This document shows, piece by piece, positions 1-64,000 of a stretch of DNA of 64,000 bases (position 1 is the stretch's first letter; each line of letters opens with the position of its first letter). A program made the translations under genes and the position numbers. Source of the DNA: Mobula hypostoma (Eukaryota); assembly GCF_963921235.1 (NCBI RefSeq), contig NC_086128.1, positions 20,460,001 through 20,524,000 of the forward strand, written 5' to 3'. The notes beneath the pieces are model-generated. The model worked only from the letters and a program-made list of their open reading frames with translations. It was not told where the DNA came from and ran no database searches.

Positions 1-399
1 CTCCACCAATCAGAAAGGGAGCCTCGTCCTGTGACTGCATTCCATCTGCTTGAAAGTACCAATCAGACACGAGGGTTGGCCATGTGTCAGTTTTGCCGGA
101 CAATGACCAGGAAGTCGGGCTCAGGGATTCCACCGTTGCACGACATCAATAGCGAAAACATCACACACGAAATGCTGGAGGAACTCAGCAGGTCAGGCAG
201 CGTCTGCAGACTTTATCGTGTTTATGAATCGTAAAAGTCCGCTCTTTGTGCGATTATTACATGCTAATGAAGTAATGACAATAAAAATGGCGAGAACTCT
301 CGGGTGCTGAAATTAATTTAAAATATAAAAAAAGAAAAGATTGGAAATATTTGGCAGACCAAAACCAAAGTTACCATTCAGAACTCAAAGAGAAATAGT

Positions 400-700
400 T
401 TCTAATCAAGTCCAGTTGTTTTCCTTGGAATGGAGGCCGAGGGGGAACCTGATGGAGGTGTACAAAATTACAAAATTAGGAGGGGCATATATAGAGTAGA
501 CGCTAGAATATTTGCCCATTGGAGAAGTATCTCAAGCAAGAGCATGGGTTTAAGAGGTTTAGAGGGGATCTGAAGAAAAATTATTTCATCCAGAGGGTGT
601 TTCATATCTGGAACGCCCTGTCCTAGAGAAGGTGGTGAAGGCAGAGGCTCACAACGTTTAGGGAGAAATAAACACTTGTAAGCATAAGATACTCTGCAGA
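400..700 (+). mobile_element. CR1 LINE 3' fragment
   Basis: Degenerate LFSLE.RRLRGDL.EVYKI / NFF.QRV..WN.LP region. Confidence 0.65.
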
Positions 701-895
701 AGCTGGAACTCTTGAGCACCAATTTGATTTGCCAACACAGGGAAAGTACTGGTCAACATACCATGCACCATCAATCTTTAGGTCATGTCACTCAAGACTT
801 CTGCTAATATTATTTTTGTGTCAGTCTGTGCTATCGTAACTATATGTGCTGTGTGTAACTGTACTTTGCACCTTAGCCCCTGAGGAATAATGTCT

Positions 896-1189
896 TGGTC
901 TAAAAGTGGGAGATATGTATTCGATCCTTTATCAGCAATCAGCAAACATACAATCTTGAAGCAATGACAGCGTACCCAAGTGTAAGTTAAGTGTAATTGA
1001 GCAGTCAGGAAAATATATGACAGCCATCGGACCCCAGCCCCAAACTGCTACGAATAAAGCATGAATACTTAACTTATTCCTTTCGTTTTTACCACACCCC
1101 CCACTCATGCCACTAGTTACCATAGTAAACATTTTAAACATGCAACACAGAATACGATGCAGATAGAGAATAAATACATGGCTCCTACA
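896..1189 (-). repeat. 3' LTR of BEL element
   Basis: Aligns along its length with 3655-3942. Confidence 0.8.
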
Positions 1190-3654
1190 TTCCAGCTCCC
1201 TAATTATTACACTATAATAACTACAACTACATGCTACCAAGATACAGGAGACATGAAATCTCAACATTTACACAAAATATCCTCTTTCTGGTAAGCAGAC
1301 CGTCCTGGATTGTGATCTTCTCCTAACAAACCAGATTGTTCCTCTTGACTACATTCAGGGAAATCTAATTTGAAGCGCTGCTGCCAAAGCTCATCCAAGT
1401 ACAAATCTGAAGTCCCATTAACTGTCAGTTCTGGCTGAGCATAGTCTCTTCACCACCATGGTCTCCTTTCAGTAGTCCATTTACAGTCCAATCCAGGATT
1501 TTTCTGATTGCATAGAGTCCATCATTAACACTACAAGTCAATTGCAGCAGCTCTAATGTCTTAGGTACATTCACCCCTATAAACAGTTGAATTTTCAGTA
1601 AACATATATGCTTCAAGTAAGACCATTCCTGAAGATCTCTCTGGCAAGGAATGTTCCCTTCGTGGACAAACATACATTCCTGTTAGACAGTTCATAGTAG
1701 TTTTCACTCTCTAAGTCAACCACTTCCAATCTTTAAGACAGCATAGCTACTCACAACATTCTCTTGACCTATGGAACGTAAGAGAATGCATGTTCTTTTT
1801 TCTGTCAAGTTAAGTTTGTTCATGAGGCTCTCTGTACAAGACACTGCTGTACTTCCTTGATCTGGGAAAGCCTAAGTAACCACTGTTGTTACTCTTCTTA
1901 GACTTCACCTGAACTGGAACTATAGGAAGTTTACAACCAAGATCACCAGCTCTGTAAGGCCAGGGCACTACTCATACTGTGCTTGATTCACTCATGGCTT
2001 TTTTTGAATATACACACTTTTCTTGAGAGTAAATATGAAGTATGCAGAGATGCTTGCCACTGCATATCTTGCGTAAAAGACACCTCTTGCAATCCTTGCT
2101 GGAGTGTCCTGTACACAGACAACCAAAGGAGATACCATTTTTTTTTAGGAAGATAATTATGAACCTTTTTTTCCAGCTGAGAGCAGGAATCCAAAGTTCA
2201 CCCTGGCAGAACAGGTAAATCCTTTCATAAGTTCTGGGTTCAGTTTTAGCTTTACTTGTCACCATAGCCACAGTAGTAGAAAAGCTGCTTCCTTTAGTTT
2301 TCGACTGAATTTGTGATCCAGTTTTGTTCACACTTTTGCTTACTGTCAGCGATGTAGTATTGTATTTCTTCCCAAACACCAGGTGTGTAGCAATCTTTAC
2401 TTGCCTTTCAATAAAATCAACAATGTCAGTGAAACTAATCTTACAGTTGTGCCTTTCTTACAGTTTACAGACCACAGATCTCCATTTTTCCCTAGGTTTA
2501 TGGGGCAATTTATTTACGACAATCCTCATATTAGCAGGCACGCACGGCCTGGCCATCTTCCATGGCATTGCAACAGCCTCTGAGAAAAAAAAACTGTAAC
2601 CTTGAAGAGCTTTCACCTCTTCTGATTTGATATGTGGCTAAGAAAGAGCCTTTTCCATGTAGGCCACAGCAATTTTGTGCTCATCACCAAAATGCAGTAA
2701 AGCTTGGGCCTTTAGATATCATTGATCCAGGTTGGCTCGCTGGCAACTTTTGATAAGCTCTCTAGGATAACCTCCAGTGAACTGTTCAAGAAAATGGAGA
2801 TGGTCACCATAATTATCAGACTTGCCTTCATTGTCAATCCTGAAAGCTCTCATAAACGAATGATACTGCAATGGATCGCCATTGAAGATTTGAGTCTCTC
2901 TTTTAGGCAGAGATGCAATGCATTATTGTTGCTTCACTATACTTGTTATTTCCTTTCGCATCCATATGGCCTCTAGCACAGCATTTAAGCCTTTATCCTC
3001 TGAAAGACGAGTGTCTCCATACTGTAAATCAATTTCCTCAGAAGCATCTTGTGCATTAGAATGGCATAGGTTCAGAGTACTTCCTTGATGCAGGCTGAGA
3101 GTGAACACCCTGAACTACCCTTTGGGGTTCAAACTCATGGCCCATAGACATTTGGCCCATTGACATCAAGTATGTTGGACTTTCTCTGTGCCATGTCAAA
3201 ATAGGAACTCACACCATAGAACTGTCCTGCTGGAGCACGCTTAGCACACTCACAGCACTTGAAGCCTTCGCACTTTAACTCTGGCCATCTTGGCTGCTAT
3301 TTCTTCTTGAAAGTTAAGCTGCTCCATCTTGAGGAGCAACTTGTGTTTATCCCTCAATATTTGTTGTGTTGCACACAACTCAGCTAAATCAGCCTCCGTT
3401 TTAGTGCATGCCAAGGAGGTACCAGACACTTGGGTCAATCTGCTTGCAATAGAACTGAACACACAGCATGAAACAACAAAAGGTCATTCTTTGCCATAGG
3501 CTACTCCAGGCTGTGGTGCTTCTACTTTTGCAGCCAGGTCCGAATGCTGATGTTTGTTTGGTGTAACTGTTGAGAACTTTTGCTGACAGAATGTAGCAGC
3601 CATTTCTAACCAAAACAATTGCCACTGCCGGCAACCCCATGGATTTGTTAGACT

Positions 3655-3942
3655 TGTTCCAAAAGTTGAAGATACGTATTTGATCCTTTATTAGCAATTA
3701 GTAAACATACAATCTTGAAGCGATGAAACTTAAGCGTACCCAAGTGAAAGTTACATATAATCAAGCAGTCAGCAAAAGATATGACATCCGTCGGTCCTCA
3801 GCCCCAAACTACCACAAACAAAGCACAAATACGTAACTTGTTCCCTTCGCCTTTACCACGACCCCACACATGTGACTAGTTACATAATAAACACGCAATA
3901 CAAAATACAATGCAGATAGAGGACAGATACATGACTTCTACA
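3655..3942 (-). repeat. 5' LTR of BEL element
   Basis: TGTT...TACA termini; aligns with 896-1189. Confidence 0.8.
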
Positions 3943-5447
3943 GGCCTCCATGTATGTAACACCCTTACCTGGAGACTGTGCGGTGTGCAGCAACGATGTC
4001 AAGCAGCATGCAACAGATGGCTGATATAGCTGTTGCAATATTATAGTGTGACCAGGCCTCAAACACAGGAGCAAGGTTACCAGAGCCTATGGCCTACTCC
4101 ACTGTATGTTTGAGTGTCCTTCCCTATCCAAGATATTGTCAGCAATTTGCTAGTAAAACATAATTTGAAATTCTCATAGATGATTTGATGTCTTCCACCT
4201 ATTAAGCAAGTCCTTTGCCTTTGTTGGGAGTTGCCAACTACAATGATCACTGCCCCAGGCACCAACCTCTGATATTATTATTTCCCATCAGCTTCTAGCA
4301 ATATGTAGTGCCTGCCCTAGTTACCAATCACAGGGGAACAACGTGGTGAAATCATTTACTTTAAATTTTTATTTTTTTCAGAATTTGGTATCACTGGCAA
4401 GGCCAGCATGTTTCACTGCCATTGAATAGACTGGCTTGCTAGGCCAAGAATGAGAGCATTCAAGATTGAACCACATGGGTCTGGAATCACTTGGGCAACC
4501 CCCATATTTGGTAGACAATAGGATAGATTTTTTTGCATTCCTAGAAAACAGTCTGCGCATGCACCACCAAAATATGAGTTGAAAAAAAGTCATGATTAAT
4601 TTACTTTTTTTCACATAAATTCCATGAGAACAAATTTAATTCTGTGTCTCTTTTTTTTTTGTTAGTGATTTGTGAATTCTATAAAGTCAAAATTGGGGGT
4701 GAGGGAGGCCACCTGTAGACGAGGCCAGGTAAGGATAACAGGTTTCCTTCCCTGTGGAAGTTAGTGAACTGGATGGGTTTTTAATGACAATCTGATGGTT
4801 TTGTGGTCATCATCAATGAGACTGGTAATTTATTCCGAATCCTACATTATTAACTGAATATAAATTCAACAGCTGTCATGCCAGGTTTCTGTATTGTTAC
4901 CTGAGGTTACTGGCTTTCTAATCAAGTAACATAACTACTGGACCACCACACCTACCACAGAAGCAGTAGTTCCTATTTGGAGTTAGTTCCACATGTAATC
5001 ATATGAACAATTGATTCTTAAACATTTCTGCTTTAATGTGTGCTTTGACATATACAAGAATTCCTAGACTCATATAGTCACTTTAAAGTGGAAAATCATC
5101 CCAATACACAGAAAACTGGACACTGGCTACATCAGGAGACATGAAGGCAGATGAGCAAATGTGTGGCTTTAAGGATCACCATACTGGAATAAAAAATAGA
5201 GGTAGAGTTGTGGAGAGCTTAGTCTCTTGGCAACTGAAGGTACAGCTGCAAATGAATCCATATAATCCAGAAATGATCAATAGGCTAGCACCTTCCTCCA
5301 ATGTAGAAAAACATGTTCCTGTTTCCCCACACCACAGTGAAGTCCCAATGGATATTTCCAAGACCCAACTCTACTGCCAGTCAAATGCAACACACACATA
5401 ATGCTGGAGGAACTTAGCAGGCCGGGCAGCACCTATGGAAGAGTAAA

Positions 5448-5485
5448 CAGTCTATGTTTCAGGCCGAGACCCTTCATCAGGACTG
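5448..5485 (-). ncRNA. Minimal type I hammerhead-ribozyme-like motif (Penelope-associated), probably decayed
   Basis: Minus strand CAGTC-CTGATGA-AGGGTCTCGGCCT-GAAAC-ATA-GACTG. Stem I is CAGTC/GACTG; core boxes CUGAUGA and GAAA are present. Confidence 0.6.
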
Positions 5486-6769
5486 GAAAGAAAGTCAGAG
5501 TAAGATTCTGTATCTACTGCCAATGCACTTTCTCACTCCTCAGCCAATCAACAATGCAAGATAGCAAGCACCAATCCACAGTTACCCTTACCCCTAGCCT
5601 TATAATAGGTGATTCCCATCCAAGCACCAACTCATATTCCCTGACCATGTAGCAACTTGGGCCATGGAAACAGTGTAAGTTTGGGCTAGTGGGCTAGGGC
5701 AAGGAAAGTAGAGATAACACCTCACACTTGTTACTGGAAGGGACAGAGGAGAGGGTTTAAGGTGATAGTTTGAGATAAAACTGGTGACAAGTGGAGGAAA
5801 TGCTGGAAACACTCAGCAGGCCTTATAGTTATTCTCTCAGTCCAAGTGTCTTATGTTTAAAGGTGTCACTGTATTACCAAAAATATAATTATCCACCATT
5901 CATAAACATAGGACAGCTTCCAGATGCCTATTAATAATACTGTGGAGCAATTCCATCTCCTCACCAACTCACTCGTTTTCATATTGCTAACTGACATTTA
6001 ATTTTGGAATGAGCTGTCATTTCTTTCAAGTAAACACTGGGGAGATTGAGACTATGGTCTTTGGCACTCTCTTTTATCACTGTTTCTATCACAGGTTCAT
6101 TGAGACTCTGGTGCTCTATTTGATTCCACGATAAGTGTTCAACTCAATTATGTATCCCCTTCGCTGCAAAGAATTTTGACTTTCACTCACATAACATTGT
6201 CTGCATTAGCCCCAGCTGAGCCCATTTACTGGTGAAACTCTCATCTATGGCCTTGTCACTTCAGGATTTGACTTTCCAATGCCCTTTCATGAGAATCAGA
6301 TCTACTGTATATAATTCCCAGAATAATTTTGGGTTAACTAAACTTAAAGAAAATTGGCAGCAAGAGGTGACTTCCAATCTGCCTCTTTCTTTAAGTTTAA
6401 TTCATCCAAAATCCTACTGGGGAAAAAATGGCAATTATATATATCTGATTCTCCTGAAATCATTGATCTGAAACATTAACTGTTCCTTGCTCCAGAGATG
6501 CTGCCTGGCCTGGTGCGCATTTCCAGCATTATTTATTTTTACTGCATAGATTTATATCACATTTTACAGCCATAGATGATCCCAATGTGCTTCACAGCCA
6601 AAGAAAAGAAAATGCAATGGATAATGACAAGATAATCTGTTCATCTATTTTAATTATGACAATTGAGATTAGTATTTGTCAGAACATGATTTTTTTTCCA
6701 GAACAGTGACAAGGAATCTTTTATTCTATGTTCACTAAAGAGGGCAGTCTGGTCCCTTGTTTCACATCT

Positions 6770-7720
6770 CAAATTTCAAGTTTAAAGTAAATTTATTAAC
6801 AAACTATATATATATATCACCATATACAACCCTGAGATGCATATTCTTGTGGGCATACTCAATAAATCCAGTAACCATAATAGAATCAATGAAAGACTGC
6901 ACCAACAGGGTGGACAACCTGTGTGCAAATGACAACAAACTGTGGAAATACAAAAAGAAAGAAAAATTGAAATAATAAATTAATAAATAAATAAATAAAT
7001 AAGCAATAAATTTCAAGAATATGAAATGAAGAGTTCTTGAAAGTGAGTCAATTGGTTGTGGGAACAACTCAGTGATGGGCAAGTGAAGTTGAGTAAAGTT
7101 ATCCCCTCAAGACCCTGATGGTAATAACTGTTCCTGAACCTGGTGGTGTAAGTCTTGAGGCTCCTGTACCTTCTTCCTGATGGTAGCAGAGAGAAGAGAG
7201 CGTGGCCTGGGTGGTAGGGGTCCTTGATGACGGATGCTGCTTTCCTGCGACAATGCTCTGTGTAGATGTGCTCAGTGGTGGGGAGGCCTTTACCTGTGAT
7301 GGACTGGGCCATAGGATTTTCTGTTCAAGGGCATTGGTGTTTCCATATGAGGCTATAATGCTCTCAATATATCGTCCGCTACACATCTATAGAAGTTTGT
7401 CAAAGTTTTAGATGACATGCTGAATCTTCGCAAACTCCTAAGGAAGTAGAGGAGCTGTTGTGCTTTCTTCATAATTGCACTTACTGTACATGCTGGGCTC
7501 TGAAGTAATAACACGAGGGAATTTAAAGTTGCTGACACTCTCCACCTCTGATTTCCCACGATGAGGACTGGCTCATGGACCTCTGGTCTCCTCCTCCTGG
7601 AGTCAATAATCAGCTCTTTGGTCTTGCTGACATTGAGTAAAAGGTTGCTGTTGTGTTACTACTCAGCCAGATTTTCAATCTCCCTCGCTTCTGTTGATTC
7701 GTCACCACCTTCTATTTGGC
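6770..7720 (-). mobile_element. Rex1/Babar-type LINE 3' part
   Basis: KKAQQLLYFLRSLRRFSMSSKTLTNFYRC...[30 protein letters not shown]; same family at 22790-23580. Confidence 0.75.
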
Positions 7721-8578
7721 CTATGGTATCTCATACATGAACAAGCATTTCCAACAGTACACCAATGAAATTAGCCTGGATTCTGTGTTCATCTCTTAAG
7801 TAGGAATGGAAACCACAACCCAAATGAGCATAGCTGATCAATGCCAATAGAACATGTCTTTGTAATATCAAGTCTACTTGCACCTCACCTTGCACATTCG
7901 GTTTGGCTGCAAGTTTAGTCTTGGCATGTCCTTGCCTACGACGCTGTTCATGAATGCCATAACCATTGACCTTTGGGATTCAGCAGTTGGAAAACTGAAC
8001 ACAAGAAATTTAATTCCTATGAAAATCCTAATCTCCAAAAGCTTGATTTGTTGCATCACTTTTGAACAGTGGCCTTTTTCACGGGGTAATACTGAACAGT
8101 TGCTCGCACTACTTTCTTAAACATTATGGCAGGTTGGTATATCTTGAAACTCAAACCAGTTCTGATGGAGGGTCTGAGGCCTGAAATTTTAATTCTGATT
8201 TCTTCTCCAGATGCTGCCAGAGCTGATGAAGGTTTGCACCATTTTCTGATTTTTCTTCAGAAGCTCTTTGTTACTGAACCAGGAGGCTGATTTTATCCTT
8301 AAAAAATACTTTATTTTATATAGATACAGTGGCATGCAAAAGTTTGGGCACCCCTGGTCAAAATTTCTGTTACTGTGAATAGTTAAGTGAGTAGAAGATG
8401 AACTGATCTCCAAAAGTAATAAAGTTAAAGATGAAACATTCTTTTCAACATTTTAAGCAAGATTGGTGTATTATTTTTGTTTTGTACAATTTTAGAGTGA
8501 AAAAAAAGGAAAGGAGCACCACGCAAAAGTTTGGGCACCCCAAGAGATTTGAGCTCTCAGATAACTTTTACCAAGGTC

Positions 8579-9153
8579 AGTCAGTGGGTGCCGCCCCAAA
8601 TCCAGGGTTGGCGGCTATGCACCTCCATGTTCTTCGATCTTGCGACAGCACCGAGTATAGCCTCTCTTCCAGTTTGTTCTTGCTGGCCGCCTTGGCACTG
8701 CCCGCCGCTGCCCCTGCCGAACTCGAGCCCGAGGCCGTGTCGGCTTTCAGCCGTGGCCGCTTCTTCAAGCTCAGCCCTTCCTTAGGCAGAGGCCTTGGGC
8801 AGGTCCAGGCACACAGTGCAGCACCCAAGTTCATCAATCTCTTCTAACTAGGTGCATAGCATACACTTCGTAGATATGTGGTGAGGCTTTAATCTCTTCC
8901 ACGGAAGATGGCCGTTGGCTCACAAGGAGCTCATCCACCCTTTGTTAGGTCTTGTTTTCTTTCAGTCCTGCTGGGTGTCCTCACACCCTCTTTACCAGAC
9001 TAAGTCTGGTGGGGGAGCCGGCTCAAGTCGCCGACCACTCGACCACGGCCCCCGGCCAAGCGCCGGGCGCCCACCCCCCGCCAAATCTCTCCGAGCGTCT
9101 GGTGCCCGACCAAAAACTATGGTCGAGTGGCCGGCAACCAAACCAGAAGTACT
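8579..9153. mobile_element. Unclassified 575-bp GC-rich insertion (AGT...ACT ends, 6-bp TSD AAGGTC) nested in the Tc1
   Basis: AAGGTC at 8573-8578 and 9154-9159; abrupt GC/CpG shift at both junctions. Confidence 0.75.
8645..8824 (-). pseudogene. CYHR1: Captured, circularly permuted fragment of CYHR1/ZFTRAF1 coding sequence
   Basis: Minus strand encodes [12 protein letters not shown] (8823-8788), then KKRPRL...[10 protein letters not shown] (to ~8646). Native CYHR1 as recalled reads KKR...[26 protein letters not shown]. Confidence 0.85.
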
Positions 9154-9288
9154 AAGGTCTCAGACCTTAACTAGCTTGTTAGGGCTATGATTTATTCACA
9201 GTCATCGTTAGGAAAGGCTAAGTGATGCAAATTTCAAAGCTTTATAAATACCCTGACTTCTCAAACCTTGTCCCAACAATCAGCAGTC

Positions 9289-10301
9289 ATGGGCTCCTCT
9301 AAGCAGCTGCCTAGCACTCTGAAAATTAAAATAAATGCTGCCCACAAAGCAGGAGAAGGCTATAGGAAGATAGCAAAGTATTTTCAGGTAGCCGTTTCCT
9401 CAGTTTGTAATGTAATTAAGAAATGGAAGTTAACAGGAATGGTGGAGGTCAAGTTGAGGTCCGGAAGACCAAGAAAACTTTCTGAGAGAACTGCTTGTAG
9501 GATTGCTAGAAAGGCAAATCAAAACCCCCGTTTGACTGCAAAAGACCTTCAGGAAGATTTAGCAGACTCTGTGGAGTGGTGGTGCACTGCCCTACTGTGT
9601 AGTGACACCTGCACAGATATGACCTTCATGGAAGAGTCATCAGAAGAAAACCTTTCCTGTGACCTCACCACAAAATTCAGCATCAGAAGTTTGCAAAGGA
9701 ACAGCTAAACAAGCCTGATGCATTTTGGAAACAAGTCCTGTGGACTGATTAAGTTAAAATAGAACTTTTTGGCCGCAATGAGTGAAGGTATGTTTGGAGA
9801 AAAAAGGGTGCAGAATTTCATGAAAAGAACCCCTCTCCAACTGGTATGCACAGGGGTGAATCGATCATGCTTTGGGCTTGTGTTGCAGCCAGTGGCACGG
9901 GGAACATCTCACTGGTAGAGGGAAGAATGAATTCAATTAAATACCAGCAAATTCTGGAAGCAAACATCACACTGTCTGTAAAAAAGCTGAAGATGGAAAG
10001 AGGATGGCTTCTACAACAGGATAATGATCCTAAACACCTTAAAATCCACAATGGACTACCTCAAGAGGTGCAAGCTGAAGGTTTTGCCATGGCCTCACAG
10101 TCCCCTGACCTAAACATTATCAAGAATCTGTGGATAGACCTCAAAAGAGCAGTGCATGCAAGATGGCCCAAGAATCACACAGAACTAGAAGCCTTTTGCA
10201 AGGAAGAATGGGTGAAAATCCCCCAAAAAGAATTGAAAGCTGGCTACAGAAAGCGTTTACAAGCTGTGATACTTGCCAAAGGGGGTGTTACTAAGTACTG
10301 A
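9289..10301 (+). pseudogene. Tc1 transposase pseudogene
   Basis: HTH (GEGYRKIAKYFQVAVSSV), GRPRK linker, WTD* stop, QQDNDPKH, SPDLNIIKNLW (catalytic E replaced by K), C-terminal KGGVTKY; several frameshifts. Confidence 0.92.
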
Positions 10302-10512
10302 CCATGGAGGGTGCCCAAACTTTTGCTTGGGCCCTTTTCCTTTTTTGTTATTTTTGTTACTGTGAAAGATGGATATAAAAAAGTTTTCTTGCTTAAAATA
10401 TTAAAGAAATGTGTCATCTTTAACTTTATGCCTTCTGGAAATCAGGTTATCTTTTATTCGCTTAGCTATTCACAGTAACAGAATTTTTGACCGTGGGTGC
10501 CCATACTTTCGC

Positions 10513-10900
10513 CTTCTCTCGCGAAGGGGCGGAGTTTGGCTTTTCTGGTGTGTTTTTCTCGCATCGACCTTCCCGCGCCTGACGGCTGACAGTCACGTGA
10601 CACGGGGCAGGCAAAGCTAATCGAGCAGGAGCCGGTGGCGTGAGTTGGTCTGTCAGCCTGTGTGTGCTGGGCTGCAGAGATGGCAAGTGAGTACGGCTAG
10701 GTTTGGAAAAGAGGGAGAAACGGTGCGCGCTAAAGGTTTCGTGGGGAAAAAGTGTGGGTTTGCCGATCTTAGTGGGCGGAGTTCCGGCAGAGATCGTTGC
10801 AAGGGCGCCGCGAGACGCCGCCGCGTGTGGAGCTGGAGGACTGTCAGTTTCCCTCCGCGGGTCCCGGCAAGTTTGTGGAGCTCGGGGGCGGTGTGTGCTC
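10513..10900 (+). promoter_or_regulatory. HAT1 CpG-rich promoter / exon 1 region
   Basis: High CpG density. CGCG-element-like TCTCGCGA 10517-10524, GC box GGGGCGGAGT 10526-10535, E2F-like TTCCCGCG 10570-10577, palindromic E-box GTCACGTGAC 10592-10601, all just upstream of ATG 10680. Confidence 0.8.
10680..10686 (+). CDS. HAT1: HAT1 coding exon 1 (ATG GCA A)
   Basis: ATG in a CpG-rich region followed by donor GTGAGT; phase 1 matches exon 2. Confidence 0.85.
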
Positions 10901-13900
10901 ACTGTTGAGATCACCACAGTTAGCCTCAGCTACCCAGTATACTAGGGATGCTGTTCTTTCGCTCTTGTTACTTGCGGTGCAGCATTTTAGAGTTTACTCC
11001 TCTCTATTTCTTTGCATTTATGTAGTTCATTTCCGGGCACCTTATGATCAAACATGTACTTCAGAGCTATGCTGTGGCCGTTTTACACAGCAAGATCCCA
11101 CTAACAAAGAATGTGTGATGAACTCTCTTTCAGTGAAGTTGATTGAGAGAAAAATATTTCCTCAAATGTCAGGAAAAGCTTCCCTTTGTTAAATCAAAAG
11201 ACGTAGATACAATAAGGTTGTGCTTCTGTTTGTTCATTTACGCCATTGGATCTAGAAAGTAGAAAATAGACAGATTAAGTAAGACCAACTAGTTCCGAGG
11301 CTTGCTGTGGTAAATGGATGCTTGTGTACTTCTCAGATTGGAAGATTATATATCTGACAGAGTGAGTGGCAATCTGATACAGTATCTGCGTAGAAGTGTT
11401 GACTTAAGCCCACCATATTATAACTTTGATAAGGTTGTTACCAACAGTATTTGAGATAATATAACTATTCGGAAATTATTGATTCACATTTGCAAACAAA
11501 AAGTTCAGGCAGTGAGCTTGCTCTTGTTTTTTAAAAAAAATTACTGAGCTGAGCCTAAGTTGATTTGCCATACTTGCCACCTCCGTTAACTATATACACG
11601 TTTAGATCAATTCAGAAGAAACTCCCAAATGTTCCAGCTGACCATGCAGTGATAATTGCAGCAACATGAGCTTGTAGTGATGCAGCAGGAAAGTTCAGCT
11701 TTGAGGTTCATATTTTGGTTATTGTTCGAACATAGAACAGTGCAGTACAATACAGGCCTTTCGGCCCACAATTTTGTGGCAAACTTTTTAGTTTACTCCA
11801 AGATCGATTTAATCCTTCCCTCCCACATAGCCTTCCATTTTTTTCATCCATAAAAGTTAATTCATATCTTGTCCATGTTAATTCTAGTTTATATTATTTA
11901 TATGGTGATTTAAGGCAAAGTTTCAGTTTCTGTAATTTTCTAAAGCTTTGTGTTTATAGGTAGAGTGGAGGAGAGGTACAAATCTTGCTTGTAAGTCATG
12001 ATCATGCACCTGATGATTTGAAGAAAGTCTTGGAAAGCAAAGGAAGACAAAGTACCAAGTTCTGTTCGGAGACGTTCTTGGATTCCAGGGGAGAAATTGC
12101 TAAAGCCCTTCATGATACTTAAGGGCTGCAATGAGAAAGAATGAGTGACAAAATAACTGGCCTGCATTATCCCCATTTTTAGAACAGGAAGAAGGTAACT
12201 GCAGTTAGCATCTGTGATACAAAATATTTTCTTGGGATGAATTACTATATAGTTAGGTGAAGAGAAAGTAGAAGTAATCACATTTTCAAGAGGGATAATT
12301 GTGTTTAACAAACTTCAGAATTTCTTACAGGTGATGTGGAGATGTTTAAAGTAAATTTATTATCAAAGTACATATATGTCACCATATAATACCCTGAGAT
12401 TCATTTTCTTAGCGTACACAATAAATCCAGAATAGAATCATAACCATAATGTAATCAATGAAAGACTGCACCAACTTGGGTGTGTAACCAGTCTCCATCA
12501 ATATACAAAAGCTTTTGGAGGAGGGTATTTTTAGTAAAGATTAAAAGGCGTAGAATTCAAGAGTGACCAACAAACTGAATTTAAAAAGAAAAGTTAATAG
12601 AAGGACGAGTAGCAATTAAGGAGAATCTTTCAGTGGTTGAAACAGGGAGTGGCACAATATAAGGTTCAAGTTGGTGGCCTCTTTACTGTATATCAATTTT
12701 TTGAATATAGGCCTATAAGTAACAATGCTGTATTAAGGATATTGATGAAAAGAGACAGATGTAAATAAGTGAGTTAACGCATTTTGGATTTTTTTCTTTC
12801 AGTGGATGTACTCTAATTGGAAGTGGGTTTAGAGTTGTGGAAGAGGAAAGATTTTGAGTAAGTGGAGAAACCAGATCACAGAAGGCAACATTTTGGGTTG
12901 ATAAGATAGTGTTTATTTAATTAAGAGGAGACAAATGGAAAGGTAATAAAAAAATAGGAGGAAGAGGCCATTCTGCTCCTCGTACCTGCTCCATTGTAGT
13001 TAATCTAACTGTCCTCCAGTCCATTTTCCTCACCACTTCATAATTCTTGATTTCCCTTAAAGATTGAAATTCTGTCTTGGCTTTGAATATACATCAGGAT
13101 TTGGTTTCCACAGCTTTCTGGGGCAATGAATTCCAAATACTCTCAATCATTTGAAGAGAAATTCTTCCTTTCATCTCAGTCTTACTTTTGTTCTGTGACT
13201 TAGCCCTCTGGTTCTAGACTCTCCTGCAAGGGAAATTATCTTCCCAGCATTTACCCTGTCAAGCTCCCCAAGAATCTTGTGTTATTAATGGGGTCACCTC
13301 TCATTGTTATAAACTCCAGTGAGTACAGGCCTAAACTGCTCGACTTTTCTCAAAAGACAGTAAAGAAACCCTGGTGAACCTTTTCCAAGCTCTCTCCTAA
13401 TTTAATGTATCTTTCCTTAATAAAGAGACCAAAACTAGTACTCTAGATGTGGCCTCACTGGTGGGGTGAAAGGCAGGAGAGATTGAGTGATGGAAGAGAT
13501 GAAAGTGCAAGTCATAAGGAGTTGGTACCGACAAGGGATGAAACGAATGGGTCAAGGGAAGGTGCAAATGCATACAGCAGACTTCAATCTGAAAGCTGAA
13601 GTATTATGTGAAGTCTAGGGAATGAGGGTTGTATGTAATATTGGCCAAACTCTGGCTGGCTGCTGTTTGAAGATCTGGAAAGGTGGAAATGCTTCTTTGA
13701 AAATCTCTATTCTCTACTTTTTTTACTTGCTGATGGTGTGCTGCTGCCATGAAATGTGGATGAAGATATGGTAATAAATTGTGAATTATCACCTAGCAAC
13801 ATTGGTAATTATTGTTAAAAGTCAGATGTTGTCTGCCTCAGAGTAGAGTGTGGAAATGGTGGTGTTCCCATGCGGATATTGATAGTGGGGGGGGGGGGGG

Positions 13901-16900
13901 TCAAGGCGTCCATAGTGCCTTTGAATGATGAGAGAGTGTCCTTAGACTCCCTCTTGTTGTAAAAGTTTATTATATAGCACGGATGCTTCTTGTCACTTCT
14001 CAGATCAGGTCAGAATATTGTTCAGACCTTGCTGCATTTAGATACTCTCTGTTTGTTGCCCCGGGCTGTTCTGTGATATCACAAAGTGTATCAAATTGGT
14101 TGAAAGTTAGATTTTGTGATTATGAAGATCTCAGAAGGCTGGGATGGATCATTCTCTCAACTCTTCTGGTTGAAGATGGTTGCAAGTACTTCAGGCTTTT
14201 GCACTTGTGTGTTGGACTGCTGTGCTATTGAGTATGAGAATATCATCTCCTAAGAAGTTAATTAAATGTTGTCCCCCATTCATGACTGGAGTGTCAAGAT
14301 TGCAGATCTTTGACCTGATCAGTTGACTGCAGAGTTGCTTTGTTCTGTATATTGCTTGTTGCTTCCCTGTTTAGAATAAAAAGGTGTTGAACTCTGTTTT
14401 CCTTTTTTCCTTCTTTCCTTCTCTCTCCTCGGTCCTTCTTCCCATTCTTGGATTCCACAAACCCTGGTCCATGCAAATCTCTAGACCACACTGTCAATAA
14501 TTCCCCCTCTTTTAAGTCTTGAACTTCCTTCCCCATCGTCATTAGATCCCAGTGAATCCAGGACTGCTTTTGTTTTGTGAACTGCTTGAAACCTCCATTC
14601 AATTTCTGAAAACCTACCTCCAAATACCAGTAGATAATGGACCCCACTTGGTGCTTTGAAAAGGCAGGACCATGACTAATGATGATATCACTGCCTTATA
14701 AAAACACTTCTGTTCTTATTAAAGCTTATTAAACATATTCTGTTCTTATTAAACATATGGGTTTCTGTGTATAAAATGTTCTGGCAGGACAGTTTCCTCC
14801 TTATTGAATTACTTCAATATATATATCACATTTACTTTTTTCATCTGGCTTTATATTTACAGATATTTTGAACCTCGAGAAGAAGTTGGCAGAATACAAA
14901 TGTGATACCAACAAGGCTATTCGGCTGAAGTTAGGTATGTGCTTCAAAAACATTGTTATCTAGCGATTTGCATGCTGCCACCATTGGTGGAGGCAAGGCA
15001 AATGCAAAGGGAAACACTACTGAAAACAGAAATGACAAAAACACTCATCAAATCGGGCAGCATCTGTGGTAAAAGAAATGGAGTTAATAAATGAAAATGC
15101 TTAATATTTCCAGCATCTTTTTTAAAATTTCAGATATAGACCATCTGCAGTTCTTGATTTTTTTTTCCCCATTCATTGAGGAATTCTGTTGACTTCAACA
15201 GCCTTGGGCAAATTGGTAATAGAATTGGGTGGGGTGAGGAGGTGAATGGTGATGTAGTGCTAATTCATTTATGGTGGTATGTGCGGCAATCCTTGTTGCT
15301 ATGGGCATATAGTAGTTCTTAACAGGTCCTGAGATCTAATTTATTTTAACCTATTGAATTGCTAATGTAACTATCAAGCAGTAATCAATTTGAGTTGATC
15401 TGTCTTCCTCCAAAACAGAAATGTGTGTTTTTTTTTTCTTTGTTAACAGTTCGATTTGCTGAAGACCTGGAGGATGAGACAACAAGCTTCAGTCCGTTAT
15501 TCAGTCACCAAGTGTTCGGAGATGAGTATGTTCCATGGGTTAATTCAATGACACTGAATCCGTCAAGCAGGGTTTCTATATCAAATGTACAAGATGTTGC
15601 AAGATATGTCTGCTTTCAAGCTGTGACCAGATCTGGCTGATCTTGGTTGTTTTGTTCTCTTTCTGGCATTGGTCAGACTGCTCTTGGAGTAACGTGAGCA
15701 GTTTTGGGCCCTTTATCTGATAAATATGTGATGGCATTGGAGAGGGTCCAGAGGTAGTTCACAAAAATGATCCCAGGAATGAAGGGGTTAACATAATGAG
15801 TGTTTGATGGCTCTAGGCTTGTACTTGCTGCAGTTTTGAAGAATGGGAGGGGGATCTCATTGAAACCCGTCAAATACTGAAAGGCCTAGATAGAGTAGAG
15901 TAGTAGCACAGCCTCAATAGAAGGACGTTCCTTTAAAACAGAGATGAGGAGGAATTTCTTTAGCCTGAGGGTGGTGAATCTATAGAATTCATTGCCACAG
16001 GCAACAGTAGAGGCCAAGTCGTTGTGTATATTTAAAGCAGAATTTGAAAGGTTCTAGATTAGTATGGGAGAATGGGGTTGAGAGGGATAATAAATCAGCT
16101 ATGATGGTGGAGCAGGCTCGATGGGCTGAATGGCCTAATTTTGCTCCTCTGTCTTGTGGTCGTATGATGTCAGCTGCTGATTGGTTGACAGTGCTCTTGG
16201 TCTCTACAGCCTTCAGATTTTGTGCAGTACAGCAATAATTATGCATTCAAACTGCTTTGTAACATCCTACAGTCACGATGGGTGTTGCACAGTTGCAGTT
16301 TTAACTTTCTCTATCATACTTGTACCTAACCACTGATCCCATTAGTGAATAGTTTATAGCTGTACAATTGACATTGGTTTTTAAATAGGTCAGCATTGAT
16401 TTCATGATTTAGAGTCATAGATTTAAAGACTTGAGTGTTTGAAAGGAGTTTCGATTTATGGAGCTGTTCATTTAAATTAGGTGGAATAAGTGTCCCGCTA
16501 GAAAAAAGAATACCAGGCTTTTAGATGGGCTTTAAACAGCAAAACGTGTTGGGAGGAGTTGAGAAAGTTACAAAGATCAGATGAGGTAATAATGCGATCC
16601 AACTACGTGGATGATTGTAACCAAAGTTTGACACGAAGTGTCAGTATGTAGAGGTTATACCACAGCAGTAAATAAGATCAAAGTAGGAAAAGGAAGCAGG
16701 TTGCTAATCTCAGAGTAGAGCATCCTCTGAGAAAGAATGATCATGATGTGATTAAAATGATACATTCTGACAGAAATTAACAAATTTAAGTCCATAACTA
16801 ATCTTAAATATAGAGAAAGACCATTACATGAGCACAAGGTGCAAATTGACTAGATTGGAAAATTATATTGAGAATTCACAATAGATGAGCAGTGATAGAC

Positions 16901-19900
16901 CTTCAAGAAATATTTCAAATTTTCCAACTAATGTACAATTGAAAGACACACATGTGAGAAATGGACCCCTTGTGGGGAGAAAATGGCTAAATAAAGCTAA
17001 AATGGTAATGGATTTCAGTGTTTTAATTTCTTTTTGAAAGAATAATGGTAGGCCTGAAGTAGGAGGGAAAAGATGAGCTTAAAGTATTGATATGAATGCA
17101 AATCATCAATTGAATAAAAACAAATTATGAAATTTTTTTCCAAGTATGCAAGGAAGAGAGCAACATATTGGTCGTTTTGAAACTGGTTAATAATGGGAAT
17201 AACAAAATGGTAGAGCCATTAATATATTTTGTAGGTCTTCAGAATAGAAGGCACTGAAAGCATACAAAAAGGAAATGAGGAATTCAAAGCAATTTGTATT
17301 GCGAGAGTATTAGGCAAATTATTCCCAAATCCATTTTCTTTATGAAACTTCTATACTTTTGAAAACCTTAATTGCATTTGATCTTTTCTGTTTCATTGAG
17401 AAACAGACTAATGTTTTGTTTTGTCCTTTGTTCCAACTTTATAGCTTACCTCTTGGTATTGTAACTGAACTATTATGGTGCCCTTTTCCTTGACTTTCTA
17501 ACCTTTTATATGTAGGATTGCACATGCTGCTCTTACTAATGTTGATCAAAAGTGGAAAATTGGCAAGGTTATCAGATGGGTGCTGAATTCGATTAAACTT
17601 TGATGTGGTATATTTGCCAACCATCTGAGTAAGCATAGCTCTTCAACTTCAAATCTGCAGAGGCACGGCCTGTGCAGTAATGGAGCATTCCTCCATTACT
17701 GCACTGAATGCCATCCTGGAATATGGGCTGCATCCTGAGATAAGTCTTCAACTCATAACTTTATGAACGTGATAGTGCTACCAGTTGAATCAAGCTGTCA
17801 TTATTTCTGTCTGATACCCTGTTTTTATTGCCTCCTTTTAATAATGCAAAGCACTATCTTTTCAAGTTCTTGTTTATTTAGAGATGCAGTGTGCAACAGG
17901 CCCTTTTGGCCTTTCGAGCTGTGCCGCCCAACAACACACTAATTTAATCCTAGCCTAACTGTGGGACGATTTACAATAACCAATTAGCCTACTAACCAGT
18001 GTGTCTTTGGATTGTGGGAGGAAACCAGAGCACTTGTAGGAAACCCACGTGCACATAGGAACATACAAGCTTGCATACAGAGGATGCCAGAATTGAACTC
18101 CAACGCGCCAAGCTGTAATGGCGTCATGCTAACAGCTATGCTACCATGGCACCCCAGTTCAATGTAACTATTGTAACTCAATCCATCTGACCCTCAGGAT
18201 TGGTCTTGTACCTATTCTCTTTGACCAATACACATGGTTATAGTAAGACCTCTGTATTGTGGAATTCAATCATGGCTCCTGATTTGTGTTCTAGAATAGC
18301 TCTGCATTGTGTACGGACCTCTGGCATAGTTATATTGTGTGGCACAGAGCATTAAATGACAGCTTCCTAATTGAAAATTTCAGTCATCACATCCCATGCA
18401 AAGTGTTTGCCATTTTCTGACTTTCATGTACAATTAATATAGATGCTTTGAGACTCAAATCAGCAAGTTTTGCTCTACTTCAAAAATTTGGCACTATATA
18501 AATGGTTGCATTCTAATACCATTGCTATTGCCCTGTTTTCAGAACTGTTGAACGACTGAAAAACCTGCATTGCCTAATTTGAAGAGGTGATCATATTAAT
18601 GGAACCTCTTTTAGTGCAAGTGTTTCCAAACTACAACTTGCATCCCAATTGTATTAAGATGGTTTTAGCAGCATTTGCACGGCCATTTTCTACAGTCGCA
18701 AGCGCAGCTTTTCATTCTGCTGAAAAATCCCTGCACAGATTAGCCAGCCATAATCACATTGCTGTTTTAAGAGCTTGCTGTGCGCAAATAGATGGCTACA
18801 TTTCCTATGTTACAACAGTGACTGAAGTTCAAAAATATTTCACTGGTTGTAGAGCACTTTGAAAGATTTTGCAATTATGAATGGCGCTTTTTTTAACAAT
18901 GCAAATTTTATTTTTCGACAGAGCAGTAATTGCAAAAGTACACCACTGAGCTGTATTGGCAGGCTGAGAGTTCAAACTCAATGGCAATACTTTTGCAATA
19001 AAAAAACAGCGTAAGACTGGATATTTCCAAGTATTGTGCTCATTTGAGATTTATAAATGAGCCTGGATTAAAATAAAGAGAAACCTAACCTGCAGATTCT
19101 CTACCAACATGTGGTTATTTCTGCTTTGCCTGCAGAGAATCAGTATTTGGCTACAAGGACCTTGAAATCCAATTGTACTACACTACCTGCAGCCTCACTA
19201 CATTCTTCAATATCAAATACTCCAGCAAAGTTGTAGAAAAATATGACAACGTAGAGGTAGGCTATTGAAATGTATCGGTTGCTTCTCTTCACTAGGTTAT
19301 GCACTCCCATCATGATACTGCGGTATCTCCTGCAAGCATTAATGTAATGCATTAGTTCAGTGAATTTGCATTGATTTATCTTGTGACAGCATTACTGACT
19401 GTAGTCTGACTCATTGCCCTTAACTAAGGAAGACATATTTTGCCAGAGTTCCTGCTCCAGATTATTGTCAGGTGACGATTGTCAAATACTTTTCTTTACT
19501 TGCTAAGTCTCACCTCTCCCGTGTTTGGATTTTCCACTGGTCCTCTGTGGGTTCACACAATAGGAGCAGCCAATCAAGAGAGTATTTTATTGGAGGGCTG
19601 CAGATACCTCTGGTGCTGCACCAGCACAGGAGTTATCACTTCTAAGAAAGACAGGAGAAAGATTTCCAAATCGTGACTTCACAGTTTGGAATCGAGGTAA
19701 ACCAAAAATAAGACCACGTGTGCTTGATGTGATTGTGACATTGGCTTGTGTGCATATAGAAACGTTTTCAGAGAGAGCCATGTCATTGATTAAATTATTT
19801 TCACTGATGTAATAAAATTTTTTGCCTTTGATAATCCCAAAGGTCTTTTAGGTCACTAGAAAAAAATCCCTTGAATCTTGGAGAGTAGGGGAAATGCAAT

Positions 19901-22900
19901 TACGCAATTGTTGCTGAAAAGCAAAAGCATCCCTTCCGCAGGAACTGAACATAAGCAAGCACTTGTATCTATGTTCCTGTTGACTTCAATAAATTGAGAT
20001 ATGACAGTATTGCTAAGGAGATTATTTAATGTATGGGATGAACAGTGATTAGAAGCCTGTCACTCAGCTGTCATAATTTCTGCGTTTTGAGTTATGAGAT
20101 CAATAAGAATACTTGGTTGTAGAAAAATGCAGCACAGAAACAGACCCTTCAGCCCATTTAGTCCACGACAAACCATTTAAACTGCCAAGCCCCATTGACC
20201 TGCACAGGGACCTTAGCCTTTCATACACCTCCTATCCATGTACCTATCCAAATTTCTCTTAAACGTTGAAATCGCGCTTGCATGCTCCACTTGCACTGGC
20301 AGCTGAATCCACACTCTCACGACCTTCTGAGTGAAGAAGTTTTCCTGTAAACATATCATCTTTCACACTTTACCCATGACCTTTAATTGTAGTCTCACGC
20401 AACCTCAGTGGAAAAAGCCTGCTTGCATTTACCCCATCTATACCCCTCATAATTTTGTATACTTCTATCACGTTCCAAGGAATAAAGTCCTAACCTATTC
20501 AACTTTCTTCTAGTCCCAGCCACATCCTTGTAAATTTTCAATGTGCTCTTTCAACATTATTTACATCTTTCCTGTAGGTAGATCAAAACTGCACACAATA
20601 CTCCAAATGGGCCTTATCGGCATCTTATACAACTTCAAAATAACGTCCCATCTCCTGTACTGAATACTTTGATTTTTGAAGGCCAATGTGCCAAAAGTGT
20701 TCCTAATGACCTTATCTACCTGTGCTCCCACTTTCAATGAATTATGGACCTATATTCCCAGATCCCTTTGTTCTACCACAGTCTTCAGTGCCCTACCATT
20801 CACTGTGTAAGACCTACCCTGGTTGGTTCTACTGAATTGTAACATCTCACACTTGTCCGAATTAAATTCCATCTACTATTTTTCCAGCTGGTCTGGATCA
20901 TGCTGCAAGCTCTGATAGTCTTCCTCGCTGACCACAACACCCTCAACCTGGGTGTTATCTGTAAATTTGCTGATCCAGTTTACCACATTATCATCCAGAT
21001 CATTGATATAGATGACAAATAACAATGGACCCAGCACTGATCCCTGTGGCACTCCGCTAGTCAGAGGCCTCCAGTCAGAGAGGCAACCCTCTACTACCAC
21101 TCTCTGGCTTCTCCTACAAAGCCAATGTCCAATCCAATTTACTAACTCATCCTGAATGCCAAGCAACTGAACCTTCGCAACCACCCCCTACAGTATGTGG
21201 GAACTTGTCAAATGCCTTGCTAAAGTCTTATGTAGACAACATCCACTGCCTTGCCTTCATCAACTTTCCTGGTAACTTCCTTGGAAAACTCTATAAGATT
21301 GGTTAGACATGAGCTGCCACACTATCCTTAATCAGTCCATGTCTATCTAAATACTCATGTATCTGATCCCTTAGAATACCTTCCAGTCGTCTTCCCACAA
21401 CTGATGTTTTGCAGAAAGAGAGAAAATAAAGAAATAAAAACTGCTTCCTTTGTGCATGAAGTCTTGTAGTTTATTTTAAACAATTTGTTCCTATCTAGGT
21501 TGATAATGTTGAAAGTAAAATGTTAGAATTTATCCCACCTGGTTACTGCAGCAATCTTGATGAGTTTATTGTGCAACTGGAAAAGGATGCCTCCTTCAGA
21601 CCATTTGGATTACTTATTCACTCATACACCATGTATGATGAGAAAGAAGGAATGGAGTTAAACTATGAGATTTACAAGGTGAGTGAATAAATATAATGAT
21701 ATAGATTTTTTATGGCTATAATGAAGCCTGAGTGATTCTTTGCGTATTTGAACATTTAGTACTAGCATGTCTGGATTGTCTCTAAACTGAAAATGAATAC
21801 TGGCCTTTACTTTTCTGTTTTTGTTTTATTGAGAAGTTGAGTTTGCATGTATTTCTCTGCAATAATTTCTGGTATCAGTTTCTCTTCCCTTTATAGTAGT
21901 GGAGCTTACTGACACTGACATCCTCCGATGTCTGTGTAGTGACACTTCCATGGATTGAGTATGGATGAAAGTATCCGCAACACCTCTGCTGAAGCAGGGG
22001 TGGAGTTAATATTATTGAAAATAGGTGGCTTTAGTAATGACATAAAAACATGGTCTGTAGATAACCTCTGGCTTAACTATAACACCAATGTGGAAAACAG
22101 TCTGGTTTGATTTCAGGAATTAGCCCGGGAGTAGATGGAGGTTGTGCCTTTGCTCTTCTGCTATCTAATTGGAGGAAAAACATGATCTCCAGCTAATTAT
22201 TGGATAGGGAGAAACCAATGTCTTTGACCATTACCCTAAGTTTCATTTAGCTAACCAATTTCCATCATAAGATTCCCCCATGTCGTACTCTGCCTCAGTC
22301 TACTACTGCTGGTGGCAGTGTTCCCATGCCCTTGCTGTGCTTGTCCTTCCTGGTGGCAAAGGTTGTGGTTTTGGAGGGTGCTATCGCCATAGGCTAGGCG
22401 AGCAACTGCAGTGCATTTTGTAGATGGTACACACTGCAGACAGTGCAGAGGAGGTGCTCATTAGGCAAGTTTAGAGTTTTCACCTTACCTTGGGCCATGT
22501 AGATGTTGGAAAGGCCTTGGAGCAACTGGAGATAAGTCACTCGCTGCAGAACACTTGAGTCTCTGAACTGCTCTATTTTTATGTGTTTGGTCCAGTTGTG
22601 TTTCTGGTCCGTGGTAACCTCAGGGCATTGGTGGTGATAACGTCATTGAATGTTAGTTTAGGAAGTAGATTTTCTCTCATTGGAAATGAGCATTGCTCAG
22701 CACTTTCATGCCATGAATATTACTCTTCAGGCTACAGCTCCAATGCCTTATTTAAGATTGCTGGTGACATCATATTATTGGCCATATTAAAGGTGGTGAC
22801 AAATTAGCATATAGGAGGGAGATTGGAAGTCTGGCTAAGTGTGCTGTAACAACAACCTCTTAATGTCAGCAAAACCAAACAGCTGATTATTGACAACAGA

Positions 22901-25900
22901 AAGAGGAAACCAGAGGTCCATGAGCCAGTCCTCGTTAGGGGATCAGAGTTGGAGAGGGTCAGCACCTTTAAATTCCTCAGCGTTATCATTTCAGATGATC
23001 TGTCCTGGGTCCAGCATGTAAGTGCCATTACAGAGAAGGTACGGCATCAAGGAGATATCATAAAACTGAGTGTGTTGCATCACGGTCTGGTATGGAAGCA
23101 CCAATGTCCTTGAATGGAAAAGCCTACAAAAAGTAGTGGATACAGTCCAGTCCATTATAAAGCCCTCCCCAACTTTGAGCACATCTGCAAGGAGCGCTGT
23201 TGCAGGAAAGGACCTCCACTATCCAGGCCATGCTCTTTTCACTGCTGCCATCAGGAGTGAGGTACAGGGGCCTCTGGACCTGCACCACCAGCTTCAGGAA
23301 CAGTTATTACTCCTCAATCATCAGGCTCTTGAACCAAAGACTCACTTTCAAGGACTCTACACTCATGTGCTCAATATTTATTACTTATTTATTGTTATTA
23401 TATTTCTCTTTTTTACATTTGCACAATTTGTGGGTTTTTTTTGCTTATTGGTTGTCCATCTGTGTGTGCAGTTTTTCATTGTTTCTTTGTATTTACTGTG
23501 AATACCTGCAGGAAAATGAATCTTGGGGTAATATATTGTGACATATGTGTACTTTGATAATAAATTTACTTTGAACTTAACAGCTCATGCCTCAATATTG
23601 TCTAGGTTTTCCTGTTTGCACTTATGGGCTGCTTCATCTGCTGAGGAGTGTCAGGGAATTGAACATTCTGCAATTATCAACAAACATCCCACTTCTGCCC
23701 TTATGACAGAAGGAAGTCGGTGCTGAAGCATCTAATGGTGGTAGCACCCAGGTCACAGCTGGGATTGTTGACCTCCATCAACACAACCACCTCTCTTTGT
23801 GCAAGGAACGACTCCAACTGTTTAAGTGTATTTTTTCTTTGCATATTGATTTCAGTTTTACGACATCTCCTTGATGTAACACTCAATTAAATGCTGCTTA
23901 GTCGTCAAGTGCATTCATTCTCACCTTGTGACTGGAATACAGCTGTGGTCCACGATTTTTGAACTAGGGTTGAGATGAAATTGAAAGAAAATGGTCCTAT
24001 TGAAGAGCAGGTTATTGGTGAATGAGTATAAATTGATAGCATTGTTTGCAACATCACCTTCTATATCACTGTGATTGACAGTAGACTGATTGGATAGTAA
24101 TTAGCCAGATTGGATGTGTCCTTTTGTAAACCAAGCACACTGAATGCTTTCCACACGGGTAGATGCCCATTTTGTAACTGTACTAGAACATTTTGACTTG
24201 AGCTGTAGCTAGTTCTACATCTTGTTTGTTTTCAGGAAGTTTGGACCCATATAGTCTTGAAGTGCTCTCAGCTGTTTCTTTATAGTATGTGAAGTGAATT
24301 GAACTGGCTTCTGTGATGGTGGGGTTGGTAGGAGGAAGCCAAGGCAAATAATCTACTGGGCACATCTGGGTGACTGTGGTTGCAAATGCTTTAGCCTTTT
24401 CATCAGCACACATAGGCTGTGCACTTCTGTTTGTTGGAGCATACCCAACTGCAGTTAGCTGCTTAACTGCCCTCTACTGTTCAAGTCAGGATACAGCAGT
24501 AGAGCTGTTTTGTTGGTTGAGGATTCTCTCCGTTGTCTATTATATGTTCCTTCTATAGCTTAGTTTTCACATTGTTCTTTGTAATAACTTCAGATTAGCA
24601 GTTTATTTCCAGGTGCATGTTTTGATACTCTTGCAATACTCTTTTACACTCTTATTGAACCAGGGTTGGTCCTCTGGCCTAATGATAATGATAGACCAAG
24701 AGATATATAGAACATTACATCATAGTTCATAATATTGTGCCAACCTTTTAACCTGCTCAAAGATCAATCCAACCCTTCCCTCCGAAAAAACTCTCCATTC
24801 AAGCCAGAAAGTTGTATTGTAGTTAGGCATAGGCCTGCTCCCCACAGTGCCACTCAGTTTTAAGTTCTGTGGTCTCTGATTTAGCTGGATGTAATACCAC
24901 AGAGCACAAAAGGAGTGTTTCCTTTATGTGAATGTGAGCCTTGATGCCTGCAAAGTTAGGTGCAGTGGTTACTCTTCTCATTTCTGTCATGCTCCCAGCC
25001 ATATTTGCCATTGTGTTATCTTTGGTGGGTCTGTCCTGCCTGTGGGACAAGATGCATCTAAAGGTGCTGATGGGCTAGTCTATATGGGTATGATTCAATA
25101 GATTGCTGAGTTACCAGAAATAAGTGGTTCAGAATTAGGAGATCATAGACTGAAGTTCTATTCCAAAAGTTTGATGATAGAATTGAAGCTTCTCTTCCTG
25201 TGCAATTCTGAATGTCATTGCAGTAAATTATCAGGGCATTGTGTTGTAATTGTTTGCTTTGCTTGCTTGCTTTGCATAGACTAGCTGATGCATTTCCTTG
25301 CATTGCAACAGTAGGTATGCTGCAGGAATATGTAAAAATTAGTGTTCTTTGGGGACCTCAAGAGATGGGGAAAAAAAGCACAAGAAATGTAAGCTGCTTA
25401 ATTTACTCAAGGCTCTCTTGCTTATTCAGCCTATAATACTACTCTCTCTTAATTCTTCCACCTGACCTAAGATGTTGGTGAGGAGATTGAAGCATTGTGT
25501 CACGTTGAAATTGAACATTTTGATCGCTGCTAAGTATTATGCCTTGTTTTATCTTTCTCCTATCTATTGGTATGGTAAAGTGAACACCCCCCACCTTAGG
25601 GAGCAGTAAGTGTCTTGGTCCATCATTGGGATCACAATAGGACAACTTGAGCAAGGTAATTGGGTTATCTTTTCTAAGAGCACATTAACAAGATGTGTTT
25701 TTATAACAATGCAGTGGCTTCATTGTTATCCTCTAGTATTAGATTTTTATTTTCAGATTTTGTTCTCCAAAACTGCTTTTGGATTGCCTTTGTAATTTTC
25801 AGATCTCATATTCTTTGGGTCGCTGAATTGACCCAAAGTTCAGTTTTGTGACCTCTGCATTTCCTGGGGGAGATATATGGTCATGGATGGAAGATATGGC

Positions 25901-28515
25901 ATTGAATGGGAATCTTGCTGCTAAACATCTTTAAACTGAATGTAATAGTCTTGTTTAACTTGCAAGTCATTCTGGATAATCTTCTCATGTATTTATTGGA
26001 ATGCTTGACATCTAGCCCTGCAACATCATGGAAGCAGCCCTAACCAAAATCACATGTGACCTTCCCTGACAGTAATTCGTACACCACAATATATCCTTGA
26101 CTTTGTGGTAACCTTTGTCATGGCCAACCACACTACTTGAGCATCTTCCACTGTCCACATCAGAGTGTAAATGATGTGGATGTCCCTGCATGATTACACT
26201 CCCTGTAAGTGTGTTGGCTGGAGGACCAACCAAGAACTTTGCAACAAATCAGGGCTCTGTGAGATAGCACTGAATCGTTGACATCTTTGATTTTTACAAA
26301 GATTTTTTCACTGTAACTAATGTGCCACTCTCCATGCAGAAGAATATATTGTACCAACATACCTGTGATGAGTTTCATGTAGCCTTGCATTTGGTCACAA
26401 TATTAGGATGTGGGGTAACACATGTAGAACAGAGATGAGAAGAAATGTCTTCACTCAGAAGGCAGTGAACCTGTGGAATTCTGTACCACAGAAGGTAGAG
26501 GAGGCCAAGTTGCTCAAGAAGATAAAAATAGGATAAATTGGGAGGGGGCACAGAAGAGTAGGAATGTTGTATTGAGTTAGAGGATCAGGTATGATTGTAC
26601 TGAATGATGGAGCAGGCTTGAAGAGCGCAGTGGCCTGTTCTTGTTTTTTTTTTGATATTTCTATGTATGTGTCCATGTCTCGTCTGGTGCATAAGTATAT
26701 TTGGCTATTCTTTGTGCAATCTTGCTGCCTTTAAATGGTTAGCAACTTGAACATGGGAGATTTATAGGCTACAACTGTAATGGTTGTTGTGCTGCAGTTT
26801 TGAAAGCACTACACATTAAATAATTCGAACACACATGTCACATTCAGTTACTGAGACACAAAATGGCCACAAGTCTTGTCAGTCTTGTGCCTTTAAACTT
26901 GTAACTCATGACGACACTGCTTTCAAGACAAGATGATGCCTTTTATAAGAAGGATGGCTAGAAATTATAGACGTGTGTGTGTAAGTGTGGGTTGGGGTAA
27001 GAAGGTAGAGTCGGACAACTTGATTGTTGTCAAGTTACTCCTACTAGGCAATATGCATATGGAACATTGAGTTCCTTCCTCTCTGATCGAATATCCTACC
27101 AATACTCACTATCTCTGCTTACCTCGTAGAAGAATGGATATGATGGATGATGGCTAATATTCAAGAGCTTAACACCAAGTAAGACCTTGTACTGTAAGGA
27201 GTGACTTTTAAAAAATCATCAAAAGAATAATATAACAAGAACTGATTCAGCTCTTGTATCAATATGCTGGCACACAACTCTGCTGATACACTGAGCAGCC
27301 CATTCCAGATGCTTACCTCTACCTGCATAAAGCGAATGAAGTTGAACTGCCTCTTCATCCAACTTTAGGATGGGTGCTTCTTGGCAGTTGGTGATCAACA
27401 TTTTCATTTACTTTGTCTGTGTCCCCTTTACGATGGTCTAGAGCTGCTGCTCCTTTGAAAATGCTTCCAGTTTATTCTGCCTTTCCTGGTAACCCCACCA
27501 CTGTTCAATTACCTTCTGCTTCACCCTGGCACCTGGGTGACTTCCTCATGGTGGAGAGCTCAGGAACTGTACACAGAGCTCCAAGTAGGACAGGACCAAG
27601 GTGCTGTACAAAATCAATCACTGTACATGAGATTCTGCAGAAGCAAGAAATCCAGAGTAATAGACACAGAATGCTGGAAGAACTCAGCAAGACAGTGTCT
27701 ATGGAGAGGAGTAAACAGTCTCTTCATAATTATAGAGCCCAAGACCAGGTTTTCTCTATTATTCCCACACTTCTAGGTTTTAGTCGAACATTAGCCCTGA
27801 TTCCTTTTCAGTGTTGTCCTGTTGAGTAAGCTTGTACTACCACTGTTTAGTATCCATCCACAATCTTGAGCTGTCTCCACAAAGAATCAAAACTGAAGTG
27901 ATTAAATCGTCTGCATCACACAGATGCTAAATGTATTTTGGGGCACATCAACCATTCATTTAAGCATTACCAGGCAAATTTAGGTTGCAGTTGAATGATG
28001 ATGATAATGCTCTTTTGTGCAGACTGATATTACCTGTCCAGGATTCAGAGAATATCACAAGAGACTACAGACCTTCCTTATCTGGTTCATTGAAACAGCA
28101 AGCTTCATTGATGTGGATGATGACAAATGGCAGTTCTTTCTCGTGTAAGTAGACATCTGATGCATTGCAGAGATGTATTTTGTGAAGCCTGTCTAATGGC
28201 AGTGTCTGAATTTAAGATGTACTTGGATTAATTGATTCTGGCCAGAGCTCTCTGCTGATTTAAAGTTAAACGAAAGTATTAAACCAAATACTGCAGGTAC
28301 TGGAAATCGGAAGCAAAACAGTAAATGCAGGAAACACTCAGCAGGTCAGGCAACATCTGAGAGAGAAACAGTTAATATTGCAGGTTCAAGGATCTTTGTC
28401 AGCTGTTACTTTTCAATGTGTACTAACTTGAGCCATCAGTTAGTAAAGCAGAAACTGAGACAAAATACACACAGTAGAATGAATACAGTCACTAATGAGG
28501 ATATGTAGTACATCT

Positions 28516-28565
<50 letters not shown>

Positions 28566-31500
28566 CCACCCCCCCCCCCAGTGGCTCACTGCTTTTGAGG
28601 GTAGGAATGGATTGAGTGGGAGTCAACTCCATGCACATTACCTATACTGAGGATCCTGAAGTGAGTGAAAGTTAATAAGTTATTTCCCTATTTTTATTTT
28701 ACACAGGTTTGAAAAGTACCTTGAAGATGGCTCTCCACGTTTTGCAACTGTGGGTTATATGACTGTATATAATTTCTATGCGTACCCTGATAAAATGAGA
28801 CCTCGAATTGGGTAGGTAACTTGGCAGCAAGATGTCATACAGAAATATTCTATTTTGGAGTAAATTTTGGAAAAAAAAAGTCAAATTTGAGAAATCTCAA
28901 ATTATCCTGATAAAGTGTCACTGTTATTGTCAGTACAATAGAATAATTTATTTCTCTTTCCATCAAAAGCTCGCATTTGCCAATATTAGAGATGCTCTGT
29001 AAATATCCCATGGAATTTCAGAAAGCCATGATTAGACAAAATTGGAGATTGAGACCGAGGAGCAAACAAGGATACCTGACTTAAAGATGAGAGATGTAAC
29101 ATATTAAGGAGAGAGAGAGGTAGAAAACAGAACTTTAGTGCCTTAGTGCCTTGGGGGTTTTTATGTCGGAAGATATATTGCCGGTAGTATGGAGGTGGGA
29201 GGAAAAAATGCATACAAGAAAAAATGGCAAGTTTCAGGTGAGAGAAAGGTGCTGGAGGTTAGGAAGTAACACCAGAGATCAGGAGCGGAGTACAAAAAGA
29301 GCATCAACAGAGGCTGTGTATGAGGAGAGATTTTTAACACACAGATGCCAATCGGGCAATGTTTGGAAATTGGAGGAAGAGAAGTTGTGTGGTATCTTTG
29401 TTCTTCAGGATGCTCTTGGAATTGTGTGTAGTTAAGACAAAGTGTAGTGCAGTCCCACTAAATCTAGACAATGCTTACATTAGTACAACAATCAAAGTGA
29501 CCTTGTCTGTGACTGATGCATCAGTAGAGTGGCTACATTAGATGACAAATCAAGAGGATAGTTGTGAATATTAGCTGCAGAGTTTCTAAGGAGACATATC
29601 ATTTTTATAAAAGAGCTGTTGAAGATAGGGCTAAGGGAAATAGATTGAAATCGTCAACATTGAAAAGTGACTCAAACCAAGGTTGAGGGCGAGCAGGATG
29701 TCTTAGTTAGAATTGCTGGGTGATATATTTAAAAGAGAAGCAGGATGGAGCAAAATGTTCCAATGGGGGTGGGTGGGGGGGAATGAGACTGGTTAAGTAG
29801 TGATCCAAGAGAGAGAATCAAAAGGTAGAATGTGAGTGCCAAGAAGAAATAAAAAGTGAAAGAGACCAACAGCTAAAAATACACACTTCAAAGGATGCAG
29901 ACTGATACAATTGAACAATGACTTTCTATTAATTCTTTTTGTTTTTTTTTCAAGCCAAATGCTGGTGCTGCCTCCGTTCCAAGGTGAAGGACACGGTGCA
30001 CAACTGATGGAGACGGTCCAGAAATATTACACAACAAAGCCATCCATTTTGGATATCACTGGTCAGTCTCTGCACTGGAACATGTTCAACAATTACTTTT
30101 GAGAGAGCATGTGAATCGTGCAAAGTAACAGTTGGAATTGAAAGCAATTAGAAAATGTTTGCCAAGAGAATTTGCTGTCCAAGGGCAACTGTCCGTCCTT
30201 AGCTGTTCGATATCTTTGTGGCCAGGGAGATGTGGTTTGGCAGGGAAGGTGATTTAAATCCTTTTCTTTAGTCCATTTGCTGTTAGTGTCCATCTGTTAT
30301 TCTGCTGTAATTGACCTGCTGTTTTTCATTGAAATTAGATAACAGAGGGGAAATCCAACCTGCATTCCGTGTCCAATTTAAACAGGTCAATTTTCCAGCC
30401 AATATGTGTTGACTGACATAAATGATTACCACAGAGTAAAACCAATACTGAAACAGCCATGGTATTTTCAAGCAAAGTGGACTTTTGAAAATGTCTGAAT
30501 ATGGGTATTGTTGGATCTCTGTTTAATTTCTGATCCTTAGTTCTTCCAGGAGTCAAAACTAGCGAGCAGTCTTAATTCCAAGATTTCACTTTATTTTAAA
30601 GTGCAAACGAACTAAATAAAGAGCTGAGAAACTATGCTATGAGGGAATTAATGTTAAGGGATGTAAGACAAAACAATAAAAGATGGCGTTTCTGATAAAT
30701 CTATCACTTTTATGGATGAGAGAAATTCCTTAGATAGAGAATAAACTAGGTAATGTGCTAATATTTAGCCAATGAAAAATGAGGAAGGTGATAAACTGTT
30801 AGTTTAGCTGTTATACCACTTTCTGCCAGTAAGTGTGAAAAATACATGAGTTGCCAGCAAGACTCTCTTAACCAAAACAAAAATCTGCAGATATTGGAAA
30901 TCCAAAATGCTTTAAATACTTGGCAGGTTAGGCAGCATATGTGGAGTTAATTATTTTTATTAACCACCGTTAAGTGCCCTTGAGAAGGTGATGGAGAATC
31001 CCTGCTGCCTTTAAGGTGAAGGTACTCTACGCTGTTGGAAGTTGCAGGATATAGATCCGGCAAGAGCAAAGGAATGTGATATACTTCCAAGTCAGGATGG
31101 TGTGTGATTTGTAAAGAAATTTGGAGATTGTAGCTTTCCATTGTATTTGCATTGACCCAAATTCAGGTATTTTATCAGTGTATGCACTTAAACGAACAAC
31201 GTTCTAGTTGGGAGATGCTGTCTGAATAGTCTTGATGAGTAACTAGTGCAGTGTGCAAATACTGCAGGCATGGTGTAGAAGCTGGTGAATGGAATGAATA
31301 CAGTGGATTCCAGTTAATTGGGACACATTGGGACCAGTACATTTTGGCCCAATTAAATGGCTGCCCCAATTAGCCAGTTTCATGAAAATGGTTAAAAAAG
31401 TACTTTTTAAAAAAAGGCAAACCGAGTAACAAATTATTTGAATGAAATACATAACAAATTAGATCACTACTAATACTACTACAGTAGTATGAATTGTGTA

Positions 31501-34500
31501 TTAGTTCCTAATTGTTATCGCCAGAGGAATTGATCCAGTGTACATTGTTATTTTGATTGACAGTAAATTCACAAAATCAGTGCAGACACATCATACAGAT
31601 AATGGACAGCCTTCATACAATGCTTTCCACCGTTGCATCCTCCAAATCTTCATTTTCATTGTAATATTCAAGATGAAACCTTCAAATTCTCCGTATTTCC
31701 CAACTTGTTGATGTAGTGAAATCATTTTATTTTCATTTCTGGCATCTCCAAGCCTGAATGCTTGAAACCAAAGTGAGCAAAGCAGTTCTGAATTATCTTA
31801 ATGTTTATTTCTCACCAACTATCAGTGACTAAACTCACTGCTTTTTGAACACAAACACACACAACTGACACTATTTGAAAACTATTCCATCTATTCTTTG
31901 GAGCGTAGAAGGTTGAGGGTGGACTTGATAGAGGTATTTAAAATTATGAGGGGGATTGATAGAGTTGACGTGGATAGGGTTTTTCCATTGAGAGTGGGGG
32001 AGATTCAAACAAGAGGACATGAGCTGAGAGTTAAGGGCAAAAGTTTAGGGGTAACATGAGGGAGAACTTCTTTACTCAGAGAGGTGGCTATGTGGAACGA
32101 GCTTCCAGCAGAAGTGGTTGAGGCAGGTTCGATGTTGTTTAAAGTTAAACTGGACAGCTATATGGACAGGAAAGGAATGGAGGGTCGTGGTCTGAGTGCA
32201 GGTGGGACTGGGTGAGAGTAAGAGCTTGGCACGGACTAGAAGGGCCGAGATGGCCTGTTTCCGTACTGTAATTGTTATATGGTTATAAGCATGGTTTAGT
32301 GTCTAATGGCCACACAAGTGCATGCAACTGACGCTAGTTAGAAACTGTTTGACATAGTGTCCCAAATGAACTAAGGGAATCTGGCTGTTTTGTCAATTAG
32401 TTTTTATTCTTTAAAGAGTTTTCCCAAATAAGACCATAAGACATAGGAGCGGGATTAGGCCATTTGGCCCATCGAGTCTGCTCTGCCATTCAATCATGAC
32501 TGATCCTTTTTTCCCCTCCTCAGCCCCACTCCCCAGCCGTCTCCCCATAACCTTTGATGCCATGTCCAATCAAGAACCTATGAAGTTCTGCCTTAAATAC
32601 ACCCAACGACCTGGCCTCCACAGCTGCCTGGGGTAACAAATTCCACAAATTCACCACTCTCTGGCTAAAGAAATTTCTCCACTTCTGTTTTAAATGGATA
32701 CCCCTCTATCCTGAGGCTATGCCCTGTTGTCCTAGACTCCCCCATCATGGAAACATCCGTTCCACATCTACTCTGTTTAGGCCTTTCAACATTTGAAAGG
32801 TTTCAATGAGATTTCCCCCTCATCCTTCTGAATTCCATTGAGTACAGACCCAGGGCTATCAAACTTTCCTTGTATGATAACCCTTTCATTCCTGGAATCA
32901 TCCTTGTGAACCTCCTCTGAACCCTCTCCAATGCTAGCACATCTTTTCTCAGACGAGGAGCCCAAAACTGTTCACAATACTCAAGGGGAGGCCTCACCAG
33001 TGCCTTATTAAGCCTCAGCATCACATCCTTGCTCTTGTATTCTAGACCTCTTGAAATGAATGCTAACATAGTATTTGCCTTCCTCATCACTGACTCAACC
33101 TGCAAGTTAACCTTCAGGTTGTTCTGCACAAGGACTCCCAAGTCCCTTTGCATCTCAGATTCTTGGAATTTCTCCCCATTTAGAAAATAGTCTGCACATT
33201 TATTTCTGCTACCAAAGTGCATGACCATGTATTTTCCAACATTGTATTTCATTTGCCACTTTCTTCCCATTCTCCTAATCTGTCCAAGCCGTTCTGCATC
33301 CTACCCAATTCCTCAACACTACCTGCCCTTCCACCAATCTTCGTATCATCTTCAAACTTGGCATCAAAACCACTTATTCCATTTAATCAGGACAGCCACT
33401 TAACCAATAACCCAATTAAATTGAATCCTCTGTATTTAAGATGGGGACAGGTACTTTGCCCTGGATGTTGAACTTTGGAATTGCAGTCATCTAGGCATTC
33501 ATTTATGCTTCTGGAACTGTGTTTTGTAGTTGATAGAAAGACTTCGGGGAATTGAGAAATTAGATACTTCCACAGAATATCCAGACTGTGACTTGCAGTC
33601 ATAGCATTTATGTGGCTGGGATGGTTAAATTTCTGATCACTGGTGAACCCAGGATATTGATTTGGTGATAATGTTACTAGAAGATGGATTATCTTCTCGT
33701 GTCATATTAGTAGAGACTTCTTCATTTTCAAGGAATTCCAAATAGAGTTGAATGGTGTAATCTCAATTTACCAAAGTAGCAGAAAGTTCAATGTTTTTCT
33801 TTTTAACTGACAAAGAAATAATCATGACAAGGGGTTTGATAATGGATTGCTTGGATCAGCACAGACATGGGCCAAAGGGGTTGTTCCTATGTCTATAAAT
33901 GTTTTTCCATCCCTTCATGTTTTATGTTTGCAGTAATTTCTGTCCCAAATCATATGCCATGTTTAAAGGGTGTTTAATTTGGAATTTCAGCTGAAGAACC
34001 ATCTGACGACTTTGTGAAATTACGAGATTATGTTCTTGCTAAACTTTGCCAGGATCTCCCTGCCTTTTCACCTGAAAAACTCAGGAAAGGATTCAGTGCA
34101 GAAATGGTAGAAGAGGCCAGAAGAACCTGGAAAATAAATAAGGTATTTGTGATTTACTCACTATGATAGTGGATTTCAAATTTCATCAGGTTTTCCAAAT
34201 CATACACAGTCAGTATCTTGTACCCTATGGTGTACACTTTGGGGCCTTGCCAACTTGCCTCCTTTTGTTGGCAGTGGCTCCTATATCAAGTTTGCCAGTT
34301 TTGGCACAGTTTAGAATGCATGTGCACCCACAACAAAATTACTATACAATTCAAAAGTATGTGAAATAAAAGTTCACATGAGAGTAAAAGGGAATATTTG
34401 CAGATAGAACTTTATTTCCTATTTGACAGCAAGATGTGAAGGGATTCCAGATTGATTCCTGAGGAATCAATAAACAATTTATTTTTTATATCTTCGTGTG

Positions 34501-37500
34501 CAATAGCAGGAATGTATAGAATGAAATGAGCCAAATTTAGTTAATTTAATAGGTGGAAATGCATGCTTTTAGGATTGTGCTCTCTAGTTTGTATTGCTTC
34601 TCATACTTCAATTGAAATGTAGTGCTTCAGCATTAAATTTCATCTGCATTTGTTCTATCAGCCTACCTAATCTCTCATTGAAGTCTGTTACCATCCTCTT
34701 CACAACTTACCTATGCCTCCAACTCAATGTGTTACTTGCAGATTTAGAAATTGTGTCATGTTTTCCCAAGTCCAGATTATTATCAAGTACTAAGAAAAAC
34801 CATGATTCTAGTGACTCATGAGACTCACCACTACACACTTCTTCCAGTATGAACAGTAGTTTAATCTAACTTTTACTTTCTGTTATTTAGCCATTTATGT
34901 GCTACTGTTACCCTTTTCATTGCATTGGTTTTAAAACTGATAAGCCTCTTATCAACACACCTCATTATCTTTTTTTTTTGGGAATCCATATATATCCCAA
35001 TAACTGCATGACTCACTGATCCTTTGCCACCTCCAAAAAAAACTCTTGTATCATGTTTTTTTTTAATTACACTTGTCCAAGTGACTGCTAATTGCATCCA
35101 TGATTACCATGTCTTCACTGTTCAAGTTTAAGATGACTGATCTTTAATTGTTGAATTTATCATTGCATTTTTAACAGACCTTTCTAATTCCCCAATTAAC
35201 ACTTCAGTTCTAAGTTAACTGGAATTTGAGTTCCAATATACATTTTCCACTTCTAACATTTCTATTTGTCAGAAACTGCTGATCTCTTGGGATTTTCACG
35301 CACAATAGTCTCTAGAATTTACGGAGAATGGTGCCAAAAGCAAAATAAGAACATCCAGTGAGTGGCAGTTCTGTGGGCAGAAACACCTTGTTAATGAGAG
35401 GTCAGAGGAGAATGGCCAGACTGGTTCAAGCTGACAGGAAGATGACAGTAACTTGAGTAGCCACACATACAACAGTGGTGTATAGAAGAGCAAATCTGAA
35501 TGCACAACATGTCAAACCTTGAGGTGGATGGGCTACAGCAGCAGAAGACCATGAACATGCACTCAGTGTCCATTTTATTAGATACAGGAGATGCCTAATA
35601 AAGTGGCCACTGAATGTATCAACCTCCTAACAATTAGAGGCAAAGAAATTGTGGGTTTGTGACTCAAGCTTGTTACTGCTAAGGTTTATAACATCAGTAG
35701 GGACATTCCCTTTTCAAGATTTACATTTACTTATCACATGTACATCAATGCATACAGTAAAATGTGTCATTTACATTAACAAACACACAAGGATGTGCAG
35801 GGGCAGCCCTCAAGTGTCACTGTACATTTTAGTGCCAATATAGCATGCCCTCAATGCTCCGCAGAACACAACAAGCAACAAAACAATAACAGCAAAATAA
35901 ACCCTATTCCTCCCTCCCACCCATACACATACACAGTCCTCTCACCATAGGATCTGCTGTCTACTTTGGCCTCCTTTTCCTGAGGCCTTGTAAATTTTCC
36001 TTATGATACCAACCTCTTGATGATCAGGAATGACAGCAAAGATGTACTAAATCTGCTCCTGTAGGATGCAATCAAGGACATTCAGAAATAGATGTGGTTG
36101 AGCAGGTCTTTAAAGTGTTGCTTCCGATGGCACGAACTCTGATCCTGATAACTTCACCTTCATCCTTGGCTCTCAGTAGGATAGAATCTTAAGTTTTGGG
36201 ACTCTAGGCCGCCTTGACAGCACTGAAGAACCTGTGTGTGTCATGGTTGTCCTTGAATTGCTGAAAGTCATGTAATCTTTCTATCCAGTATCTGCCCTTT
36301 GGGTCATCAGGTTTCTGCTGGACTTCTATCTTCAGATGTCCATAGAACTGTTCTTTTCCATTTAGCTTCCAATCCAAGAACACTGTATACATTTGCAAAT
36401 AATTATCTCCTCAGTCTCTCAGACATTCTCATCAAACCATTCCTGGTCTTCTTGTAAGTGAAACCAAGATGCTCTTCACAGATGCCAATTATGGTGAACT
36501 TCAGGGCAGTTCAGTGGGCATTCTGCAACTCCTTTTGGCGGGGAATCAACAGGTTGCTTCTGAGGATCTGGTTAAGAAGACCTACATTGTGGGGTCCTTG
36601 AGAATATTCATATTGGTCTTCTTTCCTCATTGTTTCTAATACCACTAATGTTTGGAGCCAGGTTGATGGGGACAACAGAGAAAATTAGGTGGAGCAGTCA
36701 ATAGTACCTGTCAGGGAACAAATGGTGTGAATAGCTTTCTGGACCCTCACTCAAATGATGTTTAATCTAACAGATGTCCATGCTTAGACCAGATTGTTGC
36801 CGTGAGGTCTTGTGCTTATCCTTTTGATACAGGATATTGCATATGACCCAATCATGGTTTTCCATAATTTTCAATTTGTTTTTTGTTATTTATTTAGGAG
36901 ATATGCAAAATAATTTCCCAATCTTTTTGTAATTAGACATAATTTCTGCTTCGCTTCTAAGGTAGCCACATTTACTTTAGCTACTTATTTTATTAAGAAT
37001 TTCAACAATCTGTTTTTAATTTGTCTGTAGCTGGATAACTGTCATTCTATTCTGTTGCTTTGTGGATCATCCATCTCTAGTTTATAGAATTCTCCCAATT
37101 TTACAGTTGTTGACAATGTAAGTCACTTAATACCACTCTTGGTCTATTTATTTGCAAGTTTTTGAGGAATGTATATTTGTTGTGAATGATGGAATACTAC
37201 CTCAAATATTAATCATTACTTTTCTGCCATTGCAGTTTTAAATCTAATTTTATAATTACCCTGGTCAACAAGTGCATCCAGTTTCTTATTGACTGTACTG
37301 GGGAACTGGAGATGGAGCTGATGAACTCAGGATCATTCGGATGGGTGGGGGGTTAATTGACAGGCTATGCAGGGCAATGGTTACACTTAAGGTGCAGGAC
37401 ATGGGTAACTGGGCAACTGTCAGGAGGGCGAAAAGGGATAGGCTGCCAGTACAGGGTACCCCTGTAGCAGTTCCCCCTCAATAACAATATGATGACTTAG

Positions 37501-40500
37501 CAGAGGAAAGCCATTGTGGTCAGGTGCTTTGGGGGAGAAGTCACAGAGTGGTAGGAGATGGTTGCCTCTCTGACTGATGGCCTATGACTGGTGATGTGTG
37601 GAGGGATTAATGTTGGGTCTGTTGTTGCTTGTCATCTATATCAATGGTCTGGATGATAATATGCTAAGCAAATCATTAGCAAATTTGCAGATTACACCAA
37701 GATTGGGATTGTAGTAGGCAGTGAGGAAGGCTATCATTGCTTGCATGGGGATCTGGACAGCTGGAAAAATGGGCTGATAAATGGAAGATGGAATTTAATG
37801 CAGATAAGTGTGAGCTGTTGCACTTTGGGAGAACAAACCAGTGTAGGACTTGCACAGTGAATGATAGGGCACTGAGTACTATGGTAGAACAGAAGAATCT
37901 GGGAATATAGATCTATAATTCCTTGAAAATGGCGTCACAGGTAGATGGGGTCTTTTTTTTTAAAAAAAAGCAAGCTTTGGCAGATTGACCTTCGTAAATC
38001 AAAGTACTGAGCTGAGAAGTTAGGACATTATGTTGAAGTTGCATAAGACATTGGATTATTATATGCAGTTTTGGTCACTAACGTACAGGAAAGATGTCAA
38101 TAAGATTGGAAAAAGTACAGAGAAAATTTACAAGGATGTTGCCAGGACTTGATAATCTGAGTCATAGGGAAAGATTGACTAGGTTAGGAATTTATTCCCT
38201 AGATTGTAGGAGAATGAGTGGAGATTTGATGGAGATGTACAAAATTATGAGGGGTAAGTGCAAGCAGGCTTTTTCCACTGAGATTGGGTGAGACTAGAAC
38301 TAGAGGTCATAGGCTAAAGGTGAAAGGTGAAATGTTTAAGGGGAACATGAGGGGGAACTTCTTCACTCAGAGCTTGGTGAGGGTGTGAAACGAGCTGCCA
38401 GAGTGAATGCGAGTCTGATTTCAACATTTAAGAAAAGTTTGGATTAGTAAACGGGTGGGAGAGTTATGGTCCAGGTGCAGGCTGGTGAGACTAGGCAGAA
38501 TAATAGTTGGCATGGACTATTTCAGTGTTTTAGTTTTCTAAGATTCTAACTTGACCTCATGCTGAATGCAATTGACTTTATTCAAGTTTAAGACACTATT
38601 GCAGAGCCATTGTAAACTCATTATAAGCAACTACAGACCACTTCTTTGAGATGGACAGAGACCTAGCAGGAACCCAATGAATTTCTACTTTCTTTTTACA
38701 CCAAATTTTTGTTCACATTCCTCCTTCTCTCTCCTTGCAGTTGCACTGTCTTTTATACTGTGTGCCAGATTTTTCATCTCATTTTTCATAGAATAATCTT
38801 CATTGTTACCACAGAGGGGCTTTTAAAAATATAAATTCCCAAGGAAATAACATTGTCCAAGGCTTGTCCACCTCAACAGTTTTATATCCTGCAAACTGCC
38901 CCCGGTTCCTTTTTTATTTATTCTTTTAACGATGGCTATGTTAATAAAACAATAACCTGGAGTCTGAAGAAAATTTAAGCCTGCAGTCTTTTAATATTTT
39001 TACAACTTTTCAGCATCACGCAAGAAGAGTATATGAGATTCTACGGCTGCGAGTGACCAACATGAGTGACCCAGTGCAAAGCAGCGAGTACCGGTTGGAT
39101 GTGAAACGCAGGCTTGCCATTCCCTTTAAGGTATTTAGGACAATATTTTTCTTGCCGAGATTAATGTTGAGAGAGAGCAGAGTTGAAACAGTTGGGGTGG
39201 TATGTTGGTTGTGTGGTGATGGTGCAAGGCAGATCTGAGCACCCACATATACTTAAATAATACAGGATAACAGTAAAAGATTGACTTGCTTGCTTCCTAT
39301 GATGCTGTGGCATTGATACCCACAGCCCATTTTAATTTCCTCATTCACTTTGAGAACCCGAAGTTCCCCTCCATGTCAAAGTTAAAAATATGTTCCTTCA
39401 TCATCACTGGGTCTAAATCCTGGAGTTTCCTCCCCAATCACACTGTGGGAGTACCTTTGCCAGAAGGACTGCAGTAGTTCCAGAAGACAGCTCACTGCCT
39501 TCTCAAGGGGCAATAAATTCTGGTTTTTATCTGTGATCCCCCCCAAAAAAATGACTGTTAGGAGTGAGGAAGATCAGCCTGAAGTTATGGAACAACTCAG
39601 TTTTTTTTCTTGCTCCCCACATCAGTGGTCTTACTTTGCAAGAAAATTGGAGTTCAGATTTGATGTTTTCTTGTTTTCTTCCAATTTTCTAATACATCGT
39701 TCAAAATTGATTGCAATTAAGTTGTTTTGTGCTCTAGGCTGGGTCAGGTGGCATTATTCTTTCCACAGATGACTTTAGGGTTTAAGATACAATTATCACC
39801 CTTATGGCAATGATTTTGCTAAACAATGGAGGATCTGAACTCCGAATGTCTGTGTCATTAGTCCAGTACTATAACCAGTTAATTACAGTACCTATTCATT
39901 GTTCATCTCATGGGTCAAGAAATTGATTGGTTAGTTCCTTTCATAGTACAGCACAGGAACAGGCCTTTCATCCCACAGTGTCTGTGCTAACCATGCAAAT
40001 TTTAACTATTCCCATTTACCTGCACATGGCGTATATCCATCTATTCCCTGCCTGTTCATGTGACTGTTCAAATACTTGTTGACCTCCACTATTATATCTG
40101 CTTTCACTACTTCCACTGGCAGTCCATTCCAGGGACACACCATGGTTTAAATAAAAACTGGCCTTCTAAATCTCCTTTAAACTCTGCCCCTCTTTAAAGC
40201 TGCGTCCTTTAGTATTTGACAGTTCCACCCTGGGAAAAAAGACTCTTATCTACCCTACCTATACCTCTCATAACATTGTAAACTTCTATCAGGTCATCCA
40301 TCAGCCTCTAACGCATTAGAGAAAGTAGCCCAAATTTGTCCAACCTCTCCTTATAGCACATGCCCTCTAATCCAGGCAGTATCCTGGTAAACCTCTTTAG
40401 CATCTTCTCCAAAGCCTCCACATCCTTCCTGTAATATGACCAGTAATGCACGCAGTACTGTTAAATATGGCCTCGCCAGAGTTTTATAAAGTAACGATTT

Positions 40501-40981
40501 GTGTAATTGTCACCCATTCAGCCATTCCTCTCAACTCAATTATCTCATCTGACATTGCTGTTACAGTCTGGAGTTTTTTCTGTAGTCCAATCCCAACCAA
40601 AGTACTGACATTCTGTTACCCCCAGTCCCATTATTATATATTAACTATTTGCTGTGGCAGAACTTCTTTCAACAACCATGTAGTATGAGCCAAAGAAGAA
40701 GGAGAAAATTCTATTATACTTTTGCTAACTCCTGTTATACAACCTTAGTACAAAGACCTATTTTATAGCTTTGTCATTTAATTTGTCATTAAATCTTTCT
40801 CATTTAATTTTCTCAGAAAAATAAGAAAGAAGCAACGCGTCTTTCTCGTTTGATGCCTGAAGATTGGCTTGCACAACAGGCAGAGATGAGTTTGAGCCAA
40901 GAGCAGGAATATTTGGAAGAAACCTATCAGAGCACTGTGGAACAGTACCGACGTATCCTAGAGCGATTGGCACGTGCCTGA
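10680..40981 (+). CDS. HAT1: Histone acetyltransferase type B catalytic subunit, 11 coding exons: join(10680-10686,14863-14934,15450-15525,19136-19256,21499-21678,28023-28144,28707-28811,29955-30061,33991-34142,39014-39130,40817-40981), 407 aa
   Basis: Manual splicing gives one open frame [36 protein letters not shown]...[26 protein letters not shown]...[12 protein letters not shown]...[11 protein letters not shown], colinear with human HAT1 as recalled. All 10 introns are GT-AG with consistent phases; 1224 nt = 408 codons. Confidence 0.97.
12950..13460 (-). mobile_element. CR1 LINE 3' fragment
   Basis: Reverse complement resembles the CR1 ORF2 C-terminus and 3'UTR of the other copies. Confidence 0.65.
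14863..14934 (+). CDS. HAT1: HAT1 exon 2
   Basis: tttacAG acceptor; [23 protein letters not shown]; GTATGT donor. Confidence 0.95.
15450..15525 (+). CDS. HAT1: HAT1 exon 3
   Basis: ttaacAG; [25 protein letters not shown]; GTATGT. Confidence 0.95.
15672..16160 (+). mobile_element. CR1 LINE 3' fragment (HAT1 intron 3)
   Basis: Degenerate [25 protein letters not shown]; CR1 3'UTR ending GGCTGAATGGCCTAATTTTGCTCCT. Confidence 0.8.
17870..18155 (-). mobile_element. V-SINE/HE1-like SINE (related copies ~43020-43320 and ~56145-56330, both minus)
   Basis: tRNA-like head plus V-domain core GTGGGTTTCC...GCTCTGGTTTCCTCCCAC..TCCAAAGAC. Confidence 0.75.
18700..18906 (+). mobile_element. Ancient Deu-domain SINE (SacSINE1/AmnSINE1-like) tail
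   Basis: TTACAACAGTGACTGAAGTTCAAAAATATTTCACTGGTTGTAGAGCACTTTG resembles the recalled tail of this family; weaker copies elsewhere in the introns. Confidence 0.5.
19136..19256 (+). CDS. HAT1: HAT1 exon 4
   Basis: ctgcAG; [40 protein letters not shown]; GTAGGC. Confidence 0.95.
20120..21400 (-). mobile_element. CR1 LINE RT fragment (intron 4)
   Basis: [22 protein letters not shown]...ISKFTDN. Confidence 0.88.
21499..21678 (+). CDS. HAT1: HAT1 exon 5
   Basis: tctAG; [43 protein letters not shown]...YEIYK; GTGAGT. Confidence 0.95.
22790..23580 (+). mobile_element. Rex1/Babar-type LINE 3' part
   Basis: CITVWYGS...SLQKVVDT...LLPSGVRYR...SFRNSYY; 3' end GATAATAAATTTACTTTGAAC. Confidence 0.75.
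28023..28144 (+). CDS. HAT1: HAT1 exon 6
   Basis: gtgcAG; [41 protein letters not shown]; GTAAGT. Confidence 0.97.
28517..28564. repeat. (CA)n microsatellite in HAT1 intron 6
   Basis: Direct reading. Confidence 0.95.
28707..28811 (+). CDS. HAT1: HAT1 exon 7
   Basis: acacAG; [34 protein letters not shown]; GTAGGT. Confidence 0.96.
29955..30061 (+). CDS. HAT1: HAT1 exon 8 (GNAT motif A, acetyl-CoA binding)
   Basis: tcaAG; [35 protein letters not shown]; GTCAGT. Confidence 0.97.
31301..33432. mobile_element. Tigger/pogo-like DNA transposon remnant with two nested CR1 fragments (31890-32290 +, 32430-33380 -)
   Basis: TA|CAGTGGATTCCAGTTAATTGGG ... CCCAATTAAATTGAATCCTCTG|TA imperfect TIRs. Minus-strand remnant resembling the pogo C-terminus ([11 protein letters not shown], ~31760-31800). 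Confidence 0.7.
32430..33380 (-). mobile_element. CR1 LINE 3' part
   Basis: ORF 32803-33270: [10 protein letters not shown]...RDLGVLV...[14 protein letters not shown]; (TCTTATGG)-type tail. Confidence 0.9.
33991..34142 (+). CDS. HAT1: HAT1 exon 9
   Basis: tttcAG; [35 protein letters not shown]...WKINK; GTATTT. Confidence 0.96.
35268..35616. mobile_element. Tc1-derived non-autonomous fragment
   Basis: Degenerate HTH-coding remnant ([16 protein letters not shown]) and terminus CCTAATAAAGTGGCCACTGAATG|TA. Confidence 0.55.
35990..36830 (-). mobile_element. RTE-clade LINE fragment
   Basis: Remnant [19 protein letters not shown] followed by RW..HF..LLN-like sequence. Confidence 0.6.
37290..38550 (+). 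mobile_element. CR1 LINE, deleted copy (ORF1 piece joined to RT 3' part)
   Basis: ISKFAD-like motif; [15 protein letters not shown]...[14 protein letters not shown]. Confidence 0.8.
39014..39130 (+). CDS. HAT1: HAT1 exon 10
   Basis: tttcAG; [39 protein letters not shown]; GTATTT. Confidence 0.96.
39945..40490 (-). mobile_element. CR1 LINE 3' fragment
   Basis: Similar to the 20120-20650 copy. Confidence 0.7.
40817..40981 (+). CDS. HAT1: HAT1 exon 11 (last coding exon)
   Basis: tctcAG; [16 protein letters not shown]...[27 protein letters not shown]. Confidence 0.93.
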   Translation, partial: KNKKEATRLSRLMPEDWLAQQAEMSLSQEQEYLEETYQSTVEQYRRILERLARA

Positions 40982-41504
40982 ATTCCTTTGCGATTCTTCC
41001 CTTCCCTCCCCCCCCCCCCCTTTATTTGTATGCAAGAGTCTAGATTGGTTGACTATGGTTGTTAATGTTGCATTGTATTTTGTGGTCAAGAGACTTTTGC
41101 CAATCACAATCAGTAAGTGGCTTTCCATTGAAACTGAAGCACTTGAATCAATGTTAAGCCTTTCTCTGTTACAGTGTATACGTTGCTTAAAATTGTGACA
41201 TCAATTCAAACAATATCTTTTCAAAATGTATATATAGAAGCACTGTACTATATTTTTAGAAACATATTTACTGAACTACTTCTGGAATGTCTAGCTGCAA
41301 TTAATGATTTTGGTGGGAGACAAGGCCAGTGGACTCTGAAGATGTTCATTTAGCAGAGAAAGCCAGTGTCCTGTCCACCAGCTATGCTTTTTGGCATTAG
41401 ATTAAAAAAAAATTCTAGTTTGTCTGATTTGATTTATTTTTGGAACTTGAGAGTTCAGCAAACAATTATGCCTTAGTTTTATATCACTATGTACTTCTGG
41501 TAAA

Positions 41505-42267
41505 AATAAATATACTTTGTTATCCAGTTTTTAAAAAATATATTAAAGGGTGGTACAGTATTCACAGCGAACACTGCTGGTACAATCACTAATACTGGAA
41601 TTCTACCACCAATGAATAGTCTATAAGTAAATAGTAAAAGTATATGCAAAGTACCTTTTAACTTCACCCAGCTGGTGAGAATTTGGCATTTGCACTCCAT
41701 TGGGCTATTGCCTTTGGATATCAATTCAACTTAGATTAGTAGAATAAAGTATCTTCTGTGTCAGCATGGTGGTATATGACTGCTGTGTGAAATGAGTTTC
41801 AATATTTGGTCTGGTCAGAAGTACATCTGGCTTGTGATATGTTGCATTGTAACACTGTTGAAATGGCCCTCTTAATTTTTGGCTGAGAGCCTTACTTTTT
41901 CCAACTTGTCTGTATTTGCTTTGGGAGTTTTTGCTGAATCACATTTGTGTATGAAATATACATAATTCTATTTCCACTAACAGCTCTCACTTTTGATGGA
42001 AGAATGTTACATGATGAACTTGTGGGGATATCAACTATTTTGCTTCTGTGTTGCTTTTTGAATCTTACTGGCCATTTTTTTGCTCCATGAATTCTTATCT
42101 GTATGGATGGAGCCAAGTCCTTAAGTGAGATTCTATAAAGGTGTTTTTGCAGGGTGTTGTGCATCATTTTGAACATTCTGATGAATACTATTGTTAATCA
42201 CAAATCTTAGCATTGCAATTATGGACTCTAGTCGCAGCAGTAATAGTTCCACCAACCGAAAAATAAA
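41505..42267 (+). terminator. Candidate HAT1 polyadenylation signals
   Basis: AATAAA at 41505-41510, 41743-41748 and 42262-42267 in AT-rich, repeat-poor sequence after the stop; the last is followed by GT/T-rich sequence. Confidence 0.45.
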
Positions 42268-44089
42268 CACATTTGAGGTGTTTCCAGAGTTACCAGTTTT
42301 ATTTTCACTCATCTTTTCAAGAAGACAAGAACCATCCTTGTAAGTTTTCTTTGCATTTATATTAAGAATCCTTTAGTTACTTTTTGTAACAGTTGTTGCA
42401 AACACGGCATTTCTATGAGTGTGATTAAAAGTGTTGCTTGAAAATTGGATTTGGACCACCTTTGTTGTTCTGAACATACGCTGTATATTGTGCTAATCCC
42501 AACTGAAATCCCCACAAAAAATTAGAATTGGCTAAATTTGTGTTAAATATAGACCTCTGGACAGCACACAGATCATGCTGTTAAGCGTGTCTAATTCATT
42601 GTTGGAAACTGCCTAAAAAGCTTGCAGCTGCTGCACTGATCACTGGAAATGGTGTCAAACTTTGAATGCTCCCCATAACAGCCACACAAAACTAGTTTGT
42701 AAAAAGCTTTGCACTAGGGTAAAAGAAAAAATGCATGGGCCACGGGAATATGTGAGAGACCACCCCCTTGAAGTCCTCTATCCTGATCTATTCCCATGCT
42801 GCAAGTTGCCCTCTGCTACTGCAGAATGCAGATCAATTAATGAAGCAGTGATCACAGCTCTAATGGGCACTGTATTAAAAAGCTGCAATCAGCAATGAAG
42901 CTGTCAGATGTTCTATGCAAGAGGTGAATGTCAGAGGGACACCTTTCACTTGTCTCATTGACAACATGGTACAATGTGCTCCTATTTTTGAAAATGCTTA
43001 TGTCTATTTTTCCTTATTACAAAAGGAGGCCATTTCACAGCAATCCTATCATCCTACTTTTTCTTGTAACAAATTCTCCCCACATTCCCATCACTTTCCC
43101 CGAGATTCTACCACTCACCTACACACCAGGGGTAATTTGTAGCAGCCAATTAATCTACTGATCCATGTGTCTTTGGGGTGTGGGAGGAAACTAGAGCACC
43201 AGGGAAACCCCACACAGTCATAGGAAGAACATGCAAACTACACAGACCAACAGCAGAGGTCAGGATTGAAGGTAGGTCTTGAGCTGAGGCAGCAGTACTG
43301 CTATCTGCACAACTATGGCATCCACTAACAAAGATTGCTCCCTAAAGCTTCAGCTTAGTGCCAGCATTGGAGGAAAGTCGGGATGTACGAGCTGAGATGT
43401 CATTGGATGAAAGGCTCACCAGGAAAGTGAGAAGTGCCCAGACCAAGTTCTTGATTTGGCCAATTTAACCCTGGCATAATCATTAGTATGACTGAGCCCA
43501 CATAAAATCATTTTCCTCATGTTTGTTGTGTGTCTCTTCCATACATGCTAACCCTGACATTCTGTATGTCCCTTTATTTCTCTTTGAGAAAGAGGGTGAA
43601 TATGGTGGGTATGGTGCTTGCTCCAGTGAGGAGGAGGATGGTACCTGGTCCTGGGACAAATTGGAGTGAGTATTGTGACTGGGTCTCTTCCTCTTCCCCC
43701 CCCCCCCAACCCCCCACACACAAACACACTCATTCCTTAATCCTCATTATAGAGTGATGGCTGACACCCAAAGAAGGATACCAGACAGTTGCCAAGCCCA
43801 AAAAATGTTTTCAAATAGTTAAAAGTTTAAAAACAGAATAAAATTCTGCAGATGCTGGAAATCTAGAGTAACATGCATGCATAAAATGTTGGAGAAACTC
43901 AACAGGTCAAACAGCATCTGGAAATGAATATAAACAGTCAACATTTTGGGCCGAGTTCCTTTTTTTTGGTCAAATTGTTTAATTCGAGTTGGACAATCAA
44001 TGTTAGGGCAGCATAAAAAGAGCTACCTTTTAATCAGGAGGGCGATCGAGATTTTAAGGGCAGCGATTCGCAGCAGTTTCCCTGAGTTG

Positions 44090-47000
44090 AGGAGCAACCA
44101 ATCAGAGGGATGCATTAGAAAGGGCCAATAAAAATAACTCAAGTGCAGGTTGGAGTGGCATTCTTGTGAGTGTGCCAGTGGCTTTGGTTTGTCAGGTTTG
44201 GGTGAAGTAAAGTATCTTGTAAGTTTCTGCCTCTTTCCCCCTCTCTCTCTTTATTTGTTCATTCCTGATCTGTTAGGGCATAGCAGTTTAGTGAGAATGG
44301 CTCCAGCGGCAGTGTTCTGTACTCTGTGTGGGATGTGGGAAGTCTGGGAGACCTCCAGCCTCCCAGATAAACAGATCTGCACCAGGTGCACCGAGTTGTA
44401 GCTCCTCAGAGAATGTATTAAGGAACTGGAGTTGCAGCACGATGACCTTCAACTCATCCGAGAGACTAAGGGAGGTGATAGATAGGGGCTACAGGGAGGG
44501 AGTCACGCCTAGGTTGCAGGAGGCAGATAGCTGGGTGACTGTCAGGAGAAGGAAGTGAAATGCCCAGCCAGTGCAGAGACACCTCTGTTCCCCTCAATAA
44601 GTATACAACTTGAGATACTGTTGAGGGGGACAACCTACCCGGGGGGGGAGGGGCACAGTGACTGGGTCTCTGGCACTGAATCTGGTGCTTTGGCTCAGAA
44701 GAGTAAGAGGTGAAGAGGAGTGTGGTGTTGATAGGAGATTCCTTTGTCAGAGGAACAGAGATGAAGTTCGGTGGGTGCGATAGAGATACTCGGATGGTAT
44801 GTGGCCTCCCTGGTGCCAGGATCAGGGATATCTCAGATCAGGTCCATGGCATCCCCAGGAGCGAGGGTGAGCAGCCAGAAGTCTTGGTACATATTAGCAA
44901 CAATGACATGGGTAGACAAGGTGAGGAGGTCCTGAAGAGATATTTTATGGGAATTAGGTAGAAAGTTGAGAAACGGGACCTCCAGGATAGTAATCTCTGA
45001 AATGCTGCCTGTGCCATGTGCCAGTGAGGATAAGAATAGGATGATTTGGCAGGTGAATGTGTGTCTGAGGAACTGGTGCAGGGGGCAGGGGTTCAGATTT
45101 GTGGATCATTGGAATCTCTTCTGGGGAAGGTATGACTTGTACAAAAGGGATGGGTTACAATTGAACCTGAGGGGGTCCAATATCCTCACAGGCAGGTTGA
45201 CTAGAGTTGTTCAGGTGGGTTTAAATTAATTTAGCGGGGGTTGGGAACCAGAATGATAGTGCTGAAGATGAGGTAGTTGGTTTATAAACAGAGGCAATGT
45301 GTAGTGAGACTCCTAGCAAGGAGAGACTGATGATCAGGCAAAATTACAGTCAACGGGATGAGTTGCAATGTAAAAGGTGGACAAAATCAAAAAGGGCAAA
45401 TACAGGACTAAAGGTGTTACATTTGAATGGGCACAGTATATGGAATAAGGTAGATGAACTTGTAGCTCAGTTATAGATTGGCATGTATGATGTAGGCATC
45501 AGTGAATCATGGCTAAAAGAAGCTGGGAGCTTAACATCCAAGGATATAGATTGTATCAAAATGAAGACAGATGGGGTGGGAGTTGCTCTGTTGGTAAAAA
45601 ATGAAATTAAATCATCAGAAAGAGGTGGCATAGAGTAAGAAGGCATTGAATCATTGCGGATAGAGCTAAGGAACTGCAAGGGTTAAAATATTCTGATGGG
45701 AGTTGTATACAGATCCCCAAACAGTAGTAAGGATGTGGCCTACGAATTACAACAGGAGGTAGAAAATGCATGCCAAAAGGGCAATGTTCCAACAGTCATG
45801 GGAGATTGGGAAAATCAGGTTGGTGCTGGATTCCAAGAGGGGGAGTTTCTAGAATGCCTATTAGTTGGCTTTTTAGAGCAGCTCGTGGTTGAGCCCACTA
45901 GGATCAAGCATCTTGGAGTGAGTGTACGGCAAGGAACCAGAATTGATTAGAGACCTTAAGGTAAAAGAACTCTTAGGGGCAACTGATCATGATATGATAG
46001 AATTCACCCTGAAATTTGAGGAGAAGCTAAAGTCAGATGTATCAGTATTACAATAGAGTAAAGGGAATTGCAGAAGCATGAGAAAGGAGTTGGCCAGAAT
46101 TGATTGGAGAAGAACACTGGCAGGGATTTCTGGAAGCAATTTGGAAGGTGAAGGATATATACACCCAAAGAGGATGAAGTATTCTAAAGGCAGGATGACA
46201 CAACCGTGGCTGACAAAAAAAGTCAAAGCTAAGTGAGGGCATATAATAGAGCAAAATTTAGTGGAAAGTTAGAGAATTGGGAAGCTTTTATAAATCAACG
46301 GAAGGCAACTAAAACAGTATTTAGGAAGGTAAAGATGGAATACAAAAGTAAGCTAGCCGATAATATTAAAGAGGATATCAAAGGTTTCTTTGATACATAA
46401 AGGGTAAAAGAGAAGCGAAGGTGGATATTGGACCACTGGAAAATGATGCTGGAGAGGTAGTAATGGGGGACAAGGAAATGGCAGGTGAACCAATAAGTAT
46501 TTTGCATCAGTCTTCATTGTGGAAGACACTAGCAGTATGCTGGAAGTTCCAAGTGTCAGGAGTCATGAAATGTGTAAAGTCACCATTTCTAGGGAGAAGG
46601 TTCTTGGGAAACAGAAAGGACTGAGTGTATATAAGTCACATGGACCAGATGGTGTATACCCAAGGGTTCTGAAAGAGGTGGCTGAAAGAGATTATGGAGG
46701 CATTAGTAATGGTCTTTCAAAAATCACAAGATTCTGGAATGGTTCCTAAAGACTGGAACATTGCAAATGTCACTCAACTCTTCAAGAAGAGAGAGAGGCA
46801 GAAGAAAGGAAATTATAGGCCAGTTAGCCTGACCTCAGTAGATGGGAAGATGTTGAAGTCAATTATTAAGGATGAGGTCTCAGGGTATTTGGAGGCACAT
46901 GATAAAATAGCCCATAGTCAGCATGAAGGGGAAATCTTTTTTGACAAATTTGTTGGAATTCTTTGAAGAAATAACAAGCAGGACAGACAAAGGAGAATCG

Positions 47001-48345
47001 GTTGATGTGCTCTTGGATTTTCAGAAGACCATTGACAAAGTGCCACACATGAGGCTGCCTAACAAGCTATGAGCTTATGGCATTACAGGAAAGATTCTAG
47101 CATGGATAAAGTAGTGGCTGATAGGCAGGAGGCAAAGAGTGGGAAGAAAGGGAGCCTTTTCTGGTTGGCTATCAGTGACTAGTGGTGTTCCACAGGGGTC
47201 TGTGTTGGGACTAATTCTTTTTACGCTATATACCAATGATTTGGATGATGGAATTGATGGCTTTGTTGCAAAATTTGCAGATGATACGAAGATAGGTGGA
47301 GGGGCAGGTAGTTTTGAGGAAGTAGAGAGGCTATGGAAGCACTTGGGTAGATTAGAAGAATGGGCAAAGAAATGGCAGTTGGAATATAGTATCGGGAAGT
47401 GTATGGTCATGCACTTTGGAAGAAGAAATGAAAGGGTTGACTATTTTCTAAATGGAGGGAAAATACAAAAATCTGAGGTGCAAAGGGACTTGGGAGTCCT
47501 TATGCAGGATTCCCTGAAAGTTAATTTGCAGGTTCAATCTGTGGTGCAGAAGACACACGTGATGTTAGCATTCATTTCTAGAGGACTACAATATAAAAGC
47601 AAGGATGTAATGTTGAGACTTTATAAAGCATTGGTGAGGCCTCAGTTGGAGTATTGTGAGCAGTTTCGAGCACTTTATCTTGGAAAGGATGTGCTGAAAT
47701 TGGAGAGGGTTCAAAGGAGGTTCACAAAAATGATTCCAGGATTGAATGGCTTATCATATGAAAAGTGTTTAATGACTCTGGGCCTTTATTCACTAGAATG
47801 CAGAAGAATGAAGGGTGAACTCATTGAAACCTATCAAATGGTGAAAGGCCTTGATAGAATGGATGTGGAGAGGATTTTTCCTATGGTGGAAAAGTCTTAA
47901 GACCAGAGGACACAACCTTAGAATAGAGGGGCGTTCTTTTAGAACAGAGAAGAGGAGGAACTTCTTTAGCCAGAGAGTGGTGAACCTGTGGAATTCTTTG
48001 CCACAGGGAGCTGTTTTTATGTATATTTAAGGCAGAGGTTGATAGATTCTTGGTAACACACACAAAATGCTGGAGGAACTCAGCAGGCCAGGGAGCATCT
48101 ATGGAAAAGAGTTTAGTCAACGTTTTGGGCTGAGACCCTTCAGCAGGACTGTCTGCTGCCTGCCTGAGATCCTCCAGCATTTTGTGTGTCACTTGGATTT
48201 CTCTTGGTTGTTGATAGATTCTTGATTTGTCAGGGCATGAGAGGGGAGGGGGTGGAGGGATGGCAGGAGATTGGGGCTGAGAGGGAAATTGGATCAGCCA
48301 TGATGAAATGGTGGAGCAGACCCTGAGCCAAGTTACCTAATTTTG
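44090..48345 (+). mobile_element. Near full-length degenerate CR1 LINE (ORF1 zinc finger + SGNH esterase; ORF2 APE + RT)
   Basis: CTLCGMWE...CTRC; VLIGDSFVR...GLPGARI...HISNND...DGLQLN; GVVYRSPNS; GNYRPVSLTS; GVPQGSVLG...KFADDTK. Many stops and frameshifts. Confidence 0.92.
48053..48209. repeat. Fold-back insertion of the same family inside the CR1 3' end
   Basis: ACACACAAAATGCTGGAGGA...TCCTCCAGCATTTTGTGTGT arms; 15-bp TSD GTTGATAGATTCTTG (48038-48052, 48210-48224). Confidence 0.8.
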
Positions 48346-48974
48346 CGAGATTTTTCTTTCATCTCACAACATTCGAAGTAGATCTGGCAAAACCTCCTTC
48401 ATTGAAAGTGCCTGCTGTATCTGTGACTGGGAATTACAGTTTTTGATGCCTTCGCTGACTCTCAATTGCTCATCTCAGGGTAGTATCCATTGCAAGGTCA
48501 AACTGGTTCACAGCTCCATTATCACACCCAACAACCGGGCACCAAGTCTCCTTCCTCTGTTTGTGTTTGGTTTGCTTTATTTCTATTCTGGCTTCCTCTT
48601 CATAGTTATGCCCACAAACTTCATTCTTCACGGGACATTCCATTTCTCTATGTAATGGGGCAAATGAAATTCCTTCAGCTCTGGGTCACTGCATTGCCCT
48701 CGTCAATCTCACTGGCTAAAGTGCTCTCGCTCTGTGACTCTGCACCAACTTGCCTTACCATCTCATTCAGCTGACTATTAAAATGGAGATATTTATCAGT
48801 TTTGAGCAGATTTTAATCTTTGTTAATATTTTTCAGTTCATTAAACATCTATCTGGCCATTCTTGCGTCACCTGCTTTACGATGCTTCCGAAAATTTGTA
48901 TGAATTGTTCAAATTCTCGATACATAATCCAGCATAAACTTTTCCAGTTTGCTCATTTCCTCTGCACTAGGTAT

Positions 48975-51900
48975 TGTAACTGGGAGAAATGTACGTAATT
49001 CACAACCACCAACATTAAGTTGTGGTTTCGCTTTAAGAAGCTGGCCTGACCTGATGATGTTGTTATGTAAAGAGTTTTAACACACTTTTGTGTTTAGGTT
49101 TTGGAGTTTAATAAAATGTGTTATGGGTTTCATCAAAAATAAATGCCTCACTTTGTTTTATTTGCAAAAACCTACATTGGTGACCCCGATGCTCCTGGAC
49201 AATTCTTGAGTTATTGAACATGTCGGCCAATGCAGTCACTTAGAAACTGCTGGAGTTTTGGGAGCAAAAATGCCGTCGCTTGGTTTGTACAAGCTGAGTT
49301 CAGTTTGCTCTGCGAGAAATCACTGCCGACCACACCAAATTCTACTACATGGCAGTATCACTCAGCAATTCCATGGCTGTGAGAGTGGTGAGTCTGCTTC
49401 AATACCCACTGAACACATTGAATATCGATCACTGGAAGCTCACTTTTTACAGACTTTTGGACTATCGGAGTCTGAGCACACCATACAGTTGCTCTCCTAA
49501 TCCGGTTTTGGCGACGTGAGGCCTTCAGAGCTAATGGACCACATGCTGTCTCTCTTGGGAAATTACTATCCTTGTTTTATTTTTAAAGAACTCTTCATGC
49601 AGCAAATGCCTGATCAAGTTCACATCACCCTCACTAATGCACCCGTGAAGGACTGTAGGGAGCTTGTTAAAATGGCTGATAGTCTATAGTCAGCTAGGCA
49701 ACGGTGTATTATTCTTCCTTTCTCCATCTCAATAAGCCCGGTCAGCAATGCCCTCAACATAAGGATGGCCGTGGCTGTGAAACTGTGAAGGCTGAGTTTG
49801 CCAACGTGGAAAGACTTGGAACTGTACGCCAGTCAAATAGCCCCTGGGCTTCTCCCATCCATATGGTCCCTAAGCCTGATGGTTTTTGCCACCCATGTGG
49901 TGACTACTGATGCCTTAATGAGGCCACCACCCCCGAATATTACCTGGTGGTCCCACACATCCAGGACTTTTCGGCACCCTTAGCTGGAAAATTATTTTTT
50001 CCCCAAAGTTGATCTAGTTAGGGGCGACCATCAGGTGCCTGTGTGCTCAGAGAACATTCTCAAAACAGCTGTGATAACCCTGTTTGGCCTTTTTTGAGTT
50101 TCTGCGCATGCCACTCGGCCTGAAAAATGCAGCACAGACTCTCCAATGGCTGATGAATTCTGTATTAAAAGACTTAGATTTTCTTTTTGTTTATCTGGAT
50201 GACACATTTGTCCCCAGTGCATCCAAATCTGAACACGTATCCCATCTCTGCACACTTTTCGAGAACTTAAGTCAACATGTGTTGATTATTTCCCTTGCTA
50301 AATGCCAGTTTGGGTTCTCAACCATTGACTTTCTCGGCCATCGCATCTCCGCAGAAGATGCAAAACCACTCCCATCAAAAGTAGCCACTATTATGGATTT
50401 CTCACCGCCCCGCAATACAAAAAAAAACTACAGGAGTTTTTAGGTATGGTGAATTTCTATCACTGCTTCATTTGGAGAGCTGCTGAGCTTGTGCTTCCCC
50501 TGTATAGTGCGCTTAAAGGAAATACCCCTAATCAAGTGCTTGACTAGTCAGTGGATATGACCAGGGCATTTGATCATACCAGACAAGGTCTTTCTAATGC
50601 AACCCTACTGGCACACTGGCTCCCCAATGCACCTGTAACAATTACTTCTGACGCTTCATGAAGTGGGTGCTGTGCATGAACAGCTGGTTGGAGGCATAGG
50701 CAGCTGTTCATGTTCTTCAGCCGGCAGCTCTGTCCCCCGAAAGAAAGTACAGCATGTTTAACTGTGAGCTTCTCGGTCTCTATATGGCTGTCCGCCATTT
50801 TCATTTCCTTCTAGAGGGTTGCCATTTCACAGCATTCATTGACCACAAACCCCCTCATGGACGCGATGGCCAAAATATCAGACCCTTGGTCTGCATGGCA
50901 GCAACGCCATCTGGCCTATATATCCAGGTTCACAATGAATATACGACATATCAGGGGGAAGAATAATGCCGTGGCTGACCTAGAGATCCAGGTTTACCGA
51001 ACAGCAGTCATGGGCCTGCTGACATTAAGTTCGGGGAAGTTGGTGTTTCTCTCCTGTGTGATGTCTCAAATGGTCGCACTCACCCCATCGTGTCTGCAAA
51101 CCAGAGATGGACTTTTTTCGACTCCATACATCGCCTCCCACATCCGGGCTGGAAGGCCACACAGAAACAGATTGCACTAAAGTTTGTTCGGCATGGCTTC
51201 AGAAAGGACGTGCATGATTGGACTGCAGCTTGTGTGGAGTGCCAGCAGGAAAAAATTAATCCTCATGTACAGGCACCATTGGCACAGTTTTGAGGTCCCC
51301 GAACAACGGTTTGACCACGTCAATGTTGGTCCTCTTCCCGCCTCCTGCAGTTTTACGCAACTTCTTACCTTGGTGGATCATACCACCTGGGGCCAAAGGT
51401 TGTCCCTCCAGCATCGATGATGGCTGCAGACGTGGCTCGCGTGTTCTTCAGCACCTGGGTTGCTTGGTTTAGCACCCCATCTGATATTTCCTCTGACCGC
51501 GGTCCCCAATTCATATCAGACCTCTGGGCTGCAATGCCCCAGAACCTCAGCATGAGGCTACATCACACCATGGCATACAACCCACAGTCCAATGGCCTAA
51601 GCAAGTGGTTTCACTGCTCCTTAAAGACTGCTGTGAGGGCTTCACCGACAGATGGTGTTGGCATGATCATCTCCTATGGTTCCCTCTGGGGCTCAGAACT
51701 GCTCTGAAAGAGGACCTACAGTCGCCCGTGACAGAGTTGGGATATGGGCAGCCGTTACTAGTGCCAGGTAATTTCATTCCTGAAGCCACGACCGCCTGGC
51801 CGGCCTCTCAACAGTGTTCCACCCTCCTCAGTAAATTCAGTTCCTTTTCACCTATTCCTACATCCCATCATGGCCTACAGCCTCTTGGGTTCCAGCTGAC

Positions 51901-52470
51901 CGACATTCTGCCTTGTTTGTCTTCGTCCACCATGATGCACAAACATCCCCTTAGGCCCCCTTACAATGGTCCCTTCCACGCACTGGGACGGGGAGACCAG
52001 ACTTTTAACATAGATAAGAGGGGTAAACCTCAACCTACTTCAGTAGATCACCTTAATCCAACTGACCAAGTTTTGGAGGACTCCAATACCACGCCCCTGC
52101 CGTCACGACATGACCATGAGTATGTCAACACATCTCTGGATGAGCCAGAGGCACCTGCCGTTCCTCCACCCATGGAACACAGAACCCGAGCCAACCGGCT
52201 CGCCTGACCTCCAGACAGGCTCACAATACTGGTTTCTGTGAATTCTGAGGGGGTGGGGGACTGTGTAGGGTAAAGCAACAAATGTACATAATTCACAACC
52301 ACCAACACTGAGTTGGGGTTTTGCTTTAAGAGGCTGGTATGATGTGATAATGTAATTACATAAAGATTTTTCGAGTGCTTTTGTGTTTAGTTTTTGGAGT
52401 TCAATAAAATGTGTCACAGGCTTCATTAAACATAAAACACCTCACTTGGTTTTACTTGCGAAAACCTACA
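48975..52470 (+). mobile_element. Gypsy/Ty3 LTR retrotransposon, degenerate
   Basis: LTRs ~48975-49176 and 52264-52470 (TGTAGG...CCTACA). PBS TGGTGACCCCGA at 49178 (complementary to the tRNA-Trp 3' end). G-rich PPT 52247-52260. RT (SPWASPIHMVPK, MPLGLKNAAQT, YLDD), RNase H (ELLGLY, IDHKP), integrase (SDRGPQF, YNPQSNG, GPF). Confidence 0.93.
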
Positions 52471-52596
52471 AGTGCAAAGTCAGTTGTGAGCTCAATTCCA
52501 GAATTGACTGACACATGACCAGCTTTCAACGAGGACAATTCTGAATCCAAACAAGACCTTGGCTCACTGTTCAAATGGCTGCCTGCCTCTCCAGAC

Positions 52597-52770
52597 CCTT
52601 CAGCGGTTAAAAAAGTCTGTTAGTAGTTTGAAGTGGTTCCCTAACTACTTGTCCCACCTCTTTAGATAGTAACATCTCCTCTCAATTTTGCAATTACTAT
52701 CATTAAGTTTCAGAAGTTAATTTTGCAACACTATATTATGCAATCTGTTACTGTTTTCCTCTTTTTACCA
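52597..52770 (+). repeat. Local direct repeat, copy A (copy B 57563-58144, expanded by two insertions)
   Basis: CCTTCAGCGGTTAAAAAAGTCTGTTAGTAGTTTGAA...GTTTTCCTCTTTTTACCA shared by both copies. Confidence 0.9.
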
Positions 52771-54269
52771 CCTTGATGATCTGTCTGGACATCACACAAA
52801 CAAGAGCTTTTCAGTGTATCTCTTCTTTTTCAATCTTTTTATTAAATTTCAGATGAATATATACATAACAATACGATGATGACAACAATGATAACAATTA
52901 TCAACTATGATAATAACAATGATATAAAGAGATCGGTGTAACATTGATAATGGTTAACATATACAAACATAATTAGAGTAAAATATATGATTGAATCCTC
53001 CCAATCTCTGAGTAATTGAACATGAAAAGAGCATTTTATAAAGAACTCCCAAACTAAAAAAAAAACAAAACAAAAACTGGGATGTCCTATTCCTTCGGAT
53101 AAGAACATTATTTGTCATTAACTCCGGTCCTCCATAGATAAACAAAAGGTTATTAAAAAAGAAATGGTTCTGAAAGGGACAGCTTACATCATATGAAAAT
53201 GTTGAATAAATGGTCTCCAGGTTTCTTCAAATTTAACTGAAGAATCACCCGTACCACACCTAATTTTTTCCAGGTTTAAACATAATATAGTTTGAGAAAA
53301 CCATTGAAAAGTAGTAGGGGGATCAGAATCTTTCCATTTAAGTAAGATGGATCTTTTAGCTATTAGTGTAACAAATGCAATCAAACAGCAAGCTGAAAAG
53401 GATAAATGACCAACATCTGTCACTAGTAATCCAAAAATTGCAGTAATAGAGTGAGATTTTAAATTAATATGTAAAACTGTTGAAATAATATCAAAATATC
53501 TTTCCAATATGTATCTAAAAGAGGGCAAGACCAAAACATATGTGTCAGAGCTAATTTATCCTTAGACATATGAGCCCTATGGACTATTTTAAATTTTATC
53601 AGTGTATGTCTAGCACACATTGAGGAAGTATTAACTAGTTGAAGAATTTTCTCCCATTTCTCTATAGGTAAAGATACCTGAGGTTCTCTTTCCCATTCAT
53701 TTTTTATTTTATCAGATGTACCTAGATGTATTTTCATAATTAAATCATACAAAACTGCTATTAAGCACTTCTGATCGGGATATAAACCTAATTTTTTTTC
53801 TGTAATATTAGTTGGATGAAATATTGGAAAATTAGGTAAAATACCATTCAAAAAACTTCTAATCTACAGATACCTGAAAAAACGTGAACTAGGCAACTTA
53901 TATTTATTAGATAATTGTTCAAACGACATGAGACATGGATAAATCACGAAAGCATGCTACTCCCCTCGTTTTCCATAAGGAAAAAGCTTGATCAATTCTA
54001 GAAGGTTGAAAGAAAAAATTAGATATAATAGGACAAGATAAAATAAATTCATTCAATCCAAAAAATTTGCAAAATTGAAACCATATTCGTATTGTATGTT
54101 TAATTATTGGATTAATTATTTGTTTATTCAGTTTGGTTAATGCAAAGGGGAGCGAAGCTCCTAAAATAGAAACTAATGAGAATCCCTGCATAGACTCACC
54201 CTCCAGGTTCACCCATCGTGGACAATGAATTTCATCCCAATCTTGCGTCCAAAACTTTAAATATCGGAT

Positions 54270-54780
54270 ATGCTGAGGATGTTCTATGAGTCTGTGGTGG
54301 CCAGTGCGATCATGTTTGCTGTTGTGTGCTGGGGCAGCAGGCTGAGGGTAGCAGACACCAGCAGAATCAACAAACTCATTCGTAAGGCCAGTGATGTTGT
54401 GGGGATGGAACTGGACTCTCTCTCGGCGGTGTCTGAAAAGAGGATGCTGTCTAAGTTGCATGCCATCTTGGTCAATGTCTCCCATCCACTACATAATGTA
54501 CTGGGTGGGCACAGGAGTACATTCAGCCAGAGACTCATTCCTCCGAGATGCAGCACAGAGCGTCATAGAAGTCATTCCTGCCTGTGGCCATCAAACTTTA
54601 CAACTCCTCCCTTGGAGGGTCAGACACCCTGAGCCAATAGGCTGGTCCTGGACTTATTTCCTGGCATAATTTACATATTACTATTTAACTATTTATGGTT
54701 CTATTACTATTTATTATTTATGGTGCAACTGTAACGAAAACTAATTTCCCCCGGGATCAATAAAGTATGACTATGACTAT
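54270..54780 (+). mobile_element. Rex1-like LINE 3' fragment inserted into L1
   Basis: MLRMFYESVVASAIMFAVVCWGS...SHPLH; AATAAA followed by a (TATGAC)n tail. Confidence 0.8.
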
Positions 54781-55061
54781 ATTAATTGCCCAATAATAAA
54801 ATCTAAAATTCGGCAATGCTAAACCACTGTCCTTTTTTGATTTCTGTAGATTTTTCTTTCTCAATCTAGGATTTTTATTCTGCCATATATATTAATTTTA
54901 GAAATTTTAGAATCAATAATATCAAAAAAGGATTTAGAGATAAAAATTGGTACCATTTGAAATAAATACAGAAATTTAAGTAAAACAGTCATTTTAATAA
55001 CATTAATTTAACCAATCAATGATAAGGACAGCGGGGACCATTTAGTAAACAATTGTTTAAT

Positions 55062-55373
55062 AAAGGCATCTGTTAGTCTTGCAAGACCATGGATCTGTGC
55101 CTGGAAAGTCTTCAATCTCCAGGGCACAGGCCTGGGTAAGGTTGTATGGAAGACCAGCAGTTGCCCATGCTGCAAGTCTCCCCTCTCCACGACACCAATG
55201 TTGTCCAAGGGAAGGGCATTAGGACCCATACAGCTTGGCACCAGTGTCATCACAGAGCAATGTATGATTAAGTGTCTTGCTCAAGGACACAACACATTGC
55301 TTTAGCTGGGGCTCGAACTCATGACCTTCAGGTCGCTAGTCCAATGCCTTAACCACTTGGCCACCTGCTCACA
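55062..55373 (-). mobile_element. tRNA-derived SINE
   Basis: Minus strand has A box TGGCCAAGTGG and B box GAGTTCGAGCC, followed by a non-tRNA body (GTGTCCTTGAGCAAGACACTT). Confidence 0.7.
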
Positions 55374-56339
55374 CTAGGACATTAAAACCCACCTATAATG
55401 ACAAATGGAGAAAGCAAAATAGTGTCAAACATCAGGGACATGTGCCTAGTTTCCATTTGTGTATTATTTGATGCACTTTTCACAGCACTAGGATTCTCAT
55501 TTAGGGCAAATAACATCCTTTATTCTGCAGAGGTAAAGCATACTGATGCGATGGCTGATGGCATTACTGCACACTCTAAACCTCGATTGCATTTGCTTCA
55601 GCAAAACATTGATCAGGATGCGATATTGAATAAGGCACACACCTTAAAAACTTATAGCCTCACTGCAATGGAACACATGACTGTAAACAGATTAGATGAA
55701 TGCCGTAGAAACCATGTTATGCTGGCAGTGCAGAATTGCTTACTATCTTGTAACTCTAATTGCTTGCTTGGAATTACAATTTTTATTAAGGCCACTGAGC
55801 TAGGAACTTCTCTAACAGGCAGTGAAGAATGAGAGAGGTAACATGCTAAGATACATTTAATCAATGTTGCCCATTTTCTAGGAGTTCCACAATGTGCAGG
55901 GTTCACTTTGTATTTTATGTACTTGATCCCTTTGTAGTTAAACATTTTGTAGTCTCACTCCATTACCATTTGCCTTTTCATTCTTCCTTCCTATAGTTTC
56001 CCCCTACAATAAACTCCATTTGCCAACTTGTTAATACAACAAGAAGCTCTTTGCATTCTCCTGACAGCTTGCTAATCTACCTATCTCATCAGCAAATTTG
56101 GTTGCATTACACTCAGTCCCTTCATCCAAACTGTTAATATAGATTGACCCTTCTGGTCCTTTGAGATGCACTGCCTGGCAATCCCCGAAAACCCCATTTT
56201 AACCCTAATTTAATCACGGGACAATTTACAATGACCAATTAACCTACCCGGTGCATCTTTAGATCGTAGGAGGAAACCAGAGCGCCTGGGGAAAACCCAT
56301 GCATTCCACAGGGAGGATGCACAAAGACCCCTTACAGAG

Positions 56340-56922
56340 GTGGAAATAAAGAGTGGGAATAAAGGAGGCACTTTCTGGTTGGCTGCTGGTGACTACTAGT
56401 TTCCACAGGGGTTGGTGTTGGGACCACTTCTTTTCACATTGCTTATCAACAACTTGGATGAAGAAATTGATGGCCAAGTTTGCAGATGATACAAAAATAG
56501 GTGGAAGGGCATATAGTGCTGAGGAAGCAGGGTGTCTGCAATAAGAGAGATTGGGGGAATTGGGCAAAGAAGTGGCAGATGGGATAAAATGTAGGGAAGT
56601 GCATGGTCATGCAATTTGGCAGAAGGACTAAAGGTGTGGACTATTTTGTAAATGGGGAGAAAATTCAAAAATCAGAGGTGCAGAGGGACTTGGGACATCA
56701 TGCAGAATTCCCTAAAGCTTAACTTGCAGGTTGAGTCAGTAGTAAGGAAGGCAAATGCAATGCTTGCACTCATTTCAAGAGGACTAGAGTACAAAAGCAA
56801 GGATGTAATGCCTAGGCTTTATAAGGCATTGGTGAGGCCTCACTTGGAGTATTGTGATCAGTTTTGGGTCTCTTATCTAAGAAAGCATGTGCTGACATTG
56901 AAGTAAGTCCAGAGGAGGTTCA
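56340..56922 (+). mobile_element. CR1 LINE RT fragment
   Basis: AKFADDTKIGG; KALVRPHLEYCDQFW. Confidence 0.85.
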
Positions 56923-57612
56923 TCAGGTCGCTAGTCCAATGCCTTAACCACTTGGCCACGTGCCCACATGTATTGTTTAACATGGTTAATTAAGGGTAGA
57001 AAGTTAACTTTAAATAGATCTTTATATTTTTTAGTAATTTTGATACCCAAATAAGTGAAATAATCAGTAATTAATTCAAATGGCAATTGTCTATAAATTG
57101 GAACTTGCATATTTAGTGGAAAAGCTCACTCTTAAGATTTAGTTTATAACCAGAAAAACTACTAACCTGAGTTAGTACTGTAGTGATAAAACTGCCGGGA
57201 TGGCTTTCTCTGGGTTAGAGATATATAGCAACAAGTCATCTGCATACAATGATACCTTATGCGTCTCCTTCCCACGAGTAATTCCAAATATATTGGGTGA
57301 ATCATGAAAGGCAATTGCCAAGGGTTCCAAAGCTGTATCAAATAACAAAGGACTTAACGGACAACCCTGTCTAGTACCTCTGAAAAGCCTAAAATAGGGG
57401 ATCTCTGATTATTGGTAACTACGGAAGCCAAAGGTGAATGATATATCAATTCAAAACAAGAAATAAATTTTGTGCTAAAGTTGAATCTCTCAAGCACATT
57501 AAATAAATATTTCCATTCAACTCTGTCAAACGCCTTCGCGGCGTCGAACAAAATAACGCACTCCTTCAGCGGTTAAAAAAGTCTGTTAGTAGTTTGAACT
57601 GGTTCCCTAACT

Positions 57613-57829
57613 CAGTGGACCCAACCACCGGGCTGCAAAGCATGTGCTACCGGGCCGCGAAGAAACGATATGATTTGGCGATATGAAACGATATGAGTCA
57701 GCTGCACCTTTCCTCATTCCGTCACGCCCACTGTTGAACTTGAACACCCTCCCACCCCCTGTCGGCCGGTCCGCAAGAATATTGTCATATTAAACCGGCC
57801 CGCTGTGCAAAGAAGGTTGGGGACCCCTG
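57613..57829. mobile_element. hAT-superfamily non-autonomous element (MITE)
   Basis: 8-bp TSD CCCTAACT (57605-57612, 57830-57837); CAGTGGACCCAACC...GGTTGGGGACCCCTG ends; empty site visible in the paralogous copy near 52640. Confidence 0.9.
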
Positions 57830-57940
57830 CCCTAACTACTTGTCCCGCCACTTTAGAAAGTACCATCTCATCTCAACTTTGCAAATTACTATCATTAAGT
57901 TTCAGAAGTTAATTTTACAACACTATATTCTGCAATCTGT

Positions 57941-58108
57941 AAACACGAGGAATTCTCCAGATGCTGGAAATTCAAGCAACACACATCAAAGTTGCTGGTG
58001 AATGCAGCAGGCCAGGCAGCATCTCTAGGAAGAGGTACAGTCGACTGTACCTCTTCCTAGAGATGCTGCCTGGCCTGCTGCTTTCACCAGCAACTTTGAT
58101 GTGTGTTG
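57941..58108. repeat. Fold-back insertion of the Penelope-pLTR-like family
   Basis: 132-bp palindrome 57977-58108 with one mismatch; 14-bp TSD ATTCTGCAATCTGT (57927-57940, 58109-58122). Confidence 0.85.
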
Positions 58109-58279
58109 ATTCTGCAATCTGTTATTGTTTTCCTCTTTTTACCAGTCATTAATCTAAATAACTCCTTCCTGGTGTTAAACAAACTGGATTATGGCCCCTG
58201 AGTTGCCTACCCTTGAATTTGGGAATAAGAGAGACTGTCTGCCAACCCTGTGGAACTGTTCTATCTTGCTGTTTCAGTA

Positions 58280-58616
58280 CACATGGCTGGCAGTGACTCC
58301 GACCAGGGCCAACATTGCTCAGTTTGGCGCCTTGTTGTTCCGTCGGTCGCAGTTCCTGCAGCAACCGGAGCGGGGCAGGGTAGAGCACGCCGTTTACTTC
58401 CTGCAGCCGTGAGCTAGAAATCTTTGCTTTCGTGATTCCCCGCTTCATAATCGGAACTTCTACATTTTAAACGAGAATCTAAGAACTAGCTATGCGTTAA
58501 TTGAGGCGTACGAAGCGTACTTTGGGACGAATTTTTGAATTGAGTTTATCTACACCCGAGTCTTTGTGTGCTATAGTGGAAAGACGGGACTGGGTCTCAT
58601 TTAACGTGAAGCCATC
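58280..58616 (+). promoter_or_regulatory. CpG-rich putative promoter / 5'UTR of the PYD gene
   Basis: Local CpG retention in otherwise CpG-depleted DNA, directly upstream of the PYD ATG. Confidence 0.5.
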
Positions 58617-58899
58617 ATGACACCAAAATGTCTTATACTCAAAGTCCTTGATGAACTGACCGCGGGAGACTTGAAAAAATTCATCTTTCATCTCAGGGAA
58701 AGCGCTGAGTGGGCTCCAATACCGATTAGTCAGCTGGAAGACAAAGCACGCGAGGAAATTGCACAATTGCTCCAGGAACACTATGGCAAGCAGGCGGTGG
58801 ATATCACCAGAAAGGTTATTCGTAATATCCCAAGGCGCGATCTCGAGGGGATGTTCGCAGATGGAGGAGAGAGGAACGGATCCATAGAAAGGATGCAAG
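58617..58899 (+). CDS. First coding exon of a pyrin-domain (PYD, death-fold) protein; rest of the gene not found in this window
   Basis: gccatcATG start. MTPKCLILKVLDELTAGDLKKFIFHL...IPISQLEDKAREEIAQLLQEHYGKQAVDITRKVIRNIPRRDL matches the PYD pattern (L..L..L...dLKKFK..L...IP...LE......A.LL...YG...A...T...L..I.R.DL). Strong phase-1 donor CAAG|GTAAG; CpG-rich context. Confidence 0.85.
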
Positions 58900-59211
58900 G
58901 TAAGATTGACACGTTGATTGAAATTGCCCCAAGGAACTCAGCCATCGAATGAACAAGTTAGTCAGGACCCACAATAAGAGCAGGCTGTAAACAGAAAATG
59001 CACAAGGGCCGAATGGCCTACACCTGCACCTATTTTCTATTTTCTATGTTTCCCTGAATGTTGACAACAGATACTTGTTTTCCATCACTAAACATCTGCC
59101 TGTATTCTCCCACGTTCCCACTTTCTCCCATTCATTTCACCGGTGATCGAAACAACATTCTTGCTGTCCCACTGCAGAATAATTAGTAAAGAACTGTTTA
59201 AATTCTTGCAA

Positions 59212-59215
<4 letters not shown>

Positions 59216-59244
<29 letters not shown>
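59216..59244. repeat. (CA)n microsatellite at the head of a fold-back-family fragment
   Basis: Direct reading. Confidence 0.9.
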
Positions 59245-59249
<5 letters not shown>

Positions 59250-59644
59250 CTGGAGGAACTCAGCGGCCATGCAGCCCGAAACATCGACTGTATTCTTTTC
59301 CATAGATCCATAGGTCAATCAAAACTGAGGGCAGAAGAACCTTTTGGTGAATCGCTTGAATTATTTATCCCTGAAGTTTGTGGAAGCATTTAAAGTGGAA
59401 GTAGGTAAACGTTTGAAAATCAAAGTTTCATAGGACTACAGGTACTGGGAACTGGCATAGAGAAGGTCTGGAGCAAATCAGCCATGATCATTGAATGGCA
59501 GGGCAGCCTTGAGGGACCAAGCGGCCTACTTATGTTCTTATTACATTCATAATGCTTTTGAGGTCAATATTAAACAAAAATTTATTCAGAGACAGTTAAG
59601 GAGATATTAGGACAGGTGACCAGAAGCTTGGGGTCATTCACTTA

Positions 59645-60045
59645 TGACCATAAGACATAGGAGCAGAATTAGGCCCTCTGGCTAAAAAGATTCCTCCTCA
59701 TCTCTCTTTTAAATGGATGTCCCTCTATTCAGAGGCTGTGCCCTCCTGTCCTAGACTTCCCTACCAAAGGAAGCATCCACTCCAGGTCTTTCAACATTCG
59801 ATAGGTTTCAATGAGATCCCCCTCATTTTTCTAAATTCCAATGAGTACAGGCCCAGAAACATCATACGCTCCTCATACAGTAAGCCTTTCATTCCCGGAA
59901 TCATTCTTGTGAACCTCTGAACCCTTTCTAATGTCAGCATATCCTTTCTGAGGTAAGGGGTCCAAAATTGCTTACAATACTTCAAGTGAGGCCTCACCAA
60001 TGCCTTTTAAGCTTTCAGCATTATATCCTTGCTCTTGTATTCTTA
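59645..60045 (-). mobile_element. CR1 LINE 3' fragment
   Basis: VRPHLKYCKQFWTPYLRKDMLTLERVQ. Confidence 0.85.
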
Positions 60046-60556
60046 TCTTTAAATATTTTTATTAATATTATATAAATTGCATAAATACAAATACAAAATT
60101 CATAAGGATACAAGTAATATGAATTACATTACACTTAAATCACAGTAATACGACCACAATATCCCATATTCCAAATCAATCATGTAGAAAAAAAAGATTG
60201 AATTATGAAATGAAATAAAATAATTGTATTTTATTTTTTAAAAATCTGCTCCCACTACCAAAATGAGCTGGTTGGTTAAAAAAAAAAGAAAAAAAAAAGA
60301 AAAACCTTACCATATAACATAATAATAATGGCTCAGATCCATACTTTAATAACAGTTCAAAGATTATGAAAATAACTCAGACAGGGTCCCCATAACATTA
60401 GAAAATCATGCTTAGAATCAGAAAAAGAACAACGAATCTTCTCTAGATCAAAGTATAACATAACATCAGATAGCCATTGAACATGAGTGGGTGGGGTGGC
60501 CTCCTTCCACTTGAGCAAGATCGCCCTCCTGGCCATAAGAGACAGAAAGGCCAATA
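60046..60556 (-). mobile_element. L1-clade LINE 3' end
   Basis: ARRAILLKWKEATPPTHVQWLSDVMLYFDLEKIR...WGP; 3'UTR with AATAAA. Confidence 0.8.
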
Positions 60557-63500
60557 CACAGAAACATAGAAAATAGGTGCAGGAGTAGGCCATTTGGCCC
60601 TTCGAGCCTGCACCGCCATTTATTATGATCATGGCTGATCATCCAACTCAGAACCCCGCCCCAGCCTTCCCTCCATACCCCCTGATCCCCGTAGTCACAA
60701 GGGCCATATCTAACTCCCTCTTAAGTATAGCCAGTGAACTGGCCTCAACTGTTTCCTGTGGCAGAGAATTCCACAGATTCACCACTCTCTGTGTGAAGAA
60801 GTTTTTCCTAATCTCGGTCCCAAAAGGCTTCCCCTTTATCCTCAAACTGTGACCCCTTGTTCTGGACTTCCCCAACATCGGGAACAATCTTCCTGCATCT
60901 AGCCTGTCCAATCCCTTTAGGATTTTATACGTTTCAATCAGATCCCCCCTCAATCTTCTAAATTCCAACAAGTACAAGCCCAGGTCATCCAGTCTTTCTT
61001 CATATGAAAGTCCTGCCATCCCAGGAATCAATCTGGTGAACCTTCTTTGTACTCCGTCTATGGCAAGGATGTCTTTCCTCAGATTAGGGGACCAAAACTG
61101 CACACAATACTCCAGGTGTGGTCTCACCAAGGCCTTGTACAACTGCAGTAGTACCTCCCTGCTCCTGTACTCGAATCCTCTCGCTATAAATGCCAGCGTA
61201 CCATTCGCCTTTTTCACCGCCTGCTGTACCTGCATGCCCACTTTCAATGACTGGTGTATAATGACACCCAGGTCTCGTTGCACCTCCCCTTTTCCTAATC
61301 GGCCACCATTCAGATAATAATCTGTTTTCCTATTTTTGCCACCAAAGTGGATAACTTCACATTTATTCACATTAAATTGCATCTGCCATGAGTTTGCCCA
61401 CTCACCCAACCTATCCAAGTCACCCTGCATCCTCTCAGCATCCTCCTCACTGCTAACACTGCCACCCAGCTTCGTGTCATCCGCAAACTTGGAGATGCTG
61501 CATTTAATTCCCTCATCCAAGTCATTAATATATATTGTAAACAACTGGGGTCCCAGCACTGAGCCTTGCAGTACCCCGCTAGTCACCGCCTGCCATTCTG
61601 AAAAGGTCCCGTTTATTCCCACTCTTTGCTTCCTGTCTGCTAACCAATTCTCCATCCACATCAATACCTTACCCCCAATACCGTGTGCTTTAAGTTTGCA
61701 CACTAATCTCCTGTGTGGGACCTTGTCAAAAGTCTTTTGAAAATCCAAATATACCACATCCACTGGTTCTCCCCTATCCACTCTACTAGTTACATCCTCA
61801 AAAAATTCTATGAGATTCGTCAGACATGATTTTCCTTTCACAAATCCATGCTGACTTTGTCCGATGATTTCACCGCTTTTCAAGTGTGCTGTTATCATAT
61901 CTTTGATAACTGACTCCAGGAGTTTCCCCACCACCGACGTTAGGCTAACCGGTCTATAATTCCCCGGTTTCTCTCTCCCTCCTTTTTTAAAAAGTGGGGT
62001 TACATTAGCCACCCTCCAATCTTCAGGAACTAGTCCAGAATCTAAAGAGTTTTGAAAAATTATCACTAATGCATCCACTATTTCTTGGGCTACTTCCTTA
62101 AGCACTCTAGGATGCAGACCATCTGGCCCTGGGGATTTATCTGCCTTCAATCCCTTCAATTTACCTAACACCACTTCCCTACTAACATGTATTTCGCTCA
62201 GTTCCTCCATCTCACTGGACCCTCTGTCCCCTACTGTTTCTGGAAGATTATTTATGTCCTCCTTAGTGAAGACAGAACCAAAGTAATTATTCAATTGGTC
62301 TGCCATGTCCTTGCTCCCCATAATCAATTCACCTGTTTCTGTCTGTAGGGGACCTACATTTGTCTTTACCAGTCTTTTCCTTTTTACATATCTATAAAAG
62401 CTTTTACAGTCCGTTTTTATGTTCCCTGCCAATTTTCTCTCATAATCTTTTTTCCCCTTCCTAATTAAGCCCTTTGTCCGCCTCTGCTGAACTCTGAATT
62501 TCTCCCAGTCCTCAGGTGAGCCACTTTCTCTGGCTAATTTGTATGCTTCTTCTTTGGAATTGATACTATCCCTAATTTCCCTTGTCAGCCACGGGTGCAC
62601 TACCTTCCTTGATTTATTCTTTTGCCAAACTGGGATGAACAATTGTTGTAGTTCATCCATGCAACCTTTAAATGCTTGCCATTGCATATCCACCGTCAAT
62701 CCTTTAAGTGTCATTTGCCAGTCTATCTTAGCTAATTCACGTCTCATACCTTCAAAGTTACCCCTCTTTAAGTTCAGAACCTTTGTTTCTGAATTAACTA
62801 TGTCACTCTCCATCTTAATGAAGAATTCCACCATATTATGGTCACTCTTACCCAAGGGGCCTCTCATGACAAGATCGCTAATTAACCCTTCCTCATTGCT
62901 CAAAACCCAGTCCAGAATAGCCTGCTCTCTAGTTGGTTCCTCGACATGTTGGTTCAAAAAACCATCCCGCATACATTCCAAGAAATCCTCTTCCTCAGCA
63001 CCTTTACCAATTTGGTTCACCCAATCTACATGTAGATTGAAGTCACCCATTATAACTGCTGTTCCTTTATTGCACACATTTCTAATTTCCTGTTTAATAC
63101 CATCTCGACCTCACTACTACTGTTAGGTGGCCTGCACACAACTCCCACCAGCGTCTTCTGCCCCTTAGTGTTACGCAGCTCTACCCATATCGATTCCACA
63201 TCTTCCCGGCTTATGTCCTTCCTTTCTATTGCGTTAATCTCTTCTTTAACCAGCAACGCCACCCCACCTCCCCTTCCTTCATGTCTATCCCTCCTGAATA
63301 TTGAATATCCCTGAACGTTGAGCTCCCATCCTTGGTCACCCTGGAGCCATGTCTCTGTGATCCCAACTATATCATAATCATTAATAACAATCTGCACTTT
63401 CAATTCATCCACCTTATTACGAATGCTCCTTGCATTGACACACAAAGCCTTCAGGCGCTCTTTTACAACTCTCTTAGCCCTTATACAATTATGTTGAAAA

Positions 63501-64000
63501 GTGGCCCTTTTTAATGCTTGCCCTGGATTTGTCGGCCTGCCACTTTTACTTTTCTCCTTAGTACTTTTTGCTTCTACCCTCACTTTACACCCCTCTGTCT
63601 CTCTGCACTGGTTCCTATCCCCCTGTTGTGAACTAACCTCCTCACGCCTAGCCTCTTTAATTTGATTCCCACCCCCCAACCATTCTAGTTTAAAGTCACC
63701 TCAGTAGCCCTTGCTAATCTCCCTGCCAGGATATTGGTACCCCTAGGATTCAAGTGTAACCCGTCCTTTTTGTACAGGTCACGCCTGCGCTAAAAGAGGT
63801 CCCAATGATCCAAAAACTTGAATCCCTGCCCCCTGCTCCAATCCCTCAGCCACGCATTTATCCTCCACCTCATCGCATTCCTACTCTCACTGTCGCGTGG
63901 CACAGGCAGTAATCCCGAGATTGCTACCTTTGCAGTCCTTTTTCTCAACTCCCTTCCTAGCTCCCTATATTCTCCTTTCAGGACCTCATCCCTTTTCCTA
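60557..64000 (-). mobile_element. Young CR1 LINE, continues beyond the window end
   Basis: ORF2 split by one frameshift near 63105 (63050-63679 APE N-terminus plus 60648-63077, 809 aa). ORF1 esterase C-terminus at ~63690-64000; TTTCTATG-type tail. Confidence 0.95.
60648..63077 (-). CDS. CR1 ORF2 (APE C-terminal part plus reverse transcriptase), 809-aa open segment
   Basis: MGDFN, LDWVL, SDHN, KSPGPDG, NYRPVSLTS, QHGF, YLDFQKTFDKV, QGSVLGP, FADD. Confidence 0.9.
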   Translation of the reverse strand: MCNKGTAVIMGDFNLHVDWVNQIGKGAEEEDFLECMRDGFLNQHVEEPTREQAILDWVLSNEEGLISDLVMRGPLGKSDHNMVEFFIKMESDIVNSETKVLNLKRGNFEGMRRELAKIDWQMTLKGLTVDMQWQAFKGCMDELQQLFIPVWQKNKSRKVVHPWLTREIRDSINSKEEAYKLARESGSPEDWEKFRVQQRRTKGLIRKGKKDYERKLAGNIKTDCKSFYRYVKRKRLVKTNVGPLQTETGELIMGSKDMADQLNNYFGSVFTKEDINNLPETVGDRGSSEMEELSEIHVSREVVLGKLKGLKADKSPGPDGLHPRVLKEVAQEIVDALVIIFQNSLDSGLVPEDWRVANVTPLFKKGGREKPGNYRPVSLTSVVGKLLESVIKDMITAHLKSGEIIGQSQHGFVKGKSCLTNLIEFFEDVTSRVDRGEPVDVVYLDFQKTFDKVPHRRLVCKLKAHGIGGKVLMWMENWLADRKQRVGINGTFSEWQAVTSGVLQGSVLGPQLFTIYINDLDEGIKCSISKFADDTKLGGSVSSEEDAERMQGDLDRLGEWANSWQMQFNVNKCEVIHFGGKNRKTDYYLNGGRLGKGEVQRDLGVIIHQSLKVGMQVQQAVKKANGTLAFIARGFEYRSREVLLQLYKALVRPHLEYCVQFWSPNLRKDILAIDGVQRRFTRLIPGMAGLSYEERLDDLGLYLLEFRRLRGDLIETYKILKGLDRLDAGRLFPMLGKSRTRGHSLRIKGKPFGTEIRKNFFTQRVVNLWNSLPQETVEASSLAILKRELDMALVTTGIRGYGGKAGAGF

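Follow-up and report, generated by a model that had tools for sequence, protein, structure and literature searches.

Known routes for the relocation of gene fragments

Fragments of host genes are found between the ends of DNA transposons in Pack-MULEs and after Helitron capture (transposon gene capture or transduplication). Templated insertions at double-strand breaks, attributed to polymerase theta or to MMBIR, are normally collinear copies of their source. The cattle KIT translocation for colour-sidedness is said to show order reversal through a circular intermediate. The footprint accepted for circular DNA intermediates, known so far at sizes of tens to hundreds of kilobases, is a reversal of the order A-B to B-A together with microhomology or short indels at the breakpoints (Chicote et al. 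2020, PMC7450558). Germline eccDNAs, observed as free molecules, are rich in GC, with a size peak at ~180 bp and enrichment at 5' UTRs, and arise through microhomology or end joining; the re-integration of small germline eccDNA has been raised as a possibility and no further (Hu et al. 2023, PMC10581685). Order reversal via circles is thus far established for very large duplications and for exon-level circRNA-derived pseudogenes, the latter having non-collinear order, no poly(A) and transposable-element-rich surroundings, with an annotated whole-exon back-splice (Dong et al. 2016, PMC4897178).

The DNA analyzed here, hereafter the window, is a stretch of 64,000 nt from Mobula hypostoma (NC_086128.1, 20,460,001-20,524,000), within which all positions are counted. 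At 8645-8824 it carries a piece of exon 1 of CYHR1/ZFTRAF1 whose two parts stand in swapped order. The reading favored, with a probability of roughly 40%, is that the piece would be a copy of one unit length, ~160-180 bp of exon 1, that reached this site via a small circular intermediate made of DNA. The piece resembles the products of circular DNA intermediates (PMC7450558) in its permuted order, in the microhomology or short filler at its breakpoints and in being fixed in the germline; it differs from them in its size of ~180 bp, in coming from one exon and in its 16-bp target duplication. The likeness to germline eccDNA/microDNA (PMC10581685) lies in the size of ~180 bp, the high GC and the derivation from a gene's 5' end, the difference being that at this locus it is a putative re-integrated footprint alone that is seen. 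Non-collinear order, lack of poly(A) and surroundings rich in transposable elements are shared with circRNA-derived pseudogenes (PMC4897178), but here the joint is inside exon 1, which has no acceptor.

Identity and native order of the CYHR1 piece

Two stretches of the minus strand, in different frames and directly abutting, are translated into parts of the protein: 8823-8788 codes for a 12-residue CYHR1 peptide and 8783-8646 for a 46-residue peptide that contains KKRPRL. Piece B (8788-8824, minus strand), the downstream part of exon 1 in which the RING finger starts, precedes piece A (8645-8787, minus strand), the upstream part of the same exon, which codes for KKRPRL, an Ala/Ser/Gly linker and a 12-residue end. 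With the native order restored, a query of 58 residues matched two exon-1 ORFs of other vertebrates (E 4e-5 in 5.8 billion sequences), both of which carry the conserved motif and then run on into the intron. A second search seeded with one of these ORFs yielded 78 N-termini from teleosts, birds and mammals, some of them named by their source "Cysteine and histidine-rich protein 1" or "Zinc finger TRAF-type-containing protein 1". Within the conserved N-terminal motif (RING finger start), 22 of 22 residues of the piece are identical to relatives bearing the CYHR1/ZFTRAF1 names, with zero amino-acid changes. At the DNA level the piece shares 84-89% identity with the native exon 1 of two other vertebrates, and piece B on its own is 86-89% identical to native exon 1 in the loci L001 and L005. 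The assignment to CYHR1/ZFTRAF1 exon 1, made initially in the sequence-only reading, is supported by the restored-order matches and by the 22 conserved residues.

The CYHR1 matches from these two productive protein searches were teleost, bird and mammal N-termini only. An 86-aa ORF that spans the piece had no homologues in a protein search, the 46 residues of piece A alone gave 0 matches among 1.84 billion representative proteins, and none of ten ORFs of the window was present in a protein collection by exact look-up. A literature search for a tryptic peptide across the native A-B junction found nothing. No other CYHR1 exon was found in the 64-kb window by tblastn and the window is therefore not the CYHR1 locus.

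The native order is collinear in all 78 N-termini, LEERLYSVL standing directly before the 12-residue motif of piece B in each of them. The swapped order of the two blocks and the abutment of their frames, as described in the sequence-only reading, are confirmed, the order by comparison with orthologues. Such an order could have been inherited if a CYHR1 paralogue, pseudogene or allele in this lineage carried a tandem A-B-A-B, from which a collinear B-to-A stretch was copied. The linker between KKR and LEERL has 28 residues in the window and 10-21 in the 78 relatives, so the CYHR1 of this lineage is absent from the comparison set. However, the reversed order was found in 0/78 native N-termini (teleosts, birds and mammals), as was a duplication of either motif. 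A duplication across L-C-C in the RING finger would break a highly conserved protein, and chance would still be needed for the excerpt to span exactly one unit. Inheritance of the order is considered improbable.

Outer ends and internal joint

The two outer ends of the piece were placed on orthologous exon-1 DNA of two other vertebrates. Window positions 8675 to 8645 align with 3217-3247 of L001 (84% identity) and positions 8824 to 8789 with 3246-3281 of the same native exon-1 DNA. The outer ends therefore meet at a single native position, where they share 2 nt (GT), in agreement with the overlap proposed earlier. Measured in this way, the piece combines swapped order with outer ends that both fall at one source position. 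The native break point is inside a tandem TGCTG-TGCTG coding L-C-C; the opening point thus sits in a 5-nt tandem repeat (TGCTGTGCTG), and the dinucleotide GT is found exactly at the break.

At the internal joint, piece B matches the native exon up to 8787 (GCCTCTG), that is, up to 9 nt before the exon-1 donor, whose native context is TCTGTxTAYCAG followed across the boundary by GTAAAC. The exon boundary after VYQ is conserved, since 6 of the 78 N-termini are of the spliced form with VYQCTNGH and the other 72 read through into the intron straight after VYQ. The start of piece A also lies inside exon 1. Next to the joint the window reads SLKKR and the native proteins [PT]PKK[RK] (77/78), which suggests that bases 8766-8787 (~22 nt) may be filler rather than CYHR1. 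A k-mer search of the window found no nearby source for this joint filler, and the idea that it was copied from nearby sequence was dropped. The earlier proposal that nothing is missing from the native sequence consequently holds at the outer ends and is in doubt at the internal joint.

The position of the joint bears on an origin from RNA. A circular CYHR1 RNA arising by a cryptic back-splice, or a short linear exon-1 RNA with ends bridged by template jumping of the reverse transcriptase, could have been reverse-transcribed once around and inserted at a nicked target by LINE-type target priming, with the 16-bp duplication as a by-product. Synthesis that halted at its own primer would yield exactly one unit with a small terminal redundancy, and extra bases added at a template jump would account for the filler at the B-A joint. 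On the other hand, the joint does not coincide with the conserved exon-1 donor, unlike the back-splice at an exon boundary that characterizes circRNA-derived pseudogenes. Exon 1 has no upstream acceptor, and no spliced exon-exon junction is present in the piece. The sequence-only reading had taken the position of the joint as an argument against a back-spliced circRNA. The joint is indeed off the expected donor, 9 nt before the one after VYQ, but the argument is weaker than stated because the GT at the native break makes a cryptic donor possible. Reverse transcription around an open RNA with bridged ends would also leave an identical footprint.

Nested insertions at the locus

The surroundings of the piece belong to a decayed Tc1/Sleeping-Beauty-like transposon (8327-10513, plus strand) next to a TA at 8325-8326. 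It has the features of Tc1/mariner elements, namely IR/DR ends starting with CAGTG, a flanking TA and a transposase with HTH and DDE parts. The IR/DR arms (8336-8540 and, inverted, 10512-10309) are 77.7% identical. The transposase (9289-10298, plus strand) is broken into an HTH remnant at 9289-9705 (HTH_SB Pfam match, E 7e-13) and a DDE remnant at 9846-10298 (weak DDE_3 match), which are in different frames with stops in between. With its transposase split out of frame and the last ~10 nt of the right terminal repeat lacking, this Tc1 copy is dead.

Positions 8579-9149 form a foreign insert of 571 bp ("E") in the 5' UTR of the Tc1 element. It is absent from L006, a related Tc1 copy of 86% identity that comes from a metagenome contig and is the sole comparison copy, from a different source. 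Window 8516-8578 aligns with L006 42-99 and window 9150-9766 with L006 90-679. Both flanks align onto a single L006 decamer (90-99), and 8579-9149 is therefore an insertion with a 10-bp target-site duplication. Its left copy, TACCAAGGTC, is found at 8569-8578 and its right copy, TACTAAGGTC, which has one C>T change, at 9150-9159. Of 200000 random trials, 27 gave a 9/10 match at fixed positions.

The insert combines unrelated segments in a mosaic, namely Z, A, B, a hairpin segment rich in GC and an AT-richer segment. Its ends gave no significant signal when examined for terminal inverted repeats, and it has no poly(A). Searches of the insert against Rfam, at gathering and permissive thresholds, gave chance-level matches only, and its ORFs had no matches in Pfam or among PDB sequences. 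No second copy was found within the 64-kb window. Two of its segments had 0 matches in an exact-pattern scan of genome and viral contig collections, neither of which holds this genome. A hammerhead or retrozyme source of circular RNA was considered and dropped, as Rfam gave no ribozyme matches. A tblastn hint that the sequence upstream of piece B is a diverged copy of A was likewise not retained, its DNA similarity not exceeding that of shuffles.

The GC-rich distal end of the insert (9015-9149) has kept its CpGs and can form a hairpin with a ~21-bp stem (arms 9027-9045 and 9120-9138). Its DNA fold has an energy of -36.2 kcal/mol and a z-score of -4.5, with 0 of 200 shuffles equally good. The CpG observed/expected ratio is 0.90 in this distal part, 0.61 in the CYHR1 piece and 0.19 in the Tc1 body. 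The retention of CpG in the piece and its 22 unchanged residues make the piece and the insert look younger than the decay of the Tc1 copy. Divergence since insertion is estimated, from the unchanged conserved residues, at roughly 6% or less.

The nesting changes the view of the Tc1 element as a carrier. The piece had been regarded as cargo of a small mobile element; it is instead nested in a separate 571-bp insert, and the corresponding L006 site, in the one copy compared, is empty with a single TACCAAGGTC. A host gene fragment between DNA transposon ends is also what Pack-MULE and Helitron captures have. In contrast to these, the fragment here is in a separate 571-bp insertion with its own target-site duplication, L006 is empty, the carrier is dead and no multi-copy family with common cargo was found. 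Rather than an undescribed gene-capture route, as had been suggested, the arrangement looks like an ordinary nested insertion into a dead, right-truncated Tc1, the piece having its own 16-bp repeat. No sign points to an uptake of circles by the Tc1 copy or by the 571-bp insert. The favored reading gives the Tc1 element no active part in the arrival of the fragment.

The Tc1 copy is followed immediately on its right by a CpG island (10514-10900), which has an observed/expected ratio of 1.03 and contains a short ATG...GT exon, and a HAT1-like exon is found near 39.0 kb on the plus strand. CR1-like LINEs with long intact ORFs are also present in the window. Relative to both the Tc1 transposase and HAT1 the fragment lies in antisense orientation, as noted from the sequence at the outset. 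It is upstream of the CpG island and of the putative HAT1 first exon, and HAT1 transcription therefore need not cross it. The suggestion that read-through would produce antisense or small RNAs against CYHR1 finds no support, the fragment being upstream of the putative HAT1 promoter and outside its transcription unit. The fragment is most likely inert and non-functional.

Junctions between the piece and the insert

The piece is bordered by a 16-bp imperfect direct repeat that resembles a target-site duplication. The left copy is CCATGTTCTTCGATCT (8625-8640) and the right copy CCAAGTTCATCAATCT (8825-8840), the latter being 13/16 identical to the left. A 16-bp repeat this good abutting both junctions was found in 5 of 200000 random trials, and one within 30-nt flanks in 4 of 5000. 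In a free local alignment the repeat is unremarkable (p ~0.1). Its weight comes from its position abutting the junctions and not from free-alignment similarity. Four bases, TGCG on the plus strand (CGCA on the minus strand), lie at 8641-8644 between the left copy and the end of the CYHR1 piece and match neither native CYHR1 nor the repeat. The piece together with its 16-bp flanking repeat is bracketed by the arms of a perfect 11-bp inverted repeat identified in a repeat search, GCTATGCACCT at 8614-8624 and AGGTGCATAGC at 8850-8860, which are 100% complementary. A role of homology in guiding the integration was considered and rejected, since target and opening point were no more similar than shuffles.

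Part of these features is expected of an RNA route. The target duplications of 10 bp and 16 bp differ in length, which is typical of LINE endonuclease and target-primed reverse transcription and not of a DNA transposase, and CR1-like LINEs are present in the window. The lack of poly(A) is known from circRNA-derived pseudogenes, for which reverse transcription via open, end-adjacent RNAs is allowed for (PMC4897178). A LINE retrocopy would, however, be expected to have more than a duplication of variable length, here 16 bp with 13/16 identity. Neither an A-run or poly(A) nor an L1-like TT/AAAA target is found at either junction of the CYHR1 piece, so that both the A-rich tail and the endonuclease-type site are missing. 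An RNA intermediate is a serious alternative, although it is held to be rather unlikely.

The same junctions can be read without any circle. A repair or replication polymerase with several template switches (MMBIR/FoSTeS or polymerase-theta end joining) would have made the patch by copying from the L-C-C point almost to the end of the exon, switching back upstream, copying on to the same point and returning to the original template 16 nt behind the exit. Templated break insertions share with the locus a mosaic of distant sequences, filler and short direct and inverted repeats of flanking sequence at the junctions. The insert is such a mosaic of unrelated segments, the direct 16-nt and inverted 11-nt repeats resemble products of loop-out and snap-back synthesis, and filler amounts to 4 bases at one junction and perhaps ~22 at the internal joint. 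The opening point in a 5-nt tandem repeat is moreover a natural slippage site. Against these points, independent switches are not expected to start and stop within 2 nt of one and the same native position, and a circular permutation of unit length is not the usual signature of templated insertions. There is no detectable homology between target and opening point, and no local template for the filler or the other segments was found in the 64-kb window. The three mismatches of the 16-nt repeat require later mutation or error-prone synthesis. Template switching without a circle is held to be rather unlikely.

That the junctions are not real, due to an error of assembly or sequencing, is very improbable. 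The window has no Ns or gaps, the piece is embedded in unique sequence, the orderly nested duplications carry mutations and an assembler has no reason to build such a structure.

Proposed origin through a small DNA circle

The origin favored is a small DNA circle, for which three steps can be proposed. A nucleosome-sized, GC-rich piece of the 5' exon would first have been cut out or copied and then circularized as DNA (microDNA/eccDNA), its closure making the internal B-A joint near 8787, perhaps with a few filler bases. The circle would later have been broken elsewhere, inside the TGCTG-TGCTG repeat. The linear product could then have been end-joined into a staggered chromosome break, leaving the 2-nt terminal redundancy, the 4 filler bases and the 16-bp target duplication. 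The target would have lain inside the 571-bp sequence, itself an insertion in the 5' UTR of the dead Tc1 just upstream of the putative HAT1 promoter, in whichever order the two events took place. The permutation, the meeting of the outer ends, the nesting and both flanking duplications are seen in the sequence; the circle, its DNA nature and the end joining are inferred from them.

A circle is preferred because, when opened once, it necessarily yields exactly one unit length. To obtain it by two independent template switches or from a trimmed concatemer would be a coincidence, estimated by reasoning and not by computation at a few percent or less. The preference for DNA follows from four properties of the piece. 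The first is its size of ~180 bp, its richness in GC and its 5'-exon origin, which match germline eccDNA. The second is the A-B to B-A reversal, which with microhomology or short indels is the footprint of circular DNA at larger scale. The third is the location of the joint off the splice site and the fourth the lack of poly(A). A standard circRNA is disfavored since 9 nt separate the joint from the donor and no natural acceptor exists for exon 1. The piece, 180 bp from a first coding exon with a GC content of 0.64 and a CpG observed/expected ratio of 0.61, has the size and composition of small eccDNA/microDNA, which measures ~180-400 bp, is rich in GC and derives from 5' exons, UTRs or CpG islands. 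The circular intermediate put forward in the sequence-only reading is in this respect a sensible explanation, its ~180 bp, GC of 64% and 5'-exon origin fitting germline eccDNA (PMC10581685). The more specific proposal, that the locus is the germline-fixed re-integration of a mononucleosome-sized DNA circle from the CpG-island first exon of a housekeeping gene, is tentative and somewhat doubtful.

The circle reading concerns one locus in one genome. The possible joint filler of ~22 nt is long for simple ligation, and polymerase-based joining is therefore favored on that point. Note also that the direct 16-nt repeat and the perfect 11-nt inverted repeat at the junctions are typical of templated polymerase-theta or replicative repair as well. 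The argument that tells a DNA circle from an RNA circle is that of the splice site alone.

Implications

The locus is a real, well-defined rearrangement scar, which would represent a small-scale case of relocation through a circular intermediate and is probably inert. As a single locus it has no evident biological consequence, and it shows no new mechanism of capture by transposons. If the circle reading is true, the permuted footprint of circular intermediates would reach the microDNA size class (180 bp, a single exon, a target-site duplication). The abundant ~180-bp circles of germ cells would then occasionally rejoin chromosomes and leave permuted scars of unit length. A search rule can be offered on this basis, namely to look for permuted gene fragments of unit length whose outer ends meet at one source position. 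Applied across genomes, it could measure the frequency of small-circle re-integration.

Peculiarities of the CYHR1 fragment and of the insert

The circularly permuted CYHR1/ZFTRAF1 exon 1 piece differs in two respects from the N-termini of 78 relatives from teleosts, birds and mammals. In the part formed by 8645-8765 and 8766-8787 (minus strand), its linker from KKR to LEERL has 28 residues versus 10-21 in the relatives, exceeding them all, and it carries SLKKR where PPKKR is near-universal. These features would reflect either an unusual CYHR1 in this lineage or a first stretch of ~22 nt that is not CYHR1.

This piece is carried by the 571-bp insert, whose GC-rich end (9015-9149) forms a long and almost perfect hairpin (stem ~21 bp, fold z-score -4.5) and has not lost its CpGs (observed/expected 0.90). 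The segment may be either a small palindromic element or the product of snap-back repair; an Rfam search of the hairpin gave miRNA-family matches at chance level only.

The comparison material included two contigs from public ENA metagenome assemblies, L006 (ERZ507056, 1124 bp) with a vertebrate Tc1 element and L005 (ERZ28618078) with a vertebrate CYHR1 exon 1. Their vertebrate sequence is host DNA contamination of metagenome assemblies.

Genomic environment of the Tc1 copy

A CpG island (10514-10900; GC 0.61, CpG observed/expected 1.03), whose start coincides with the truncated right end of Tc1, contains a short ATG...GT exon. The peptide of an exon at about 39008-39127 (plus strand) has weak PDB matches, exclusively to histone acetyltransferase HAT1 (E 0.42, 15 residues). 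From these features, Tc1 probably lies just upstream of the HAT1 promoter.

Several CR1-like LINE copies are found at 60648-63679 (minus), 47139-47900 (plus) and 32803-33270 (minus). One copy has an open endonuclease/reverse-transcriptase frame of 809 aa, which makes a recently active reverse transcriptase plausible in this genome. The C-terminal motif (...RRLRGDLIETYKILKGLD) may resemble cartilaginous-fish CR1 elements.
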